This document shows positions 1 to 64,000 of a DNA stretch of 64,000 nucleotides, piece by piece. Position numbers and translations under genes: made by a program. The DNA is taken from the NCBI GenBank assembly GCA_016699245.1, contig CP064968.1, positions 155,386 to 219,385 on the forward strand. The letters are read 5' to 3'. This DNA comes from Candidatus Kaiserbacteria bacterium. GTDB lineage: Bacteria > Patescibacteriota > Minisyncoccia > Phycocordibacterales > UBA918. Positions within the stretch are counted from its first letter, which is position 1. Each line of letters opens with the position of its first letter. Under the pieces are notes generated by a model. The model saw nothing but the letters and a program-made list of their open reading frames with translations. It was not told the DNA's origin and did no database searches.

Positions 1-226
1 GAACCCCGTGGACTACTACAGCCCCGCGCAATCATAGAGACACTCAATCTCCGCATCCCACAATTCAGAGAAACAGCAAAGCACGGCAACTTCGGCAATG
101 GGTTAACCAGGGATGTATAGGGATTAGCGACAAATATTTGTATAAGTACAAAACCCGCCCGCGCTGCGCGCAGGCCGTGTCTCTGTACACATATAGACAA
201 GGGAAGCCCGTTCGCGTTAGCAACAG

Positions 227-1630
227 GTGTATACTTATGGTATGAAAAATATGATACACACCTGTGAGAGCAGGGAAGTGCTGAAGAAACTATCACAAAC
301 TATTAGCGATACTTTTTTATCATTTGAGGTACCTATAGAGATTATAGATGTTACCGAAGGACTTCGCTTCTATCACTTTAAAATTAAAACACGTGAGCCT
401 GTGCGCATGCGCGCAATAAAGGCATTTGAAGATGATTTACGCTATGCGCTTGGTATCAGCACACTCGAAATAGAAGCTCCTCTAAAGGATGAACCGTTTG
501 TAGGTATCACCATTGTAAAAAAACAAGAACCGCTATCATTGGACTGGAACGCTGTAGTACAGGAACCAGAGTTTACAGAAAATGACGACCTTGTGATACC
601 ACTCGGCAAAACAGAATTTAATGAGAGTATGTACATCGACGTGCGGAGAATGCCACACCTTCTCATCGGAGGAGCAACAGGCTCAGGGAAGAGCACGTTA
701 TTGCATTCCATTATTAACTCACTCATCACAAAACATACTCCTGACAGACTGCGACTGATACTGGTCGATATAAAACGTGTTGAGTTACCTCTGTATATCG
801 GTCTACCGCACCTACTCACACCAACTATAACCGATGTAAAAAAGGTAATGATTGCTTTGAAGTGGTGTGTTAAGGAAATGGAACGACGTATAGATATTTT
901 GATGGAGTTCAAAGTACAAAATATTTCGTATTACCACGAAAAAGTAGTAGGAAACAAAAAGTACGCAAAGCAAGATATTGAAACAATGCCATACATTGTC
1001 GTCGTGATTGATGAACTTGCCGATTTAATGGCTGCATACCCAAAGGAATTTGAAGCATGTATTTTGCGTTTGCTCCAAAAGTGCAGGATAGTAGGCATTC
1101 ACCTCATTATTTCAACACAACGCCCTTCGGTGAAGGTGATTACTGGTCTTATGAAGGTAAATATATCGAGCAGAATTGCTTTGCAGGTCACCTCATATAC
1201 AGATTCTCGCACCATACTCGATCAAAGTGGTGCAGAAACATTGCTTGGCAGTGGTGATATGCTCATGCTCAGCGATGGCTCCCCATGGCCCACACGACTG
1301 CAAGGATACTTCATAAGTGATGAGCAGATAACCAAGAATGTACAAAAAATTTGCAAACTGGATGCAACTGATGCAGTCTCTGAAGAGAGTGAGTCTATTC
1401 AGACTCCAGCAATTAATGTATTTAAAGAAGATGACGAAGATGAAGACGACCTCTACGAAGAGGCAAAAGCATGCGCGATTGAGGAAGGGAAAATCTCAAC
1501 TTCATTCTTGCAACGAAAATTACGAATCGGATACGGTCGCTCAGCACACCTCATAGACATGCTCGAAAAGCGGGGTATCATCGGTCCTGCTGATGGGAGC
1601 AAACCCCGTGAAGTAATTCTTCCAGAATAA
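227..1630 (+). CDS. ftsK: FtsK/SpoIIIE-family DNA translocase (motor plus gamma winged-helix domain)
   Basis: Walker A GGATGSGKST; ISTQRPS motor motif; C-terminal gamma-like FLQRKLRIGYGRSAHLIDMLEKRGIIGP. No N-terminal TM domain. Confidence 0.8.
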   Translation: MYTYGMKNMIHTCESREVLKKLSQTISDTFLSFEVPIEIIDVTEGLRFYHFKIKTREPVRMRAIKAFEDDLRYALGISTLEIEAPLKDEPFVGITIVKKQEPLSLDWNAVVQEPEFTENDDLVIPLGKTEFNESMYIDVRRMPHLLIGGATGSGKSTLLHSIINSLITKHTPDRLRLILVDIKRVELPLYIGLPHLLTPTITDVKKVMIALKWCVKEMERRIDILMEFKVQNISYYHEKVVGNKKYAKQDIETMPYIVVVIDELADLMAAYPKEFEACILRLLQKCRIVGIHLIISTQRPSVKVITGLMKVNISSRIALQVTSYTDSRTILDQSGAETLLGSGDMLMLSDGSPWPTRLQGYFISDEQITKNVQKICKLDATDAVSEESESIQTPAINVFKEDDEDEDDLYEEAKACAIEEGKISTSFLQRKLRIGYGRSAHLIDMLEKRGIIGPADGSKPREVILPE

Positions 1631-1726
1631 AATATTTTAACTCCTCGCATCACATTTCTTGAAGGAAAAGGTTCTGATGTCGACAGCAGAACACTCAGTG
1701 ATATTCTGAAAAAATGAACATGGTAT

Positions 1727-2434
1727 GTGATAAAATATTTGAGTATGGAAATTCCCCAAAATATTCTCAATAAATTTTTGGTTAGACCAGACTATTTGGA
1801 GTGGATTGAAGCCCAGCAGTCAATTTATGTATATTTTGACTTTACTAATATGCTCCATTGGCAGGATAGACTAGGTTGGAAATTTCGTTTTGAGGACTTA
1901 ATGACACAACTTCTTTCATACCCAAATATAAAAGAAGTAAAACTATACTATGGCGAGAATCCACGCGATGAACTTAATTCTAAAGCTTTTCATTCTCGGT
2001 TGCGCAAAACAGGCGCTATTGTTCGCAGTAAACCAATGAAGTTTATACAGAGACACATACATGAAGGGCTATTCTTTCAACGCAATACATTAGCAACCTT
2101 TGATGAAACCATTTCAGCGAGTATTGTCACAGTTGTAGAGCAATTAAAGGAATCAGGATTGGTTATTGAAGAACCAAAATGTAATTTCGATGTTGAAATG
2201 ACGATGGATTTACTTGATGATACCGAAAAATTTACAACAGTTCTCCTTTTTTCTGGTGACTCTGATATGTATGCCCCATTAGAGCGTCTAAAAATTAAGG
2301 GTAAGGCGATTGGTGTTGTTGGTGTTCGTGGTCATGTTTCGACCGAATTACACGAAGTTAAAGATAAATATATTGACTTCGGAAAGTTTTATACAGGCAA
2401 GCGCAACTATAAAAGCGAAAATCCCGCCAATTAA
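1727..2434 (+). CDS. NYN-domain (LabA-like) protein
   Basis: Acidic motifs (FDVEMTMDLLDD, FSGDSDM) consistent with NYN/LabA nuclease fold. Weak call. Confidence 0.4.
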   Translation: MIKYLSMEIPQNILNKFLVRPDYLEWIEAQQSIYVYFDFTNMLHWQDRLGWKFRFEDLMTQLLSYPNIKEVKLYYGENPRDELNSKAFHSRLRKTGAIVRSKPMKFIQRHIHEGLFFQRNTLATFDETISASIVTVVEQLKESGLVIEEPKCNFDVEMTMDLLDDTEKFTTVLLFSGDSDMYAPLERLKIKGKAIGVVGVRGHVSTELHEVKDKYIDFGKFYTGKRNYKSENPAN

Positions 2435-3083
2435 AGCGGGACCGCAAAATTAGTAGAATTGCTTCTACGTTTTAGATTATACAGTATTTATAGCAAATAA
2501 CAATAGTTATCAACACTTATGAAAAGTACTCTCGTATAACAAAAAATCCCTCATTGAGAGGGGTTCTTTGGTATGCCTGGCTTCAGCTTACAGAATCTGA
2601 TGGCTGAACGGGGCTTTCGCCCACAGGCACTATCTAAATATACACCGAATTTCACTGATTGTCGCATAATTATAATGAATTACGAAATCCCTTCTCAAAA
2701 TTTGTAACTATCTCATATGGGGACTGTGGCGAATTGTGCTCGTCACCATTGGTGCAATTTTCTTTTTTGAGCATGGTTTTGGCCAGAGCTATATTTTGAA
2801 TCAGAAAATCTTTTCACAGATATATGGATTTCCACATATGCATTCGTCGTGTTTTACGGCCTTGCGCTATGGCACGTCGTCTCCGAAGGTGAACGTGACG
2901 TGTCTCTTTGGGTAAAGATAAAACAAGGGATTGTAATTTCATTCAACAAAATGCTCTTTGCATTTCTCGTATTCACCATATACATCATGGTAATGGCCGC
3001 TGCGAGTGAAGGGGTGTAGCAGTATGAGATAATAGTTACACAAGCGACATACGTTCAAAAGAGTTTTAAATATTTATGTATTT

Positions 3084-3929
3084 ATGAAAAAAGAATCAAA
3101 AAATAAAGCAATTGCAATTTTTGAAGGCAGTCACATTCGACGTCATTGGGACGACGAAAAAGAACTTTGGTATTTTGCTATTATGGATATTATCCAAGTA
3201 TTAGCACAAACTGACAGACCACGAAAATACTGGAATGATTTGAAAACTAAACTTAAGAAAGAGGGAAGTGAGGTGTCCGAAAAAATCGGACAACTGAAAA
3301 TGCAGGCTAGTGACGGCAAGTTTTATCTTACTGATGTCGCTGATACAGAGGTGTTACTCCGCCTCATCCAATCCATTCCATCCCCAAACGCTGAGCCATT
3401 CAAGCTTTGGCTTGCGCGTGTGGGCTACGAGCGCCTCGAAGAGACTGCCGACCCAGAATTGGCCATTCAACGCTCTCTTAAGACATATTTGCAAAAGGGA
3501 TACAGCAAAGACTGGATTAACCAACGACTGAAGAGTATCGAAATCCGAAAGACGCTCACTGATGAATGGGAAAAGCGAGGTGCAAAAGAAGGTCTAGAGT
3601 TTGCCATCCTCACAAACGAAATTACCAAGGCATGGACTGGCATGACGACCAAAGAATACAAAAATTTAAAAGGACTAAAAAAAGAAAATCTGCGTGACAA
3701 CATGACCAACCTTGAATTGGTGCTCAACATGCTCGCAGAGACGGCAACAACAGAAATCTCAGAAAAACGTGAGCCAAAAACGCTGGACGAAAATAAGATT
3801 GTTGCTCGTGAAGGCGGAAGTATTGCAGGTAATGCGCGCAAAGACATTGAGGCAAAAACAGGAAAGAAAGTAATCACAAAGAAAAACGCAAAAGTGCTCC
3901 TTGCAAAAAATATTAAGAAAATTAAATAG
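3084..3929 (+). CDS. DNA-damage-inducible protein D (DinD)-like, Bro-N/KilA-N N-terminus
   Basis: C-terminal KGLKKENLRDNMTNLELVLNMLAETATTEISEKRE parallels E. coli DinD KGLKKNQKILDHMGSTELAANLFRATQTEEKLKRDG. N-terminal Bro-N-like region. Confidence 0.65.
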   Translation: MKKESKNKAIAIFEGSHIRRHWDDEKELWYFAIMDIIQVLAQTDRPRKYWNDLKTKLKKEGSEVSEKIGQLKMQASDGKFYLTDVADTEVLLRLIQSIPSPNAEPFKLWLARVGYERLEETADPELAIQRSLKTYLQKGYSKDWINQRLKSIEIRKTLTDEWEKRGAKEGLEFAILTNEITKAWTGMTTKEYKNLKGLKKENLRDNMTNLELVLNMLAETATTEISEKREPKTLDENKIVAREGGSIAGNARKDIEAKTGKKVITKKNAKVLLAKNIKKIK

Positions 3930-4066
3930 CAGTTACAAAGGTCAGACCTCGCCGGCATCTTCTACGGCATCGACTCTGTACCAAAAGGCTGGTATGAAGC
4001 TGTAGTGAGAATAGGGGAGATAGAGGAATTGTGTGTTTAGTTGAATAGATGCTACGCTACTACTAT

Positions 4067-4933
4067 ATGAAAACTCAAATCATACAGGTCGTTAAATTTG
4101 TTGGAGCAGTAGTCCTGGTAGCAATTTTGATTCCTACTATTTTTTATGTTTCTCTTCTATTGTGGGGAGATTGGCATGATGAATGGAGCGGATACAACGC
4201 AGGATGGTATATAAGTGATGGTCAATGCAATATTGCGGTGATTCCGATTGATGGAGAAATCACTACGTTTCCATATGAACTTGGAGGCGAGGAAGAGGGT
4301 GACCCTCCATCACTCTCTACAAGTATGACCGACACACTTTCGCTCCTCAATACTGCCGAAAATTATGACCCCAACATTCAGGGAATCCTCATGCTCATCG
4401 ACTCAGGAGGAGGCTCACCATCAGCATCGAAGATGATTGCTGATGAGTTGAAGGGAAGTACACTTCCTGTCGCGGCCTTTATTCTCGACTATGCAGCTTC
4501 CGGTGGCTACTACGTAGCCACCGGCGCCGACACCATCATCGCCAATCCATTTTCCGACGTGGGCTCCATTGGCATCACCATGTCATATCTCGACTACTCA
4601 AAGCAAAATGCTGAGCAGGGGCTCGAGTACGTTTCACTCTCCTCTGGCAAATTCAAGGATTCAGGCACGCCAGACAGGGCGCTCACCGCAGAAGAGCGCG
4701 CACTCTTTGAGCGCGACTTAAAGATTTACCACGACACCTTTGTAAAAGAAGTGGCACAGAATCGTAATCTCCCTGTAGAAGACGTAGCAAAACTAGCCGA
4801 CGGCTCCACCCTCCCCGCACCACTAGCATTAGAAGCCAAACTCATCGATCAAATAGGAGGGAAGGAAGATGCTCGCGCGTGGTTTGCAGAGCAATTGGGG
4901 ATGAATGTGGAGGATGTGGTGTTATGTCAGTAA
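4067..4933 (+). CDS. sppA: S49 peptidase, SppA-like (36K type), N-terminal TM anchor
   Basis: ILMLIDSGGGSPSAS and catalytic region DYAASGGYYVATGAD; TM helix at N-terminus. Start moved to MKTQ. Confidence 0.65.
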   Translation: MKTQIIQVVKFVGAVVLVAILIPTIFYVSLLLWGDWHDEWSGYNAGWYISDGQCNIAVIPIDGEITTFPYELGGEEEGDPPSLSTSMTDTLSLLNTAENYDPNIQGILMLIDSGGGSPSASKMIADELKGSTLPVAAFILDYAASGGYYVATGADTIIANPFSDVGSIGITMSYLDYSKQNAEQGLEYVSLSSGKFKDSGTPDRALTAEERALFERDLKIYHDTFVKEVAQNRNLPVEDVAKLADGSTLPAPLALEAKLIDQIGGKEDARAWFAEQLGMNVEDVVLCQ

Positions 4934-5004
4934 GACTTTCTTTTAAAAATGACATATTTTCAAGAATAATTGAGTAAAGTGAGTTGAGATGATAGTGTTA
5001 TATT

Positions 5005-5352
5005 ATGACTAATTCAGACAGACTTGAGAATTTAACAGAAAGAATAATTCAATTTCGTGACGACCGAGATTGGAAGCAATTTCACGACCCAAAGAATCTT
5101 GCCATTTCTCTACAGTTAGAGGCCTCAGAGGTTTTAGAGCTTTTTCAGTGGACGAAAGATAATGAGATAAAGAACGGAAAAGAAGAAGAAATTGCAGACG
5201 AACTCAGTGATGTCTTTTACTGGGTCATTATGCTTGCACATTACTACAAAATTGACCTCATTGGTGCTTTGGAAAAGAAAATGTATAAAAATGAAGTAAA
5301 GTATCCAGTAGAAAAAGCTAAAGGAAAGGCCGACAAGTATACCGAACTCTAA
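5005..5352 (+). CDS. MazG-like nucleotide pyrophosphohydrolase
   Basis: RDWKQFHDPKNLAISLQLEASEVLELFQW matches the MazG/NTP-PPase fold. Stop lies 1 nt before the next ATG, so operonic. Confidence 0.6.
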   Translation: MTNSDRLENLTERIIQFRDDRDWKQFHDPKNLAISLQLEASEVLELFQWTKDNEIKNGKEEEIADELSDVFYWVIMLAHYYKIDLIGALEKKMYKNEVKYPVEKAKGKADKYTEL

Positions 5353-5353
5353 T

Positions 5354-7663
5354 ATGATTGTTTATCAATCAACGAAACTGGGGTTTTTAAAAGATGCTTC
5401 AAATGGAATTGAAGATATTGTTAGGTCTCGAGTAAAGGAAAAACTTAATATTGATATTCAAGTTGGAAGTAGCGAGTACAACTCATGGAAAAATTCCCTT
5501 GGCGATGCAATGTATAAAGTAATGCAGACAGATAAGATCCCAGATGATTCCGGCATAGCTATCGAATATTCAATACCTCGAGCAAAAAATCGCATCGATT
5601 TTATTATTACAGGTGAAGATGATGAAGGAAAAGAAAAAATAATTATCATAGAACTTAAACAGTGGACTGATATAGAAAAGACAGACAAAGATGGTGTCGT
5701 CTTGACTCGTTTCAAAAGTGGTCCGAGCGAAGAACCGCATCCTTCATATCAAGCCTGGTCATACTCAGCTCTTCTTTATGGATTCAATGCAACAGTATAC
5801 GAAGAAAAAATTAGCCTAGAGCCTTGCGCATACCTACATAATCATATTGATAGTGATGTTATTTTAAGCCCATTTTATCAAGAGTATTTGGATAAAGCCC
5901 CAGCATTTTGTAAAGGTGACAAAGAAAAACTTCAAGATTTTATCGCTAAATTTGTAAAGCATGGTGAAAAGAAAAATACACTTTATAGAATAGATAATGG
6001 AGAAATTCGCCCATCAAAAAATCTTGCTGACAGTCTTACCTCAATGCTAAAAGGTAATCAAGAATTTGTTTTGATAGATGAACAAAAAGTTGTATACGAA
6101 ACTGCTCTATCTCTTACGAAAAAATCATCAAAACAAAATAAAAATGTATTAATTATCGAAGGTGGCCCAGGTACAGGTAAATCAGTTGTAGCCATAAATC
6201 TTTTAGTTGCAATTACTAAACTTGGACTGAATACACAGTATGTAACAAAGAATGCTGCGCCACGGGGAGTGTTTGAAGCAAAACTTACGGGCACATTTAA
6301 GAAATCAGAAATATCAAATTTTTTTACAGGATCCGGTTCCTTTGTTGGAGAAAAGGAAAATATTTTTGATGCTCTAATTGTAGACGAAGCTCATAGACTT
6401 AATAAAAAGTCTGGGATGTTTAAGAATTTAGGCGAAAACCAAATAAAAGAAATTATTGATTCTGCAAAATGCTCAATATTTTTTATTGATGAGGATCAAA
6501 AAGTGACGTGGCATGATATAGGTAAAAAAGAAGAAATTGAAAAATGGGCTGATAAAATCCATGCTAAAGTTTGTAACCTTAAGCTCGAATCGCAATTTCG
6601 GTGCAATGGTTCCGATGGCTACTTATCGTGGCTCGATAATATTCTCGGTATTAAAGATACTGCCAATACCACACTGGATGGTATAGAGTACGATTTTAGG
6701 GTTATAGACTCGCCTAACGAGCTGAGAGATTTAATTTTTGAAAAAAATAAGATAAATAATAAGGCTCGACTCGTAGCAGGATATTGTTGGGATTGGGTCA
6801 GTAAAAAAGACAAGCGTTTAAATGACATTCTTATTCCAGAGCATGATTTTGGTATGCAGTGGAACCTTGCGAGTGATGGAAACGTATGGATTATATCGCC
6901 AAAGTCTGTAAATGAAATTGGTTGTATCCACACATGCCAAGGCCTAGAAGTTGATTATGTTGGAGTTATTGTGGGTAGAGATTTTGTTATAAGAAACGGT
7001 AAAGTAATCACTAATCCTCATGAACGTGCAAAAACTGACGCCTCATTGAAGGGATATAAAAAAGAATTAAAAGAAAGACCAGAAGTTACAGCCGAAAAGG
7101 CTATGTCGATAATTAAAAATACTTATCGAACCCTTATGACACGCGGAATGAAAGGGTGCTATGTATATTTTGTAGACAAAGAAACTGAAAAATACTTTAA
7201 AGACAGAATGAACCTTTCAACACTTACTAAAAAGCCAGTATCAGAAAGTATTATTTCTCCATATGTAGAGGAAATGGTTCTAGTTCCACTCGTTGGATCT
7301 GCGCCTTGTGGTGAGCCACTTTTCGGTGAATCAAATATTGAAGACGTGATACAGGTTGAAAAAAGAAAAATCAGACCCGGCTCAAAATATTTCATTGTCC
7401 GTGCCTCTGGTGATTCAATGAATAAGGCTGGTATAAATGACAACGACCTCGTATTGTGTCGTTTTGCAGAGAAGGCAGAAACTGGTGACAGAGTAGTCGC
7501 GCTACTTGGTGGTGAATATGTGACTATAAAATACTATGATAAAAAAGATGGTCGTCGAATTCTGCTTCCAAAAAGTACAAACAGCACTCACCAACCAATA
7601 ACTCCTGAGGAAGGAGACGTGGTGCAGGGTATTGTTCAAGAAATTTTGCCTAATCCTGAGTAA
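5354..7663 (+). CDS. Multidomain protein: N-terminal PD-(D/E)xK nuclease-like, DUF2075/Schlafen-like P-loop ATPase, C-terminal LexA-type S24 autopeptidase domain
   Basis: N-terminus RIDFIITGED...IIIELKQW (D..ExK). Walker A GGPGTGKS, Walker B IVDEAHRL (DUF2075 pattern). C-terminus PLVGSAPCGEPLFG...ASGDSMNKAGI...VTIKYY parallels LexA PLVGRVAAGEPL...GMSM...VTVKRL (scissile C-G, Ser/Lys dyad). Confidence 0.6.
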   Translation: MIVYQSTKLGFLKDASNGIEDIVRSRVKEKLNIDIQVGSSEYNSWKNSLGDAMYKVMQTDKIPDDSGIAIEYSIPRAKNRIDFIITGEDDEGKEKIIIIELKQWTDIEKTDKDGVVLTRFKSGPSEEPHPSYQAWSYSALLYGFNATVYEEKISLEPCAYLHNHIDSDVILSPFYQEYLDKAPAFCKGDKEKLQDFIAKFVKHGEKKNTLYRIDNGEIRPSKNLADSLTSMLKGNQEFVLIDEQKVVYETALSLTKKSSKQNKNVLIIEGGPGTGKSVVAINLLVAITKLGLNTQYVTKNAAPRGVFEAKLTGTFKKSEISNFFTGSGSFVGEKENIFDALIVDEAHRLNKKSGMFKNLGENQIKEIIDSAKCSIFFIDEDQKVTWHDIGKKEEIEKWADKIHAKVCNLKLESQFRCNGSDGYLSWLDNILGIKDTANTTLDGIEYDFRVIDSPNELRDLIFEKNKINNKARLVAGYCWDWVSKKDKRLNDILIPEHDFGMQWNLASDGNVWIISPKSVNEIGCIHTCQGLEVDYVGVIVGRDFVIRNGKVITNPHERAKTDASLKGYKKELKERPEVTAEKAMSIIKNTYRTLMTRGMKGCYVYFVDKETEKYFKDRMNLSTLTKKPVSESIISPYVEEMVLVPLVGSAPCGEPLFGESNIEDVIQVEKRKIRPGSKYFIVRASGDSMNKAGINDNDLVLCRFAEKAETGDRVVALLGGEYVTIKYYDKKDGRRILLPKSTNSTHQPITPEEGDVVQGIVQEILPNPE

Positions 7664-7782
7664 AAAATGGAAGAGAAGCGGTGGTGTAGTGAAATGGGGA
7701 TAAGTACGTTTTAATTTCAGAAAAATAAGGTCAGCCACAATTTTTTATTGGTAATAACTTATGATTCTGATTTTAATGGTGG

Positions 7783-8128
7783 TCCGGTGGCAGGAGGATT
7801 CTTCCATTACATGGACCGTTTAGGTCGTATGACAATTTCTTCCTCTGGTCGAAATTGTCGACGACCTTTTCGAATCCTGACGAAAGCAATTTTGTATTGC
7901 TTTCTCCACTGGAGCTTGTTAGCAAAAATCCCCAAAGAGGGGATTTTTGCTAACAAGCTCCAGTGGCAGGAATTTCTCCATCGACTAATTTTCTAACGAA
8001 AATTGTCTGGGCACCGACTCACTGTTGCAAAGCAACATGCTCCGTCGTTCGAATCCTGACGAAATGTGCGCAGGCACATTTCTCCACCTCCGCAAATTAA
8101 AATAACCCCATGAGGGGTTATTTTAATT
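7783..8128. repeat. Two degenerate tandem units (~173-175 bp) carrying tRNA-Asn 3'-end-like motifs and terminator-like hairpins
   Basis: tccggtggcagga at 7783-7795 and tccagtggcagga at 7958-7971 versus the tRNA 3' end at 8131-8144. Shared ttcgaatcctgacgaaa+hairpin+ttctcca blocks. A-run/stem/T-run hairpins at 7924-7949 and 8099-8127. Confidence 0.6.
8099..8127. terminator. Bidirectional intrinsic terminator hairpin after tRNA-Asn
   Basis: aaaataacccc-atga-ggggttatttt: stem with flanking A/T runs. Confidence 0.6.
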
Positions 8129-8130
8129 TG

Positions 8131-8461
8131 CTCCGGTGGCAGGATTCGAACCTGCGGCCAATTGATTACACGTGTCCTACTATTTCTAGTGGGGGTGGAC
8201 TATATCATCATCCTTTCAAAACTGAATAGGATGCAAGGCGCTTCGACCCATTTCTGGGGCTACTCCCGTTAGGGATAGTCTCTGAACCTTCAATGATGTT
8301 TTCACATCAAAGCTTGGCTGCTGATTGCCCACAACATTACTTGCTAGGGTTTCCAGACAATTCACCTTGTTTTCGACCTACTTCTCAGTAGGAAGCTGCA
8401 TTTTGAAACTCGATTGAGTTCGTGTTTACAGTCAACTGCTCTACCGCTGAGCTACACCGGA
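8131..8461 (-). tRNA. tRNA-Asn(GUU) interrupted by a group I intron between anticodon positions 35 and 36
   Basis: Exons (8461-8428 and 8168-8131) join to UCCGGUGUAGCUCAGCGGUAGAGCAGUUGACUGU|UAAUCAAUUGGCCGCAGGUUCGAAUCCUGCCACCGGAG. Cloverleaf with U1-A72, loop CUGUUAA, T-arm GGUUCGAAUCC. CCA not encoded. Confidence 0.75.
8169..8427 (-). ncRNA. Group I intron (259 nt) within tRNA-Asn
   Basis: Core elements on minus strand: P AATTGTCTGGAAA, Q AATCAGCAGCCAAGC, R GTTCAGAGACTA, S GATGATATAGTCC. IGS GCAG can pair with exon CUGU; intron ends in G (CACGTG|TAAT). Confidence 0.7.
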
Positions 8462-8850
8462 ATGTGTATTTTTTCTGTGTACTTCATTGATAGTGTGGAA
8501 GCAATCTCTTGGGGAGCAGTTGACTGACAGTCAACTTTCTTACAGAAACTGTTCAGGTTGTATGATAATTTTCGTAAACTCAAATTATCGACAACCTCTT
8601 GCGAAGTGACTTTGTGTCACTTCTCACTCTACCGCTGAGCTACACCGGAATGTGTAGTCTATTCCATTATAGCCATTGTTAGCGTGAAACTTCTGTATTG
8701 GGAGCAGTTGACTGACAGTCAACCTCCTTAACAGGAGCTGTTTAGGTTGTATGATATTTTCTTTCGAAAATCTCGACAACCTCTTGCGAAGTGACTTTGT
8801 GTCACTTCTCACTCCACCGCTGAACTATACTGGAATGTGTACTTTGTCTC
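8462..8850. repeat. Tandem repeats (~185-188 bp, 2 units plus stub) each carrying a copy of the tRNA-Asn 5' end
   Basis: Units start at 8462, 8650 and 8835 (aatgtgta...). Each contains ctctaccgctgagctacaccgg (rev-comp of tRNA 5' 22 nt; third copy degenerate) and the palindrome gttgactgtcagtcaac related to tRNA GCAGTTGACTGT. Confidence 0.65.
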
Positions 8851-8988
8851 TCTATTAGGGACAGACAGCATTGTACAGAAAAATGGCGAGTCTGCAAATG
8901 GATAGCGAGGAATATGGGGTGGGAGGGGGGTAGGGCGGTATTGGTGATATACTCAGGTATTATGCGCTATGCATTTAGTCACTAGTAT

Positions 8989-9210
8989 ATGTACATACGT
9001 GTTCATGCGATTCCTAACGCAAAGAAAGAGAAGGTGATACGTGAAGACGAGACCACTTTTACTATTTCCGTAAAGGAGCCCGCAACACAAAATCTCGCCA
9101 ACAAGCGGATTCGGGAAGTTTTGGCTCAGGAATTAGGTGTTTCTCCTACGCACGTGCGCCTACTGACGGGACACCAAAATAGGAGTAAAATGTATAGTGT
9201 AGAGATGTAG
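8989..9210 (+). CDS. DUF167/YggU-family small protein
   Basis: Pattern VHAIPNAKKEKV...ISVKEPATQNLANKRIREVLAQELGV resembles UPF0235/YggU. Confidence 0.5.
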   Translation: MYIRVHAIPNAKKEKVIREDETTFTISVKEPATQNLANKRIREVLAQELGVSPTHVRLLTGHQNRSKMYSVEM

Positions 9211-9234
9211 GTATCAGTTTAATCAAACAAACAT

Positions 9235-9600
9235 ATGACGTTTCCTCACATCAATGTAAAAGCAACTAACTACACTGTCACGCCCAAGTTAGAAACATTG
9301 CTTGATCAGAAGTTTATGCCACTCGGCAAATTACTCGATGATAGAAATGAAGTACTCTGTGAAGTTGAACTCGAGAAAGTCGCCGAACATCAATCAGGGA
9401 AAATTTATCGTGCAGAAGTCAATCTTACGGTAAATGGAAAGTTGTTTCGAACCGAAGCAACTGAAGAAGAAATGGAACAAGCTATCGACAGCGCACGGAA
9501 CGATTTGAAAGCTGAGTTGCAGCGTGCGAACGGTCGTCGCCACAGTCTCGTGCGCAAAGGAGGGCAGATGCTTAAGGATATGATTCGTTCCGGAAAATAG
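9235..9600 (+). CDS. hpf: Ribosome hibernation promoting factor (HPF/RaiA family)
   Basis: HPF-like beta-alpha-beta-beta-beta-alpha N-terminus (INVKATNYTVTPKLETLLDQK...EVNLTVNGKLFRTEATEE). Confidence 0.75.
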   Translation: MTFPHINVKATNYTVTPKLETLLDQKFMPLGKLLDDRNEVLCEVELEKVAEHQSGKIYRAEVNLTVNGKLFRTEATEEEMEQAIDSARNDLKAELQRANGRRHSLVRKGGQMLKDMIRSGK

Positions 9601-9616
9601 GGAATAGTGATGTAAC

Positions 9617-9651
9617 TAAAAACAGTAGGTCAGAAAGACCTACTGTTTTTA
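9617..9651. terminator. Intrinsic terminator after hpf; also downstream of convergent fmt
   Basis: aaaaacagtaggtc-agaaa-gacctactgttttt. Confidence 0.65.
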
Positions 9652-9652
9652 G

Positions 9653-10507
9653 TTATTGTATGAAAGTCTCGTACGACATTTCTTTTTTTCCTTCGGGGAT
9701 GACGCGGAGAATTTTGAGGGAGCCGTCTTCGGCAAGTTTTGCATCTACTATTTTTATACGCATGCGCACGCCATTTTTCTCAGTGAAAAAGAATGTGCCA
9801 GGCCAGCCATCGAATGCACAGATTTTAAGGAAGTTTTGATAGTGGTCACCCTTGAGTGAAATCTCGCCCATCTCTTTTGTAATCTTTGTACAAAATGTTG
9901 CTTTGGTGTGGTCTTGCTCTGTGGGTGTTATCTCACCTCGTAGCCACTTCGGAATTACTTCTGCTAAAAGTGTGCCACCTTGATGTGCCATAATTTCATC
10001 GAGTTCGAGACCAGGGATAGGCCATGCTGGAGTAGGTGTTTTGATTTGCGCCACAATAGGTCCATGATCCATTTCTGCATCCATGTGCATAATGGTGACA
10101 CCAGTTTCGCGTATGTCTCCGAGAATCGCACTTCTGATAGGGCTTGCACCGCGAAGTAGGGGAAGGAGTGAGGGATGCACATTGAGTGTCTTGTGTGTGG
10201 GGAGATTGATGAGCCACTCGGGGAGAATCTTGCCGTAGGCCACCACCACAAATAAATCCCATGATGCTTCGGTGAGTGTGTGGAGATCGTCAGGATTCTT
10301 GAGTGATGTGGGTTGGAATACGGGAATGCCATGTGCCTTGCCCCAGGTAGCCACGGGTGGTTGGGTCATGATTTGTTTTCGCCCAACGGGTGCATCGGGG
10401 TTCGTGACGATGAGACTTGGTACAATTCCTGCCTTCTCAAGTTCTTCAAGTACCCACACCGCAATCTGTGGTGTGCCGAAGAACGCAATGCGTGGGGGAG
10501 TGCTCAT
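9653..10507 (-). CDS. fmt: Methionyl-tRNA formyltransferase
   Basis: IAFFGTPQIAVWVLEEL, HPSLLPLLRGASPI and the Fmt C-terminal domain. Start set at MSTPP (ATG 10507), immediately after def stop. The track ORF extends further upstream. Confidence 0.85.
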   Translation of the reverse strand: MSTPPRIAFFGTPQIAVWVLEELEKAGIVPSLIVTNPDAPVGRKQIMTQPPVATWGKAHGIPVFQPTSLKNPDDLHTLTEASWDLFVVVAYGKILPEWLINLPTHKTLNVHPSLLPLLRGASPIRSAILGDIRETGVTIMHMDAEMDHGPIVAQIKTPTPAWPIPGLELDEIMAHQGGTLLAEVIPKWLRGEITPTEQDHTKATFCTKITKEMGEISLKGDHYQNFLKICAFDGWPGTFFFTEKNGVRMRIKIVDAKLAEDGSLKILRVIPEGKKEMSYETFIQ

Positions 10508-10508
10508 A

Positions 10509-11045
10509 TTATTTTGCTTCGTGGAGTTGCTTGGCTTCTTCATCATCTTTGTGCCAGACACGCTCTGCTTTGTCGATGAAGAGAATGCCGTCGAGGTGGT
10601 CGACTTCATGTTGAAAAATTTGTGCAAGAAGTCCGCTCGCACCTCGCTCGAATTCCTTACCTTTTTCATCATAGGCGCGAATGGTGGCGTGGGTAGAGCG
10701 TCGCACCGCACCGTAGTTTTCACCCACTGAGAGACATCCCTCGCCCACAAGTTTTGAACGCTTTGATATTTTCACTATACGCGGATTAATAGCAATGATT
10801 TCAGGGAGAAGGCCCTTTTCTTCCTTTAGGGTGCTTGTGTTGTGCACAATAAAGATGCGAAGTGGTACGCCAACTTGTGGTGCCGCAATAGCGACACCAT
10901 TAAAACCATTGATGTTGTATGCATCAAGCGCGGTGCGCATATCCTTCAAAATCTTCTGAATCTTTGGCGAGGTGATTTCCTCTACGGGAACCTCATCAGC
11001 AATATCATGAAGTGCGGGATGGTTTTGTGCGACTAATTTAGACAT
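10509..11045 (-). CDS. def: Peptide deformylase
   Basis: GVGIAAPQVG-like (GVAIAAPQVG), EGCLS, QHEVDHLDG metal-binding motifs. Confidence 0.9.
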   Translation of the reverse strand: MSKLVAQNHPALHDIADEVPVEEITSPKIQKILKDMRTALDAYNINGFNGVAIAAPQVGVPLRIFIVHNTSTLKEEKGLLPEIIAINPRIVKISKRSKLVGEGCLSVGENYGAVRRSTHATIRAYDEKGKEFERGASGLLAQIFQHEVDHLDGILFIDKAERVWHKDDEEAKQLHEAK

Positions 11046-11112
11046 ACGTTTTGCTACTATAGCGCAGAATTGATAGAAAATAAATATTACCGCAATGCAA
11101 GCCCATACAACA

Positions 11113-11154
11113 CGCTTACCGTATACGTAACAGGTGTTACGTATACGGTAAGCG
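11113..11154. promoter_or_regulatory. Perfect 20-bp inverted repeat (cgcttaccgtatacgtaaca-gg-tgttacgtatacggtaagcg) upstream of the def-fmt operon
   Basis: Seen directly in sequence, about 70 bp upstream of def ATG on the minus strand. Candidate operator or strong hairpin. Confidence 0.4.
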
Positions 11155-11183
11155 TGAGTGACTTACGATGTCCGACCATATTA

Positions 11184-11218
11184 TAAAAAAAGATGCCCAG
11201 CGTATAATTGCTGGGCAT
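11184..11218 (-). terminator. Intrinsic terminator downstream of priA/small ORF
   Basis: On minus strand: atgcccagcaattatacgctgggcat followed by a T7 run. Confidence 0.65.
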
Positions 11219-11237
11219 GTGTGCGTTGCGTAGCGGG

Positions 11238-11516
11238 TCACCTTGGATACCGTTTAAACATCTCTTCGGCTTCTTCTCGTGAGGAGAAGTATCCAGTAAA
11301 TTTCCCATCGTGATCAGTACCTGTGCGCCATTTTCCGTTCTTGTGAAGATACAGGTAGGACTTATTTTTGTCTCCTGCACTGCGGGAGACGTACCAACCG
11401 TATTTGTTTTCGCAGATCTCAATTTTTTCCACTTTCTGTTTCCTTTCTATGGACTGTTGGCAATTAACGACAAAAAAGATTATACCACATAGATAAATAT
11501 AGTCAATCTTACACAA
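11238..11516 (-). CDS. Hypothetical small protein, weak
   Basis: ORF only. Overlaps priA stop by 8 nt. No recognisable motif. Confidence 0.2.
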   Translation of the reverse strand: MCKIDYIYLCGIIFFVVNCQQSIERKQKVEKIEICENKYGWYVSRSAGDKNKSYLYLHKNGKWRTGTDHDGKFTGYFSSREEAEEMFKRYPR

Positions 11517-13401
11517 TCCGGTCGGGGTTGATGACGATACGGACGGAGGGGGGGAGGGAGCGAAGTAATGCGCTTAATTTTTGGTTGGGCCATTCGTTAC
11601 TCGGGATGCGCATGAGCCCGTACATTATAGGTGCTTCTTTGGTGGAGGTGGGGCTTTGGTAGACGGAAAGTTTGTAGTCCTTGAGGATTGCGGTTATGTC
11701 TTCTTCGAGTTTTTTGGTCACAAGCGGTGAGCCCTGCCAGGTAAGGTGCACAAAGGTGGCGTAGGGTGGATATGCAAATGATTTCCGAAGTGCAAGCTCC
11801 TCGGTATAAAAATTCTCCACATACCCATGGCGTGCAAAGGTGAGTGTGGGTGCCTCGGGAGCGCGCGTCTGAATAAATACTTTACCCTTTGTGCTTTCGC
11901 GAAGACGGAGGAGGAGGGCGAGATTTTCTTCTTCGAGACGCCAGGTGGGTGTTGCAAGGAGTGCGTCCATGTTGACCACGACCGAGAGGTCGACAGGCAG
12001 AGTGAGATAGGGAAGTGTCATGTGTGTTCCAAGCAGAATCACCCCTTTGCCAGAGTAGAAGGTATCACGAAGAAACAGCGCTTTTTTATAAGTCTTTGCG
12101 GTGATGTGGTCAAAGAGAATGACCGGGATGGTGGGAAATTGTTTATGCAGTTCGTCATATACCTGCTGGATGCCGATGCCGCGCTCGCGAAGGCGCCACG
12201 ACCCGCATGCGGTACAGGTCTCGCTCGCGCGCACGCGCTCGCCCGAAGCACTACACACAAACCAGCGTTCCTCGACGCCACCTTTCATGGTACGAATGAG
12301 TGAGTACGGCGCGCCACTTTCTTTTGAGCGAAAGATGTACCCACAATCAATACACGACACCACCGGTGCGAGCCCACGACGAGCCGCAAAGAGAAACATA
12401 CGCCCCTTTTTCTTGCGGACCTCTTTAATAGCCTGCACCACTTCTGGTGAAAAAAGTGCAAAGGATGCTGCAAGAGCATCTTCCTTTGGTGAAGTATCTA
12501 TTACCTCAAGTGTGCCAGGAAGTTCTATGCGCTTCGGTGTTTCACCCAAGGTTGCATAGTGTTCATCCCGTCGTAGTGACTCTTCTTCGGCACGTGGCAA
12601 GATATCAGCAAAGAGCAGGGTGCGACCCGTGTGGCGCGCATGGATGCGGAGTACGTCGCGGTAGTCGAGATAGGGACGCGTCAATTCTTTGTAGTACGGT
12701 GAGCGCGCATGTTCGATAATGACGGTGGTAATGTCGTGTCGCTCTATGAGTGCATAGGTAGGTGTGGTGATAATGAGTTTTGCTTTGCTAAAATCCTCAA
12801 GACGCGCAAACCCTTTTTTGATTTCTGATTTTGTACATGCGGTAGTGAGGAGGATGATGCGGTCGGTGATACCATTTTGTAATTCAGTACATACCTCAGT
12901 TGCTTCTATCGATGATGGCACGACAATCAAGACTGAGCCACTGTGTGCAAAAGTCTCACGCACAAGTGAACGATACGCCAAATAGCGGTCGCTCTTTTTT
13001 GCTTCTAGTACTTGAGGCACGTGTGTCTCCTCGGGGGTCACATGATGTGTGTGGGGAATCTCGATTTCACCATTCCTAATTTCGGGAGGCAGGAGTGCAT
13101 AAAGCACAGCACCAACGGAAGACGCATACTGAAGACTGAGTGCCTCTGCTGTTTTAACATATGCGTCTCCGAGGGAATGAAGTGTTTTCTGTGGTGGAAG
13201 TTTGCGCAGTGAAAAGGTGGCAGCACGGAGCGCGGTTTTTGTGGTGCTTACCTCATGCACTTCAGTAACGAGTCCAAGTGCAGATGAGTTACGCACAGGG
13301 ATAGTGACAATACTTCCGGGTGCATACGAAATACTCGAAAAGTAGGAGAGAGAATCGATGGTGACACCGCGACGCAAAGGGACAACAGTAATTACGAACA
13401 T
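11509..13401 (-). CDS. priA: Primosomal protein N' (PriA helicase)
   Basis: Cys-rich zinc-binding insertion (CIDCGYIF...CTACGSWRLRERGIG), helicase motifs. Conserved priA-def-fmt arrangement. Confidence 0.85.
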   Translation of the reverse strand: MFVITVVPLRRGVTIDSLSYFSSISYAPGSIVTIPVRNSSALGLVTEVHEVSTTKTALRAATFSLRKLPPQKTLHSLGDAYVKTAEALSLQYASSVGAVLYALLPPEIRNGEIEIPHTHHVTPEETHVPQVLEAKKSDRYLAYRSLVRETFAHSGSVLIVVPSSIEATEVCTELQNGITDRIILLTTACTKSEIKKGFARLEDFSKAKLIITTPTYALIERHDITTVIIEHARSPYYKELTRPYLDYRDVLRIHARHTGRTLLFADILPRAEEESLRRDEHYATLGETPKRIELPGTLEVIDTSPKEDALAASFALFSPEVVQAIKEVRKKKGRMFLFAARRGLAPVVSCIDCGYIFRSKESGAPYSLIRTMKGGVEERWFVCSASGERVRASETCTACGSWRLRERGIGIQQVYDELHKQFPTIPVILFDHITAKTYKKALFLRDTFYSGKGVILLGTHMTLPYLTLPVDLSVVVNMDALLATPTWRLEEENLALLLRLRESTKGKVFIQTRAPEAPTLTFARHGYVENFYTEELALRKSFAYPPYATFVHLTWQGSPLVTKKLEEDITAILKDYKLSVYQSPTSTKEAPIMYGLMRIPSNEWPNQKLSALLRSLPPSVRIVINPDRIV

Positions 13402-13477
13402 TCTCGGTATTCTAGCAAATACACAGTGGTTTCAAAGGAAAACCCCCCGCGCGAGCAGGGGGTTGTATCATTGTCGA

Positions 13478-14980
13478 TTAAAATTCGTCGAGATACTGCA
13501 CATCGGCGCCCAGAGAGGTGAGGCGCTCAACAAGGTTTTCGTATCCGCGATTGATACTGTATATGTTGCGTAAGACGGAATGACCTTTCGCACCAAGCAT
13601 CGCGATGAGGAGAATGGTAGCAGGACGAAGTGCGGGTGGACAGATGAGTTCGTTTGGTCTTAAGGTGCGAGGTCCGGTGATGTAGATGCGGTGCGGGTCG
13701 GCAAGCACGGTGTCGGCACCGAGTTTATCGAGTTCGGTAAAGTAGAGTGCGCGTTTTTCGTATACCCAGTCATGAATAAGTGTTTGTCCCTCTGCTTGTG
13801 TTGCGATTACTGCAAAGAAGGGAAGGTTGTCGATATTGAGTCCAGGGTAGACAGAAGGGTGAATTTTTTCATGAAGTGCAACGAGTTTGGAGGGTTTGGT
13901 AGTGATATCGACGAGTTTCGTTACCCCGTTATGAGAGAAGTATGTTTTTGACTTTGTGAATTTGAATCCCATCTTTTCAAGTTTAAGAAGTTCAATCTCA
14001 AGAAACTCAATGGGGCATCTCTCAATTTTGATACTCGAGTTGGTCACAATAGCGGTCGCGAGGAAAAACATGGTGTCAGTAGGGTCCTCAGAAAGTGTGT
14101 ACTCAATATCCATGTTGAGTTTGGTAATGCCGTGGACGGTAAGTGTGGTTGTGCCCACACCTTCAATGACGACACCACATGCTTGGAAGAACGTGCACAT
14201 CTCCTGTACCTGATAGTTTGCTGAGGCGTATTTAATAACGGTTGTACTTGGTGTGAGGGCTGCTGCCATAATGGCGTTTTCCGTTACCGTATCACCTGAC
14301 TCATAGAGGATGATTTCTGTGGGTTTTTTTGGAGTTACCGATACTTTGAAATCAGTGGCAGTAGTCTCAATGTCGACACCAAAATGTTCAAGCGCGTAGA
14401 AATGTGGACGCACGGTACGACTGCCAAGTTTGCATCCCCCCGATTGTGGAAGTGAAAATGAATGGAGTGTGTGGATGAGGGGTCCAATAAACATCACAAT
14501 ACTGCGTGTCTTGCGTGCTGCCTCGATATCAATTTTCTTCAGTGCAAATACTTTTGGTGGGGTAAGTGTCACATCACTGCCATGCCACTCCACACGCATA
14601 CCGATACTCTGCAGTACTTCGATGATGCGATGCACTTCTTCAATACGGGGTACGTGGCGAAGTGTTGTCTTACCCTTATTCATGAGTGATGCACAGAGAA
14701 GTCCTACCGCACCGTTTTTAGACGTTGAGGTCACCACGGTACCGCGGAGTTTTTTACCACCTTCTATCGCGAGATTCATAGAGCCAGGGGAGAGGGTAAC
14801 AAGATTTTTCTTAAGCGCACGACCAATTTTTTTGAGCATATCAGCGCTCACGTTTTGATTACCACTTTCTATGCGAGCAATAGCGCTCTGTGTCGTCTTG
14901 AGGAGTTTTGCAAGTTCGCCCTGGGTCATACCCCTCGTCTCGCGGAGATCTGCTATTTGCTGTCCTATGTGTGTATACAT
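13478..14980 (-). CDS. murA: UDP-N-acetylglucosamine 1-carboxyvinyltransferase fused to an N-terminal XRE-type HTH domain
   Basis: Residues ~70-500 MurA (TSKNGAVGLLCASL, LPQSGGCKLGSRTV, INRGYENLVERLTSLGA). Residues 1-65 HTH_XRE-like (IADLRETRGMTQGELAKLLKTTQSAIARIESGNQNVSADMLKKIGRAL). Confidence 0.8.
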   Translation of the reverse strand: MYTHIGQQIADLRETRGMTQGELAKLLKTTQSAIARIESGNQNVSADMLKKIGRALKKNLVTLSPGSMNLAIEGGKKLRGTVVTSTSKNGAVGLLCASLMNKGKTTLRHVPRIEEVHRIIEVLQSIGMRVEWHGSDVTLTPPKVFALKKIDIEAARKTRSIVMFIGPLIHTLHSFSLPQSGGCKLGSRTVRPHFYALEHFGVDIETTATDFKVSVTPKKPTEIILYESGDTVTENAIMAAALTPSTTVIKYASANYQVQEMCTFFQACGVVIEGVGTTTLTVHGITKLNMDIEYTLSEDPTDTMFFLATAIVTNSSIKIERCPIEFLEIELLKLEKMGFKFTKSKTYFSHNGVTKLVDITTKPSKLVALHEKIHPSVYPGLNIDNLPFFAVIATQAEGQTLIHDWVYEKRALYFTELDKLGADTVLADPHRIYITGPRTLRPNELICPPALRPATILLIAMLGAKGHSVLRNIYSINRGYENLVERLTSLGADVQYLDEF

Positions 14981-15134
14981 ACGTGCCGTGCTAATTCAAT
15001 AATTTGATAAGTATAGCATCTATGCTATATGACGGAAGTAGGAGCGGGAATTCCAATATGTGGATAATCCGACTCGTATGCATTTTGTGATGGATTCGAC
15101 TTACCGTGAAAAACCCCTATAATGGGGATATCGT

Positions 15135-16148
15135 ATGGCTTACAGTTTTACTCCGAAGGTGGGAATCGACCTTGGTACGACGAACGTACTCGTGTTCGTC
15201 GAAGGAAAGGGAATTCTACTCAATGAACCCTCGGTTGTGGCGGTCTCGGGGCTCAATGAGATTCTTGCCGTGGGAAGCGAGGCAAAGCGCATGATTGGCC
15301 GTACTCCCGATACCATACGTGCGTACCGCCCAATGAAGGACGGAGTCATTGCTGACTACCGCGTGACCGAGGCTATGCTCCGCTACTTTTTGAAGAAAGC
15401 ACTCGGTAGTTTTAATATTTTTAAACCAGACGTACTTGTGTCAGTACCTGCAGGAGTTTCTTCTACAGAAAAGCGTGCCGTGATTGAGGCTACCCTGAAA
15501 GCAGGCGCACGTAATGTGTATGTGGTGAAGGAGCCCATTCTTGCAGCGATTGGTGCAAAGGTTCCTATCTATGAGCCACAAGGGCATATGATTGTTGATA
15601 TAGGTGGCGGCACCATTGACGTGGCAGTTATTTCTCTTGGCGGCATTGTGTCGTCGAACTCAGTGAAGTGCGCGGGTAATAAAATAGACGCTGCCATCAT
15701 TGATCACGTGAAGAAGACGCACAATCTTGCGATTGGTGACAAGACTGCAGAGGATATTAAAATTGGTGTTGGTTCAGCCTTGCCACTTGAGGAAGAACTC
15801 AGTATGAATGTGAGTGGGCGTGATTTACTCACGGGGCTTCCACGCACTGCAGAAGTAAAAACAAATGAAATCGTGCGTGCTATTTCCCGCGAGTTGCGAG
15901 AAATGATAAAAGCAATCAAGGACGTGTTTCAGGATACCCCACCGGAACTCGCTTCAGATATTATCGATCATGGCATTATCATGACGGGTGGTACGTCACA
16001 GTTGCGCAATTTTCCTGAACTCGTAAAACGCCGTACGGGAGTCACCGCAGCACTCGCCGACCAAGCACTTTTTTGCGTTGCAAAGGGAACCGGTGAAGCA
16101 CTCCAGCATCTTGATATCTACAAACGCACCATTCTCGCGAAGCGATAA
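15135..16148 (+). CDS. mreB: Rod shape-determining protein MreB (copy 1)
   Basis: GIDLGTTNVLVFV, actin-fold phosphate motifs DIGGGTID. Confidence 0.9.
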   Translation: MAYSFTPKVGIDLGTTNVLVFVEGKGILLNEPSVVAVSGLNEILAVGSEAKRMIGRTPDTIRAYRPMKDGVIADYRVTEAMLRYFLKKALGSFNIFKPDVLVSVPAGVSSTEKRAVIEATLKAGARNVYVVKEPILAAIGAKVPIYEPQGHMIVDIGGGTIDVAVISLGGIVSSNSVKCAGNKIDAAIIDHVKKTHNLAIGDKTAEDIKIGVGSALPLEEELSMNVSGRDLLTGLPRTAEVKTNEIVRAISRELREMIKAIKDVFQDTPPELASDIIDHGIIMTGGTSQLRNFPELVKRRTGVTAALADQALFCVAKGTGEALQHLDIYKRTILAKR

Positions 16149-16269
16149 CATCTATATACGTTTATATTGATGAATAACTTCACGAGTGGGTCTCTTCGCC
16201 ATTATTGACTTACATTGATATCCATAGTATAATAATAGCGTTATATTTTAGTTTTTTACGGAGGCTCAA

Positions 16270-16539
16270 ATGCTTGGATTCGTGTACTCCCGTCGGGAGT
16301 TTGAAAAAGGTGCACCAGTAAAGTTCGAACGGTACGGTGTTCTCCTAACAGGAAGGGTGTTGGAGCAAAATGGCGAACGTGTCAGGATTGCACTTACTAA
16401 ACCTGTCATTGTGGTCACCAAAACCATCAAGAAAAAATGGTTTGGGCGTATTGAAGAATTGAGTCAAGTGTCAAAATTGGTCTCTGAGATTGAACTTGCG
16501 TCGCACTATGTGTATTCGATTGACGAAGCACATTTGTAA
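16270..16539 (+). CDS. Hypothetical protein
   Basis: ORF only. Confidence 0.3.
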   Translation: MLGFVYSRREFEKGAPVKFERYGVLLTGRVLEQNGERVRIALTKPVIVVTKTIKKKWFGRIEELSQVSKLVSEIELASHYVYSIDEAHL

Positions 16540-16586
16540 TATTAAGAAAGTCTCAGAGCCATCATGGCATCGTGTGAAATTACACG

Positions 16587-17711
16587 GTGCCATTTTATTT
16601 TCCCCTCCTTGTTACTTACGATACGCCTATGGCGCGGTATGATACTGGTATGGAAATACCACAGCAGAAATTTAAAACCCCTGAGGAGGAGATTGCTTTT
16701 TTACGTGGAGAGATGGCACGGCGTGAGCAGGAGGTCCTCTCTCGTAATAGAGAGATGGATGCCGCCGACCGTGACAGTGTGGGAAAGGAGGTTATTCGTG
16801 AGTACGCTGAGCATGATCCCGTCATGGTTCTTGAAAAGAAGCATCAACTTACGCCGCTGGCTGTTGCCGAATCTCATGGGCATGTGGAAATTGCACCTCA
16901 TAAAGTGGAGGAGATAATCCACATAGCGTATGAAAAGGGTATTAGGAACGCGATGTCGGTCCTCGAGCGTATGAACGACCCGTTTCTCGCTGATGAAGTC
17001 CATCGCGAACTCGCGCGACTTATTAGGAATGAAACGCAGGTCGCTGACCTTAAAGAAAGTATGCCGCTCTGGAAAGTGCTCAACATGTCACTTTTTGAGA
17101 TATCTCTTCCACATCAACCCGATGAGTCCAAGCAAGATAATATCAAAGCCATCTTTTCAGCAATGGAGCAATTTTATTCCGGCATGCAGACCATTTCGGC
17201 ACGCAAGAGCCATTTGTGTTACACGCTTGAAATCGCTGTCTCTGATAAAAGTGACGATATTATTTTCTATGTTGCTGTCCCTACTGAGTTTGAAAATCTG
17301 TTTGAAAAACATTCACTTTCGCTTTTCCCACATGCGGTCCTCCGTGCCCAGCAAAACGATTACAATATTTTTGTGGATGGTGGTGTAAGTATGGTGTCTG
17401 TCCTTGAACTTAAAAAACATCCCATCTATCCACTCAAGCTCCATGAGACTTTCGAGAAGGATCCACTCAATGTTATTTTGAATGCATTTTCAAAAATTGA
17501 ACGCAATGGCGGTGGTGCAGCAATTCAGATAGTAGTCGGCAATAGCGCTGATGAATACCATGACGAATATAGCAGTATTGTGAAACGTATGGAGAAAGGT
17601 GAAAAAGCAGAAGTATCGATTCGTAAAAGCAGTTTTGGCGGTCAACTTTTTGAACTGGTGAAAGACATGGCGGTAGACCAAAAAAAGAAAGATGACCCCA
17701 ACCAATGCTGA
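16587..17711 (+). CDS. Hypothetical protein, translationally coupled to downstream TraG/VirD4-like ATPase
   Basis: ORF overlaps next gene by 20 nt. No recognised domain. True start may be at an internal Met. Confidence 0.4.
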   Translation: MPFYFPLLVTYDTPMARYDTGMEIPQQKFKTPEEEIAFLRGEMARREQEVLSRNREMDAADRDSVGKEVIREYAEHDPVMVLEKKHQLTPLAVAESHGHVEIAPHKVEEIIHIAYEKGIRNAMSVLERMNDPFLADEVHRELARLIRNETQVADLKESMPLWKVLNMSLFEISLPHQPDESKQDNIKAIFSAMEQFYSGMQTISARKSHLCYTLEIAVSDKSDDIIFYVAVPTEFENLFEKHSLSLFPHAVLRAQQNDYNIFVDGGVSMVSVLELKKHPIYPLKLHETFEKDPLNVILNAFSKIERNGGGAAIQIVVGNSADEYHDEYSSIVKRMEKGEKAEVSIRKSSFGGQLFELVKDMAVDQKKKDDPNQC

Positions 17712-19377
17712 TAATAAAGTAGACACTGAAAAGATTGAAATTTTTGGAAAGAAGATTCAATCACCCGTGGTAGAAACCAACATTCGCCTTGCGGTGTCTG
17801 CGGAAACCCAACCCCGTGCACAGCAAATACTTACCGAGCTAGAGTCCTGCTTCAATCAGTTTCAGGATATGAAAGGGAATCAGTGTTCTTTCAGACGTTT
17901 TTCCGGAGGGAAGCAGCAGAAGATTTTACGTGATTTTTCGTTTCGTGAGTTTGATTCTTCGTTTGCGGTGCCACTCTCACTCACCGAACTTTCGACTCTC
18001 ATACACTTTCCTGCAGAGGGTATTGAGTCGACACCACAATTCAAACAGTCACGTGCGAAGGGAGTCTCAGCACCACTTAATCTTCCAAAACACGGTACAC
18101 TCCTTGGTGCGAACGAGTATCGAAATGTGACCACAAACGTATACCTTACGCCCGAGGATAGATTGCGTCATTTCTATGTCATTGGTCAGACTGGTGCTGG
18201 GAAATCTACACTCATAAAGAATATGATTGTGCAGGATATTCAGGATGGAGCAGGTGTGTGTTTTATTGACCCACACGGTACGGATATTATGGATGTGGTC
18301 GCTGGAATACCTCCTGAGCGTCTTGATGATGTGATCTACTTTGATCCAGCAAATCTTGAAACATCAATCGGGCTCAATATGCTTGAATTTGATGAGAACA
18401 AGCCTGAGCAGAAGACTTTTATTGTGAACGAGTTGCTTTCGATATTCCAGAAACTCTACGGAGCAAACCCTGAAGCACTTGGTCCTATGTTTGAGCAGTA
18501 CTTCCGTAACTCCACATTGCTCGTTATGGAAGATCCCGCATCGGGGAGCACGCTCCTCGACATCTCGCGCGTTATGGTTGACCCCGTATTCCGCGCACGC
18601 AAACTTGCTAAGGCAACAAACCCTGTGGTGAAACAATTCTGGGAAAAGATTGCAACGAAGGCCGGTGGTGAGCAGTCGCTTGAAAACTTTGTACCGTATA
18701 TTACCTCAAAGATTGACCCACTCACCGCCAACGACTACATTCGTCCTATTATCGGCCAGCAAAAATCTTCATTCAACTTCCGTGACATCATGGATACAAA
18801 GAAGATACTCCTTGTTAATCTTTCAAAGGGACGTCTCGGTGAATTGAATGCAAGCCTCATCGGTATGGTCATTGTGGGCAAGATACTCATGGCAGCATTG
18901 TCACGTGTGGATGACCCCACAAAGGGTTTCCCACCGTTCTATCTGTATATAGATGAATTCCAAAACATCACTACTGATTCTATATCAGCGATTCTGTCTG
19001 AGGCGCGTAAGTATAAGCTTGGACTTATGATTGCAAACCAATATATTGCACAGATAGATGAAAAAATTCGTGATGCTATTTTCGGTAACGTTGGCTCCAT
19101 GGCAGTCTTCCGTGTGGGTACCGAGGATGCCACATTCCTAGAGAAGCAATTTGCACCAACATTTCTCACGTCGGACCTCATGAATATCGAAAACCGAAAT
19201 GCCTATGTACGTATTCTTGCGGACGGCACACCCACTCAGCCGTTCAATATTCATACCATGAAACCAAATGACCCTAATCCCGAGTATGCAAAACAACTCA
19301 TTGAATACTCAACACTCAAGTACGGTACACCACGACTACAGGTAGATGCGGTAATACGTGCCCGATATCTTGCATAG
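17692..19377 (+). CDS. TraG/TraD/VirD4-family (type IV coupling protein-like) P-loop ATPase, soluble
   Basis: Walker A VIGQTGAGKST followed by FIDPHG; Walker B YLYIDEFQN. TrwB/VirD4-like layout but no N-terminal TM segment. Confidence 0.55.
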   Translation: MTPTNADNKVDTEKIEIFGKKIQSPVVETNIRLAVSAETQPRAQQILTELESCFNQFQDMKGNQCSFRRFSGGKQQKILRDFSFREFDSSFAVPLSLTELSTLIHFPAEGIESTPQFKQSRAKGVSAPLNLPKHGTLLGANEYRNVTTNVYLTPEDRLRHFYVIGQTGAGKSTLIKNMIVQDIQDGAGVCFIDPHGTDIMDVVAGIPPERLDDVIYFDPANLETSIGLNMLEFDENKPEQKTFIVNELLSIFQKLYGANPEALGPMFEQYFRNSTLLVMEDPASGSTLLDISRVMVDPVFRARKLAKATNPVVKQFWEKIATKAGGEQSLENFVPYITSKIDPLTANDYIRPIIGQQKSSFNFRDIMDTKKILLVNLSKGRLGELNASLIGMVIVGKILMAALSRVDDPTKGFPPFYLYIDEFQNITTDSISAILSEARKYKLGLMIANQYIAQIDEKIRDAIFGNVGSMAVFRVGTEDATFLEKQFAPTFLTSDLMNIENRNAYVRILADGTPTQPFNIHTMKPNDPNPEYAKQLIEYSTLKYGTPRLQVDAVIRARYLA

Positions 19378-19433
19378 TTATCAACGGTCGCGTGCGCTAG
19401 AGATTTCAATGCAATGGTACAATAATCATTAAT

Positions 19434-21347
19434 ATGGGAGGTAATAGTACTTTACAGAGTGCTGTGTTGTCTGATAATGGGGGAACACAGAAAAAATTTG
19501 ACCTTAAGAGTTGGCAGGGTCTTACTGAGCTCCTCAAAGCAGGGAAAAACGCGCTTAAACCCGAAGTGTATGCTGAGTTTCGAAATCTTGTGCTGGAATA
19601 CGCTCAGCATGGGGGAGATGCTGAATACAAAAAACGCATTGACGACGTCGTGGCGACTTTCAGTAACCCTGTGGCGGTACCTCCAAAGACGATTCCCACG
19701 GAAAGTATAAAAGATATAGCACCTGAGCCTAAGCCCGCGCTCCATTCCCGTCGTGTCGCCCCACGCTTTGGCGGTGCTTCGACAACCCCACCGTCACGTA
19801 CTGTGGATGTCGGTAGTGTTACTCCTTTGTCGATTCTTCCACAAGAATCTGTGCTCGCGGAAATACCTCAAGCACCACAACCTGTTAAAGAGCCTGAAGT
19901 TACAAAGCCAGCACAATCAGTTTCAGTACCTGTTTCTGAGCCCGTGGCAATAGTTCCTGAATCAGTAGTTCCCCCCGATGCTCCTCCTGTTTTAGTTTCT
20001 TTGCCACCAACTCTAGAAACAGTCGTAGAACCCACACCCCTAGTTCCTGAGCCTGTTTCTACAGAGATTTCTCAACCACCGAAACAAGTAATTCAATCAG
20101 AGTCTGAGCAACCTCAGGAGACTAAGGATTCTTTTATGAGTATGGAGGAGTATAAGGAACGTGTCGCAGAGATTAAGCGTGCAGTCAATACGCATTTTGG
20201 AAATCCTGTAGCACTTATGGCGGTGCCAAACAACCTCGGAAAGATATACATGACTGCGCTCCTCGCTGCACTCAAGGCTTCCTCTCCAGGTAGTCCGGTA
20301 AGTGTAGATAGTGCAATACTAGAACTCGAACTCGCCTATAATCAATTGATTGAAGGCAATAAGGCCTCATCTTCTGCGGTACCCAGAAACACAGAGCAGG
20401 TCCCTCCATCTACTGCCGTACCCACCCTCGTTCCCGAAGCAGTAACGCCCGAAATAGTTTCTGAACCAAAAACTACACCTGAACTTGTTTCTACACCAGT
20501 ACCTTTGGAATCTGTTGCCGAGACACTTGCAACGCTTGTGCCTCCGACAGAACCTGTTCCGCTCACAGAATCAGAGATTGGTATCTCTTTGCCAGAGAAA
20601 TCTTTGTCACCAATACTGAATACGCATTTGGAAAACGACCCGGAGCGTATGAGTATTCTCGAGCGCATTGAATCAGAACAAGGTCTTCCAAGCTTACAAG
20701 AGCATACAGAAGCATCACGTTCTGAAGAAATGCACTCCGCGTTTGAAAAAACAGATAGCACTATTTCTGCGGTTGTTGGTTCGGTACACAAAACACTCAA
20801 TCCACTTCCCGATACAATCTCTGGTTTTGTAACTGATGGCATTAGTGATTATGAAAAGTGGGCTGCTACTGCAGAATCAGCGTCTCCTATCACTTTAACT
20901 ACTCTCGAATCAGAAGATCCTATCGCCATTCGGGAAAATAAAATGACCAAGAAAAATATTGTCGAAAAGAACGATACTGAAACACTTGTACATGAAGGAA
21001 TCAACACCGATGACGTTGTCATAAAACAGACAGAACTTTTTTCGTCTCAGATTACAAAAACACTCGATAAAATGCTTCATGATTGGAATGTGTTTGCGGG
21101 GAGTGGATTTTTTGGTATTGGTCCTGGAGGTATTGAGCATCCCCTTTTCAAAAGGTTGGGAGTCTTGAGCATGGGCGAAGTGTTGGCAGGGCGCTTTGAC
21201 GAGGCTGATCCTAAAATTGTCAAAGCCATTAAGCAATATGTCGATGCATGGCATCATGAGCAGGGAATCATTTTTACGCAAAACGAAACTTTTGAACACT
21301 ATCTTCGCCGTGTGGTACAGAAGATTTCTAAGAGACAAGGCGGTTAA
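19434..21347 (+). CDS. Large Pro/Val/Glu/Ser-rich low-complexity protein (637 aa)
   Basis: Repetitive PEP/VPE/PVS-rich stretches; conserved-looking C-terminal 150 aa. No enzyme motifs. Confidence 0.45.
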   Translation: MGGNSTLQSAVLSDNGGTQKKFDLKSWQGLTELLKAGKNALKPEVYAEFRNLVLEYAQHGGDAEYKKRIDDVVATFSNPVAVPPKTIPTESIKDIAPEPKPALHSRRVAPRFGGASTTPPSRTVDVGSVTPLSILPQESVLAEIPQAPQPVKEPEVTKPAQSVSVPVSEPVAIVPESVVPPDAPPVLVSLPPTLETVVEPTPLVPEPVSTEISQPPKQVIQSESEQPQETKDSFMSMEEYKERVAEIKRAVNTHFGNPVALMAVPNNLGKIYMTALLAALKASSPGSPVSVDSAILELELAYNQLIEGNKASSSAVPRNTEQVPPSTAVPTLVPEAVTPEIVSEPKTTPELVSTPVPLESVAETLATLVPPTEPVPLTESEIGISLPEKSLSPILNTHLENDPERMSILERIESEQGLPSLQEHTEASRSEEMHSAFEKTDSTISAVVGSVHKTLNPLPDTISGFVTDGISDYEKWAATAESASPITLTTLESEDPIAIRENKMTKKNIVEKNDTETLVHEGINTDDVVIKQTELFSSQITKTLDKMLHDWNVFAGSGFFGIGPGGIEHPLFKRLGVLSMGEVLAGRFDEADPKIVKAIKQYVDAWHHEQGIIFTQNETFEHYLRRVVQKISKRQGG

Positions 21348-21368
21348 AATGATGCATACTGCATAGAT

Positions 21369-21962
21369 ATGCATCATGCAAATGCACTTATAGGGAGTCG
21401 TACGTGGGCGTATGCGTATGGAGGGTTCAACACAACAGGAGAAAATCCCGATGTCTCTCTCCGCGAGTTTGACCGGATGGCGATTGCTGATGTACGTTCA
21501 CTTATTCATGATGCAATGCTTCGGCCAGTACAAGATGATGTTCGTGTATTTGTCATTGCAGCAGATTCCATTCTTGGTGAAGCCCAAAATGCACTTTTGA
21601 AACTTTTTGAAGAACCAAACGCTCATACGTGCTTCTACCTCATCATTCCACGTGAGGACATGCTCTTACCCACACTGCGCTCTCGACTTTCTATTATGGC
21701 TGTTGAAGATTCTGTTACTACGCATACTTCATTCATCGCATTTCAAAAGTTGGGATACAGCGAAAGACTTTTACTTATCACAAAAAAGCTAAATACCGAA
21801 GATAATGCATTTTTTGCTGAAATTGCAGCAGGATTTGCGGAGTACGCGCACACGAGAAGAAACGCAGCACTTATACAAGATTCACTCATGCTCGCCACGT
21901 ATTTGCCCATGCCGGGAAGTTCCAAAAAGATGCTCTTTGAACACATCGCACTTACCCTTTGA
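21369..21962 (+). CDS. holB: DNA polymerase III delta-prime (HolB)-like, short
   Basis: NALLKLFEEPNAHTCFYLI and LPTLRSRL match delta-prime sensor motifs. N-terminal P-loop degenerate. Confidence 0.45.
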   Translation: MHHANALIGSRTWAYAYGGFNTTGENPDVSLREFDRMAIADVRSLIHDAMLRPVQDDVRVFVIAADSILGEAQNALLKLFEEPNAHTCFYLIIPREDMLLPTLRSRLSIMAVEDSVTTHTSFIAFQKLGYSERLLLITKKLNTEDNAFFAEIAAGFAEYAHTRRNAALIQDSLMLATYLPMPGSSKKMLFEHIALTL

Positions 21963-21995
21963 AGAAGTACAAGAGTACGTTAAAATAGCAACACT

Positions 21996-22547
21996 ATGTC
22001 ATACAACACAAAACAATTTACTGAACGTGCAGAAGATGTCGTCAAATGGCTTGAACGAGAGTTTTCGAGTATTCGTACCGGGCGTGCCACACCGACACTT
22101 CTTGACCTCGTCTTAGTGGAGTCATATGGTGCGCGCGTACCACTCCAGCAGGTGGGTTCCGTAAATACCGAAGATGCACGCACTCTCCGTGTGTCTATCT
22201 GGGACAAGAGCGTTATAAAGAGCGTTGAGAAGGCTATCGTCGATGCAGATCTCGGCGTGTCTGTGGTGACTGATGGTTCAGGTATCCGCGTCATTTTCCC
22301 CGAGCTTACGAGTGAGCGCAGAGTACAACTTCTTAAAATCGCTAAGGCAAAGCTCGAAGAAGCACGCGTCTCACTTCGTGGTGCGCGCGACGAGACCATA
22401 AAGGAAATTGATAAACTCGAAAAAGCAGGTGAGATGAGTCAGGATGAAAAATTTAATGCAAAAGAAGACATTCAAAAACACATTGACACTTTTAATAATA
22501 AGCTCGCCACCTTGATGGATTTAAAGGAGGCTGAAATCAACATATAA
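21996..22547 (+). CDS. frr: Ribosome recycling factor
   Basis: Full-length Frr-like sequence (SIRTGRATPTLLD, VSLRGARDE). Confidence 0.9.
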   Translation: MSYNTKQFTERAEDVVKWLEREFSSIRTGRATPTLLDLVLVESYGARVPLQQVGSVNTEDARTLRVSIWDKSVIKSVEKAIVDADLGVSVVTDGSGIRVIFPELTSERRVQLLKIAKAKLEEARVSLRGARDETIKEIDKLEKAGEMSQDEKFNAKEDIQKHIDTFNNKLATLMDLKEAEINI

Positions 22548-23644
22548 TGTCAATCCTCATATTTTTAGTTGTTCTTTTTGTACTTGTCTTGGTACATGAA
22601 TTAGGACATTTTGCAGTGGCAAAGTGGACGGGGATGCGCGTGGATGAATTTGGTATCGGGTTCCCTCCAAAACTTTTTGGTATTCGTCGAGGTGAGACGG
22701 AGTACACGTTTAATCTATTTCCGATAGGGGGATTTGTAAAAATCTATGGTGAGGATGCTCTCCTTGAAGGGGAGGCAACTCACCCCGACGCGAATTCACG
22801 CTCATTTATGTCAAAGGGGAAGTGGGCACAAGCGACAGTACTTGTTGCAGGTATCACCATGAACATTCTTTTTGCATGGTTTCTCATCACGCTTGCTTTT
22901 AGTATGGGTGTAAAAAGTTCGGTCTCTGAGGAAGACGCGACCGCTACTGCTGTACTCGCTATTACACAAGTACTCCCCGATGGTCCTGCTGCTGAGGCAG
23001 CGCTTACTCCAGGAGCAGTCATTCGTGAGGTACAGGCGGGGGATGACACACTCACGACACTTACCCCTACAGCATTTAGTGATTTCATCGCGAAGCACCA
23101 AGATGTACCGGTCACGATTGCGTATATGCTCGAAGGAGAAATGCGTGCAGTGCAGGTGACACCAACGACAGGTGTTATTGAAGGTTCCTCACGGCCAGCT
23201 ATTGGTGTCGCACTTACTCTTGTGGATACGGTCTCACGCTCACTTGGTGAATCTATTGTTGATTCATCAGTATTTGTCGTGACGGCGATTCGAGATATTA
23301 CGGTAGGTATTTGGACACTTCTTGCAGACACAGTGCGTATGCAGGCCGATTTTTCGCAAGTGGCGGGGCCGGTGGGTATTGTGGGTCTTGTGGACGAAGC
23401 ATCCTCGTACGGCATTACTTCACTCCTTATGTTTACTGCATTTATCTCACTTAACCTTGCGGTCATTAATATTTTGCCGTTTCCTGCGCTTGACGGAGGC
23501 AGACTTCTCTTTGTGATTATCGAGGCAGTGAAGGGAACACCGATTAAGGCACAATATGTAGCAGTTTTGAACACTGTGGGATTTTTCCTTCTTATTCTCC
23601 TTATGGTTCTCGTAACATGGAATGATATTGCAAAATTGCTGTAG
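22547..23644 (+). CDS. rseP: Site-2 protease RseP (M50 zinc metalloprotease)
   Basis: HELGHF motif in TM1, PDZ-like middle, LNxxP...DGG C-terminal motif. Start overlaps frr stop (TAATG). Confidence 0.85.
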   Translation: MSILIFLVVLFVLVLVHELGHFAVAKWTGMRVDEFGIGFPPKLFGIRRGETEYTFNLFPIGGFVKIYGEDALLEGEATHPDANSRSFMSKGKWAQATVLVAGITMNILFAWFLITLAFSMGVKSSVSEEDATATAVLAITQVLPDGPAAEAALTPGAVIREVQAGDDTLTTLTPTAFSDFIAKHQDVPVTIAYMLEGEMRAVQVTPTTGVIEGSSRPAIGVALTLVDTVSRSLGESIVDSSVFVVTAIRDITVGIWTLLADTVRMQADFSQVAGPVGIVGLVDEASSYGITSLLMFTAFISLNLAVINILPFPALDGGRLLFVIIEAVKGTPIKAQYVAVLNTVGFFLLILLMVLVTWNDIAKLL

Positions 23645-23699
23645 ATAGGCCAGAAAAACACAAATGTTGTTCGTACACTGTACGGAATCCTTAAATATT

Positions 23700-23728
23700 T
23701 TGACCGCACTCTCATTTAAGGTACAATA
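23700..23728 (+). promoter_or_regulatory. Sigma70-like promoter for proS (TTGACC-N16/17-TACAAT)
   Basis: TTGACC at 23700-23705; TACAAT at 23722-23727. Confidence 0.45.
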
Positions 23729-23801
23729 GAAAAAACACGTACACACGGGCTTTTTTGTTGGTACAGTGTTCATTAGTATTGTATTTGCACATATTCATAT
23801 T

Positions 23802-25064
23802 ATGAAACAGTCTAGACTTTTCACCCGCACACGAAAGGAAGTACCCGCAGACGAAACCGCAAAAAATGCGCAACTCCTCATTCGTGCTGGGTATGTGCAT
23901 AAAGAAATGGCTGGTGTGTACTCCTATCTTCCTCTTGGGCTTCGTGTGCTTGAGAATATTAAAAGCATCATTCGTGAAGAGATGAATCATGAAGGGGGGC
24001 AAGAAATGGTGATGACTGCTCTTCAAGAAAAAGAAATCTGGGAAAAGACTGATAGATGGGATGATGCAAAAGTGGATATTTGGTTTAAGAGTGCACTTAA
24101 GAATGGTACTGAAGTTGGGCTTGGTATTACCCATGAAGAGCCGATTACACGCATCATGACCTCATACATCTCATCATATAGAGATCTTCCTCGTGCTGCA
24201 TATCAATTCCAGAACAAATTTCGCAATGAGACCCGTGCAAAAAGCGGTATCATGCGTGGAAAAGAGTTTTTGATGAAAGACCTGTACGATTTTTCTCGTG
24301 ATGCAGGTGAACATGAAGAATTTTATAGTCGTATGCGCGCAGCATACATCCGGGTGTTCGAGCGGCTTGGTCTCGGCGAGATTACCTATCCGACGTTTGC
24401 ATCGGGGGGTATCTTTAGTGAGTTTTCTGAAGAGTTTCAGACGGTTTCGGATGCGGGAGAAGATATTATTTATGTTGATGAGGAACGCCACATTGCACTT
24501 AATAAAGAAGTGTATACCGACGAGGTGATTACAAAACTGGGTCTCGACAAGAGTACTCTCGTCGAGAAGAAATCTATCGAGGTAGGAAATATTTTCCATC
24601 TTGGTACCAAATTTTCTGAGCCTCTTGGCCTTTACTACACCGATGAAGAGGGAAATAAAAAGCCAGTGTACATGGGCTGCTATGGCATGGGTCCTACACG
24701 TATCATGGGTACTATTGTTGAGACGCTTTCAGATGCAAAAGGTATTGTATGGCCAGAGAGTGTGGCACCATTTCAAATACACCTCATTGAACTTTCAGGT
24801 GGTGATACTGAACTCAAAGACGAAGCTGATGGGCTCTATAACACTCTTAAGGAGGGTGGTGTCGAGGTGCTCTACGATGACCGCGATGCACGTGCAGGAG
24901 AGAAGTTTAATGACAGTGACCTGCTTGGCATGCCGTACCGTGTCGTGGTAAGTAAGAAAACAAAAGAAGAAGGGAAGTACGAAGTGGTCGAACGTGCGAC
25001 CAGTAATGTACTCTTCATGACTGAGGAAGAACTCTTCCAAAAGTTCCTTAATACGACTGCATAA
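23802..25064 (+). CDS. proS: Prolyl-tRNA synthetase
   Basis: Class II aaRS motifs, HKEMAGVYSYLPLG, anticodon-binding C-terminus. Start at MKQS. Confidence 0.85.
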   Translation: MKQSRLFTRTRKEVPADETAKNAQLLIRAGYVHKEMAGVYSYLPLGLRVLENIKSIIREEMNHEGGQEMVMTALQEKEIWEKTDRWDDAKVDIWFKSALKNGTEVGLGITHEEPITRIMTSYISSYRDLPRAAYQFQNKFRNETRAKSGIMRGKEFLMKDLYDFSRDAGEHEEFYSRMRAAYIRVFERLGLGEITYPTFASGGIFSEFSEEFQTVSDAGEDIIYVDEERHIALNKEVYTDEVITKLGLDKSTLVEKKSIEVGNIFHLGTKFSEPLGLYYTDEEGNKKPVYMGCYGMGPTRIMGTIVETLSDAKGIVWPESVAPFQIHLIELSGGDTELKDEADGLYNTLKEGGVEVLYDDRDARAGEKFNDSDLLGMPYRVVVSKKTKEEGKYEVVERATSNVLFMTEEELFQKFLNTTA

Positions 25065-26137
25065 TGAAAGGGATTACGTCATACATCGATTCATTTCTCA
25101 ACTCACTGTCTACGGACATTGGGATTGACTTGGGTACCGCAAACACACTTGTCTATATAAAAGGCAAGGGAATTGTGCTTAATGAACCCACGATTGTAGC
25201 ACTCAATAAAAAGACCGGACAGCTTGTTGCTATTGGTAATGAGGCGAAGACAATGCTCGGCCGTACGCCTTCACATATCGAAGTAGTACGCCCACTCGTG
25301 CACGGAGTTATCTCTGACTTTGAAGTAACGGAGGAGATGCTCGCGTATCTTATTGCAAAAGTGCGTGTCGGGACAAAGACCTTTGTTGCGCCACGGGTAC
25401 TCATTGGTGTGCCGTCGGGCATCACCTCGGTAGAGATGCGCGCGGCACGCGACGCGGCGCGCAATGCGGGTGCACGCGATGTGTTTCTTATTGAAGAACC
25501 CATCGTTGCGGCGATTGGTTCGAAACTTCCTATTCACAAAGCACAGGGGAGTATGATTATTGATATTGGTGGTGGTACCACTGATATTGCAGTCATCTCT
25601 CTCAACGGTATTGTGACCGCCAAAAACCTTCGTGTCGCCGGAGACCAGTTGAACAACGATATCATGGCATATATTCGAGACCAATTTAAAGTACTCGTTG
25701 GCGATAAAACCGCCGAAGACACAAAAATCGCCCTTGCGTCGGTAGAGGAAGAGGGGGAATCAAAAGAAATAGTGGTGCGTGGGCGTGATGTGGTGACTGG
25801 CCTCCCACGCGAGGTAATCATTACCGACAGCGATATTCGCCAAGCAATAGGCAATTCAGTAAATGCAATTGTGGAGGCCTCACGTGACGTCATAGAACTC
25901 ACACCCCCCGAGGTGCTTGCCGACGTTATGCAGCGCGGCATCAGTCTTGCAGGAGGGGGAGCACTCATTCCTGGAGTAGCACGACTCCTCGAAAATGTAC
26001 TTAAGGTGCCCGTAGTAATTGTACCCGACCCGCTTCGTGCGGTAGTTCGTGGCATCGGCACGGTACTTGAAGATTTTGAACACTATGAAGAACTTCTCAG
26101 TGAAAACGAAGGAGAACTTTCACCGCAACTCTCGTGA
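25064..26137 (+). CDS. mreB: Rod shape-determining protein MreB (copy 2, in mreBCD-mrdA operon)
   Basis: IGIDLGTANTLVYI, DIGGGTTD. Confidence 0.85.
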   Translation: MKGITSYIDSFLNSLSTDIGIDLGTANTLVYIKGKGIVLNEPTIVALNKKTGQLVAIGNEAKTMLGRTPSHIEVVRPLVHGVISDFEVTEEMLAYLIAKVRVGTKTFVAPRVLIGVPSGITSVEMRAARDAARNAGARDVFLIEEPIVAAIGSKLPIHKAQGSMIIDIGGGTTDIAVISLNGIVTAKNLRVAGDQLNNDIMAYIRDQFKVLVGDKTAEDTKIALASVEEEGESKEIVVRGRDVVTGLPREVIITDSDIRQAIGNSVNAIVEASRDVIELTPPEVLADVMQRGISLAGGGALIPGVARLLENVLKVPVVIVPDPLRAVVRGIGTVLEDFEHYEELLSENEGELSPQLS

Positions 26138-26147
26138 GTCATCGCGT

Positions 26148-27035
26148 GTGAAGTATGTGGTGTGGATTGTTGCTGCACTGTGTATTTTAATGCTGGGAAA
26201 GGGGATAGTGAGTACCGTGTCTTCATGGGTTCCAAATGCACTCTATACGGTACGACATTACATGCAAACGTCTGTTTCTACCGTCCCTGTATTTATCCGA
26301 AGTCGAATGGAGTTGCTCAGTCATACCCAGGAACTCGAGCAAGAGTTAGCATCCAGTCAAGGTATTGCTGCAACTCTTGCCTATATAACTGCGGAAAATA
26401 CGGAATTGCGCAATTTGCTCAGTGCCTCATCTTCGCCGCAGATAGTGGCAGGAGTACTCGCACGCCCGCCATACACGCCATATGACACCATGGTGCTCGA
26501 CAAGGGTAGTGATGACGGCATTGTGGAATATGCCCCTGTGTATCACGGAAAGGGTATTGCGCTTGGCTATGTGCATGCGATATTTCCCCATATGTCATAC
26601 GTCACTCTCTTTTCATCACCCGGCGTAGAATCCACCGTATATATTTTTGGGGCGAATCTTTTTACCACTGCCTATGGTGAAGGAGGGGGTGTCGTGCATC
26701 TGAGTGTCCCACAAGGAATTCCCCTCACCAAAGGTGATGCAGTGGTGCTTCCATCGCTCCATACCGGTACGCTCGGCACCGTAGATGAAATTCAGTCTAT
26801 TGCTACCGAGCCGGAACAACATGCGTATGTGACGCTTGGTGTACCGCTCCAGTCGATTCGCATCGTGAGTGTAGGGACAGTGCCGGTGAATGCGATTTCG
26901 TTTGACGAGGCACGTACCCGGGTAGAGGCAGAGGAGCAGAAGCGTTTTATGATTTCCGTTCCTGAAGACGAACGAGTGCGTTTGAGTGCCACTTCCACGC
27001 TCATAAGTACAACCACTGCCACGACAACACCATGA
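26148..27035 (+). CDS. mreC: Rod shape-determining protein MreC
   Basis: TM anchor, coiled coil (ELEQELASSQ...ENTELRNLL), beta-barrel domain VLARPPYTPYDTMVLDKGSDDG. GTG start just after mreB stop; ATG at 26190 also possible. Confidence 0.65.
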   Translation: MKYVVWIVAALCILMLGKGIVSTVSSWVPNALYTVRHYMQTSVSTVPVFIRSRMELLSHTQELEQELASSQGIAATLAYITAENTELRNLLSASSSPQIVAGVLARPPYTPYDTMVLDKGSDDGIVEYAPVYHGKGIALGYVHAIFPHMSYVTLFSSPGVESTVYIFGANLFTTAYGEGGGVVHLSVPQGIPLTKGDAVVLPSLHTGTLGTVDEIQSIATEPEQHAYVTLGVPLQSIRIVSVGTVPVNAISFDEARTRVEAEEQKRFMISVPEDERVRLSATSTLISTTTATTTP

Positions 27036-27286
27036 TGTATTTTCGTATCATTAGTTTTATATGTGTACTACTTGCAGCACTTTTCTTTCCTGTGTGGGTG
27101 TTTGCGTGTCTTGCACCACTCTACGCATTTGTCTTTGCGCCGTATGAAATACTTGTTCTTGGAGTGTGTATTGACGCCCAGTTTGGTGATACTGCACGTG
27201 GGGTGTGGTTTATATACACAGGTATTGCAGCGCTCGCGATGCTTTCCGTCATGGCTGTGCGCCCGCTTTTACGTTTTTATACATAA
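27032..27286 (+). CDS. mreD: Small polytopic membrane protein, putative MreD
   Basis: Position between mreC and PBP2; two or three TM helices. No sequence signature. Confidence 0.35.
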   Translation: MMYFRIISFICVLLAALFFPVWVFACLAPLYAFVFAPYEILVLGVCIDAQFGDTARGVWFIYTGIAALAMLSVMAVRPLLRFYT

Positions 27287-27288
27287 CT

Positions 27289-28974
27289 ATGCGATTTTTT
27301 AGAAAAAAGAAAAAACCTGAAATCTCGTTTGATGAGATTTTACTCGATGCATCTAATCTTCCGTCCTTTAATACAGGGCGTATGGAGGGACGTATCGAGT
27401 TGCCACTCAGTCGCAAAAGTATGTATGGCGTTGGCGTTATCTTTGGCTGTATCATGCTCGCCTTTCTGGGACAACTTTTTAAACTCCAAATTATTCAAGG
27501 CTCAGAACTTGCAGAAAAAAGTGAACACAACCGCACTGAGACAGGGGTGGTCGTAGCAGAGAGAGGTATTGTATATGACCGCTATGGTGAACTCGTTGCA
27601 TGGAATGAAATTGATACCACCGAGCAATATGATTTCCCCGTGCGTGCATACACCGATAGGCGCGGTTTTGGACAACTCATTGGCTACGTGAGTTACCCAC
27701 AAAAAGACAAGTCGGGATTCTATTTTCGTACTGACTACATTGGACGTAATGGTATCGAGGAAACGTATGAAGAAACTCTCCATGGAGAAAATGGTGAGCA
27801 ATTGGTGGAAGTGAATGTGTATGGTGACGTGATTGCAGAAAACGTCGTAGATGCTGCAACTCCAGGAGGGGAAATTCATCTTTCACTTGACGCAGCACTC
27901 TCCGAAGTGATGTACGACCTTATTGCCACCACCACAGAGAAGAATGGTTTTCGTAGCGGTGCAGCGGCGATGATTGATGTGAATACTGGTGAAATAGTAG
28001 CGCTCACAAGTTTCCCTTCGTATGACCCTGAAGTGCTCGCAGATGGGGACGACGTTGACCTTATTCAGTCGTACAACGACGACCCTCGTTTTCCATTTCT
28101 CAATAAGGTTGTGGGAGGTGTGTATACACCAGGCTCTATTGTCAAACCATTTGTAGCGTATGGAGCACTCGCAGAAAATATTATTAGTCCTACCAAAGTG
28201 ATTGTAAGTACCGGTGCAATTACTATCCCTAATCCGTATGACCCGAGTAATCCTGCAGTCTTTCGCGACTGGCGTTCGACTCTCGGCGCGATGACTATTC
28301 GTGATGCTATTGCGTACTCTTCAAACGTGTTTCTGATGACTATTGGGGGAGGGTACGGTGATCAAAAAGGTTTAGGTATTACACGTCTCAATAAATATTT
28401 CCGTCTCTTTGGACTCGGTACAACGACGGGTATTGCACTTTCGGGTGAGCAGAAAGGTCTCGTGCCTACGCCTGAATGGAAGCAGGAAGTATTCAAAGAC
28501 GATTGGCGTTTGGGAGATACGTACCTCACTGCTATTGGACAGTTTGGATTTCAGACTACACCACTCCAGATGCTCCGTGCGTATGCGGCACTCGCAAATG
28601 GCGGAACATTAGTGACACCGCATCTCATATTAGGAGAAGTGGGGGTAAAGAAAGATATTGGACTTATTCCTGAAGATTTGAAAGTTGTGCGAGAGGGTAT
28701 GCGTGGGACGGTGATTCAAGTAGGCGGTACCGCACGTGCACTTGAACGTACTGATGTGGAGATTGCCGCAAAATCAGGTACTGCAGAACTCGGTACCACC
28801 AAAGCCACGGTGAACTCATGGATTGCAGGTTACTTCCCGTATAAAAAGCCAAAATATGCATTTATTCTTTTTATGGAGAATGGTCCAAGGAGTAACACAG
28901 TGGGTGCGGGTTCGGTGATGGGTAAAGTATTTGATTGGATTGCGATAAATCGCCCTGAATACTTAGAGGAATAG
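27289..28974 (+). CDS. mrdA: Penicillin-binding protein 2 (elongasome transpeptidase)
   Basis: TM anchor plus transpeptidase motifs (SIVKP SxxK, SSN, KSGTA). Follows mreBCD. Confidence 0.8.
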   Translation: MRFFRKKKKPEISFDEILLDASNLPSFNTGRMEGRIELPLSRKSMYGVGVIFGCIMLAFLGQLFKLQIIQGSELAEKSEHNRTETGVVVAERGIVYDRYGELVAWNEIDTTEQYDFPVRAYTDRRGFGQLIGYVSYPQKDKSGFYFRTDYIGRNGIEETYEETLHGENGEQLVEVNVYGDVIAENVVDAATPGGEIHLSLDAALSEVMYDLIATTTEKNGFRSGAAAMIDVNTGEIVALTSFPSYDPEVLADGDDVDLIQSYNDDPRFPFLNKVVGGVYTPGSIVKPFVAYGALAENIISPTKVIVSTGAITIPNPYDPSNPAVFRDWRSTLGAMTIRDAIAYSSNVFLMTIGGGYGDQKGLGITRLNKYFRLFGLGTTTGIALSGEQKGLVPTPEWKQEVFKDDWRLGDTYLTAIGQFGFQTTPLQMLRAYAALANGGTLVTPHLILGEVGVKKDIGLIPEDLKVVREGMRGTVIQVGGTARALERTDVEIAAKSGTAELGTTKATVNSWIAGYFPYKKPKYAFILFMENGPRSNTVGAGSVMGKVFDWIAINRPEYLEE

Positions 28975-29082
28975 GTACATAAAGGAAAAATTATTATTAG
29001 TCAAGGAACAATGATTTTTCCCCACGTTGACTTCAATGGTGGTCTACGTATAATTGACTCACTAACTTATTTACACATACAT

Positions 29083-29556
29083 ATGAATGAACCACACGAC
29101 TCGTTTTTAACACAAGAAAAGTTTGAGGAACTTAAGAAAGAACTCGATCACCTCAAAACGGTTCGTCGTAAGGAAGTGGCAGAGTCACTCGAGTACGCAC
29201 GTAGTTTGGGAGACATTTCAGAAAATGCTGAGTATCAGGAAGCGCGTGATATGCAAGCAGCTATCGAGGAGCGTATTCAATATCTCGAGAAGGTCATCAA
29301 AGAAGCAAAGATTGTCGCAAGTAGCAACAAGGGGGATGTGGTCGGACTCGGCTCTGAGGTAACCATTCAAAAGGGTACTGACGCAGAACATCGTACCTAC
29401 ACCATAGTGGGCTCAGAGGAAGCAAACATTCATGAACATAAACTTTCATACCTTTCACCACTCGGTGAAGCGCTCATGGGTAAGGCAAAGAGTGATTCAT
29501 TTACCTTCGAAACCCCTGGAGGGAAGCAGACGTATACCGTACTTAAAGTGGCTTAG
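29083..29556 (+). CDS. greA: Transcription elongation factor GreA
   Basis: LTQEKFEELKKELDHLKTVRR coiled coil; GDISENAEY acidic tip; FKBP-like C-terminus. Confidence 0.85.
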   Translation: MNEPHDSFLTQEKFEELKKELDHLKTVRRKEVAESLEYARSLGDISENAEYQEARDMQAAIEERIQYLEKVIKEAKIVASSNKGDVVGLGSEVTIQKGTDAEHRTYTIVGSEEANIHEHKLSYLSPLGEALMGKAKSDSFTFETPGGKQTYTVLKVA

Positions 29557-29591
29557 TTGACTAAGTAACCATACGTTTATGTTTCTGTAGG

Positions 29592-29634
29592 AAAACCCCG
29601 TGACGTGCTCCGCAAGTCACGGGGTTTTCATTTT
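29592..29634 (+). terminator. Intrinsic terminator after greA
   Basis: aaaaccccgtgac-gtgctccgcaa-gtcacggggtttt. Confidence 0.7.
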
Positions 29635-29662
29635 GTCCATTCGACGCTACTATAGACCCATT

Positions 29663-31120
29663 ATGTCAGCGATAGATGAAATACGAGGGGAGCGTTTGAA
29701 GAAGTTAGCAATACTTACGGAGAAGGGTATTAATCCCTATCCAGCGACCACGAAGCGCACTCACCGGGTGGAAGATATTTTGTCTTCCTTTGATACGTTG
29801 GTATCAGACGGCACTTTCGTCACCATTGCCGGAAGACTCATGATTGTGCGGGGGCAGGGGGCTATTCTCTTTGCAGATATTTTTGATAACGGTGTGAAGT
29901 TTCAGGCGGTCTTTAAAAGTAATGTGATACAGGAGGAGTCATTTACACTTTTTAAAGAAGTCATCGACAATGGTGACTTCATCGAGATGACCGGAACTAT
30001 TTTTGCAACTGACAAAGGTCAGAAGTCTATACTCGTGACTGAGTGGGGTATGCTTGCAAAAAGCCTTCTGCCACTTCCTGATAAATATCATGGACTCCAA
30101 GACGAGGAAGAACGTTTTAGAAAGCGCTATCTCGACATCTTGAGTAATCCAGAACTGCGTGCACTCTTTCATCGTAAAGAACGATTCTGGGATGTGACTC
30201 GTACCTTTATGAAAGCACGAGGCTTTGCTGAAGTAGAAACTCCTACACTTGAGGTGACGACTGGTGGTGCCGAGGCACGCCCATTCCGCACCCATCATAA
30301 CGACTTCGACCTCGATGTATTTCTCCGTATTTCAGTTGGTGAACTGTGGCAGAAGCGTCTCCTTGCTGCTGGTTACGACAAGACCTTTGAGATTGGTCGC
30401 GTGTACCGCAACGAGGGCACAAGCCACAACCATCTTCAGGAGTTTACCAACATGGAAAGTTACCAAGCCTTCGCGAACTACGAAGAGGGAATGGCGATGG
30501 TGCAAGATTTGTATCGTACCATTGCTCATGAAGTGTATGGTAAGACTGAGTTTACATACGGTGCGCACACCTTTGATTTTGTACATGAGTGGCCGCGTAT
30601 TCGCTATGCCGAGGAAATAGAGCGTCAGACAGGACTTCATCCCGTACATGCAGATGAGACAGCAATAAAAGCAAAACTTCAAGAACTTGGTGTGCAGTAT
30701 GAAGGCGACACCAAAGAGCGTCTTATGGATACCTTATGGAAGTATTGCCGTAAGAATATTACGGGACCCGCGTTCCTCATTGATCATCCGAAACTCGTCT
30801 CACCACTTGCAAAAGAAAATGAAGGAGGAGAGAGTGTCCAGCGTTTCCAGCCTATCATTGCAGGTACCGAAGTAGGGAATGGATATTCAGAACTCAACAA
30901 CCCTCTTGAGCAAAAAGCACGCTTTGATGTACAGCAGGCACTGCTCCAAGGAGGAGATGAGGAAGCGATGATGCCTGATGATGAATTTGTCGAGATGCTC
31001 GAACATGGTATGCCTCCCGCATGTGGCTTCGGCTTTGGCGAGCGCCTCTTTGCCATCCTCGAAAACAAACCCCTCCGTGACGTCCAATTTTTCCCACTCA
31101 TGAGACCGAAAGAATACTAA
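29663..31120 (+). CDS. lysS: Lysyl-tRNA synthetase (class II)
   Basis: OB-fold N-terminus, class II motifs (FRNEG, GxGxGxDR-like GFGFGERL). Confidence 0.9.
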   Translation: MSAIDEIRGERLKKLAILTEKGINPYPATTKRTHRVEDILSSFDTLVSDGTFVTIAGRLMIVRGQGAILFADIFDNGVKFQAVFKSNVIQEESFTLFKEVIDNGDFIEMTGTIFATDKGQKSILVTEWGMLAKSLLPLPDKYHGLQDEEERFRKRYLDILSNPELRALFHRKERFWDVTRTFMKARGFAEVETPTLEVTTGGAEARPFRTHHNDFDLDVFLRISVGELWQKRLLAAGYDKTFEIGRVYRNEGTSHNHLQEFTNMESYQAFANYEEGMAMVQDLYRTIAHEVYGKTEFTYGAHTFDFVHEWPRIRYAEEIERQTGLHPVHADETAIKAKLQELGVQYEGDTKERLMDTLWKYCRKNITGPAFLIDHPKLVSPLAKENEGGESVQRFQPIIAGTEVGNGYSELNNPLEQKARFDVQQALLQGGDEEAMMPDDEFVEMLEHGMPPACGFGFGERLFAILENKPLRDVQFFPLMRPKEY

Positions 31121-31128
31121 TCAAGTAC

Positions 31129-31256
31129 ACAGACACAGTACTGCTATAAGGGTACGAAAACACAAAACGTGAGTCGCATGCGACTCACGTTTTGTGTTTT
31201 CTGAAGTTCTCGCGCTGTGTGCGCTCGAAACCCCCTTATAGCAGTACTGTGTCTGT
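31129..31256. terminator. Composite palindrome: 24-bp outer inverted repeats enclosing an A-run/stem/T-run terminator hairpin
   Basis: Outer acagacacagtactgctataaggg and cccttatagcagtactgtgtctgt. Inner aaaacacaaaacgtgagtcgc-atg-gcgactcacgttttgtgtttt (31157-31201). Confidence 0.55.
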
Positions 31257-31373
31257 TCGTATCAATTAACAAGCGTCCTTGTCGAAGCATTACGTTTTTA
31301 GAGCAGCCTACGAAACTCGTTGAGACCAACGTTTTCAAATGCCTTGCGGAGCCCACACAGGGCGAGCGGAGCA

Positions 31374-31417
31374 AAAAGCAAAACGTCGCACCCAAAGGGT
31401 GCGACGTTTTGCTTTTA
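31374..31417. terminator. Second bidirectional terminator-like hairpin
   Basis: aaaagcaaaacgtcgcaccc-aaa-gggtgcgacgttttgctttt. Confidence 0.55.
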
Positions 31418-31593
31418 TGCGTGCATTTTAAAATGTTGGTCGAGAAAGAGTTAAGTTCCCTTATAAGTTATGCACAGATTTGTGTGGGGGTGTGGTAGAC
31501 GGTGGGGCAGAGTGGTATATAATGTACATGTGGTGGGAGATAGTGGTAGACTATGAAAATAGTTTAACAGTATTGAGTTCATCAATCATTCAC

Positions 31594-32028
31594 ATGCTGA
31601 TTGGAGAGTACACACACAATATCGATGCCAAGAAACGGCTGTCCTTACCTTCTAAGTGGAGGAAGGAACTTGGTAAGAAACTGGTGGTTACTCGTGGACT
31701 TGATAACTGTCTCTTTGTTTATCCCTTGAAAGAGTGGGAGAAAATTACCGAGAAAATCGGTAGACTCCCGCTCGGACAGGCGGATACAAGAGGGTTCAAT
31801 CGATTTTTCCTTTCGGGGGCAGTCGAAGTGGAGGTAGATACTGTAGGACGAATTCTCGTTCCTGATTTCTTAAAGGTGTTCGCTGGATTGACCACAAAGG
31901 TCGTCCTTGCGGGTATCCATGATCGTGTAGAAATGTGGGATGAGAATCGGTGGAGTGAGTACAAGAAGCGCATTGAAGAGCAGGCTGATGCTCTCGCTGA
32001 AAAACTTGGCGAGATTGGAGTTCTCTAG
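31594..32028 (+). CDS. mraZ: Transcriptional regulator MraZ
   Basis: Duplicated DxxxR-type MraZ halves (GEYTHNIDAKKRLSLP; VEVDTVGRILVP). Confidence 0.85.
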   Translation: MLIGEYTHNIDAKKRLSLPSKWRKELGKKLVVTRGLDNCLFVYPLKEWEKITEKIGRLPLGQADTRGFNRFFLSGAVEVEVDTVGRILVPDFLKVFAGLTTKVVLAGIHDRVEMWDENRWSEYKKRIEEQADALAEKLGEIGVL

Positions 32029-32050
32029 GAGCCTCTAAGTTACATGATAT

Positions 32051-32953
32051 ATGCAATCTCACAAAACTGTACTTACAGACGAGGCGGTAGACGCACTCGC
32101 GATCAATGATTCTTCTGTGGTTGTTGATGCAACGCTGGGCTCTTCGGGCCATGCAAAGCGCATCATCGAAACACTCGGCTCACGCGGAGTGTTTGTCGGG
32201 ATAGATGCCGATGTGACTGCGATTACAAAGGGCACCGAGGTGCTCAGAGGAAGCGCATGCACACTGCATCTTTGTAACGGAAACTTTAGAACGATTGACT
32301 CAATTTTAGAACAACTTCATATAGAGCATGCTGATGCAATTCTTGCCGACCTTGGTTGGCGGATGGAACAGTTTAGTGGCAACGGGAAAGGATTCTCCTT
32401 TCAAGTGGACGAGCCACTCCTCATGACGTTTGGTGACCCAAAAGACTATGTCTTTACGGCACGCGACATCGTGAATGAGTGGGACGAAGAAAATCTCATC
32501 AATATCCTTCGTGGATACGGTGAAGAACGCTTTGCGGGACGCATCGCACGACACATAGTCGAGGCGCGCGCAGAGAAACCGATAGAAACCACCTTTGAAC
32601 TTGTTGCCATTATTGAGTCTGCAGTGCCCGCTTTCTACAAGCGCGCCCGCATCCACTGTGCTACCCGCACTTTCCAAGCACTCCGCATCACCGTGAACGA
32701 CGAGTTTCTTGCACTTGAAGACTTTATCAAGAAGTCAGTTGCACTCCTCTCGCCACACGGACGACTCGCGGTCATTACCTTCCATAGTATTGAAGACCGC
32801 ATTGTTAAGCATCTCTTTAAAAACCTTGCACACGATCATATTGGTATCGTGCATACCAAAAAACCTATTATTGCATCCCCTGAAGAATTACAAGAAAATC
32901 CCCGCGCACGCAGCGCCAAATTACGTATTTTTGAGAAACATGAGGAAGTATAA
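32051..32953 (+). CDS. rsmH: 16S rRNA m4C1402 methyltransferase RsmH (MraW)
   Basis: SAM-binding VDATLGSSGHA; conserved RsmH C-terminus (TFHSIEDRIVK, RARSAKLR). Confidence 0.85.
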   Translation: MQSHKTVLTDEAVDALAINDSSVVVDATLGSSGHAKRIIETLGSRGVFVGIDADVTAITKGTEVLRGSACTLHLCNGNFRTIDSILEQLHIEHADAILADLGWRMEQFSGNGKGFSFQVDEPLLMTFGDPKDYVFTARDIVNEWDEENLINILRGYGEERFAGRIARHIVEARAEKPIETTFELVAIIESAVPAFYKRARIHCATRTFQALRITVNDEFLALEDFIKKSVALLSPHGRLAVITFHSIEDRIVKHLFKNLAHDHIGIVHTKKPIIASPEELQENPRARSAKLRIFEKHEEV

Positions 32954-33254
32954 AACCACAACAGCACACAAAGACGAGTCACGGCTCTTTTACCTTGCGC
33001 TGTCGTGTTTTGTGATGGTACTCTTTTTATACATGTATTTCGTTAGTTCCTCTGTCCTTAATGTGGTTATGCGGAAAGAAGTAGATACGCGCATTGCCGA
33101 GGTGGGAACAGTTATTGGTGATCTCGAATCAACATATATTGAAATGCAACATGATGTGAGTAGTGACATCGCGACCCATCGGGGCTTTGTCATGGCGGAA
33201 AAAAAGATTTTTATAGACAGAACAACAGACACTCTTTCGTTATTACAAAACTAG
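32940..33254 (+). CDS. ftsL: FtsL-like small bitopic cell-division protein
   Basis: Position between rsmH and ftsI; single TM plus coiled-coil-like segment. Overlaps rsmH stop by 14 nt. Confidence 0.4.
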   Translation: MRKYKTTTAHKDESRLFYLALSCFVMVLFLYMYFVSSSVLNVVMRKEVDTRIAEVGTVIGDLESTYIEMQHDVSSDIATHRGFVMAEKKIFIDRTTDTLSLLQN

Positions 33255-33263
33255 TATTGAAAC

Positions 33264-34970
33264 ATGAGGCGTGACGCAGTAACCAGAATACGCATCATTA
33301 CCGGAGTAGTGCTCGCACTTATGTGCGTGCTTATTGGACGTCTTTATTTTATACAGGTAATGCATGGGGATGAGTACCGTGCTTCGGGAGAAAGCCAGTA
33401 TGTGCATACAGTACGAGAACTATACAATCGTGGGAGTGTGTATTTCACGACAAAAGACGGTGAAAAAGTTTCTGCAGCTACAATTAAAACAGGGTTTCTC
33501 CTTGCAATTGATCCAAGTAAAGTAATTGATGCAGAGCAAACGTATGGTGCGCTTGCGGGGGTGATTCCTCTTGATCACGACATGTTTATTGAACGTGCCA
33601 GTCGAAAAGATAAAACATATCAAGAGATAGAGAGACAAATCGAAAATGATGATGCTGAAAAAATTGAAGCACTTACTCTTTCGGGGGTAAAACTGTATCG
33701 GAATCAATGGCGCTACTATCCAGGGAAATCGCTTGCAGCACGCACGATAGGCTTCATTGGGTACGATGGTGATGCGCTCGTAGGGAAGTATGGCCTTGAA
33801 CGCTACTACAACGACACACTCATACGCGATACCAACCATTTGAGTGTCAATTTTTTTGCTGAACTATTTAGCAACCTAGGTACTCTCGTCTTTGATGCAT
33901 CTGACAAAACTGAAGGGGATGTGGTCACCACTATTGAGCCAACTGTTGCCCGTACTCTCGACAGGGTGCTCGAAGATGCACAGAAGCGTTGGAGTAGTAG
34001 CGTGACAGGCGGTATCATCATCAATCCTAAAAATGGTGAAATAATTGCGCTTAATGTCGTGCCTTCATATGATCTGAATAATCGAGGTGATATTGATATA
34101 GCATCTTTCCAAAATCCACTCATTGAAAGTGTGTACGAAATGGGTTCAATCATCAAGCCGCTCACGATGGCTGCAGGACTTGACGCAGGAGTGATAACTC
34201 CGAATAGTACCTATTATGATTCAGGGTGTATTATTCTTAGTGAAAAGAAAATCTGTAACTACGATGGTCGCGCGCGAGGGACAGTTGGAGTGCAGGAAAT
34301 ATTGAGTCAGTCTCTCAATACGGGTGTAGCGCACGTTGCATCACTTCTTGGAAGAGAACGTTTCCGAGATTATTTCTATGGACTCAAACTTGGGTCAGAG
34401 ACGGGAATTGATTTACCGAGTGAAGGGCGTGGATTGGTAAAAAACCTTGAGGAGAATCGTGAGTTGGAATTTGCAAATGCATCATTCGGGCAAGGTATTG
34501 CACTCACGCCTATTGCCACCGTGCGTGCACTTTCAACACTTGCGAATGGTGGCATGCTCATTACTCCACATTTGGTGAAGCGTGTAGAATTTAAAGATGG
34601 CACGTCACATGATGTAGGGTATGCCGAAGGTGAGCGTGTCTTCTCCGAAAAGACGAGCGAAGACATCACTCGCATGCTCGTGACCGTAGTCGATAAAGCG
34701 CTTAAGGGAGGAAAGGCAAAAAATGAATATTACACCATAGCCGCCAAAACGGGTACTGCGCAGATTCCTGATCCCACAGGCGGGTACTACGACGATCGTT
34801 ATTTACACTCATTTTTCGGCTATTTCCCCGCGTATGACCCCCAATTCCTTATTTTCCTGTATACTGTGGAGCCGAAGGGGGTAGAATATGCATCTGAAAC
34901 ATTGACTGATCCCTTCATTGAGTTGGTTCAATTTCTCATTAATTATTATGCACTACCCCCTGATCGTTAA
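33264..34970 (+). CDS. ftsI: Penicillin-binding protein, FtsI/PBP3-like transpeptidase
   Basis: TM anchor, dimerisation domain, transpeptidase motifs (GSIIKP SxxK, SLN, KTGTA). Confidence 0.8.
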   Translation: MRRDAVTRIRIITGVVLALMCVLIGRLYFIQVMHGDEYRASGESQYVHTVRELYNRGSVYFTTKDGEKVSAATIKTGFLLAIDPSKVIDAEQTYGALAGVIPLDHDMFIERASRKDKTYQEIERQIENDDAEKIEALTLSGVKLYRNQWRYYPGKSLAARTIGFIGYDGDALVGKYGLERYYNDTLIRDTNHLSVNFFAELFSNLGTLVFDASDKTEGDVVTTIEPTVARTLDRVLEDAQKRWSSSVTGGIIINPKNGEIIALNVVPSYDLNNRGDIDIASFQNPLIESVYEMGSIIKPLTMAAGLDAGVITPNSTYYDSGCIILSEKKICNYDGRARGTVGVQEILSQSLNTGVAHVASLLGRERFRDYFYGLKLGSETGIDLPSEGRGLVKNLEENRELEFANASFGQGIALTPIATVRALSTLANGGMLITPHLVKRVEFKDGTSHDVGYAEGERVFSEKTSEDITRMLVTVVDKALKGGKAKNEYYTIAAKTGTAQIPDPTGGYYDDRYLHSFFGYFPAYDPQFLIFLYTVEPKGVEYASETLTDPFIELVQFLINYYALPPDR

Positions 34971-34994
34971 TCTGCATTCATAAGATAATCCTGT

Positions 34995-36287
34995 ATGAAA
35001 GAAATATTTAAGAATATTGTTGTTGCTATTCTTACGTTTGAAGCAAAGATGCTTTTACGTCGCACACGTCCGCAAATTATTGCGGTGACGGGAAGTGTAG
35101 GAAAGACTTCTATTAAAGATGCTATCTACGAGGTCTTTAAAGGGAAAATCCATGTGCGCAAAAGTGAAAAGAGTTTTAATTCAGGAATTGGTGTACCTCT
35201 CTCTGTGCTTGGTCTCCCGAACGCATGGAATAATCCATTTAAATGGCTTAAAAATATTATTGATGGTGCACTGATTGCGATGCACCCCGGAGAATATCCA
35301 AAGTTACTCATTCTTGAAATGGGTGTCGACAGACCGGGTGACATGGACAAACTCACTGCATGGATTCGCCCTGATGTGGTGGTGCTTACACGCTTGCCGA
35401 ATGTGCCTGTTCACGTAGAGTTTTTTGAATCACCTGAAGCTGTCATACGTGAAAAAAAGAAACTTGTGGATGCGCTTAAGCCCGATGGTGTCCTTGTCTA
35501 TAATCAAGATGATGAAAAGATTGTAGAGATTGTTCAAGGAGTTTTTCAGCGCTCGATAGGATATAGCCGCTACTCACTCTCACCCTTTACTGCCTCTGGA
35601 GATAGAGTGATATATGAAAATGGAAAAGCTGTTGGTTTTGAATTTTTGCTCACCCATATGGATACTGCGGTCCTTATGCGTGCAAACGGCTCACTTGGAG
35701 TACAGCATGCATACAATTACGCTGCAGCCACGGCTGTAGCTTCTGTATTTAGTATTAGTGTCGATGATGCAGCAATCGCGCTCAGTACATACACGCCCCC
35801 TCCCGGACGTATGCGTCTTATCCCTGGTATCAAGGATTCACTCATTATTGATGACACCTATAATTCCTCACCAACGGCAAGTGAACGCTCCCTTATCACT
35901 TTGGGTGAGTTGAAGGGTGTGAAGCGCCGTATCGCTGTTATGGGTGACATGATGGAACTGGGGCAGTTTTCTATTCGAGAGCATGAGCGTATTGGGCATC
36001 TTGTGCCACAGAACGCACAGATTTTGGTCACAATCGGAGTGCGCTCTCGTGGAATATCAAAGGGAGCTGTTGAGGCAGGAATGGACCCAAAAAATATTTT
36101 TGAATTTGATGATGCACTTCGTGCAGGGAAGGACTTGCAGAACTTTATTAAAGCGGGTGATGCAATTTTAGTAAAAGGCTCTCAATCTATTCGCGCGGAA
36201 CGCTTTGTAGAGGAACTCATGGCCGAGCCAGAAAAAGCAGGAGAAATGCTCGTCCGTCAGGACGCCATGTGGAAAACAATTAAATAA
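34995..36287 (+). CDS. murF: UDP-MurNAc-pentapeptide synthetase MurF
   Basis: AVTGSVGKTS P-loop, MurF signature SFNSGIGVPLSVLGL, IDDTYNSSP. Confidence 0.7.
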   Translation: MKEIFKNIVVAILTFEAKMLLRRTRPQIIAVTGSVGKTSIKDAIYEVFKGKIHVRKSEKSFNSGIGVPLSVLGLPNAWNNPFKWLKNIIDGALIAMHPGEYPKLLILEMGVDRPGDMDKLTAWIRPDVVVLTRLPNVPVHVEFFESPEAVIREKKKLVDALKPDGVLVYNQDDEKIVEIVQGVFQRSIGYSRYSLSPFTASGDRVIYENGKAVGFEFLLTHMDTAVLMRANGSLGVQHAYNYAAATAVASVFSISVDDAAIALSTYTPPPGRMRLIPGIKDSLIIDDTYNSSPTASERSLITLGELKGVKRRIAVMGDMMELGQFSIREHERIGHLVPQNAQILVTIGVRSRGISKGAVEAGMDPKNIFEFDDALRAGKDLQNFIKAGDAILVKGSQSIRAERFVEELMAEPEKAGEMLVRQDAMWKTIK

Positions 36288-36290
36288 TAC

Positions 36291-36316
36291 ATTGCCGACA
36301 TCGTAAGTCGGCAATG
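36291..36316. repeat. Hairpin family member 1 (attgccgac-atcgtaa-gtcggcaat)
   Basis: Same loop as the hairpin at 36964 with compensatory stem changes. Confidence 0.5.
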
Positions 36317-36337
36317 TATGGAAACAGACATAATAAA

Positions 36338-36370
36338 AGGCCTGAAGTGTGCACGCACACTTCAGGCCTT
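36338..36370. terminator. Hairpin terminator between convergent murF and 36389-36829 gene
   Basis: ggcctgaagtgtgc-acgc-acacttcaggcc. Confidence 0.55.
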
Positions 36371-36388
36371 TGTTGAGGTCGGGTCCTC

Positions 36389-36829
36389 TTACTTGGGACA
36401 GGCCCACTTACCAGCACCCATCGACTTGACGGACTTGCCCTTTGAGAAACAGCGACTCACAGTGGCGTAATTTTTGCTTTCGCTATTCACAACGTCGCGC
36501 GTAATTCGTGCCACACTGGACAGAGATTTCTTCTCGGTATATTCCTCCAGTGTGAAGTGTGTGGAATAATGGATATACTCTTCGTCCAATCCAGTTAATC
36601 CCATTGACCTTCCACTAAGGAGGAGGACATCGCCGTTAGTCGTTATCGCATAGTCCCCAGGCCGTGCTTGTTTTAGTTTTTCGATGATAACGGATTCGAT
36701 AGGCTTCTGCATATCCTCGGGTACACTCGGCAAACTGTAGCCATAGATTATGCAGACCAAGACGACCAATAGGTAAGTAAAAACCCCAGGCTCCCAATTT
36801 TTCTTTTCAACAGCAACATCGTGACTCAC
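36389..36829 (-). CDS. Hypothetical membrane-anchored protein
   Basis: N-terminal TM helix; no motif. Confidence 0.35.
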   Translation of the reverse strand: MSHDVAVEKKNWEPGVFTYLLVVLVCIIYGYSLPSVPEDMQKPIESVIIEKLKQARPGDYAITTNGDVLLLSGRSMGLTGLDEEYIHYSTHFTLEEYTEKKSLSSVARITRDVVNSESKNYATVSRCFSKGKSVKSMGAGKWACPK

Positions 36830-36963
36830 TTTAGATCTCCTTGATATTGATTACTCAAAACAGGCGAAATCGCCTAGAACATTACCTTGAATGTTATACT
36901 ACTAGTATCACGAAGCGTCAAGTCACGTATTTAAGCCATATACTATCCAATCGTGTGTTTCTA

Positions 36964-36996
36964 TGGTCGACATCGTAAGTCGACCATGTTTTTTTC
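36964..36996. repeat. Hairpin family member 2 (atggtcgac-atcgtaa-gtcgaccat) plus T-run
   Basis: Loop identical to the 36291 hairpin; T8 run on plus strand. Confidence 0.5.
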
Positions 36997-36997
36997 G

Positions 36998-37810
36998 TTA
37001 GTATGGTTTTTCTCCTTCTATATTTCCGGGGGGGTCGTATCTACATATCCAAAGGTCTGTTTGTGTATTGTCATTGTGTCTATCAAAGCAGGTATTTACA
37101 CTACAGCCTACTTGCGTGGTGTCTGCCCAGACTATCTGCGTATAGTGACCACAATCCTCGCCACGGCGACAGGTATTTTTTTTATAATTATAAAAACGAA
37201 TTTCATCCGCCCACCAGGTGACCGCCTCTTCGGGAGTGCTAATGAGGCTGCTATTATCGCTATCCGTTATCCATTGCCAGTAGAGGTTTTCACCATAGGA
37301 TGTGTTGGGGTCGTGATAGAAATCACATTCGTTTTTTGTAAGTATTTTGCCCCATTCTCGTGCACTTTCTGCGAGGGTGTTTGACCATGTGAGAGGGGTG
37401 AGGCCATGCTCTTCGCGCACTTCATTGTGTGCATGAAGCATGACTGATGCATCAAAGCCCACTGCACTCTGTTGCTCTACTTCAGGCGCAGGTATTACAC
37501 GTACTATGGAATCGACTTGGGGTGGGGAAGTAGTCCTCACTCTTCTTTCCACGGGTGCCTTGGAGATGGTTTCCAGTCTTTCTTCGGTACTTGTCGCTAT
37601 CTGTGCTACTTCTCCTGGGGTATATACAGGTACCTGCGGCGTGGTGTACGCTACCTGAGTCTCGGGTGTGCTTGTGGACACAGGAGCATTCACGATAGAT
37701 TTATTTATTATATTTTCTCGTGCAATGAAAAGGAGAGCACACACGAGTGAAAGCACAGCGAGAAGTACAATCGTCGTGAGCGTCCGTACCGTCTGGCGTG
37801 AGTAGTACAT
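36998..37810 (-). CDS. CAP/SCP/PR-1 domain secreted protein
   Basis: GHYTQIVW CAP signature, HNEVREEHG, conserved Cys pattern. N-terminal TM/signal and Pro-rich linker. Confidence 0.7.
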   Translation of the reverse strand: MYYSRQTVRTLTTIVLLAVLSLVCALLFIARENIINKSIVNAPVSTSTPETQVAYTTPQVPVYTPGEVAQIATSTEERLETISKAPVERRVRTTSPPQVDSIVRVIPAPEVEQQSAVGFDASVMLHAHNEVREEHGLTPLTWSNTLAESAREWGKILTKNECDFYHDPNTSYGENLYWQWITDSDNSSLISTPEEAVTWWADEIRFYNYKKNTCRRGEDCGHYTQIVWADTTQVGCSVNTCFDRHNDNTQTDLWICRYDPPGNIEGEKPY

Positions 37811-37873
37811 GCTTTTCTATTATACTACGATTTTACGTGTGTAGTGAAAACGCATATCATGAGTATATACATC

Positions 37874-38437
37874 CTAGATTACGATGTCCCCTATATTGCT
37901 CCCAAGTAAGTGATAGTCTTTTACCACTTCCCACCGTCTATCATTACGCTTGAGGAGAGTAATAGTATCGAAAGAGCAGGTGTATGAGGGCGCATTACCT
38001 TTTGAAAGCTTTTCAACTATTTCTGTGGTTTGTTCAGCATCTTTAGGATAAGCAAGTGACGCATGAAACTTTGTATCATTTTCATGGATTTTAAATTCAA
38101 TCCAAGGGAGTTCCTTCAGTTTTTCTTTGAAGTCTTCAACAGCAGTCACTATTTCACTCGGTGCAGCCACATTCATATACACGACACGGTCATCAAAATT
38201 ACCAAAACCAGAGAGTGTGTACTCCACAGGACTGTATGTATCCACAAAGCGTGCAATAAGGCGTTCAACATCAAAAAGGTCTGTACTGAGCGCCTCAAAG
38301 GGTGCTTTGATGGTGAGATGGGGGTCGATACTCGCGGTCACAGGTCGAAGGTGGTAGTGGTGTGCTAAGGCACGGCTCAAGTCCTCATGGTACTTTCGTG
38401 CATCCCCTTTAATCATGTGTGCAATCATGTATCGCAT
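37874..38437 (-). CDS. 2H phosphoesterase (LigT/2'-5' RNA ligase-like)
   Basis: Two H-x-T/S-x motifs (HLTIKAPF and FHASLAY), typical spacing. Confidence 0.6.
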   Translation of the reverse strand: MRYMIAHMIKGDARKYHEDLSRALAHHYHLRPVTASIDPHLTIKAPFEALSTDLFDVERLIARFVDTYSPVEYTLSGFGNFDDRVVYMNVAAPSEIVTAVEDFKEKLKELPWIEFKIHENDTKFHASLAYPKDAEQTTEIVEKLSKGNAPSYTCSFDTITLLKRNDRRWEVVKDYHLLGSNIGDIVI

Positions 38438-38627
38438 ATCTGTGTACTATAGCACCCCTCATTAATTTTTAAAATTTTTGACCCAAAATACACCTAAAAA
38501 ACATGATTATTGTCTTTTAATTAAAAGAGTTGTATTATCCGAACGCATCATTAACCAAGAGGAGAGAGAAATGTATATACATCAAACGAAAGATGAGTTG
38601 CGTCAGTTATTTGAAGAAGCACAGCTG

Positions 38628-38780
38628 GGAATGGACCCGGAAACCGGGGAAAAAGGGGGGCTCCCATGAAAGGCCCCCCGGGCGGAAAATACCCCCGAAA
38701 TTCGCACCACGCCGAACCTCGGCCCCCCACCCAGAATGGGTCCCCAACCCCCGAGTCTTTCCCGGGGCCTCTTTTATGAA
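38628..38780. other. Anomalous G/C-homopolymer-rich segment, possible assembly or sequencing artefact
   Basis: Runs of gggggg/cccccc interspersed with aaa, e.g. ccggggaaaaaggggggctcccatgaaaggccccccgggcgg, in an otherwise AT-rich genome. Confidence 0.4.
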
Positions 38781-39169
38781 ACGGCTGGTATAGTCTAAAG
38801 GTGAATAGTCATTCCTAAGGTTCCCATTCTCTGGAAGGAGTCTCTCATGCGTATCACTATAATGAGCCATAGTCCCACAGTGTCATTTCTCAAATTGTAT
38901 TCGGCAGCGAATCGTTCTAAAATGACCTCTCTCATTTTATCACTCCTGCTGTTTGGTATTGGGTGCGTTGTTTTCACTCACTGAGTGGTATTTTTGGCAC
39001 ACCACTTGCTCTGTGTTGTTTTATCGCAGCACTATGCGTATTTCTCTTAGTCCCAAAATTGTTTTTTAGTAAGGGGAAGGAAAGAAGTACTCACCGTATT
39101 CAATGAAACGCGTATTCTCAAACCACGAGAAAAACACACTTTTGCAGATTCCCGACAAATGCGCACCTG

Positions 39170-39529
39170 GTGCCACTTCGGGGTTTATGTCATGTAGAGT
39201 TTGAACTTGCGCATATTGAAAGGTTTCCTATTTTGGAAATATTCATTCGAGAATTGAACTTTTCATCACCCGGGAATAAAAAACTGCTCTTTTCATTGAA
39301 GTTTGATTGGGACATAGATACTGCTCGACCACTCATGGTTGGCCAGTCCCCCTTGAACAATCGTGCCTTAAACGCAATCAAATCAAATAGTCTTCCCGAA
39401 GAAATCTGTGAGTATGTCGAAGAAATCATCTTTGCCAAAGTGCGCAATCTTGCTGATGACCAAAGTGAGACAGCGCCCGATTTTTTCGGACATTATTTTT
39501 GCGCATGTAGTGGAAACCTTGGCAGGTGA
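39170..39529 (+). CDS. Hypothetical protein, weak
   Basis: ORF only. Confidence 0.2.
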   Translation: MPLRGLCHVEFELAHIERFPILEIFIRELNFSSPGNKKLLFSLKFDWDIDTARPLMVGQSPLNNRALNAIKSNSLPEEICEYVEEIIFAKVRNLADDQSETAPDFFGHYFCACSGNLGR

Positions 39530-39766
39530 GCAGAGTTCTGATAAGACTTCGTTCATCAGCATTACGGTTTCCAGTCTCAAAGCAGCCCTACAGGTTGGGG
39601 ATGAAAAACCGTTTCTCATCTAACCCAAGTTTCACCTTTACAGATCCTCGCTTATGGCGAGGGTTCTTTTATGATTTTTTTTTGTGGTCAAGGCCCTGCA
39701 GCGTGGACTTTTTTCTTTGTCCTGTGGTAGTTTATTAGAGGAAATTGTATCAATTGAAACCGCACC

Positions 39767-40141
39767 TTGAGAGTATCAAGCAAGGTAATTCATTCATTTT
39801 TGACAGGAGTAAGGACTGAAATGAAACAGGAATTTTTCGACGTCTGTCCGGAAGCAAAAGTGTTTAGGTACCAGGTTTTCTTAGACTCTTTTATTCTCGC
39901 CATTCTCGTTGTTGTTTTGTGGGCTTATGGTGGTCGTGATGAGTTTGGACTTGTGATGCTCATTGCTTTCTGCGGGTATCTCATAGTGTCTCTGTCTTTC
40001 CATTCATTGTTTTTCAAAATCGTTGGCAAAGACAATATGATTACTGTGCTCGATGAAAAGATAATGCTTATGCCTGGTGAATCGGTGCGTACGTTACGGT
40101 ATCCTCGAGTCGTACACACAATTCCTCTCAAGGGGAATTAG
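39767..40141 (+). CDS. Hypothetical membrane protein
   Basis: Two predicted TM helices. Confidence 0.3.
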   Translation: MRVSSKVIHSFLTGVRTEMKQEFFDVCPEAKVFRYQVFLDSFILAILVVVLWAYGGRDEFGLVMLIAFCGYLIVSLSFHSLFFKIVGKDNMITVLDEKIMLMPGESVRTLRYPRVVHTIPLKGN

Positions 40142-40425
40142 CCATCGACTTTAACATTGGAAACCTCAAGGCATTTCATGACTTGGAAGAATTCCTGGTC
40201 GATTGTGATGTGCCAGATTTAGAGGCAAAAGCATTTCGTGTAGTTGCTGCACTGACATGGGGATACCCACTGGGGATATGGGTTCGTACAAACAATGTAC
40301 TTCTGCATGACCAATTGCTGTTTGTATTGGCAGATGACATTCGGCGGAGGACTGCTGATGTCATGAAGTTCATCAGCGATTCACATTTTCCATGCTATCC
40401 TCCCATGCTTCAGACTTTTTTAATT

Positions 40426-42184
40426 CTAGGGGAACCCTAGGGAGCAACTATAATTCCCCTAGGGAACCCTAGGAGCAAGACAACTCCACCAACGAAGCGC
40501 TGCGTGATCCGGTGCTCGCGGCGCGACTTCTGGATCCAGCGCGCCTGAATATCTTGCTCTGTCTTCCTTGCACATGTGTACGATTCTCACAGAAGCTCAT
40601 GGTCTCAAAATTATCGACCCGTACATCATTTCGGTCGGGGTCCTGGCGAATACTGGGTGGAACATTGCAAGATCGAAGATGGTCTTGCCATGCGCGTCTC
40701 CTCAGTATAGGAGGTATCGACGATGCACCATCAAAGTGAATATGGTGTAACGAGTTGGTTGGTGTGACATTGGTACCACACGACTGGGGCAATGGTACGT
40801 CTGATTGGTGTTCAAGAAGGTGCTCATTCTGGTATCGGTAAAGGACCCGATCCGTATGACCTACTCGGTCGCAGTGGCAAAAGCTGATGGAACCGTCTGG
40901 CAATACACGTCCACTTCCAGGGAACTTCTACACACTCGTGCAAATGCCGGACAGAGTGTGGTTCTCGCAATACCACAAGAAGGGTGGGGCAATGGACAGT
41001 GGCGAACCGGAGTATCTCGTGACCTCGATCAAGCAATCAGCGAGCCGGTGCGGTTTACACCCTGTTCCACCTACTACGGCTTCTTCAAGTATGAGAAAAA
41101 GAGAGGTTCGTGCGGTGGTGCCGCGAGTAGCAAACGCATTCGTGCTCGTCGGAGATCCAACGAATATCTGGAAGAATGGCAACCACGCAACAGACTTGCA
41201 CTCCGTCCAACCGTATCGTGTCGAAATAGACCATACCTACGTCTCATGAAGCAAAACAAGCTCAAAGCGACTGAGCTGATGTTGCAGATAATGCAGGCAT
41301 AATAGTCACCGCGAGCACTTGCCCGCGTTTCTCATACCGAAAGGTGGGAACGTGGGTTTTAAACAGGTACCAGACCCAACGTTATGGTTGTATCAGAGAG
41401 TGTGACAATATTCCAAAGACAACATGTGTTGCTGGCATCAAAGTACATCTTTTCCAGAGGCCCCTGCCTATGGTAGAGGTAAAATAGTAAGAGGCTCTCT
41501 TTGTTGAAATTTTTATAAAACAGAGCCGAGGGAAATGGATTTCCAAGGGACTCTGATAGGGACTGTCTCGTCTCGCTTAGGCGGCGGCCAACTGACAGCC
41601 GAACTTCCGGTGAACTAAGCATCTCGCAGGACCTCTAGCGGGAAGTCATACGACTGGGCGGTCAGGAAACCATACGAATCAAAACCTTCAGTAAGCGCAG
41701 CCATTATCCCCGCCATGCCTTCGTTGCTGTCTCTGGGTTTGCTCGAGGTCGTAGAATTCCTTTGCGAACGGCACAATCGTCGCGATGAAAAAACATGTAC
41801 TCTTCCTTCTTGAGTTCGAGAATCGAGTCGCCACGCTTAACGGTGATCTGGAACATGCGATGGATTTCATCCTCGTCTTCGGACGCTTCCGTGCTGTCGA
41901 GGCTGGTGGATCGGAAGTGCGAACACCAACTCCAGTAGAGCTTGGTGTCGCCGATCTTAACCCAGCCCTCATAGTCGGTGCCATCGCGAATCTGTTTTAT
42001 ACATTATGACCAAAACTTTCTCGTCGTCATACCGTAATCTCCTTTTTGATTGTGAAATGTGCTTGTTTTGGGCAGTAACTCAAAAACCAAGTCAAAAATA
42101 TCTTAGTACATAAAAATGTTCTGCTCCAACAATTTAAATTTCTAGCAAAATTTCTCTGGACCCTAGGGGACTGACCTAGGGGAA
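40426..42184. mobile_element. GC-rich ~1.7-kb block without intact ORFs, flanked by CCTAGG-containing repeats; putative decayed insertion
   Basis: Left ctaggggaaccctaggg...cccctagggaaccctagg (40426-40473); right ggaccctaggggactgacctagggg (42159-42184). Interior markedly GC-richer. Only short overlapping ORFs on both strands, no recognisable domains. Confidence 0.4.
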
Positions 42185-42353
42185 TGTTCACGACTTCTTT
42201 TCTTCCGTTGCTGTTTTCCTTTGTGTTAAAATATCAATTGATTACTTTTCGCGATGAAACAACTCAGGCAAAAATTAACGTGACCCTGTGAGGTAACAAT
42301 CGAGCCATTGGGGACTCATGTAATATAAAATGATAAGAAACGGCGTACATATC

Positions 42354-43193
42354 ATGAGTAAAGCAATCATCATTATACTTCTCGTTGTCATACTTGGTTT
42401 TATTGGGGTGTTTTATTACTATCCACCTCAAGAAGTCGTACTGGTTGAACCTGTTCTGTGTACCACCGAGGCGAAAATTTGCCCCGACGGTTCGTCTGTT
42501 GTACGCACTGGTCCCTCATGCGAGTTTGCAGAGTGCCCAGCTCCCGTTCCTGTTGTGGAGGTAAAAGAAGAAGGGAAGGTCGCACTCAATCAAAAGATTT
42601 TAAATAATGGAATATTTGTCACACCACTTGAAGTCACTGCAGACAGTCGATGTCCCTCTGACGTGATGTGCGTATGGGCAGGTGAAATTTCTCTAAAGAC
42701 ACGCCTTGAAAAGGGAACAACAACTGCGGATGTAGTATTCAAGCAACAGTCGGCAGTTGTCTTTGAGGGATACTCCATCACGCTTACTGACGTAATCCCC
42801 GAAAACAAATCAACAACAACCCTGAATAAAGCAGATTACCGATTTACATTCACGATGACACCACTAGCGCAATTGATGGTAGGAAGCGTCTCAGGGCGAG
42901 TGACACTGAGTCCTATCTGCCCTGTAGAGCGTGTCCCACAAGAACCGCAGTGTTCACCAAAACCGTATGCAACCACCATTGAGATTAGTGAAGTGGGGAA
43001 GAGTGTGGTTATGAAGACCGTACAGAGTGACAATATGGGAGCATTCAAGATAGATCTTCCGGTGGGTACCTACGTGCTCCACGCACTCACCGTAAATAAC
43101 GCCCCAATGCCCTCGTGTGCGCCCGTGAACGTTACCGTTAAATCAGGTCAGGCAAGTACACAGGACATCTCCTGTGATACAGGGATTCGGTAA
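42354..43193 (+). CDS. Hypothetical secreted/membrane-anchored protein
   Basis: N-terminal TM/signal (IIIILLVVILGFIGVFYYY); Cys-containing extracytoplasmic domain. No motif. Confidence 0.45.
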   Translation: MSKAIIIILLVVILGFIGVFYYYPPQEVVLVEPVLCTTEAKICPDGSSVVRTGPSCEFAECPAPVPVVEVKEEGKVALNQKILNNGIFVTPLEVTADSRCPSDVMCVWAGEISLKTRLEKGTTTADVVFKQQSAVVFEGYSITLTDVIPENKSTTTLNKADYRFTFTMTPLAQLMVGSVSGRVTLSPICPVERVPQEPQCSPKPYATTIEISEVGKSVVMKTVQSDNMGAFKIDLPVGTYVLHALTVNNAPMPSCAPVNVTVKSGQASTQDISCDTGIR

Positions 43194-43269
43194 GGGTTCA
43201 AGATATATTAATTCCCGAGGTCGGACCTCGGGAATGAGAGTATTTTCAAATTCTGATATCTGTGTTGAT

Positions 43270-43512
43270 TTAAAAGTTTCTGTATGTTTGTTCACTTCGA
43301 CGACTAATCTCGAGGACTTCAATGTTTTTTCCCATGTCGAGAAAAATAATTCGGATGCTCCCATATCGTGCCCGGTATATGTCTCTGTATCCAGACAGTT
43401 TTTTAATATCGAGATCTGTAGTATCTCGACTCAGGATTTGCTGAAGAATTTTTTCTACTGCGGCAAACTCCTTGTCGCTGAGCCTTTTAAGAAATTTTTG
43501 ATTTCTGTCCAT
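43270..43512 (-). CDS. Type II toxin, RelE/ParE family
   Basis: C-terminal GYRDIYRARYGSIRIIFLDMGKNIEVLEISRR fits the RelE/ParE pattern. Overlaps upstream antitoxin by 26 nt. Confidence 0.7.
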   Translation of the reverse strand: MDRNQKFLKRLSDKEFAAVEKILQQILSRDTTDLDIKKLSGYRDIYRARYGSIRIIFLDMGKNIEVLEISRRSEQTYRNF

Positions 43513-43753
43513 GCATTTTTTTCATTGAGGCAAGTAGTTGTTCTACGGGTACCCCATGTCCAGTTTCTTTCGTAAAATCAACGACTGTTTCCCACCCGTC
43601 TTCATCTGCATCTACGGGAGTAATTTTAAAAAGTGGAGTAGAACGACGAAAAACGGTGATCGACTCACCCTTGCTGACGCGTGTAATATACGCATCCATA
43701 TTCTCACGGAGTTCTTTAAGTCCAACGGTCGTTTTTTTAATTTTTGTGCTCAT
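43487..43753 (-). CDS. Type II antitoxin, Phd/YefM family
   Basis: N-terminal TVGLKELRENMDAYITRVSKGESITVFRRSTP matches YefM/Phd. Immediately upstream of toxin. Confidence 0.7.
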   Translation of the reverse strand: MSTKIKKTTVGLKELRENMDAYITRVSKGESITVFRRSTPLFKITPVDADEDGWETVVDFTKETGHGVPVEQLLASMKKMHGQKSKIS

Positions 43754-43755
43754 TC

Positions 43756-43790
43756 AATAAGTTTAACTTAAGTTTAACTTAAGTCAAGAT
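43756..43790 (-). promoter_or_regulatory. Direct-repeat operator/promoter region of the phd-parE-like operon
   Basis: aagtttaacttaagtttaacttaag tandem 11-bp repeats right upstream of antitoxin start. Confidence 0.45.
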
Positions 43791-44157
43791 ACAAGGAGTA
43801 CGGTACCCTCATTGTACTAAAGAAAATAAAAAAGTGGACAGGGAAACGAGGCTAAAAGGGAGGCGTGTGATGATAGAGGTACATGAGTTACATTCTATGA
43901 TTTAAAGAAAGTGAGGGGGGACAGGGACAATAAACTTTAATATTTCATGGTGTAATTTGTGATCACAAGTTGCTAAGTATATTTGGTCATGCGGAATGCA
44001 TTGTGGTCACAAGTTACTAACTATAATTGTTCGCTCTGCTCCAATTCTAGTAAGTACTTTTCGACCTCGGCTCGCGGTTCGTCGCCCTAGGAAGGGGCGA
44101 CTCATATCGCTCCGCCCTCACAGTTGGCCCGTACACAAAGCAGTTTGTGTACTAAAA

Positions 44158-44204
44158 CAAAAGAGTCGTTGTCTTTCAACAAGACAACGACTCTTTTGTT
44201 TTGC
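44158..44204. terminator. Hairpin terminator
   Basis: aaaagagtcgttgtctt-tcaaca-agacaacgactcttttgtttt. Confidence 0.55.
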
Positions 44205-44208
44205 CAAC

Positions 44209-44226
44209 TGTGACCCTACCGGGAAA
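44209..44226. repeat. Partial copy of tRNA-Glu 3' end (tgaccctaccgggaa)
   Basis: 15/15 identity to 44407-44421 (tRNA-Glu 3' acceptor/T-stem), then divergence. A further T-arm-like remnant ggtcttcgattcccgga lies at ~44297. Confidence 0.55.
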
Positions 44227-44406
44227 TTCGAAGCCTACTGCTTCAGTACACCTTGTCAGTATTTTGTTTCCTTTCAGTCACAAAATACTAGGCAAGGTCT
44301 TCGATTCCCGGACGAAGAGTCTCTCAGACTCTTCTTAGGGTCATGGGAAGTTTAACAAAGAAAAATCCCTTATGAATAAGGGATTTTTCTTTAAAAACTT
44401 CTACCA

Positions 44407-44478
44407 TGACCCTACCGGGAATCGAACCCGGATTTCTTGGATGAGAACCAAGTGTCCTAACCGTTAGACGATAGGGCC
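44407..44478 (-). tRNA. tRNA-Glu(CUC)
   Basis: Minus strand GGCCCUAUCGUCUAACGGUUAGGACACUUGGUUCUCAUCCAAGAAAUCCGGGUUCGAUUCCCGGUAGGGUCA. Good cloverleaf; anticodon loop UUCUCAU; CCA not encoded. Confidence 0.75.
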
Positions 44479-44593
44479 GAATGTACGTTTTGCATCATTG
44501 TAGTTTAAATCTGGCCGCCTGCGTCACTTTTGCTTCTGGGTAGAAGAAAAAGTGACAGACTCAGAAATTATAGTCGCTTGCGCTCTTTAATTT

Positions 44594-44612
44594 CTGGCCA
44601 CCGTTAGACGAT
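44594..44612. repeat. Partial copy of tRNA-Glu 5' region (accgttagacgatagggcc)
   Basis: 19/19 identity to 44460-44478. Confidence 0.55.
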
Positions 44613-44736
44613 AGGGCCAGACTGTCTGTGAAGACAGAATTGGTGAGTAAAACACATGCCAGCGTTTTCTCAATTCAAATGCTGATTACTCAGCAAAAGT
44701 AGTTATACCAGATTTTTATATTTTAATAAAGCGCTT

Positions 44737-44772
44737 ACATAGGCCTTGCCTATGGTGAAATGCCTGTGTAGA
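44737..44772. repeat. Left copy of 36-bp direct repeat flanking dinJ-yafQ (acataggccttgcctatggtgaaatgcctgtgtaga)
   Basis: Near-identical copy at 45437-45473. Contains palindrome cataggc-ctt-gcctatg. Confidence 0.6.
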
Positions 44773-44814
44773 AACTAGGGAACAGGGAACATTACAGGTA
44801 ATTTCTTATGTACG

Positions 44815-44852
44815 TACATTGTGTTGACAATGTAAGTACATACGATTAAACT
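44815..44852 (+). promoter_or_regulatory. Promoter (TTGACA-N17-TAAACT) with overlapping 8-bp inverted-repeat operator for dinJ-yafQ; probably leaderless
   Basis: TTGACA 44824-44829, TAAACT 44847-44852. IR tacattgt/acaatgta spans the -35. ATG at 44859 lies only 6 nt after the -10. Confidence 0.5.
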
Positions 44853-44858
44853 ATATGC

Positions 44859-45125
44859 ATGACTACATTAAGCATACGTATTGAAGAAAAGACAAAGAAA
44901 GAAGCGGCAAAGACACTTGCTGCGCTTGGACTTGATATGTCGAGTGCAGTAAAGATGTTTCTCCATCAGGTGGTAATAGAGCAGGGAATTCCTTTTAAAC
45001 CTACACGCACACCTCGTGAAATTGTAGATGAATATGACAAGGAGGTGGCATGGGCAAAGAAGCATGGGAAACGATACTCGAACGCGAGTGAGATGTTTGC
45101 GGATATTATGAAAGAGAAGGACTAG
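44859..45125 (+). CDS. dinJ: Type II antitoxin, DinJ/RelB family
   Basis: RHH-like N-terminus; pattern IRIEEKTKKEAAKTLAALGLDMSSAVKMFLHQVV matches DinJ. Confidence 0.7.
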   Translation: MTTLSIRIEEKTKKEAAKTLAALGLDMSSAVKMFLHQVVIEQGIPFKPTRTPREIVDEYDKEVAWAKKHGKRYSNASEMFADIMKEKD

Positions 45126-45127
45126 GT

Positions 45128-45415
45128 ATGTATCAGATTGTCTACGCAAAGAGATTTGAGAAGTCTTTGGCAAGATTAATCAAAGGAGGACTAAAGAAGT
45201 CAGTACAAAAAGAAATAATTGAAACAATTGATTTAATAGCGAGCGGTTCACCGTTACCTCCTTCATACAGAGACCATCAACTTCATGGTGTGTACGCAGA
45301 GTATCGCGAATGCCATGTACAGGGAGACCTTCTCTTGATGTATCAGATTTCCAATAAAGAACTTGTGCTTTTTATGGTGAATGTCGGTTCACACAATGAT
45401 TTGTTCAATCAGTGA
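45128..45415 (+). CDS. yafQ: Type II toxin, YafQ/RelE family
   Basis: DHQLHGVYAEYRECHVQGDLLLMYQISNKELVLFMVNVGSHNDLF matches YafQ. 2-nt gap after dinJ. Confidence 0.7.
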   Translation: MYQIVYAKRFEKSLARLIKGGLKKSVQKEIIETIDLIASGSPLPPSYRDHQLHGVYAEYRECHVQGDLLLMYQISNKELVLFMVNVGSHNDLFNQ

Positions 45416-45436
45416 GAGTACTTTCTAGTGGTGCAT

Positions 45437-45473
45437 ACATAGGCCTTGCCTATGGAGAAATTGCCTATGTAGA
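45437..45473. repeat. Right copy of 36-bp direct repeat flanking dinJ-yafQ
   Basis: acataggccttgcctatggagaaattgcctatgtaga. Confidence 0.6.
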
Positions 45474-45482
45474 TATAAACTC

Positions 45483-46103
45483 TTATAGCGAATTGTTGAA
45501 TACAATTGTATCTAGCATTGACTGGATATCAGAGTCAGTGACTTGTTGGCGACCACTACAAAATACTCCTTGAGTATGTATCACGAGGTATCCTGTGTCA
45601 TAAGGTTTTACATAATAAGTTGACGGATTTGAGACTACAGGATATTTCAAAATGAACTTATTAAGAGTTGTGTTTCCAACAACTACTGAGCCTAGGTCAG
45701 TATAGGTAATTTGTTTTGCATCAGGTTTTTGTAGATTTGCACTGCTATTGTTTAATTGCAAAAGAAATTCTTGAGTATCATATACAGAATTATCATGTTC
45801 CCCATAAAGGAAGTATTGCAACTCAATAAAAGTACTATTTACATCTTCAAATTCGCTACAATATTCGCTTTTTATTGAAGATACATTGTGAATGTCATTG
45901 CTATGTACTTTGTAGTATCGCGGAATAGACATTGTCACAAGTGGTTCGGAATCACTAGGACTTCGATAAAGTTCTACTTTATGAGGTATGTCAAAAACAA
46001 TTGGGACTCCAATTGTAAAGACAAAACAAATTAATAGGAGTAACACAATGCCTGAAACGATTCCAATACGATGCCAAATCAAATATGATTTATCTTTAGA
46101 CAT
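45483..46103 (-). CDS. Hypothetical membrane-anchored protein
   Basis: TM helix near N-terminus. Start set to MSKDK; the track ORF extends to 46163. Confidence 0.35.
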   Translation of the reverse strand: MSKDKSYLIWHRIGIVSGIVLLLLICFVFTIGVPIVFDIPHKVELYRSPSDSEPLVTMSIPRYYKVHSNDIHNVSSIKSEYCSEFEDVNSTFIELQYFLYGEHDNSVYDTQEFLLQLNNSSANLQKPDAKQITYTDLGSVVVGNTTLNKFILKYPVVSNPSTYYVKPYDTGYLVIHTQGVFCSGRQQVTDSDIQSMLDTIVFNNSL

Positions 46104-46245
46104 AGACAATAATGTTAAGTATACATATCTTTCGAAAGATATAAAATAAGTACACAGGAACAATATATTCCTAAATTCATTGCTGTCTCAGTCCGACTTT
46201 TGGTAATTATGAAATTGATATCTGTGAAGATGGTATACTACTCTC

Positions 46246-47928
46246 ATGATACAGGCGCAGACACTGGAAATACTGAAGACGGGGGCGAATGCTTTTCTTA
46301 CGGGGGAGCCGGGGTCGGGGAAGACGTATGTGCTCAATCGGTATATTGATTGGCTCACAGCATGCGACATACCGGTGGCTATTACAGCCTCCACGGGGAT
46401 TGCAGCGACACACATTGGCGGTACCACGATACACTCGTGGGCGGGTATTGGTGCGCGCGACACGCTCACGCAGTACGACCTCGACAACATCATGGGGAAT
46501 GAAAAGACCGTGCGCCGTGTGAAAAAAGCACGCGTGCTCATTATTGATGAAATCTCGATGCTCGATGGGCGTGTGCTCGATATGGTGGAGACGGTGTGTC
46601 GCACGGTGAAGCAATCGGGAGAATCTTTTGGGGGGATGCAGGTAGTACTTGTGGGAGACTTTTTTCAGTTGCCACCTATTGCAGGGAGAGGGGAGATGTC
46701 GCGCTTTGCCTTTGAGTCGCGCGCGTGGGAGAGTGCAAAATTCCTCACGTGCTACCTCACCGAGCAGCACCGCCAGGAGGATGAACTCCTCTTAGGGCTT
46801 CTCAATTCTATTCGCAAAAATGATGTGGACGAGAGTCACTACACGCTCCTCAGTGAGCAAACAGATGTAGGCTACACCGATATCGAACCGACGAAACTCT
46901 ATACGCACAACAGTGATGTCGACAGTATGAATACTTCGCGCCTTAAAGAACTCAATGCCGCGAGTGTCCATTTTAAGATGGATACAAAGGGGAATAAATA
47001 TGTCGTGGAGACGTTGGTAAAAAACTGCCTCTCACCTGAGACGCTCGAACTGAGGAAGGAGGCGATGGTGATGTGCACGAAAAACAACTTTGAAGTGGGG
47101 TATGTAAACGGAACGTTGGGGCGGGTGGTGGACTTTGATAGGGAAGACGGATTCCCCGTGATTGAAACGAGTGATGGGAGAAGTATTAAAATCGCTCCGC
47201 AATCATGGTCGGTCATAGAGGATGGGAAAGTGAAGGGAGAAATCACGCAGGTGCCGCTACGCCTCGCGTGGGCTATTACCGTGCATAAGAGCCAAGGGAT
47301 GTCACTTGATGCTGCAGAAATAGACCTCAGAAATGCCTTTACCTACGGCCAAGGATACGTCGCACTCTCCCGCGTACGCTCTCTTACCGGAATGAAAATA
47401 ATCGGCCTCAATTCACAAGCGCTCCTTGTGGACCCGCGTGTGGTACACAAGGATGAGCACTTCCGCGAGGAGTCGGATGATGCGGAGTTTGTGTTTGCCG
47501 AAATGGAAAGTGAAGAAGTGACCACGATGCAGAAAAACTTTGTAAATGCCTCGGGTGGTAAGTGGGCAGAAAAGGTGGAGGGAAGGGTAAAGCATGCGGG
47601 TGTGCCGGTACGCGAAAATACGTATGCGGTCACCAAAGAACTTGTGGAAAAATGTATGAGCGCACACGATATTGCAAAGACGCGTGGCATGGCACTTTCG
47701 ACCATCTGGTCGCATATTGAAAAACTTGCAGAGGATAAGGAGATAGGAAAGAAGCATATTGAAAATCTTATTCCTTCGGATGCTGTTTGGACTGCTGCGT
47801 ACCCCCATATATCCAAAGCATTTGAAAAGCATGGCACGGAGAAATTAAAGCCAGTCTTTGAAGAACTTGATGAGGCGTATGACTACGACCTCATTCGCCT
47901 CGGAAGACTTTTGTATACGATTAAATAA
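46246..47928 (+). CDS. Pif1/RecD-like SF1 DNA helicase with C-terminal helix-turn-helix domain
   Basis: Walker A GEPGSGKTY, DEISML, VLVGDFFQLPP, SF1 motifs V/VI (ITVHKSQGMSLD, SRVRSLTG). Confidence 0.75.
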   Translation: MIQAQTLEILKTGANAFLTGEPGSGKTYVLNRYIDWLTACDIPVAITASTGIAATHIGGTTIHSWAGIGARDTLTQYDLDNIMGNEKTVRRVKKARVLIIDEISMLDGRVLDMVETVCRTVKQSGESFGGMQVVLVGDFFQLPPIAGRGEMSRFAFESRAWESAKFLTCYLTEQHRQEDELLLGLLNSIRKNDVDESHYTLLSEQTDVGYTDIEPTKLYTHNSDVDSMNTSRLKELNAASVHFKMDTKGNKYVVETLVKNCLSPETLELRKEAMVMCTKNNFEVGYVNGTLGRVVDFDREDGFPVIETSDGRSIKIAPQSWSVIEDGKVKGEITQVPLRLAWAITVHKSQGMSLDAAEIDLRNAFTYGQGYVALSRVRSLTGMKIIGLNSQALLVDPRVVHKDEHFREESDDAEFVFAEMESEEVTTMQKNFVNASGGKWAEKVEGRVKHAGVPVRENTYAVTKELVEKCMSAHDIAKTRGMALSTIWSHIEKLAEDKEIGKKHIENLIPSDAVWTAAYPHISKAFEKHGTEKLKPVFEELDEAYDYDLIRLGRLLYTIK

Positions 47929-47929
47929 T

Positions 47930-48343
47930 ATGCGTGGTGTTGGTGTGTGGTTTGGGATACGAAGAGTGAAAAGGACCCGGCGCCGCAGGCGCCAGGGGAG
48001 TGCTGCGCACTACCTCTCGCACAAGGAGCGTGCTCGTGCATTCGCGCATGAGCGTCTCGAGTACTGGAGTACTCACTATGGATGCTCGTATGGCCGAGTC
48101 GCGATACGCGACCAAAGGACGCGCTGGGGGAGTTGCTCAAGCAAGCAAAATCTCAATTTTAATTACCGCATTGTCTTTCTTCCGCCACATCTTGCGGACT
48201 ACATTATCGTGCACGAGTTGTGCCACCTTCTCGAGCTTAATCACGGGCCACAATTTTGGGCGCATGTCGCGCGCGCATGCCCCGAGTATGTGTCTCATGT
48301 GAATGAACTGCGTGCATGCGATATGCATACACTTGGTACGTAG
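47930..48343 (+). CDS. DUF45/YgjP-like zinc metallohydrolase (HExxH)
   Basis: WGSCSS...IIVHELCHLLELNHGPQFW. Confidence 0.6.
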   Translation: MRGVGVWFGIRRVKRTRRRRRQGSAAHYLSHKERARAFAHERLEYWSTHYGCSYGRVAIRDQRTRWGSCSSKQNLNFNYRIVFLPPHLADYIIVHELCHLLELNHGPQFWAHVARACPEYVSHVNELRACDMHTLGT

Positions 48344-48387
48344 GATGACTTTGTATCAGAGTGATTAGGGATGGTATACTGGGGATT

Positions 48388-49623
48388 ATGAAAATATTTG
48401 GATCATTTTTTGGACTTGCACTTTTTGCACTCAGCGCATTTTTTAGCCCTGTTTTTGCTGCGGGTGACGACGTCACCATCTTCTTTTTTGGTCGCGACGA
48501 CTGTGCCCATTGTGCGGAAGAAAAGGCATTTTTGGCTGAGTACTTGCCTACGGTAGAAGGAGTGACGTATGAATACTTTAATGTCACGGAGGATGATGCG
48601 GCTAAAGACTTGTATGAAAAGGTGCTTGCGAAGCACGAGCTTTCTCATGTGACACCGGTCACGGTGATTGGTGATGTGGTATTTCAGGGGTATGACACGG
48701 ATGAAATCACGGGTACCTTTATCAAGGATGCGGTAGAGCGCGCGCGAGCGGGCGATATTCGCACGATTGAGGACCATCTTGCGCGCGCGCCAAAGCAAGC
48801 AGATAGTTTCAAAGGTGCGGGCTGTGATGAAAATGGTACTGAGTGTGGCACGCTCACCAACCCCAATATGTACATGTTTAATCTGCCCATCATTGGTGTG
48901 GTAGATTTTAAATCCTTTTCACTCATCTCACTTGCAGCTGTACTCGGTACTATCGACGGTTTCAATCCCTGTGCGATGTGGGTGCTTATAACCTTCCTCG
49001 TTCTTCTTACGCAGGTGGGGGACAAAAAGAAGATGATGTTGGTCGCAGGACTTTTCATTGTCGCGGAGGCCGTTATGTACAATCTCATCCTCAATGTGTG
49101 GTTTACTACATGGGACTTTGTAGGGCTTGATAGTATTGTGACGCCACTTGTCGGAATACTTGCTCTCTTTGGCGGTGCGTTCTTCCTCTATCGTTGGAAG
49201 AAAAATCGTTTCAAGCCACTCATCTGTGATGTTTCTGATCTTGAGACACAGGGGAAGACGATTGCCCGTATTCAAAAGATTATCGAGCAACCGACTACCA
49301 TTGTTACGGTACTAGCCGTAATCGCGATTGCGTTTTCGGTCAATATTATTGAGTTTGCGTGCTCCATTGGTATTCCACAGGCATTCACCAAGATTCTCGA
49401 GCTCAACGATCTTTCCTTCGCGTCACAACAGTTCTATATTCTTATCTACACACTCGGCTACATGGTGGACGACCTCATTGTCTTTGGTCTCGCTATTTGG
49501 GGCTTCTCGCGCCTTGAATCACATGGGCATAAGTATGCACAACTCTCGCTTCTCATTGGTGGATTCCTCATGCTTATCTTGGGTGCGATACTTATTATCA
49601 ATCCAAATATCTTTGTCCTATAG
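48388..49623 (+). CDS. Thioredoxin/glutaredoxin-like CxxC domain fused to a DsbD/CcdA-type multi-TM thiol-disulfide transporter
   Basis: CAHC motif near N-terminus; FNPCAMWVL TM Cys motif; 6-8 TM helices. Confidence 0.55.
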   Translation: MKIFGSFFGLALFALSAFFSPVFAAGDDVTIFFFGRDDCAHCAEEKAFLAEYLPTVEGVTYEYFNVTEDDAAKDLYEKVLAKHELSHVTPVTVIGDVVFQGYDTDEITGTFIKDAVERARAGDIRTIEDHLARAPKQADSFKGAGCDENGTECGTLTNPNMYMFNLPIIGVVDFKSFSLISLAAVLGTIDGFNPCAMWVLITFLVLLTQVGDKKKMMLVAGLFIVAEAVMYNLILNVWFTTWDFVGLDSIVTPLVGILALFGGAFFLYRWKKNRFKPLICDVSDLETQGKTIARIQKIIEQPTTIVTVLAVIAIAFSVNIIEFACSIGIPQAFTKILELNDLSFASQQFYILIYTLGYMVDDLIVFGLAIWGFSRLESHGHKYAQLSLLIGGFLMLILGAILIINPNIFVL

Positions 49624-49752
49624 GACGGGCTTATAGTTTAGTACTGTGACAGAGTACAGTAAGAACCCCTCCAACTTTCGAAGGAAAGTTGGAGGGGTTC
49701 TTTTCGTGTTGTGAAAGTAGTGACTCCATGAACTTTCTGATACTATGCCTCT

Positions 49753-50415
49753 ATGAATCTTCCCGCAGATATTATTCTCATCGATAAGCCGCTCGGCATT
49801 ACGTCCTTTGATGTTATTCGTCGGCTACGGAGGGAACTTGGCATCCGCAAAATGGGGCATGCAGGAACCCTCGACCCGCTTGCCACAGGGCTCATGATAA
49901 TTGGGATAGAAAGTGGTACGAAGAAACTGAGTGAGTATTTAAAACTTGATAAAGAATATATAACAGAGGTGCGCATTGGTGAGCGGAGGAGCACAGGCGA
50001 CTTAGAGGGGGTAATTATTGAATCATGTGATGTGCCTGTACTTCAAGAGTCTGTGGTACGGGAAGTGCTTCACACAATGCAAGGAGAAATCTCGCTCCCC
50101 GTCTCAGCGTACTCAGCAATTAAAAAAGATGGTGTTCCGATGTATAAGCGTGCGCGCAAGGCTGAAAAGGCCGGTGAGACTATAGAGGACGTACCTGCGC
50201 GTACAATGCGTGTCGATGAAGTAGAATTGCTTTCGCTTACGTGTAGTGAAGGGAAGTGTGTGGCGACTATTCGCTTTGCGGTGGGAAGCGGTACCTACAT
50301 TCGCTCGCTCGGAGAAGAGTTAGGAAAGCGTCTTGGCTATCCTGCAACACTCCAAAGTCTTCGACGAACACGGATTGGAACATATAGCGTTTCAGATGCA
50401 CGGAAACTTAGTTAA
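49753..50415 (+). CDS. truB: tRNA pseudouridine(55) synthase TruB
   Basis: ILIDKPLGITSFDVIRRLRR, HAGTLDPLATG catalytic Asp motif. Confidence 0.85.
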   Translation: MNLPADIILIDKPLGITSFDVIRRLRRELGIRKMGHAGTLDPLATGLMIIGIESGTKKLSEYLKLDKEYITEVRIGERRSTGDLEGVIIESCDVPVLQESVVREVLHTMQGEISLPVSAYSAIKKDGVPMYKRARKAEKAGETIEDVPARTMRVDEVELLSLTCSEGKCVATIRFAVGSGTYIRSLGEELGKRLGYPATLQSLRRTRIGTYSVSDARKLS

Positions 50416-50426
50416 ACTGAGATATG

Positions 50427-50460
50427 AAAAGGGCGCTCAAATTTCGAGCGCCCTGTTTTG
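50427..50460 (+). terminator. Intrinsic terminator after truB
   Basis: aaaagggcgctc-aaattt-cgagcgccctgtttt. Confidence 0.65.
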
Positions 50461-50475
50461 TCACTGAAGAACTTT

Positions 50476-50907
50476 TTATTCGAGAATCTTTTGCTGAATT
50501 TCACGGAGGTTTGAAAGATCGAGCGGAAATGATCGCTCTGCAACACGTTTTCCGAGATGTTGCAAAAGTAACATTCGGTTCAGTGTGTCCTGCTCGGCGA
50601 ATGGATTCACTGGTATGGTTATGATGATGGAATGTGAGTCCCCGTCATACCAGGCCATGAGTACATTAGCGAGTGCGGAAACTTCGCTACTATTTCTGAT
50701 GGTTTCTAATTCCACTTCGATTTTCTCTTCAGCATTTATGCTCGGCAGAAGAATTGTCGGAATGGTGAGACTTACATTTGCTTCACCCGCTTTCACAACA
50801 GCCAGTATTACTCTGGGCATATCTTGGACTGACATTTGGTTTCCCCTTATAAAAATGAACTTACGATAGTGCAATAATATAGTACATACAAATTTGAGGT
50901 ATGTCAA
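50476..50907 (-). CDS. Hypothetical protein
   Basis: ORF only. Confidence 0.3.
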   Translation of the reverse strand: MTYLKFVCTILLHYRKFIFIRGNQMSVQDMPRVILAVVKAGEANVSLTIPTILLPSINAEEKIEVELETIRNSSEVSALANVLMAWYDGDSHSIIITIPVNPFAEQDTLNRMLLLQHLGKRVAERSFPLDLSNLREIQQKILE

Positions 50908-50916
50908 TATACTGAT

Positions 50917-50943
50917 GGCCCGAAACGCGAAGCGTTTCGGGCC
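50917..50943. terminator. Perfect palindromic hairpin
   Basis: ggcccgaaacgc-gaa-gcgtttcgggcc. Confidence 0.5.
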
Positions 50944-50957
50944 ATTCTTCGGGTCAT

Positions 50958-51275
50958 TTATGAACGGTCACGTTTCGGCATACTATACACCATCGCTGTT
51001 TCGTGACGCCATGCATCCGCCCATTCTCTGCGGGAGAGGATGACCCTTGGAGTCGTGGCAGGTTTCACTTCAGGGACATGCACCTTCTTGGTGTTGATTT
51101 CCTTTTTTGCAAGGCGAGTAAGTTCACCGCGAAGGTATTCTCTTCGTCCATTCTCGGACACATGCTTTAAAACTTCCCTTACCGAACGAGGAATGGCAGC
51201 AATATCACCATTTGCGAGTTCGATTACTCTTTTTAGCTTTTGCTGACCGTCTTGGTCAAGGTTCCGTACACTCAT
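50958..51275 (-). CDS. Hypothetical protein
   Basis: ORF only. Start set to an internal Met; the track ORF extends to 51338. Confidence 0.3.
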   Translation of the reverse strand: MSVRNLDQDGQQKLKRVIELANGDIAAIPRSVREVLKHVSENGRREYLRGELTRLAKKEINTKKVHVPEVKPATTPRVILSRREWADAWRHETAMVYSMPKRDRS

Positions 51276-51426
51276 TTGTGACCTCCAAAGAACGTTTATA
51301 TCAAAGAAGATTATACAACACATATTTAATACATGCAAGCATTAAAAACCCTGAAATTTAATGGTATTTCAGGGTCTCTATTCTTTGTATGTGGTGAATA
51401 GTATAGGTTAGCAACGATTCAATCTG

Positions 51427-51882
51427 TTATGAAAGCAATTCCTCCACCACTGCTTTTACATCTCCTCCATCAGCCTTGCCTTGAAGTTCTTTCATAAGTG
51501 AGCCAATAAGCATACCCATTTTTGATTTGTCTGGAGCACCCAACTCAGCAATCTTTGTCGCTACAATAGGTCTAATTTCCTCACGGGACATCATTTGGGG
51601 AAGATATGACTCCAGTACCACAAGTTCTTCACGTTCTACCACAGCGAGGTCCTCGCGTCCTCCTGCCTCAAATTGCGTAATAGATTCTTTACGCTGCTTT
51701 GCAAGGCGCTTAATAACTGAAAGTACGCCAGCATCGTCGAGCGGAGTCTGCGGTGTGCGGCCCGTGGACACCAGCTCATTGGTAAAGGCAGTGAGCATAC
51801 TGCGCACCGTGCGGAGTTTCACCGCGTCATGTGCCTTCATTGCTTCCTTCAATTCTTCTCTAATTTGTGTGTGTAAATCCAT
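51427..51882 (-). CDS. GatB/YqeY-domain protein
   Basis: Two-helical-bundle pattern (LKEAMKAHD...ESYLPQMMSREEI...) typical of YqeY. Confidence 0.7.
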   Translation of the reverse strand: MDLHTQIREELKEAMKAHDAVKLRTVRSMLTAFTNELVSTGRTPQTPLDDAGVLSVIKRLAKQRKESITQFEAGGREDLAVVEREELVVLESYLPQMMSREEIRPIVATKIAELGAPDKSKMGMLIGSLMKELQGKADGGDVKAVVEELLS

Positions 51883-52012
51883 AATCCATTTAACTTAATG
51901 CTTCTATCCTACCACAAATCACACCATACAAAGGGCCACCCTTCGCAATTGTGCGAAGGGTGGCCCTTTGTATAATCTTTGTATGGTTTTGGGGCGTGGT
52001 AGAATAGCGATT

Positions 52013-53107
52013 ATGGAAACGTTTCAATTGCTTATTGTGGTTTTGCTCATCGCGGTTATTGGTATTTTGGTGTATGTATTTTTTATAAAAAAGGAAGAGG
52101 AAAAGGAGGATACGTCCTCTGATGGACTCCTCATGCTCCAGCAGCAACTAGCAGAACTCACACGCACCATGAATGAGCGCATGGGTGAAAGTAATAAAGT
52201 AATGCAAGAAGGAGCACGGGCACAATTTCGTGAGAGTCGTGAACTCATTCAAGAAATCAACAGGGAAGTGAATGAGCAATTGCGTAATGTGGTGAAAGGG
52301 GTGACCGAAGTTTCGGAATCCTCAAAGCAAGTCTTTACCATCGCTGATCAACTCCAAAACCTCGAAAAGATTCTCACACACCAAAAACAACGGGGAAACC
52401 TCGGTGAAGCGTCACTCCAACTTGCGCTCGAAAATATACTCCCCGCTAGCGTATACGAACTCCAGTATTGTTTTCCAGGAGGGGAGGCAGTGGATGCTGT
52501 TGTTAAAACTAAAGACGGTTTGATTCCCGTGGATGCAAAGTTTTCACTCGACAACTATCGCCGGCTCGTTGATGAAACGAATGCTGAGAAAAAGGAGGAA
52601 CTTGAGAAAGAATTTAAAAACGATTTGAAGAAGCGCATTGATGAAACGGCGAAGTATATTCGTCCCAAGGACGGGACACTCCCGTTTGCTTTTATGTATA
52701 TTCCTGCAGAGGCAATCTACTATGACCTTCTCGTAAATGAGGTGGGCTCAATAAAGGTAAATACGCGCTCGCTCATTGACTACGCATACAAGGATAAGAA
52801 TGTAATCATCGTGTCACCAACGACGTTTGCTGCATACTTGCAGTCAGTCCTTTATGGTTTCCGTGCGTTTAAGATTGAAGAGTCTGCAAAACAGATAGGG
52901 AAGCATGTCGAGGGGCTTTCACGACACCTGAAGGCGTATGACGACTATTTCAAAAAAGTAGGTACATCACTCGGTACCACCGTGAGTCACTACAATGCTG
53001 CACAAAAAGAGTTTGGAAAAGTCGATAAAGATGTTGCCAAGATTACGGACGGTAGTATCGATTTTGAGTCTATCGCACTCGAAAAACCACAGCAATTGGT
53101 AGAGTAA
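52013..53107 (+). CDS. rmuC: DNA recombination protein RmuC
   Basis: N-terminal TM, long coiled coil, nuclease-like core (GEAVDAVVKTKDGLIPVDAKFSLDNY). Confidence 0.8.
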   Translation: METFQLLIVVLLIAVIGILVYVFFIKKEEEKEDTSSDGLLMLQQQLAELTRTMNERMGESNKVMQEGARAQFRESRELIQEINREVNEQLRNVVKGVTEVSESSKQVFTIADQLQNLEKILTHQKQRGNLGEASLQLALENILPASVYELQYCFPGGEAVDAVVKTKDGLIPVDAKFSLDNYRRLVDETNAEKKEELEKEFKNDLKKRIDETAKYIRPKDGTLPFAFMYIPAEAIYYDLLVNEVGSIKVNTRSLIDYAYKDKNVIIVSPTTFAAYLQSVLYGFRAFKIEESAKQIGKHVEGLSRHLKAYDDYFKKVGTSLGTTVSHYNAAQKEFGKVDKDVAKITDGSIDFESIALEKPQQLVE

Positions 53108-53181
53108 GAGATGTGAAGATACCATGAAATAAAAATAGGCACGGAACAAAGTCCGTGCCATTTTTGAAGATATCTGATGCA

Positions 53182-53547
53182 TCACATAAGCAATCTATTC
53201 TTTTTTGTGACAGATGTTTCTTTTGGCTTTATCATGAAGACGCTGAGTTTTGAATCGTCTGGCCCCGCGAGAACGAAGATGTACTCATCCTTGCATAAAA
53301 ACATGATGACAATTTCTGCCGATTTTGATTCATGTAACTCATTCTTCTCATTCAACTTGTTTATCAGAAGACTTTTACTTTCGACAAGAACAGTACTGAG
53401 CGACGCATGGTCTTTGCAGTACTCTTGTCCTGTCGTTACGAACCGGTTTTTGTCACCTTTGACGGTGGATGCTTGGGAGGGGTCGGTGTAATACACGTAG
53501 CCCATAACGAAAAGTATGGCAAATGCAACACTGATGATCAGTTTCAT
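53182..53547 (-). CDS. Hypothetical secreted protein with signal peptide
   Basis: MKLIISVAFAILFVMG signal-like N-terminus. Confidence 0.35.
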   Translation of the reverse strand: MKLIISVAFAILFVMGYVYYTDPSQASTVKGDKNRFVTTGQEYCKDHASLSTVLVESKSLLINKLNEKNELHESKSAEIVIMFLCKDEYIFVLAGPDDSKLSVFMIKPKETSVTKKNRLLM

Positions 53548-53703
53548 TTGAACCTCCGGATATGTGAAAGAACAAGTGGAATTATGACACACATTCTAAT
53601 AATTGCAAAGTTATAAAGAATTCTGTGTTCTATGCATTAAGAGCTGTATGTACGGCTGGGGAGTTGCATATTTTTGTGTTTTCTTGTAGAATCACCCCCA
53701 CAT

Positions 53704-54051
53704 ATGGCAAAGAAGGAAACAACAAAAGAAATACAGAGCGAATTCGCGGTTATTGAGACAGGCGGGAAGCAGTACCTCGTATCAGTCGGGGATGTGCTCC
53801 TTGTTGAACTTCTTGGCGAGCACAAAGAAGGAGATGCAATTGAATTTGATAAAGTACTTATGGTAGACAATGGTTCAGATACGACTATTGGTGAACCATA
53901 CATTAAGGGCGCAGCCGTAAAGGCAACTTTCCAAGGCGAAAAGAAAGGTGACAAGATTCACATCGTTCGCTACAAGGCAAAGAGCAACCGCGACCGCCGA
54001 ATTGGCCACCGCCAAAAGTACGCACAGGTAAAGATTGAAGCCCTCAAATAA
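53704..54051 (+). CDS. rplU: 50S ribosomal protein L21
   Basis: FAVIETGGKQYLVSVGD, HIVRYKAKSNRDRRIGHRQKY. Confidence 0.85.
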   Translation: MAKKETTKEIQSEFAVIETGGKQYLVSVGDVLLVELLGEHKEGDAIEFDKVLMVDNGSDTTIGEPYIKGAAVKATFQGEKKGDKIHIVRYKAKSNRDRRIGHRQKYAQVKIEALK

Positions 54052-54060
54052 ATTTGAAAT

Positions 54061-54094
54061 AAAAGCCCCGCGCCACAAGCGCGGGGCTTTTTTG
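54061..54094 (+). terminator. Intrinsic terminator after rplU
   Basis: aaaagccccgcgc-cacaa-gcgcggggcttttttg. Confidence 0.7.
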
Positions 54095-54123
54095 AATTAT
54101 TCCAGCCATAAATACACATTAAA

Positions 54124-54329
54124 TGGGGTTCTTTACTAGTATGTCGCACTCTGCGACATAAAATATGCATCGGCGGTGGCCGATTCTTCTGCTAGCAAAG
54201 AACCCTGGTCCCACCTTTGGTGGGGTTCTTTACTAGTATGTCGCACTCTGCGACATAAAATATGCATCGGCGGTGGCCGATTCTTCTGCTAGCAAAGAAC
54301 CCTGGTCCCACCTTTGGTGGGGTTCTTTA
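54124..54329. repeat. Perfect 97-bp tandem repeat (2.1 copies) encoding a three-hairpin structured element
   Basis: Units start at 54124, 54221 and 54318. Hairpins: tatgtcgca-ctc-tgcgacata; atcggc-ggtg-gccgat; long stem ctagcaaagaaccc/gggttctttactag. Confidence 0.7.
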
Positions 54330-54362
54330 CAAATATTATATACCATGTCATAATAATGTTGC

Positions 54363-54704
54363 TTGATCTTTACAACTGTAGTACCCACTCAACTGAAAGG
54401 AAATAGTATGGAACTTGGAATGTTTTCGGTATCAGGTCACGTCGTGCTCTACGCCTGTTGTTTCATCATGGCAATGGCCATCCTCTATGCATGTGAGACA
54501 TTGCCTCACTGCGTTTCTCCGCGATTATTGAGTCCACACTCGAAGGGTAACTCGTTTGTGGTAGGAACAGCGATGTTTCTCATGTACTTTGGCTTTTTTG
54601 GAATCGTCACTTTGATGATTCCAGCAGTGTCTCATGATCTCTCAATGGCGTTCGCCATCGCTGGGGGCTTTCTCAGTTTTTGTACCTCTGAGAAGTATAA
54701 GTAA
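54363..54704 (+). CDS. Hypothetical small membrane protein
   Basis: Three predicted TM helices. Confidence 0.3.
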   Translation: MIFTTVVPTQLKGNSMELGMFSVSGHVVLYACCFIMAMAILYACETLPHCVSPRLLSPHSKGNSFVVGTAMFLMYFGFFGIVTLMIPAVSHDLSMAFAIAGGFLSFCTSEKYK

Positions 54705-54718
54705 CCACTGCAGTTCTT

Positions 54719-54756
54719 AGAACCCCGTCGGCTTTTGCCACGGGGTTTGTTTTATT
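54719..54756. terminator. Bidirectional intrinsic terminator between convergent genes
   Basis: gaaccccgtcggc-tttt-gccacggggtttgtttt. Confidence 0.65.
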
Positions 54757-54788
54757 TATGGTTTCTAGTTTTAAGTTTTAGAAAAGTC

Positions 54789-55403
54789 CTAACTTCTATT
54801 TTTGAGTGCGTTTTTAATAGTTTCGGGGTCTGCATACTCAAGTTCTGAACCCGTTGAGAGTCCACGGCCGAGATGGGTGACTCTGATATTGTGCTCGTCG
54901 ATAAGTGAACGTAACAGTGTTTCTACATATCTTCCGGTGTTTTCGCCATCGGGGTTTATAGCAAAAGCAAGAATTATTTCTTTGAGACCGAGTGGTGCGC
55001 GCGTTTCTACAATGTGCTTCAACATACCGCCTCGCAATTTCTTAACATCCTGTGTATCGAGAAGGGGAACAGTACCACCGAGTACTAAATAAAGTCCATC
55101 ATACATGCCACTGCGCTCTATCGCGTCGATATCGGTATCGCGCTCAACGACCGTAAGTTTACTCTTGTCACGGTGCGCACTATGACAAATACTACACGTC
55201 TGATCGGTACTTTGAAGTGTATGAAAGCGCGCACATGAAGGGCAGGAGATGACGTGGGTGCGAATAGTGCGGATGAGTTCAGAAAGTTCTGCAACATCAG
55301 CAGGAGGAAGCGTGAGTAAATGAAATGCAAAACGTTTTGCTTGGCGCGAGCCAATGCCAGGAAAATGCTCAAAATGTTTGATGAGTTTGTCGAATGTAGT
55401 CAT
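54789..55403 (-). CDS. recR: Recombination protein RecR
   Basis: HhH N-terminus (LIKHFEHFPGIGSRQAKRFAFHLL), C4 zinc finger (CPSC...CSIC), Toprim. Confidence 0.9.
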   Translation of the reverse strand: MTTFDKLIKHFEHFPGIGSRQAKRFAFHLLTLPPADVAELSELIRTIRTHVISCPSCARFHTLQSTDQTCSICHSAHRDKSKLTVVERDTDIDAIERSGMYDGLYLVLGGTVPLLDTQDVKKLRGGMLKHIVETRAPLGLKEIILAFAINPDGENTGRYVETLLRSLIDEHNIRVTHLGRGLSTGSELEYADPETIKNALKNRS

Positions 55404-55406
55404 GAA

Positions 55407-56807
55407 TTAGAAGTCGTCGCGGTCTGCGCCTACGGTGTGGTGTGTATCAAGATTGATAAAGCGAACGTGCTTATCGTCGAAGTAGAGTTCAGTTTTGCCA
55501 ACGGGCCCATTACGATGCTTCTCAATGAGAATTTCAGCGATGTTGGGGCGATCAGATTCCTTGTTAATTTTGTCTTCACGATGAATAAACATCACCACGT
55601 CGGCGTCCTGTTCTATCGAGCCAGAATCACGAAGGTCGGAGAGTCGTGGTTTGCCACCACGCTGCTCAACGGCACGCGATAACTGTGAAAGAGCAATGAC
55701 AGGAACATCGAGTTCACGCGCGAGAATTTTTAATGAGCGTGAAATCTCGGTCACTTGCTGCACCATAGAATCGCTCGCTTTTGAACTCGTCGGGCTCATT
55801 AATTGGAGATAGTCTACAATGAGTAAGTCAAGGCCGTGCTCGTTTTTAAGACGGCGTGCTGATGAGCGCATTTTGAGAATATTATTTCCTGGCTGGTCGT
55901 CGATATGAATTGGTGCTTCTGAGAGACGTGCCATTGCGGCTTGCACTGCTTCAAATTCACTATCGGAACGTAATTTACCCGTGCGAAGTTTCCAAGAGTC
56001 AACCCCTGCTTCTGCCGCGAGCATACGGTCGACTAACTGTTGATCGCTCATCTCAAGAGAGAAGATACCGACTGAGGCACGGTGGATACACGCAGCATTA
56101 CGTGCAATGTCGAGCGCAAGCGTTGTCTTTCCCATTGAAGGTCGTGCAGCAAGAATGATAAGGTCTGACTTTTGAAGTCCTGCAAGAAGATTGTCGAGGC
56201 CGGAAAAACCGGTAGGAATACCGCGGTGGGTTTCTTCTGACGAATTGAGGCTTTCAAAACGGTCCCATGCTTCGGTGAGGGAACTCCCAATCGGGGTAAA
56301 TTTTTGCGTGGTTGGAGCATTGGTTACTTGGTAGATGCGCTTTTCGGCACCATCCATAGCTTCGTCGATATTTTCGGGGTCAGAGTAGCCTATTTCTGCA
56401 ATTTCATCCGCAGCATTAATCAGGCCGCGAAGGATTGCTTTGTTTTGGACAAGTTCTGCATAGTAGAGTGCGTTACCTGCAGCAGGAACTGATTCTACAA
56501 GTTCGGTGATGTATGCAGCACCGCCCGTACGCTCAAGGAGGCTACGAGACTTTAGTTTGGTGGTAATCGAAAGAATATCGATAGGGTCACCATGCATGAA
56601 GGTGTCGAGAATAGCACGGAAGATTTCACGATGCTTGTCTGCGTAGAAGGACTCAGGATACACGGTCACCGAGACATCGTGCATCACTTCAGATTTTAAA
56701 ATGATAGCACCGAGGAGCGCCCTTTCGGCTTCAAGGTTTTGGGGAGGCATACGAAGAAGCCTACTTTTGGTGCCATGTGGCCGTGTGTCTTCTCGGGTAT
56801 CTTCCAT
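55407..56807 (-). CDS. dnaB: Replicative DNA helicase DnaB
   Basis: N-terminal primase-interaction domain (AERALLGAIIL), Walker A ARPSMGKT, Walker B LLIVDYLQLM, RecA-like motifs. Confidence 0.9.
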   Translation of the reverse strand: MEDTREDTRPHGTKSRLLRMPPQNLEAERALLGAIILKSEVMHDVSVTVYPESFYADKHREIFRAILDTFMHGDPIDILSITTKLKSRSLLERTGGAAYITELVESVPAAGNALYYAELVQNKAILRGLINAADEIAEIGYSDPENIDEAMDGAEKRIYQVTNAPTTQKFTPIGSSLTEAWDRFESLNSSEETHRGIPTGFSGLDNLLAGLQKSDLIILAARPSMGKTTLALDIARNAACIHRASVGIFSLEMSDQQLVDRMLAAEAGVDSWKLRTGKLRSDSEFEAVQAAMARLSEAPIHIDDQPGNNILKMRSSARRLKNEHGLDLLIVDYLQLMSPTSSKASDSMVQQVTEISRSLKILARELDVPVIALSQLSRAVEQRGGKPRLSDLRDSGSIEQDADVVMFIHREDKINKESDRPNIAEILIEKHRNGPVGKTELYFDDKHVRFINLDTHHTVGADRDDF

Positions 56808-56894
56808 AGTGGGAGCATTGTATCACGAAGAATTGTTCTCAGGTAAAAAAGGGGATAGTGGGGATTTTGGGGATAAGGGATTATGATTCGTTAC

Positions 56895-58352
56895 TCAACA
56901 TTTTGATATCTTTTGACCCTGGGGACTATCCTCTATGGTATAACCCTTAAGATTGATTGCTTGGCGGAGAAGGTCGGCCTCGCTCCAATTAAGAGTTGCG
57001 CGAGCAATTTCGCGTTTATCGAGTAGTTCTTGGATATCTTCGGGGACTTCTTCACGAGCAACTATTCCTAGTTCGCGTACAATGTCGCTTGCATCGTCAG
57101 AGAGCCCAATATCGAGTACTGCATCAATTGCCTTGAGTGTAGCGACTTTATCGGGATTCGTAAGCGACGGGTCTTTGATTATTTCCCACATAAGGGCGAT
57201 TGCTCTTGGTGTGTCGAGGTCGTCATTAATGGCTTCGTGAAAGCGTGCACGGTAGGATTCACTTACCGTGCCGGAGATATTTTTGCTTTCTTCAAAGATA
57301 AAGCGACGTAAGCGGAAAAGCGCTTGTTTTGTTGCATCGAGTGCTTCGAAGGTGAAGTTCATAGCAGTGCGATAGTGTCCCGTGAGGAGCCAATAGCGGT
57401 ATACAAGGGGTGTATACCCACGGTCGACAAGTCCTGAAAGGCGAATACCATTACCGAGAGATTTTGCTATTTTTGTATCATTGATTTTAAGATGTGCATT
57501 GTGAAGCCAGTAGGCAACATACGGTTTGCCGGTTACCGATTCCGCCTGCGCAATTTCACCATTATGGTGTGTATACATGAGGTCTTCGCCACCTGTATGG
57601 ATGTCTACTTGTTTGCCCAACGTACTAAAAATCATAGCAGTACATTCTATATGCCAACCGGGGAAACCCTTACCCCAAGTGCTTTCCCATCCGAGTAATC
57701 CCTTTTTCCATAGTGCAAAATCAGCAGGATGCCGTTTCTCAGAATTGACTGCTACGCGAGAGCCACTTTGTAAATCGTTAAGATTTATTTTTCCAAGGAC
57801 ACCGTACTTGGGGAATTTAGTAATATCAAAATATACACCATCAGAAGTTTCGTACGCATAGCCTTTTTCGTAGAGGGTTCGAATAAGTCGAATCTGTTCA
57901 CTGACGTAGTCACTCGCAGGAGTGTACTTGGTGGGGCGCAGGTTGCGAAAAGCATCATTGTCATCCTTGAAGGACTGCATATAGGTATCAGCCACCTCAC
58001 GCATTGCGGTAAGTGAGATAGGTTTACCCTCACGCTTTAAGGCCTTCATCATTTTATCTTCGCCCGCATCGGCGTCGTCGGTGAGGTGACCAAAGTCAGT
58101 AAAGTTAATGACATTTTTAACTTTGTAGCCATTGTATATGCACACACGCTTGATGAGGTCAGTAAGTAAAAACGAGCGTAAATTGCCAATATGGATATGA
58201 TCGTAGACCGTCGGTCCACATGAATACATGGTCACGATGCCGGGCTTCAAGGGGATGAATACTTCCTTTGTCCTGGTGGCAGAATTATAGAAATAGAGGG
58301 GAGGATGTGGTTCCTGAACGTGTGAAGAAGAAAGAAAATCGAAAAAACCCAT
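56895..58352 (-). CDS. cysS: Cysteinyl-tRNA synthetase
   Basis: HIGN (HIHIGN), KIAKSLGN (KMSKS variant), CysRS zinc-binding region. Confidence 0.85.
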   Translation of the reverse strand: MGFFDFLSSSHVQEPHPPLYFYNSATRTKEVFIPLKPGIVTMYSCGPTVYDHIHIGNLRSFLLTDLIKRVCIYNGYKVKNVINFTDFGHLTDDADAGEDKMMKALKREGKPISLTAMREVADTYMQSFKDDNDAFRNLRPTKYTPASDYVSEQIRLIRTLYEKGYAYETSDGVYFDITKFPKYGVLGKINLNDLQSGSRVAVNSEKRHPADFALWKKGLLGWESTWGKGFPGWHIECTAMIFSTLGKQVDIHTGGEDLMYTHHNGEIAQAESVTGKPYVAYWLHNAHLKINDTKIAKSLGNGIRLSGLVDRGYTPLVYRYWLLTGHYRTAMNFTFEALDATKQALFRLRRFIFEESKNISGTVSESYRARFHEAINDDLDTPRAIALMWEIIKDPSLTNPDKVATLKAIDAVLDIGLSDDASDIVRELGIVAREEVPEDIQELLDKREIARATLNWSEADLLRQAINLKGYTIEDSPQGQKISKC

Positions 58353-58407
58353 ATATTAAAAAATTATGAATACGCACAGTGTAGCAAAAACTTACACACC
58401 CTGCATG

Positions 58408-59319
58408 CTACATCCAGCCATTGCGCTTGAAGAAAGTAAAGAAGCCAATAGTAACAGAAACCATAATACCCACAATAATCCAAAAATCATGCTCTTGACC
58501 AATAATAGGTGCAGAAACTACATTCATACCAAACATCGAACTAAATAGTGCTAAAGGGAAGGTAACAAAGGCCATAATACTCAGTTTCTTGATGATTTCA
58601 TTTTGTTTTGTGGTAAGCATGGCGCTGTTGGTTTCACGTAGTGCGGAGAGAGTTTCATACTGAGTATTTACTTTATGCTTTAAAAGTTTGTACTGATTAT
58701 GAATAGCACGCATTTCTCTTACAAATTGCTCGCCGTATATATCCTCAATATGTTGCGATAAATCCTCAAGCACATCCTCATGACCACGAATGATGTGACG
58801 AAACGCAATAAGTTGTTTACTAATCGAAGAAATTTCATATACCATACGTTTTTCGTTATTTTTGAAAATTTCTGATTCAATTTCAGAAAGTTTTGACTCA
58901 ATGTACTCTAGTTTAGAATGTGCAGTGTCATACAGGTTACTAAAAAGCGACACAAAAAGGTGCACACCTGTTAAGCCTCGTTGATTTTTGCGGAGGGTCG
59001 TTGCCACTTCAAATTGGCGTTTGTAGCGATCAATACCTTCCATTTCTTCATATTGTACGGTGAGTAAATTACCCTTAGAAATAAGAAACTTCACTTCAAA
59101 CTGATGTTCAACATCAAGGTTTTTGATAGTAGGGAAGTCAAGCGTGACTTTAATGGTGTTTTCGGCACGTTGGACAGTATTTTTTGGCACTACGGCAGTG
59201 AGGTCGGTCATGAGGGTTGGAGGAATGTCCGTATCACGGAGTACTTTTTGCACTTCTTCAGCAGAAGGGTTTTTGAGATTTACCCAGAGGAGTTTCCCTT
59301 GTCTAAAACGTTCAATCAT
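58408..59319 (-). CDS. corA: CorA-family Mg2+/Co2+ transporter
   Basis: Two C-terminal TM helices with GMN motif (FGMNV). Confidence 0.7.
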   Translation of the reverse strand: MIERFRQGKLLWVNLKNPSAEEVQKVLRDTDIPPTLMTDLTAVVPKNTVQRAENTIKVTLDFPTIKNLDVEHQFEVKFLISKGNLLTVQYEEMEGIDRYKRQFEVATTLRKNQRGLTGVHLFVSLFSNLYDTAHSKLEYIESKLSEIESEIFKNNEKRMVYEISSISKQLIAFRHIIRGHEDVLEDLSQHIEDIYGEQFVREMRAIHNQYKLLKHKVNTQYETLSALRETNSAMLTTKQNEIIKKLSIMAFVTFPLALFSSMFGMNVVSAPIIGQEHDFWIIVGIMVSVTIGFFTFFKRNGWM

Positions 59320-59396
59320 AGTGTAATGTTACCATACCAACACTAATACCAATCTCTCTGTTTTGTATAAGTGGGGAAGAATGCGATAATATAAAA

Positions 59397-60680
59397 ATGA
59401 TACACAATGAAGAGCAGAACGACTCCACGATGAGTGGAGTACATGAAGACGACTCGAGTGGGAAACGCACTCAGCCCCTTTTGGGTATTGGGCTTGCAGT
59501 ACTGCTAGCAACGGCAACTTTTTTTTCAGGTCTCCATCTTGGCAATGACACGCAACTCGAAGCCAATCTTTTTTCATTCCTTAGAAGTAACGAAACAAAA
59601 GCAGATGACTCTATTGATCTTTCTGAATTTTGGGACGTATGGGATTTGCTTGACAAAAAGTTCGTCACATCGGCCACTACCACTCCTATTTCTGATGCAG
59701 AAAAAATTCAAGGTGCGATAGAAGGTCTTGTGCGGTCTTACGGGGATCCCTACACTATGTATTTCCCGCCTGAAGATGCTGCGATGTTTAAAGAAGACAT
59801 CAGTGGCAATTTTAGTGGAGTAGGTATGGAAGTGGGAATGCGTGAGGATGTTATTACGGTGATTTCACCACTTCCTGATAGTCCCGCAGAAAAAGCTGGG
59901 CTTATGGCGGGCGATGCTATTGTGCGCATCAATGATGAATCAACCGAAGGGATTGGTGTTGATGAGGCCGTTCAGCGCATTCGTGGTGAAAAAGGAACAG
60001 AGGTTACATTTTCTATTTTCCGTAAGGGAGAAGAAGAGTTTCGTGAAATTACCGTTGTGCGGGATACGATAACTATTCCCACAAGCAAAACCGAAGTGCG
60101 TGGAGACGTGTTCGTTATCACACTCTACAGCTTCAATGCAATTTCAGAACTCGAAATGCAAAAGGCCCTTCGGGAGTATGTAAGGAGTGATACTAAAAAA
60201 TTGGTGCTCGATCTTCGTGGTAATCCAGGAGGATATCTACAAAGCGCAGTGTCGATTGGAAGTTTTTTCCTCCCAGTAGGAAAGCCAATTGTTCGAGAAA
60301 GTTTTAGTGGAGACGTCAAAGAAGAAGTGTATCGTAGCACTGGACGTGAACTCGGTGCACATGCACCGGAGAAAATGGTAGTACTCATTGACGGTGGTTC
60401 GGCATCAGCATCAGAGATTCTTGCGGGAGCACTCGAGGAGCATGGTGTAGCGACACTTGTGGGCGCACAGTCCTTTGGTAAGGGTTCAGTACAGGAATTG
60501 GTGCCACTTGATGACGGTTCGTCTCTCAAGGTGACGGTAGCACGCTGGCTTACACCAAATGGTGTTTCAATTTCCGAAGGGGGGCTCACTCCAAATATTG
60601 TTGTAGAGCGTACCGCCGAAGACCGCGCAGCAGAAAAGGATCCACAAATGGACGCTGCGCTTGAATTTCTTGCAAAATAA
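59397..60680 (+). CDS. ctpA: Carboxy-terminal processing protease (S41, PDZ-containing)
   Basis: PDZ (PDSPAEKAGLMAGDAIVRIN); S41 motifs LDLRGNPGG and GASASASEIL with catalytic Lys region. Confidence 0.8.
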   Translation: MIHNEEQNDSTMSGVHEDDSSGKRTQPLLGIGLAVLLATATFFSGLHLGNDTQLEANLFSFLRSNETKADDSIDLSEFWDVWDLLDKKFVTSATTTPISDAEKIQGAIEGLVRSYGDPYTMYFPPEDAAMFKEDISGNFSGVGMEVGMREDVITVISPLPDSPAEKAGLMAGDAIVRINDESTEGIGVDEAVQRIRGEKGTEVTFSIFRKGEEEFREITVVRDTITIPTSKTEVRGDVFVITLYSFNAISELEMQKALREYVRSDTKKLVLDLRGNPGGYLQSAVSIGSFFLPVGKPIVRESFSGDVKEEVYRSTGRELGAHAPEKMVVLIDGGSASASEILAGALEEHGVATLVGAQSFGKGSVQELVPLDDGSSLKVTVARWLTPNGVSISEGGLTPNIVVERTAEDRAAEKDPQMDAALEFLAK

Positions 60681-60779
60681 GTACCACTTTCACACACTAG
60701 TCTAGTGTGTGCTCTTCACAAAATCTGCTATGATGTGACGCATTATAGGGTAATTAACTGACCATTACACTAATACGAT

Positions 60780-61223
60780 ATGAAGGTAATTCTCATTAAA
60801 GACGTAGCGCGCCTCGGCCGAAAATCTGAAGTAAAGGATGTACCGGATGGACACGCGCTCAATTTTCTCATTCCAAAAAAATTGGCTATTATTGCTACAC
60901 CTGAGCAGCTGCGCCGTGTCTCTGAGGTGGTACGACAGCAAGACTCACAACAGGAGGCTCTTTTTGAGGCGTTCAAAGCTGCATGTGCAAAGCTTGCTGA
61001 AAAACAAATTCCCTACACGGTAGAGGCCAACGAAAAAGGACATTTGTTCAAAGGTATTAGTGTCGATGACATCCTTGCTCACCTAGAAGCAACGGAGAGT
61101 ATTGTGCTATCGAAACAAAGTATGCACCTCGCACATCCGATTAAGGAACTAGGTGTGCATCAGATTCCGTTATCCTTTTCTGGTATTTCGGGGGTCTGTA
61201 CGTTAGTGGTAGTGAAAAAGTAA
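60780..61223 (+). CDS. rplI: 50S ribosomal protein L9
   Basis: MKVILIKDVARLGRKSEVKDVPDGHALNFLIPKKLA. Confidence 0.85.
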   Translation: MKVILIKDVARLGRKSEVKDVPDGHALNFLIPKKLAIIATPEQLRRVSEVVRQQDSQQEALFEAFKAACAKLAEKQIPYTVEANEKGHLFKGISVDDILAHLEATESIVLSKQSMHLAHPIKELGVHQIPLSFSGISGVCTLVVVKK

Positions 61224-61224
61224 T

Positions 61225-61926
61225 ATGGCAAGTATTAAGCAAATAGCGTTCGTCCTTGGAATTTCTCTCGTACTCGTGGCAATTATTGGCTGGTGGGTGG
61301 ACAAAAATAATGAAAAACCAGCACTACTTCTTGACACTGAAACACAACTTGCAGGGCCACTGACACCAGAGGAATTAGTTATAAATAACCCAGACATAAC
61401 AAACACTATGAATCGAGTCGCAGTATTCAGCACCAACAAAGGAACAATCGAGATAGAACTTTTTGAAGATAAGATGCCTATCACCACCGGGAATTTTATT
61501 AAACTTGCTCTGGAGAACTTCTATGATGGAATTAAGTTCCATCGTGTCATTGATGGATTCATGATTCAGGCAGGAGACCCAAATACCAAGGGCAATGACA
61601 TCCTTTCATACGGCTCTGGTGGTCCTGGATATACAGTACAAGATGAGTTTGTAGAAGATTCACTTTTGAGTAACGTACGTGGCACTATTGCAATGGCAAA
61701 CACAGGACAGCCAAACTCAGGTGGAAGCCAATTCTTTATCAATACCGTTGATAACACGGGTCTTGATTTCAACAAGGAGCCATTCTCTTCAAAGCACCCA
61801 GTTTTCGGACGTGTAATCAAGGGACTCGATATCGTGGATGCAATTTCAAAAGTTGAGGTAGGGCAACGTGATTTGCCGGTAGAGCCAGTTGTGATTGAAT
61901 CTATAGATATTAAGGCAGGGGAGTAG
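61225..61926 (+). CDS. ppiB: Cyclophilin-type peptidyl-prolyl cis-trans isomerase with N-terminal membrane anchor
   Basis: FHRVIDGFMIQAGDP, GTIAMANTGQPNSGGSQFFI. Confidence 0.85.
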   Translation: MASIKQIAFVLGISLVLVAIIGWWVDKNNEKPALLLDTETQLAGPLTPEELVINNPDITNTMNRVAVFSTNKGTIEIELFEDKMPITTGNFIKLALENFYDGIKFHRVIDGFMIQAGDPNTKGNDILSYGSGGPGYTVQDEFVEDSLLSNVRGTIAMANTGQPNSGGSQFFINTVDNTGLDFNKEPFSSKHPVFGRVIKGLDIVDAISKVEVGQRDLPVEPVVIESIDIKAGE

Positions 61927-61934
61927 TAGAGAGA

Positions 61935-61976
61935 AAAAGAAAACGCCTGGAGATTACTCCAGGCGTTTTCTTTTTC
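61935..61976. terminator. Bidirectional intrinsic terminator between ppiB and rpmA
   Basis: aaaagaaaacgcctggag-atta-ctccaggcgttttctttttc. Confidence 0.7.
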
Positions 61977-61983
61977 TAGTTGT

Positions 61984-62265
61984 TTAGGTTGTAGCAATGA
62001 TTGCAACGCGCTTCTTTGAAACGACGCGACCATCAAACTTTACTTTGCGCATGTTTCCAAAAGAAACTTTGCCCGCTTTCCCTGCGTAGAGTGTATGGTC
62101 CTTTCCGACACGCACATTCTTACCTGCTTCAATCTTTGTACCGCGCTGACGCACGAGTACTTCTCCAAGTTTCACTGCCTGTCCATCACCACGCTTTACA
62201 CCGAGGTACTGCGCATTTGAGTCAGTCAGGTTTTTGGCGGTTCCGCCAGCCTTTTTCGTTGCCAT
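61984..62265 (-). CDS. rpmA: 50S ribosomal protein L27
   Basis: [36 protein letters not shown]. Confidence 0.85.
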
Positions 62266-62288
62266 AGTACTATTTTATCTAAAATGCA

Positions 62289-62726
62289 ATGCGGAAGTAC
62301 CCGCACTCGTCATGTATAATAATGGGCATGAGTATACAAGAATTATCACGAAAATTCAAGGGCTTGTACTCAAATCCTGAATATCTTCTTCTAATCCTCA
62401 TAATTACAGTTTCATTCGTATCATTTTACCTCGGGCGTGTTTCTGTAGGGAACGGGCACAGTGAGGCAACTCGTATACCGATACAAGCAACAATAATTGA
62501 ATCAAATACTCTTCAAAATCATGATATTACAAGCACCACAACTCCTCTCGTTGAGGAAAAAGTAGTGAAAGAGACATACGTGGCATCTAAAAGTGGTACA
62601 AAATACCATCTCCCCTGGTGTCCTGGAGCAAAGCAAATTAAGGATGAAAACAAAGTGTGGTTTGCAACGAAAACAGATGCAGAAAAGGCGGGGTATACAC
62701 CCGCCGCAAACTGCAAAGGAATTTGA
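62289..62726 (+). CDS. Hypothetical membrane-anchored protein with C-terminal Cys-containing domain
   Basis: TM helix; C-terminal YHLPWCPGAKQIKDENKVWFATKTDAEKAGYTPAANCKG. Confidence 0.35.
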   Translation: MRKYPHSSCIIMGMSIQELSRKFKGLYSNPEYLLLILIITVSFVSFYLGRVSVGNGHSEATRIPIQATIIESNTLQNHDITSTTTPLVEEKVVKETYVASKSGTKYHLPWCPGAKQIKDENKVWFATKTDAEKAGYTPAANCKGI

Positions 62727-62920
62727 GTCCATCCACTAACCCCATCTACTTCGTGGCCGGAACGTACAGAGCGTAGCGACAATACGTTCCGAGTCTGTCG
62801 CTTTTTCTTCCCCACGGAAGAAAAAGCGACGAGTGAGTCGTTCAGACATTCATCGTACGCCATGTACGCTTCATGTCTTCACTCCTCGATGCCTCGTATC
62901 TGGGGTCATTGGATGGACTC
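62725..62920. repeat. ~196-bp element bounded by imperfect 19-bp inverted repeats with internal hairpins (MITE-like or structured RNA)
   Basis: gagtccatccactaacccc versus ggggtcattggatggactc. Internal hairpins ggaacgta...tacgttcc and gtcgctttttcttcc-ccac-ggaagaaaaagcgac. Confidence 0.45.
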
Positions 62921-62953
62921 AAAGATAATCTAAGAAGAAGTGTGCAAAGGAAT

Positions 62954-63337
62954 TTAATCGAAATACCCGGCGAGGTGTTGTTTTACTCGCTTTAGTATTT
63001 CTTCAAGACTTGTATTTGACTTAATAATGTAATCGTCTGAATGAAGACTTACACCGTGCGCAATATTGGTTGCGTCATCAGCATTAGTGAGAAGGATTAC
63101 CTGTATATCTTTACCCCACGATGTTTTTTTGAGTGCCCCCAACATCTCATGCCCACCCATTTTTGGCATCTGAATATCGAGAAGTATGAGATTAGGCTTC
63201 TCCGCTTCTGCAATAAGCAGACCCTCAATACCATCTTTTGCTTCAAGTGCCTTGTAACCCGCACTCAGAAGTGCAGTGTGTAATGCTTCACGAAGTGCTT
63301 CGTCGTCATCGACAACAAGTATTTTATATTGTGCCAT
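62954..63337 (-). CDS. Single-domain response regulator (CheY-like receiver)
   Basis: ILVVDDDE, phospho-acceptor LILLDIQMP, conserved T/K region. Confidence 0.7.
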   Translation of the reverse strand: MAQYKILVVDDDEALREALHTALLSAGYKALEAKDGIEGLLIAEAEKPNLILLDIQMPKMGGHEMLGALKKTSWGKDIQVILLTNADDATNIAHGVSLHSDDYIIKSNTSLEEILKRVKQHLAGYFD

Positions 63338-63400
63338 ACCTTATAAGTATACCACTCCTGGACGAAGCCGATGCGAGATATTATGATAGGCACCCTAACC

Positions 63401-64000
63401 ATGAAAAATATACTTATTTTGCAGTTCAGGAAGCATACTGAGCACATCGTTGATGAGGTGAGGATATATACTCGTGCATTTCAGCACCTTCCCGTTACGC
63501 TTACATTTAGAAGTGCGTTTCATGATGGACTCGATTTGAAAAGTCCTGATTTACTGTGTGTGGAAGTTGATGCAATCATTCTAGGTGGTTCCGGGGATTT
63601 ATTTTTTGACGGAGGACTCGATGCAGCACACGAGGCGGTTGCTTGTTCATGTAATTTTGCACGCACGCATGCTCCGCTCTTTGACTATATAACTCAGACA
63701 AACATGCCCCTTCTTGGTATTTGTTTTGGGCATCAGATATTCGCGCATTTTGCAGGTGTGCGTGTGCACAATGATTTGTCCCAAGCAAAAATGGGCTCAC
63801 ATACCATTATGCTCACTGATGAGGGAAGGAATGACCCCCTCTTTGCAGGACTTCCTCCATCATTTGCGGTGCAGTATGGACACAAGGACTCGCTCTCTGA
63901 GATGCCATTACACGCGACACTCCTTGCTTCTGGCAAGCAGTGCAAGTACAGTGCTCTGCGACTCGGGCCAAAGCGCTATAGTCTTCAGTTTCATCCCGAA
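63401..64000 (+). CDS. Class I glutamine amidotransferase-like protein (partial, runs off window end)
   Basis: Nucleophile elbow GICFGHQ and QFHPE His/Glu motif. No stop before window end. Confidence 0.55.
   Translation, partial: MKNILILQFRKHTEHIVDEVRIYTRAFQHLPVTLTFRSAFHDGLDLKSPDLLCVEVDAIILGGSGDLFFDGGLDAAHEAVACSCNFARTHAPLFDYITQTNMPLLGICFGHQIFAHFAGVRVHNDLSQAKMGSHTIMLTDEGRNDPLFAGLPPSFAVQYGHKDSLSEMPLHATLLASGKQCKYSALRLGPKRYSLQFHPE

Follow-up and report, generated by a model that had tools for sequence, protein, structure and literature searches.

Gene content and variability of the locus

The window, that is, the whole analysed stretch of 64,000 nucleotides, belongs to a Kaiserbacteria-like Patescibacterium. 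A strain-variable stretch extends in it from about 36.3 to 46.2 kb, from pbp-murE to pif1. Comparison with relatives showed that pbp-murE, tRNA-Glu and pif1 are conserved anchors, while the content between them varies, including the region of 40.4–45.5 kb. tRNA-Glu and pif1 remain neighbours in about 25 related loci, where between 166 bp and 4.2 kb separate the two. The genome of the closest relative, the Paceibacterota/Kaiserbacteria-type MAG L001 (Pif1 95% identical), lacks a 1.47-kb segment (approximately 44732–46205) with dinJ-yafQ and a membrane-anchored ORF of 226 aa (45483–46163, minus strand; GC 0.327). Locus L002 retains dinJ-yafQ with 81% nucleotide identity, and its flanks differ. 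Contigs of the closest relatives end in breaks at tRNA-Glu. Counterparts of 38446–42324 and of the phd toxin–antitoxin pair were not found among 80 related loci; since no close relative spans 38.4–43.9 kb, the variability of the block described below and of the phd pair is judged from more distant genomes. A membrane-anchored protein of 287 aa (42330–43193, plus strand), with a weak profile match to a carboxypeptidase-regulatory-like domain at its C-terminus, has counterparts in distant relatives only, located elsewhere in those genomes.

Two type II toxin–antitoxin pairs are encoded in the region. For the pair on the minus strand (43270–43753), which the initial annotation called Phd/YefM–ParE-like, the antitoxin assignment stands: the protein of 88 aa (43487–43753) matches TIGR01552 (23.1 bits, cut-off 20.8). 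Its gene overlaps by 26 nt the gene of a toxin candidate of the RelE/ParE superfamily (80 aa, 43270–43512), which is weakly ParE-like (PF05016, 16.3 bits, E = 0.015, under the cut-off of 23) and RelE-like according to PHROG (phrog_1213, E = 1.1e-7). The 11-bp tandem repeat reported at 43758–43785 is real; the repeat AAGTTTAACTT (2.4 copies, 43758–43787, minus strand) covers a promoter-like site TTGACT-16-TAAACT and is the putative phd–toxin operator. The second pair, on the plus strand, was identified as DinJ–YafQ, with both genes well over the curated cut-offs: dinJ (44859–45125), encoding a DinJ/RelB-family antitoxin of 88 aa (PF04221, E = 3.7e-12; TIGR02384, 74 bits, cut-off 45.65), and yafQ (45128–45415), encoding a YafQ/RelE-family toxin of 95 aa (PF15738, 91.9 bits, cut-off 30; TIGR02385, 71.4 bits, cut-off 27.9). 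The inverted repeat TGTACGTACATTGT/ACAATGTAAGTACA at its putative operator (44810–44852, plus strand) has arms at 44810–44823 and 44829–44842, covering the -35 hexamer of a promoter-like site TTGACA-17-TAAACT; the core of the repeat is conserved in L002. A 29-nt repeat, GCTTACATAGGCCTTGCCTATGGTGAAAT (44733–44761), has a twin with 93% identity at 45433–45461, across dinJ-yafQ. Both cassettes are autonomous, and each probably represses its own sigma-70-like promoter via the overlapping repeat. They agree with known type II modules of the DinJ–YafQ and Phd/YefM–RelE/ParE types in their domains, in the order and small size of the genes and in the promoter repeat, and no unusual feature was seen; the second toxin is divergent, falling under the Pfam cut-off.

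The block at 40426–42190 had been described as GC-rich, decayed, devoid of an intact ORF and bounded by CCTAGG-type repeats. Such motif clusters do bound it, at 40435–40473 and 42161–42181. The left CTAGGG/CCCTAGGG palindrome cluster (40426–40480) consists of two near-tandem units, TCTAGGGGAACCCTAGGGAGCAAC and CCTAGGGAACCCTAGGAGCAAG, the right cluster (42157–42186) is formed by CCCTAGGG/CCTAGGGG palindromes, and ATTCCCCTAGG is common to the left cluster and the reverse complement of the right one. The window contains nine CCCTAGG motifs where 2.7 would be expected, of which eight fall in 40435–40473 and 42161–42181 and the ninth is at 44085; palindrome clusters of this kind were not found in 1.24 Mb of relatives' loci. 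With a GC content of 0.495, the block exceeds the mean of the window (0.446, sd 0.03) and ranks among the highest 4% of segments of its size, but it equals ordinary genes, for example, pif1, so the block is GC-rich only mildly.

Strictly, one ORF of the block is intact, namely, an orphan of 148 aa (40856–41302, plus strand), which GenBank lists as hypothetical protein IPH92_00855. Its host-like coding signal is weak, and the interval 40440–41700 scores low for host-like coding potential. The protein found only itself among 5.8 billion proteins and no family in profile searches. The description 'decayed' is right for 41586–42030 (minus strand), a pseudogene of a Patescibacteria-specific family of roughly 155 aa with the C-terminal motif CEMLSAPKFGC. 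It shares about 50% amino-acid and about 70% nucleotide identity with intact genes of the family and retains a good Shine–Dalgarno site and ATG; its lesions are a TAA stop in frame at codon 9, eight or more indels and an 18-nt deletion. Each intact member stands alone as a chromosomal gene, with surroundings that differ from case to case, and the family is absent from viral contigs. A decayed transposase or integrase, which the block had been suspected to contain, was rejected, the decayed gene being a member of this chromosomal, Patescibacteria-only family. The segment of approximately 1.75 kb between the CCCTAGGG palindromes thus carries the orphan ORF together with this dead family member.

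Structured modules around tRNA-Glu(CUC)

The gene of tRNA-Glu(CUC), confirmed at 44407–44478 (minus strand), is intact. Fragments of it reported earlier on both sides were recovered: an exact 15-nt copy of its 3' end at 44211–44225 (gap of 181 bp), an exact 19-nt copy of its 5' end at 44600–44618 (gap of 121 bp) and a T-arm remnant, which is an inverted piece at 44300–44311.

A full copy of a structured element of the tRNA flank is present at 44000–44214. It comprises hairpins H1 (44005–44066, loop TTCGCTCTGCTC), H2 (44069–44116, apical CCCTAGGAAGGGG) and H3 (44131–44152, GCAG loop) and a bidirectional terminator hairpin (44154–44202), and is closed by the long-range stem 44118–44128/44203–44213. 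A partial duplicate of the 5' arm of H1 lies upstream (43957–43999, plus strand; 84% identical to 44001–44032). The element corresponds to no Rfam family.

A second module (44211–44345) is nested next to it, as judged from a homologous module in L006 and an uninterrupted junction in L061. It begins with the displaced 3'-end copy of the tRNA, which is exact over 44211–44225 and degenerate from there to about 44236, continues with two hairpins of a recurrent 'M2' type and ends with the inverted T-loop/T-stem (44300–44311), a 24-nt hairpin and the inverted acceptor strand (44338–44345). A perfect 17-bp hairpin (44357–44392), the tRNA terminator, lies within a longer hairpin (44336–44414) that takes in the tRNA 3' end. 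These comparisons show that the second module entered later, between the element and the tRNA, and that the final 15 nt of the tRNA were duplicated in the process. A third module was inserted on the 5' side of the tRNA, where tRNA positions 1–19 were duplicated. This 140-bp insertion (44479–44618), present in L001 and absent from L047, L006 and L007, consists of a 121-bp 'M3' module, with a hairpin, AGACTC and a mini-hairpin with the loop TCGCTTGCGCTC in this order, and the 19-nt direct repeat (44600–44618). A second M3 copy is present in the window at 62760–62850 (minus strand).

Because relatives show uninterrupted junctions, the tRNA fragments are insertion-associated duplications. Beyond the copy at 181 bp, no further copies of the tRNA-Glu 3' end were found in 64 kb; therefore, the repeats bracket modules of 121–196 bp and not an island.

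Distribution and covariation of the three-hairpin element

The element next to tRNA-Glu is conserved in relatives, including genomes with Pif1 58–60% identical; at the orthologous tRNA-Glu flank, it is present in about 16 loci, and 9 are empty. All 12 H1 matches in an unbiased 1.3-Mb set with 55 tRNAs were located at a tRNA 3' flank. A metagenome pattern scan, counting copies irrespective of taxonomy, revealed at least 120 loci with 129 copies; a convergent tRNA within 700 nt accompanies 66 of the listed copies, with 28 different anticodons. The element abuts the 3' ends of tRNAs of many identities in Paceibacteria-type genomes and metagenomes. Modules bearing tRNA fragments adjoin many different tRNA genes in housekeeping contexts, with no cargo. 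Recombinase or transposase genes linked to the element were not found among 469 flanking ORFs, of which the recurrent ones are housekeeping. An IS110-family ORF at one element locus looks incidental.

H1, H3 and the base of H2 show strong covariation, and the loops UUCGCUACGCUC and GCAG are conserved. In 82 copies of H1, 95.8% of cells are paired, versus 75.6% in shuffles and 30–43% in slid controls, and double-change cells number 294 versus 89; in H3, the stem varies freely around the conserved GCAG loop. Of 63 copies, 30 carry 12 nt or more of the tRNA 3' end as a direct repeat, and in 18 of these the repeat stops precisely where the element starts, within the T-loop; the repeats often run 3–8 nt into the trailer. 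One contig carries five identical tandem copies, and nested modules are present in several copies. The excess of A.C over G.U in H1 (27 versus 7) favours the tRNA-sense strand as transcribed, H3 is neutral (5 versus 3), and the argument from terminator position (27 of 119 copies) is weak. Just 7 informative sites entered the comparison of compensatory changes between inverted and direct tRNA copies.

Origin of the region and relation to known systems

The region of 40.4–45.5 kb is best explained, with a probability of about 0.55, as a strain-variable patch made by several small independent events and not by one integrative element. The modules would be non-autonomous hairpin-rich repeat elements, inserting at the T-loop (positions 55/56) or the 3' end of a tRNA and rebuilding the intact tRNA through the duplicated 3' segment. 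They would resemble miniature tRNA-targeting integrative elements mobilised in trans, with the conserved hairpins as the recognised part, in the form of folded DNA or RNA. Three observations weigh against this mechanism, namely, the lack of a recombinase or transposase among the flanking ORFs, the lack of a long direct repeat in half of the copies and the difficulty of faithfully rebuilding 28 different tRNAs with a fixed element end.

All four items listed in the initial annotation, the block, the two pairs and the tRNA with its fragments, are present, and its term 'variable island' holds insofar as the region is variable, L001 lacking dinJ-yafQ, and the block contains a decayed gene. Its further reading, a decayed remnant of one integrative element or island integrated at tRNA-Glu, with the tRNA fragments as att sites and the block as a decayed integrase/transposase region, is improbable. 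Variable content with toxin–antitoxin modules beside a tRNA, exact direct repeats of the tRNA ends and heterogeneous composition (0.495 in the block, 0.327 in the 226-aa ORF, 0.446 in the window) agree with it, as do accessory and defence genes at the tRNA of relatives (HicA, rolling-circle Rep, Type ISP domain, AIPR and Imm5) and, in L150, a cargo of 2.4 kb that separates the tRNA from its copy of the element. However, the repeats enclose 121–196 bp, island-scale repeats were not found, and profile searches detected no integrase, transposase or other recombinase domain in any ORF of 39.1–46.2 kb; the decayed gene belongs to a chromosomal family, and similar modules occur at many tRNAs with no cargo. 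Moreover, an element copy that distant relatives conserve at this position stands between the tRNA and both the block and the phd pair, and dinJ-yafQ, located on the tRNA 5' side, varies independently, so that separate gain or loss has already been seen for this part. It is possible, though rather unlikely, that H1–H2–H3 is a functional RNA and not mobile DNA. It would be the product of a small RNA gene in convergent orientation to the tRNA, or else a co-transcribed structured 3' trailer, and its tRNA-derived segments would serve a function, for example, a junction mimicking the acceptor/T-stem of the neighbouring tRNA, or control of 3' processing or read-through. Such a role would account for the covariation and conserved loops, the persistence of the unit at tRNA-Glu across divergent genomes, its exclusive association with tRNA 3' ends and the absence of mobility genes nearby, and the A.C excess agrees with G.U pairing on the tRNA-sense strand; yet covariation alone fits an RNA and a folded-DNA hairpin alike. 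For the window copy, no sigma-70-like promoter was found on either strand, and a strong bidirectional terminator lies between it and the tRNA. Presence or absence at orthologous sites, identical tandems, nesting and repeats extending into non-functional trailer bases look like insertion footprints.

The block itself, with its low coding potential, bounding palindromes and no long ORF except that of 148 aa, could be read as a large structured non-coding RNA or a mobile element with an alternative genetic code. This reading is already disfavoured and highly improbable: the block has no Rfam match, its folding z-scores (about 0 to -2.9) are like those of flanking genes, as opposed to -8 to -14 at 44000–44400, long frames stay closed whichever stop codon is reassigned, and 41586–42030 is demonstrably a frameshifted protein gene.

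Tyrosine integrases fall into tRNA sublocation classes, including those targeting the T-loop or the 3' end. With tRNA-targeting integrative elements and their integrase-less derivatives (cis-mobilisable, att-flanked), the modules considered here as mobile repeats share the repeat of the tRNA 3' segment from the T-loop to past the gene end, the intact tRNA and the occupied or empty orthologous site; they differ in size (approximately 120–200 bp), in having no integrase in cis, in one conserved core at 28 anticodons and in the additional inverted copy of the tRNA 3' segment and covarying hairpins. Like REP/BIME, Correia, ERIC-type and other miniature repeats, they are short intergenic sequences with no coding function that form hairpins, recur in many copies, nested or arrayed in tandem, and make assemblies break, but their association with tRNA ends is near-exclusive, their orientation is fixed, a long target-derived repeat replaces the usual 2–10-bp duplication, and no cognate transposase was found. 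An imperfect hairpin with a covarying stem and fixed loop and bulges, such as a structure-specific recombinase or HUH enzyme would require, also characterises integron attC, CTX-phage attP and the hairpin ends of IS200/IS605; kinship with such folded single-strand sites may be suggested by resemblance only. Neither an integron integrase nor an Xer-dependent phage nor a TnpA/TnpB gene is linked here. Small RNAs from 3' external transcribed spacers are likewise structured, non-coding and directly downstream of a tRNA gene, but these are locus-specific trailers with no tRNA-fragment repeats, whereas here one conserved core occurs at many tRNAs, with a terminator intervening.

As for the tRNA 'self-fragments', they are the footprints left by small structured modules, non-coding and gathering at the tRNA genes of this lineage, and the rest of the stretch is an ordinary strain-variable patch with two toxin–antitoxin pairs and a dead gene. 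In these bacteria, a structured repeat element outside the known RNA families of Rfam is widespread at tRNA gene ends.

Gene content and synteny around tRNA-Glu(CUC)

The only intact tRNA gene called in the window is that of tRNA-Glu(CUC), located at 44407–44478 on the minus strand. Its left flank is represented by cell-wall genes, namely, genes for a PBP transpeptidase, a Mur ligase, a CAP-domain protein and LigT, and its right flank by pif1, the gene of a YgjP-like peptidase and truB. The Pif1-type helicase (46246–47928) is 95% identical to a protein of an uncultured Paceibacterota/Kaiserbacteria-type MAG. The exact window proteins were without a record in the look-ups, and gene context was therefore drawn from homologues. 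Another tRNA gene, with a GUA anticodon and a short variable arm, was found at 8122–8466 on the minus strand; it was not called by ARAGORN, and its anticodon loop is split by a group I intron (Rfam RF00028, 83.5 bits, 8176–8431). An 18-bp terminator stem follows this gene and takes in its last bases.

Every open frame in 33–50.5 kb was compared by tblastn with 80 related loci from GTDB genomes. The genes for PBP and Mur ligase are conserved, likewise everything rightward from pif1, and the content between them varies, so that the variability proposed for this stretch in the initial annotation was borne out. The CAP-domain protein and LigT were each found in one locus among the 80, with LigT in a different position, and no counterparts of the segment 38446–42324 or of the phd pair were found in these loci. 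In about 25 loci, pif1 is preceded by the gene of tRNA-Glu, at a distance that ranges from 166 bp to 4.2 kb. Relative to the closest locus L001 (Pif1 identity 95%), the window contains an additional 1.47 kb (approximately 44732–46205) with dinJ-yafQ and a low-GC ORF of 226 aa; in locus L002 (93%), dinJ-yafQ is present in different flanks. The 136 ORFs surrounding tRNA-Glu in relatives include those for HicA, rolling-circle Rep, a Type ISP domain, AIPR, Imm5 and RadC, which is mixed accessory content. In the closest loci, the ORFs scanned one by one are either housekeeping genes or have no assigned function. Accordingly, given the variable content, the differences in dinJ-yafQ and the mixed accessory genes, small-scale variation is concentrated in this region, which lacks the anatomy of one integrated element.

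The initial annotation had interpreted 40426–45480 as a tRNA-linked island, either the remnant of an integrative element or a variable island. Variable presence among relatives agrees with this, but an integrase and a distant repeat of the tRNA 3′ end were both lacking: no recombinase or integrase was found in the ORFs of 39.1–46.2 kb with Pfam, NCBIfam and PHROGs, nor was an integrase present around tRNA-Glu in relatives among the 25 commonest listed of the 70 families matched by the 136 ORFs. At the far boundary the tRNA 3′-end repeat is absent, and its sole additional copy in 64 kb (at most 3 mismatches) lies at 44211–44228, 181 bp from the gene. The finding is a real, ordinary variable region, and its interpretation as a single island is only partly right.

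Several further differences were observed in this part of the window. The stretch 38438–40425 contains only short ORFs (63–124 aa) with modest coding signal and no family match; it has no counterpart in related loci, and the variable stretch therefore reaches well to the left of 40426. The gene of a LigT-like 2′-5′ RNA ligase, at 37874–38437 on the minus strand in the window, is 61% identical to that at 360–938 on the plus strand in locus L012. In L012 it lies between tRNA-Glu and pif1; in the window it is inverted and lies 6 kb away across the tRNA, so that a rearrangement is implied. A gene for an FAD-linked oxidase of about 620–690 aa is located between tRNA-Glu and pif1 in 14 more distant relatives (among L016–L061) and is absent from the window and the closest relatives. 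The membrane-anchored ORF of 226 aa (45483–46163, minus strand) has a GC content of 0.327 against a window mean of 0.446, shows no family match and is missing in L001, which suggests its recent foreign origin.

Toxin–antitoxin pairs and the GC-rich block

The DinJ–YafQ pair is present where it was initially placed, and both genes are clear by family profiles. Antitoxin DinJ contains the RelB/DinJ ribbon-helix-helix domain (PF04221, E = 3.7e-12; TIGR02384, 74 bits with a cut-off of 45.65), and toxin YafQ, of the RelE fold, is encoded directly downstream after a gap of 2 nt (PF15738, 91.9 bits with a cut-off of 30; TIGR02385, 71.4 bits with a cut-off of 27.9); its score for the YafQ equivalog-like model TIGR00053 is 77.2, under the cut-off of 87.25. 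For the pair described as Phd/YefM–ParE-like, the location and the Phd antitoxin held, while the toxin is sub-threshold for Pfam ParE. Antitoxin Phd scores just over the cut-off of TIGR01552 (23.1 bits against 20.8) and under that of PF02604 (18.7 against 29.8); its 80-aa toxin partner reaches 16.3 bits with PF05016, under the cut-off of 23, and matches phrog_1213, ‘RelE-like toxin’, with E = 1.1e-7.

Within 43150–45000, only two sigma-70-like promoter matches were detected, before dinJ and before phd. An inverted repeat of 14 nt overlaps the −35 hexamer of the dinJ promoter-like site TTGACA-17-TAAACT (consensus matches only), and an 11-bp tandem repeat overlaps the phd promoter-like site TTGACT-16-TAAACT. 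By analogy with known type II systems, both pairs would be autoregulated through these promoter repeats. Direct repeats of 29 nt, 93% identical and containing the palindrome CATAGGC-CTT-GCCTATG, bracket dinJ-yafQ at 44733–44761 and 45433–45461; they may mark the limits of a cassette or serve as a binding site. In L002, several CCATAG(G/T)G motifs were found upstream of dinJ.

The block 40426–42190, a segment bounded by CCCTAGGG, belongs to the top 4% of same-size windows by GC content (0.495 versus 0.446 for the whole window) and in this sense is GC-rich, but its value is no higher than that of ordinary genes, for example pif1. Its bounding by CCTAGG-type repeats was confirmed: CCCTAGG occurs 9 times in the window against 2.7 expected, and 8 of these 9 copies flank the block. 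No clusters of CCCTAGG were detected in 1.24 Mb of related loci, and the 6 matches of the CCTAGG repeat in viral contigs were judged, by a rough estimate, not to exceed chance. Tandem G-rich motifs, GGGGACAGGGAC at 43917–43928 and CTAGGGAACAGGGAAC at 44775–44790, lie about 80 nt upstream of the three-hairpin element (44000–44214) and of the dinJ start codon, and GGGGACGGGGAC occupies the equivalent place in locus L061 (7563–7578); these motifs may be related to the CTAGGG(G)AAC units bounding the block.

Fragments of a decayed integrase or transposase had been a possibility to check for the block; nothing in it resembles either. Decay itself was found as one frameshifted pseudogene, of a family unlike integrases and transposases. 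An exhaustive profile-free search with the frame 41707–42003 (minus strand) as the query retrieved 18 relatives of about 140–160 aa, and a second search gave 67 members of the family, all named hypothetical proteins, from Moraniibacteriota and Minisyncoccia. The window copy keeps a good Shine–Dalgarno site and the ATG at 42030; codon 9 is an in-frame TAA, comparison with three intact genes shows eight or more indels, several of which break the frame, together with an 18-nt deletion, and the conserved C-terminal motif SYDFP...CEMLS.PKFGC is spread across three frames. These lesions mark the window member of the family as a pseudogene. Its intact relatives are solitary genes in unrelated chromosomal contexts; the family has no Pfam domain, no PDB relative and no copy in viral contigs.

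The second frame of the block, an ORF of 148 aa (40856–41302), is identical to the GenBank hypothetical protein IPH92_00855 of Candidatus Kaiserbacteria bacterium, encoded on a contig of 1,054,716 bp; it has no homologue among 5.8 billion proteins, and its host-like coding signal is weak. Accessory ORFs of relatives show no similarity to the block. Several other explanations of the block were rejected. A large structured RNA found no support in sliding-window folding, the z-scores of which are unremarkable, or in an Rfam scan, which revealed no family; with stop codons reassigned (TGA, TAG or TAA recoded), no long frame appears; and for phage or plasmid origin, blastn of both collections gave no match and the PHROGs scan was empty.

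A three-hairpin element at tRNA 3′ ends

The segment 44000–44400, at the 3′ flank of tRNA-Glu, folds with z-scores of −8 to −14 relative to shuffled sequences. Within it, the unit 44000–44214 retains about 80% nucleotide identity beside tRNA-Glu in genomes with Pif1 only 58–60% identical. It is represented by three hairpins: H1 (44005–44066) with the loop UUCGCUACGCUC, H2 (44069–44116) and the small hairpin H3 (44131–44152) with the loop GCAG. A bidirectional terminator is part of the fold, and a long-range stem, the 3′ strand of which reaches the tRNA end, encloses the hairpins.

In the unbiased 1.3-Mb set anchored on Pif1, the H1 profile detected 12 copies, all 12 at a tRNA 3′ flank and none elsewhere. 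A degenerate pattern scan of metagenomes revealed at least 120 loci with the element, with 129 copies among those listed; no match of this pattern was found in viral contigs. A convergent tRNA gene is present within 700 nt of 66 of the 129 listed copies, usually 145–200 nt from the element start, and 19 of the 129 are truncated by the end of the contig. Among the tRNAs beside the metagenome copies, 28 different anticodons occur. In metagenome locus L126, an IS110-family-like ORF of 360 aa is located between the element copy and the nearest tRNA; in L150, the element copy and tRNA-Glu(CUC) are separated by 2.4 kb, with genes for an XRE-type HTH protein and two ORFs without an assigned role.

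Pairing in H1 was analyzed in 82 non-redundant copies: 95.8% of cells are paired, versus 75.6% after shuffling and 30–43% with slid partners, and double-change cells number 294 versus 89. The covarying columns of H1 were left free or binary by the retrieval pattern, and the signal is therefore not its artefact. The 9-bp stem of H3 is fully variable, and its loop GCAG is constant. Neither the window nor seven related loci gave a match of the element to an Rfam model; above the gathering score, only tRNA and, elsewhere, the group I intron were obtained, and hits with E up to 5 are chance microRNA-like hairpins. No description of such an element was found in a shallow literature search. SRP RNA, 6S RNA, RNase P RNA, group II domain V, retron RNA, bridge RNA and a tRNA-like anticodon arm were each considered for H1–H3 and rejected for lack of their defining motifs, as judged by eye, with Rfam as the sole formal test. 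A small conserved ORF was likewise rejected, the frame being broken in L061 and the substitutions compensatory.

Both copies of tRNA-Glu ends reported initially are exact, namely, the 15-nt copy of the 3′ end (44211–44225) and the 19-nt copy of the 5′ end (44600–44618). As repeats they are real; they are footprints of small tRNA-flank modules, where only att-like fragments of an island had been seen. In loci L047, L006 and L007, the equivalent of 44600–44737 joins the tRNA 5′ end directly, and in L061 the equivalent of 44001–44245 joins its 3′ end directly. The window therefore contains insertions of 140 bp at the 5′ side and about 196 bp at the 3′ side; both carry a duplicate of the adjoining tRNA end, and the former is common to L001.

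The 5′-side insertion (44479–44618) contains a smaller hairpin module of 121 bp, M3, which is present in the window and at 105–190 in L001 and absent from L047, L006 and L007. The second of the two M3 copies in the window lies at 62760–62850 on the minus strand, between genes and away from any tRNA; it is composed of a hairpin, AGACTC, a mini-hairpin with the loop TCGCTACGCTC and then GGCCAC. Another recurrent module, M2, is nested inside several element copies. M2 and M3 have a hairpin with the loop UCGCUWCGCUC in common with the three-hairpin unit.

In 30 of the 63 copies with a neighbouring tRNA, 12 nt or more of the tRNA 3′ end, with no more than 1 mismatch, are repeated immediately before the element start (GTCAC...); the other half have no long tRNA repeat. 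In 18 of these 30, no gap separates the repeat from the element start; the repeat stops at ...GGAATCG, between T-loop positions 55 and 56, and the direct repeat often runs 3–8 nt beyond the gene into the trailer. Many copies contain, after H2, a sense-oriented segment of T-loop, T-stem and acceptor split by H3 (44300–44345 is an example in the window); in others, including the main copy of the window, the junction coincides with the end of the tRNA. About 16 loci have element variants at the orthologous flank of tRNA-Glu; in 9 others this flank contains nothing but a plain terminator or a gene.

Metagenome locus L117 (FUWD013231401.1, 4052–4730) contains five identical tandem copies of the element with a period of 136 nt. 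The array terminates in a 3′ fragment of a tRNA, after which comes a hairpin module resembling M2; no intact tRNA is present within 1.7 kb. Contigs of L001, L005, L007, L012 and L014 start inside tRNA-Glu or within about 200 nt of it; thus, assemblies of the closest relatives are interrupted at this tRNA with its adjoining repeats, the behaviour expected of repeated sequence.

Mobile modules or a tRNA-linked RNA

The unit 44000–44214 is considered, with a probability of about one half, to represent a family of elements not described before, found widely across Patescibacteria and linked to tRNA 3′ ends, with M2 and M3 sharing its loop hairpin; it would be either a miniature site-specific mobile element, inserted at the T-loop or 3′ end with the tRNA rebuilt, or a structured RNA co-expressed with the tRNA and containing sense and antisense copies of the 3′ segment of the neighbouring tRNA. 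The modules at tRNA flanks have the properties of miniature repeats: a multi-copy non-coding structure, a repeat derived from the target, and both occupied and empty sites. On the preferred reading, the targets of the non-autonomous repeat modules would be tRNA T-loops or 3′ ends, and insertion would rebuild the interrupted tRNA gene.

This reading is held with moderate confidence, its main rival being a tRNA-linked functional RNA. A cognate trans-acting recombinase or transposase was not recurrent among 469 flanking ORFs; recurrent neighbours are FtsA, FtsZ, MiaA, RbfA, LepA and similar proteins, all housekeeping. Covariation of H1 gives the same signal for an RNA and for a folded-DNA site. 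The strand is ambiguous as well: H1 contains 27 A·C mismatches versus 7 G·U, and the former would read as G·U on the tRNA-sense strand, while in H3 the ratio of A·C to G·U is neutral as to strand; the position of the terminator, an indicator in 27 of 119 copies, gives too little signal to be used. Only 7 informative sites were available for a test of compensatory change among the segments derived from tRNA. The missing link to a recombinase, the strand ambiguity and the double meaning of covariation limit the commitment to mobile modules to a moderate one.

As first described, the region is routine, a variable patch with toxin–antitoxin cassettes and a dead gene beside a tRNA. Its interest lies in the family of tRNA-flank elements, which explains the tRNA fragments: a conserved and strongly covarying non-coding element without an Rfam family recurs at tRNA ends of ultra-small genomes, where non-coding bases are costly. 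If mobile, the element would be a compact case of tRNA-targeted insertion sparing the target gene and would be likely to cause the assemblies of these MAGs to break at tRNAs; if an RNA, it would represent a new tRNA-linked class in a lineage about whose RNA biology next to nothing is known. In both cases, the element provides a concrete, searchable motif for metatranscriptomes and strain comparisons.
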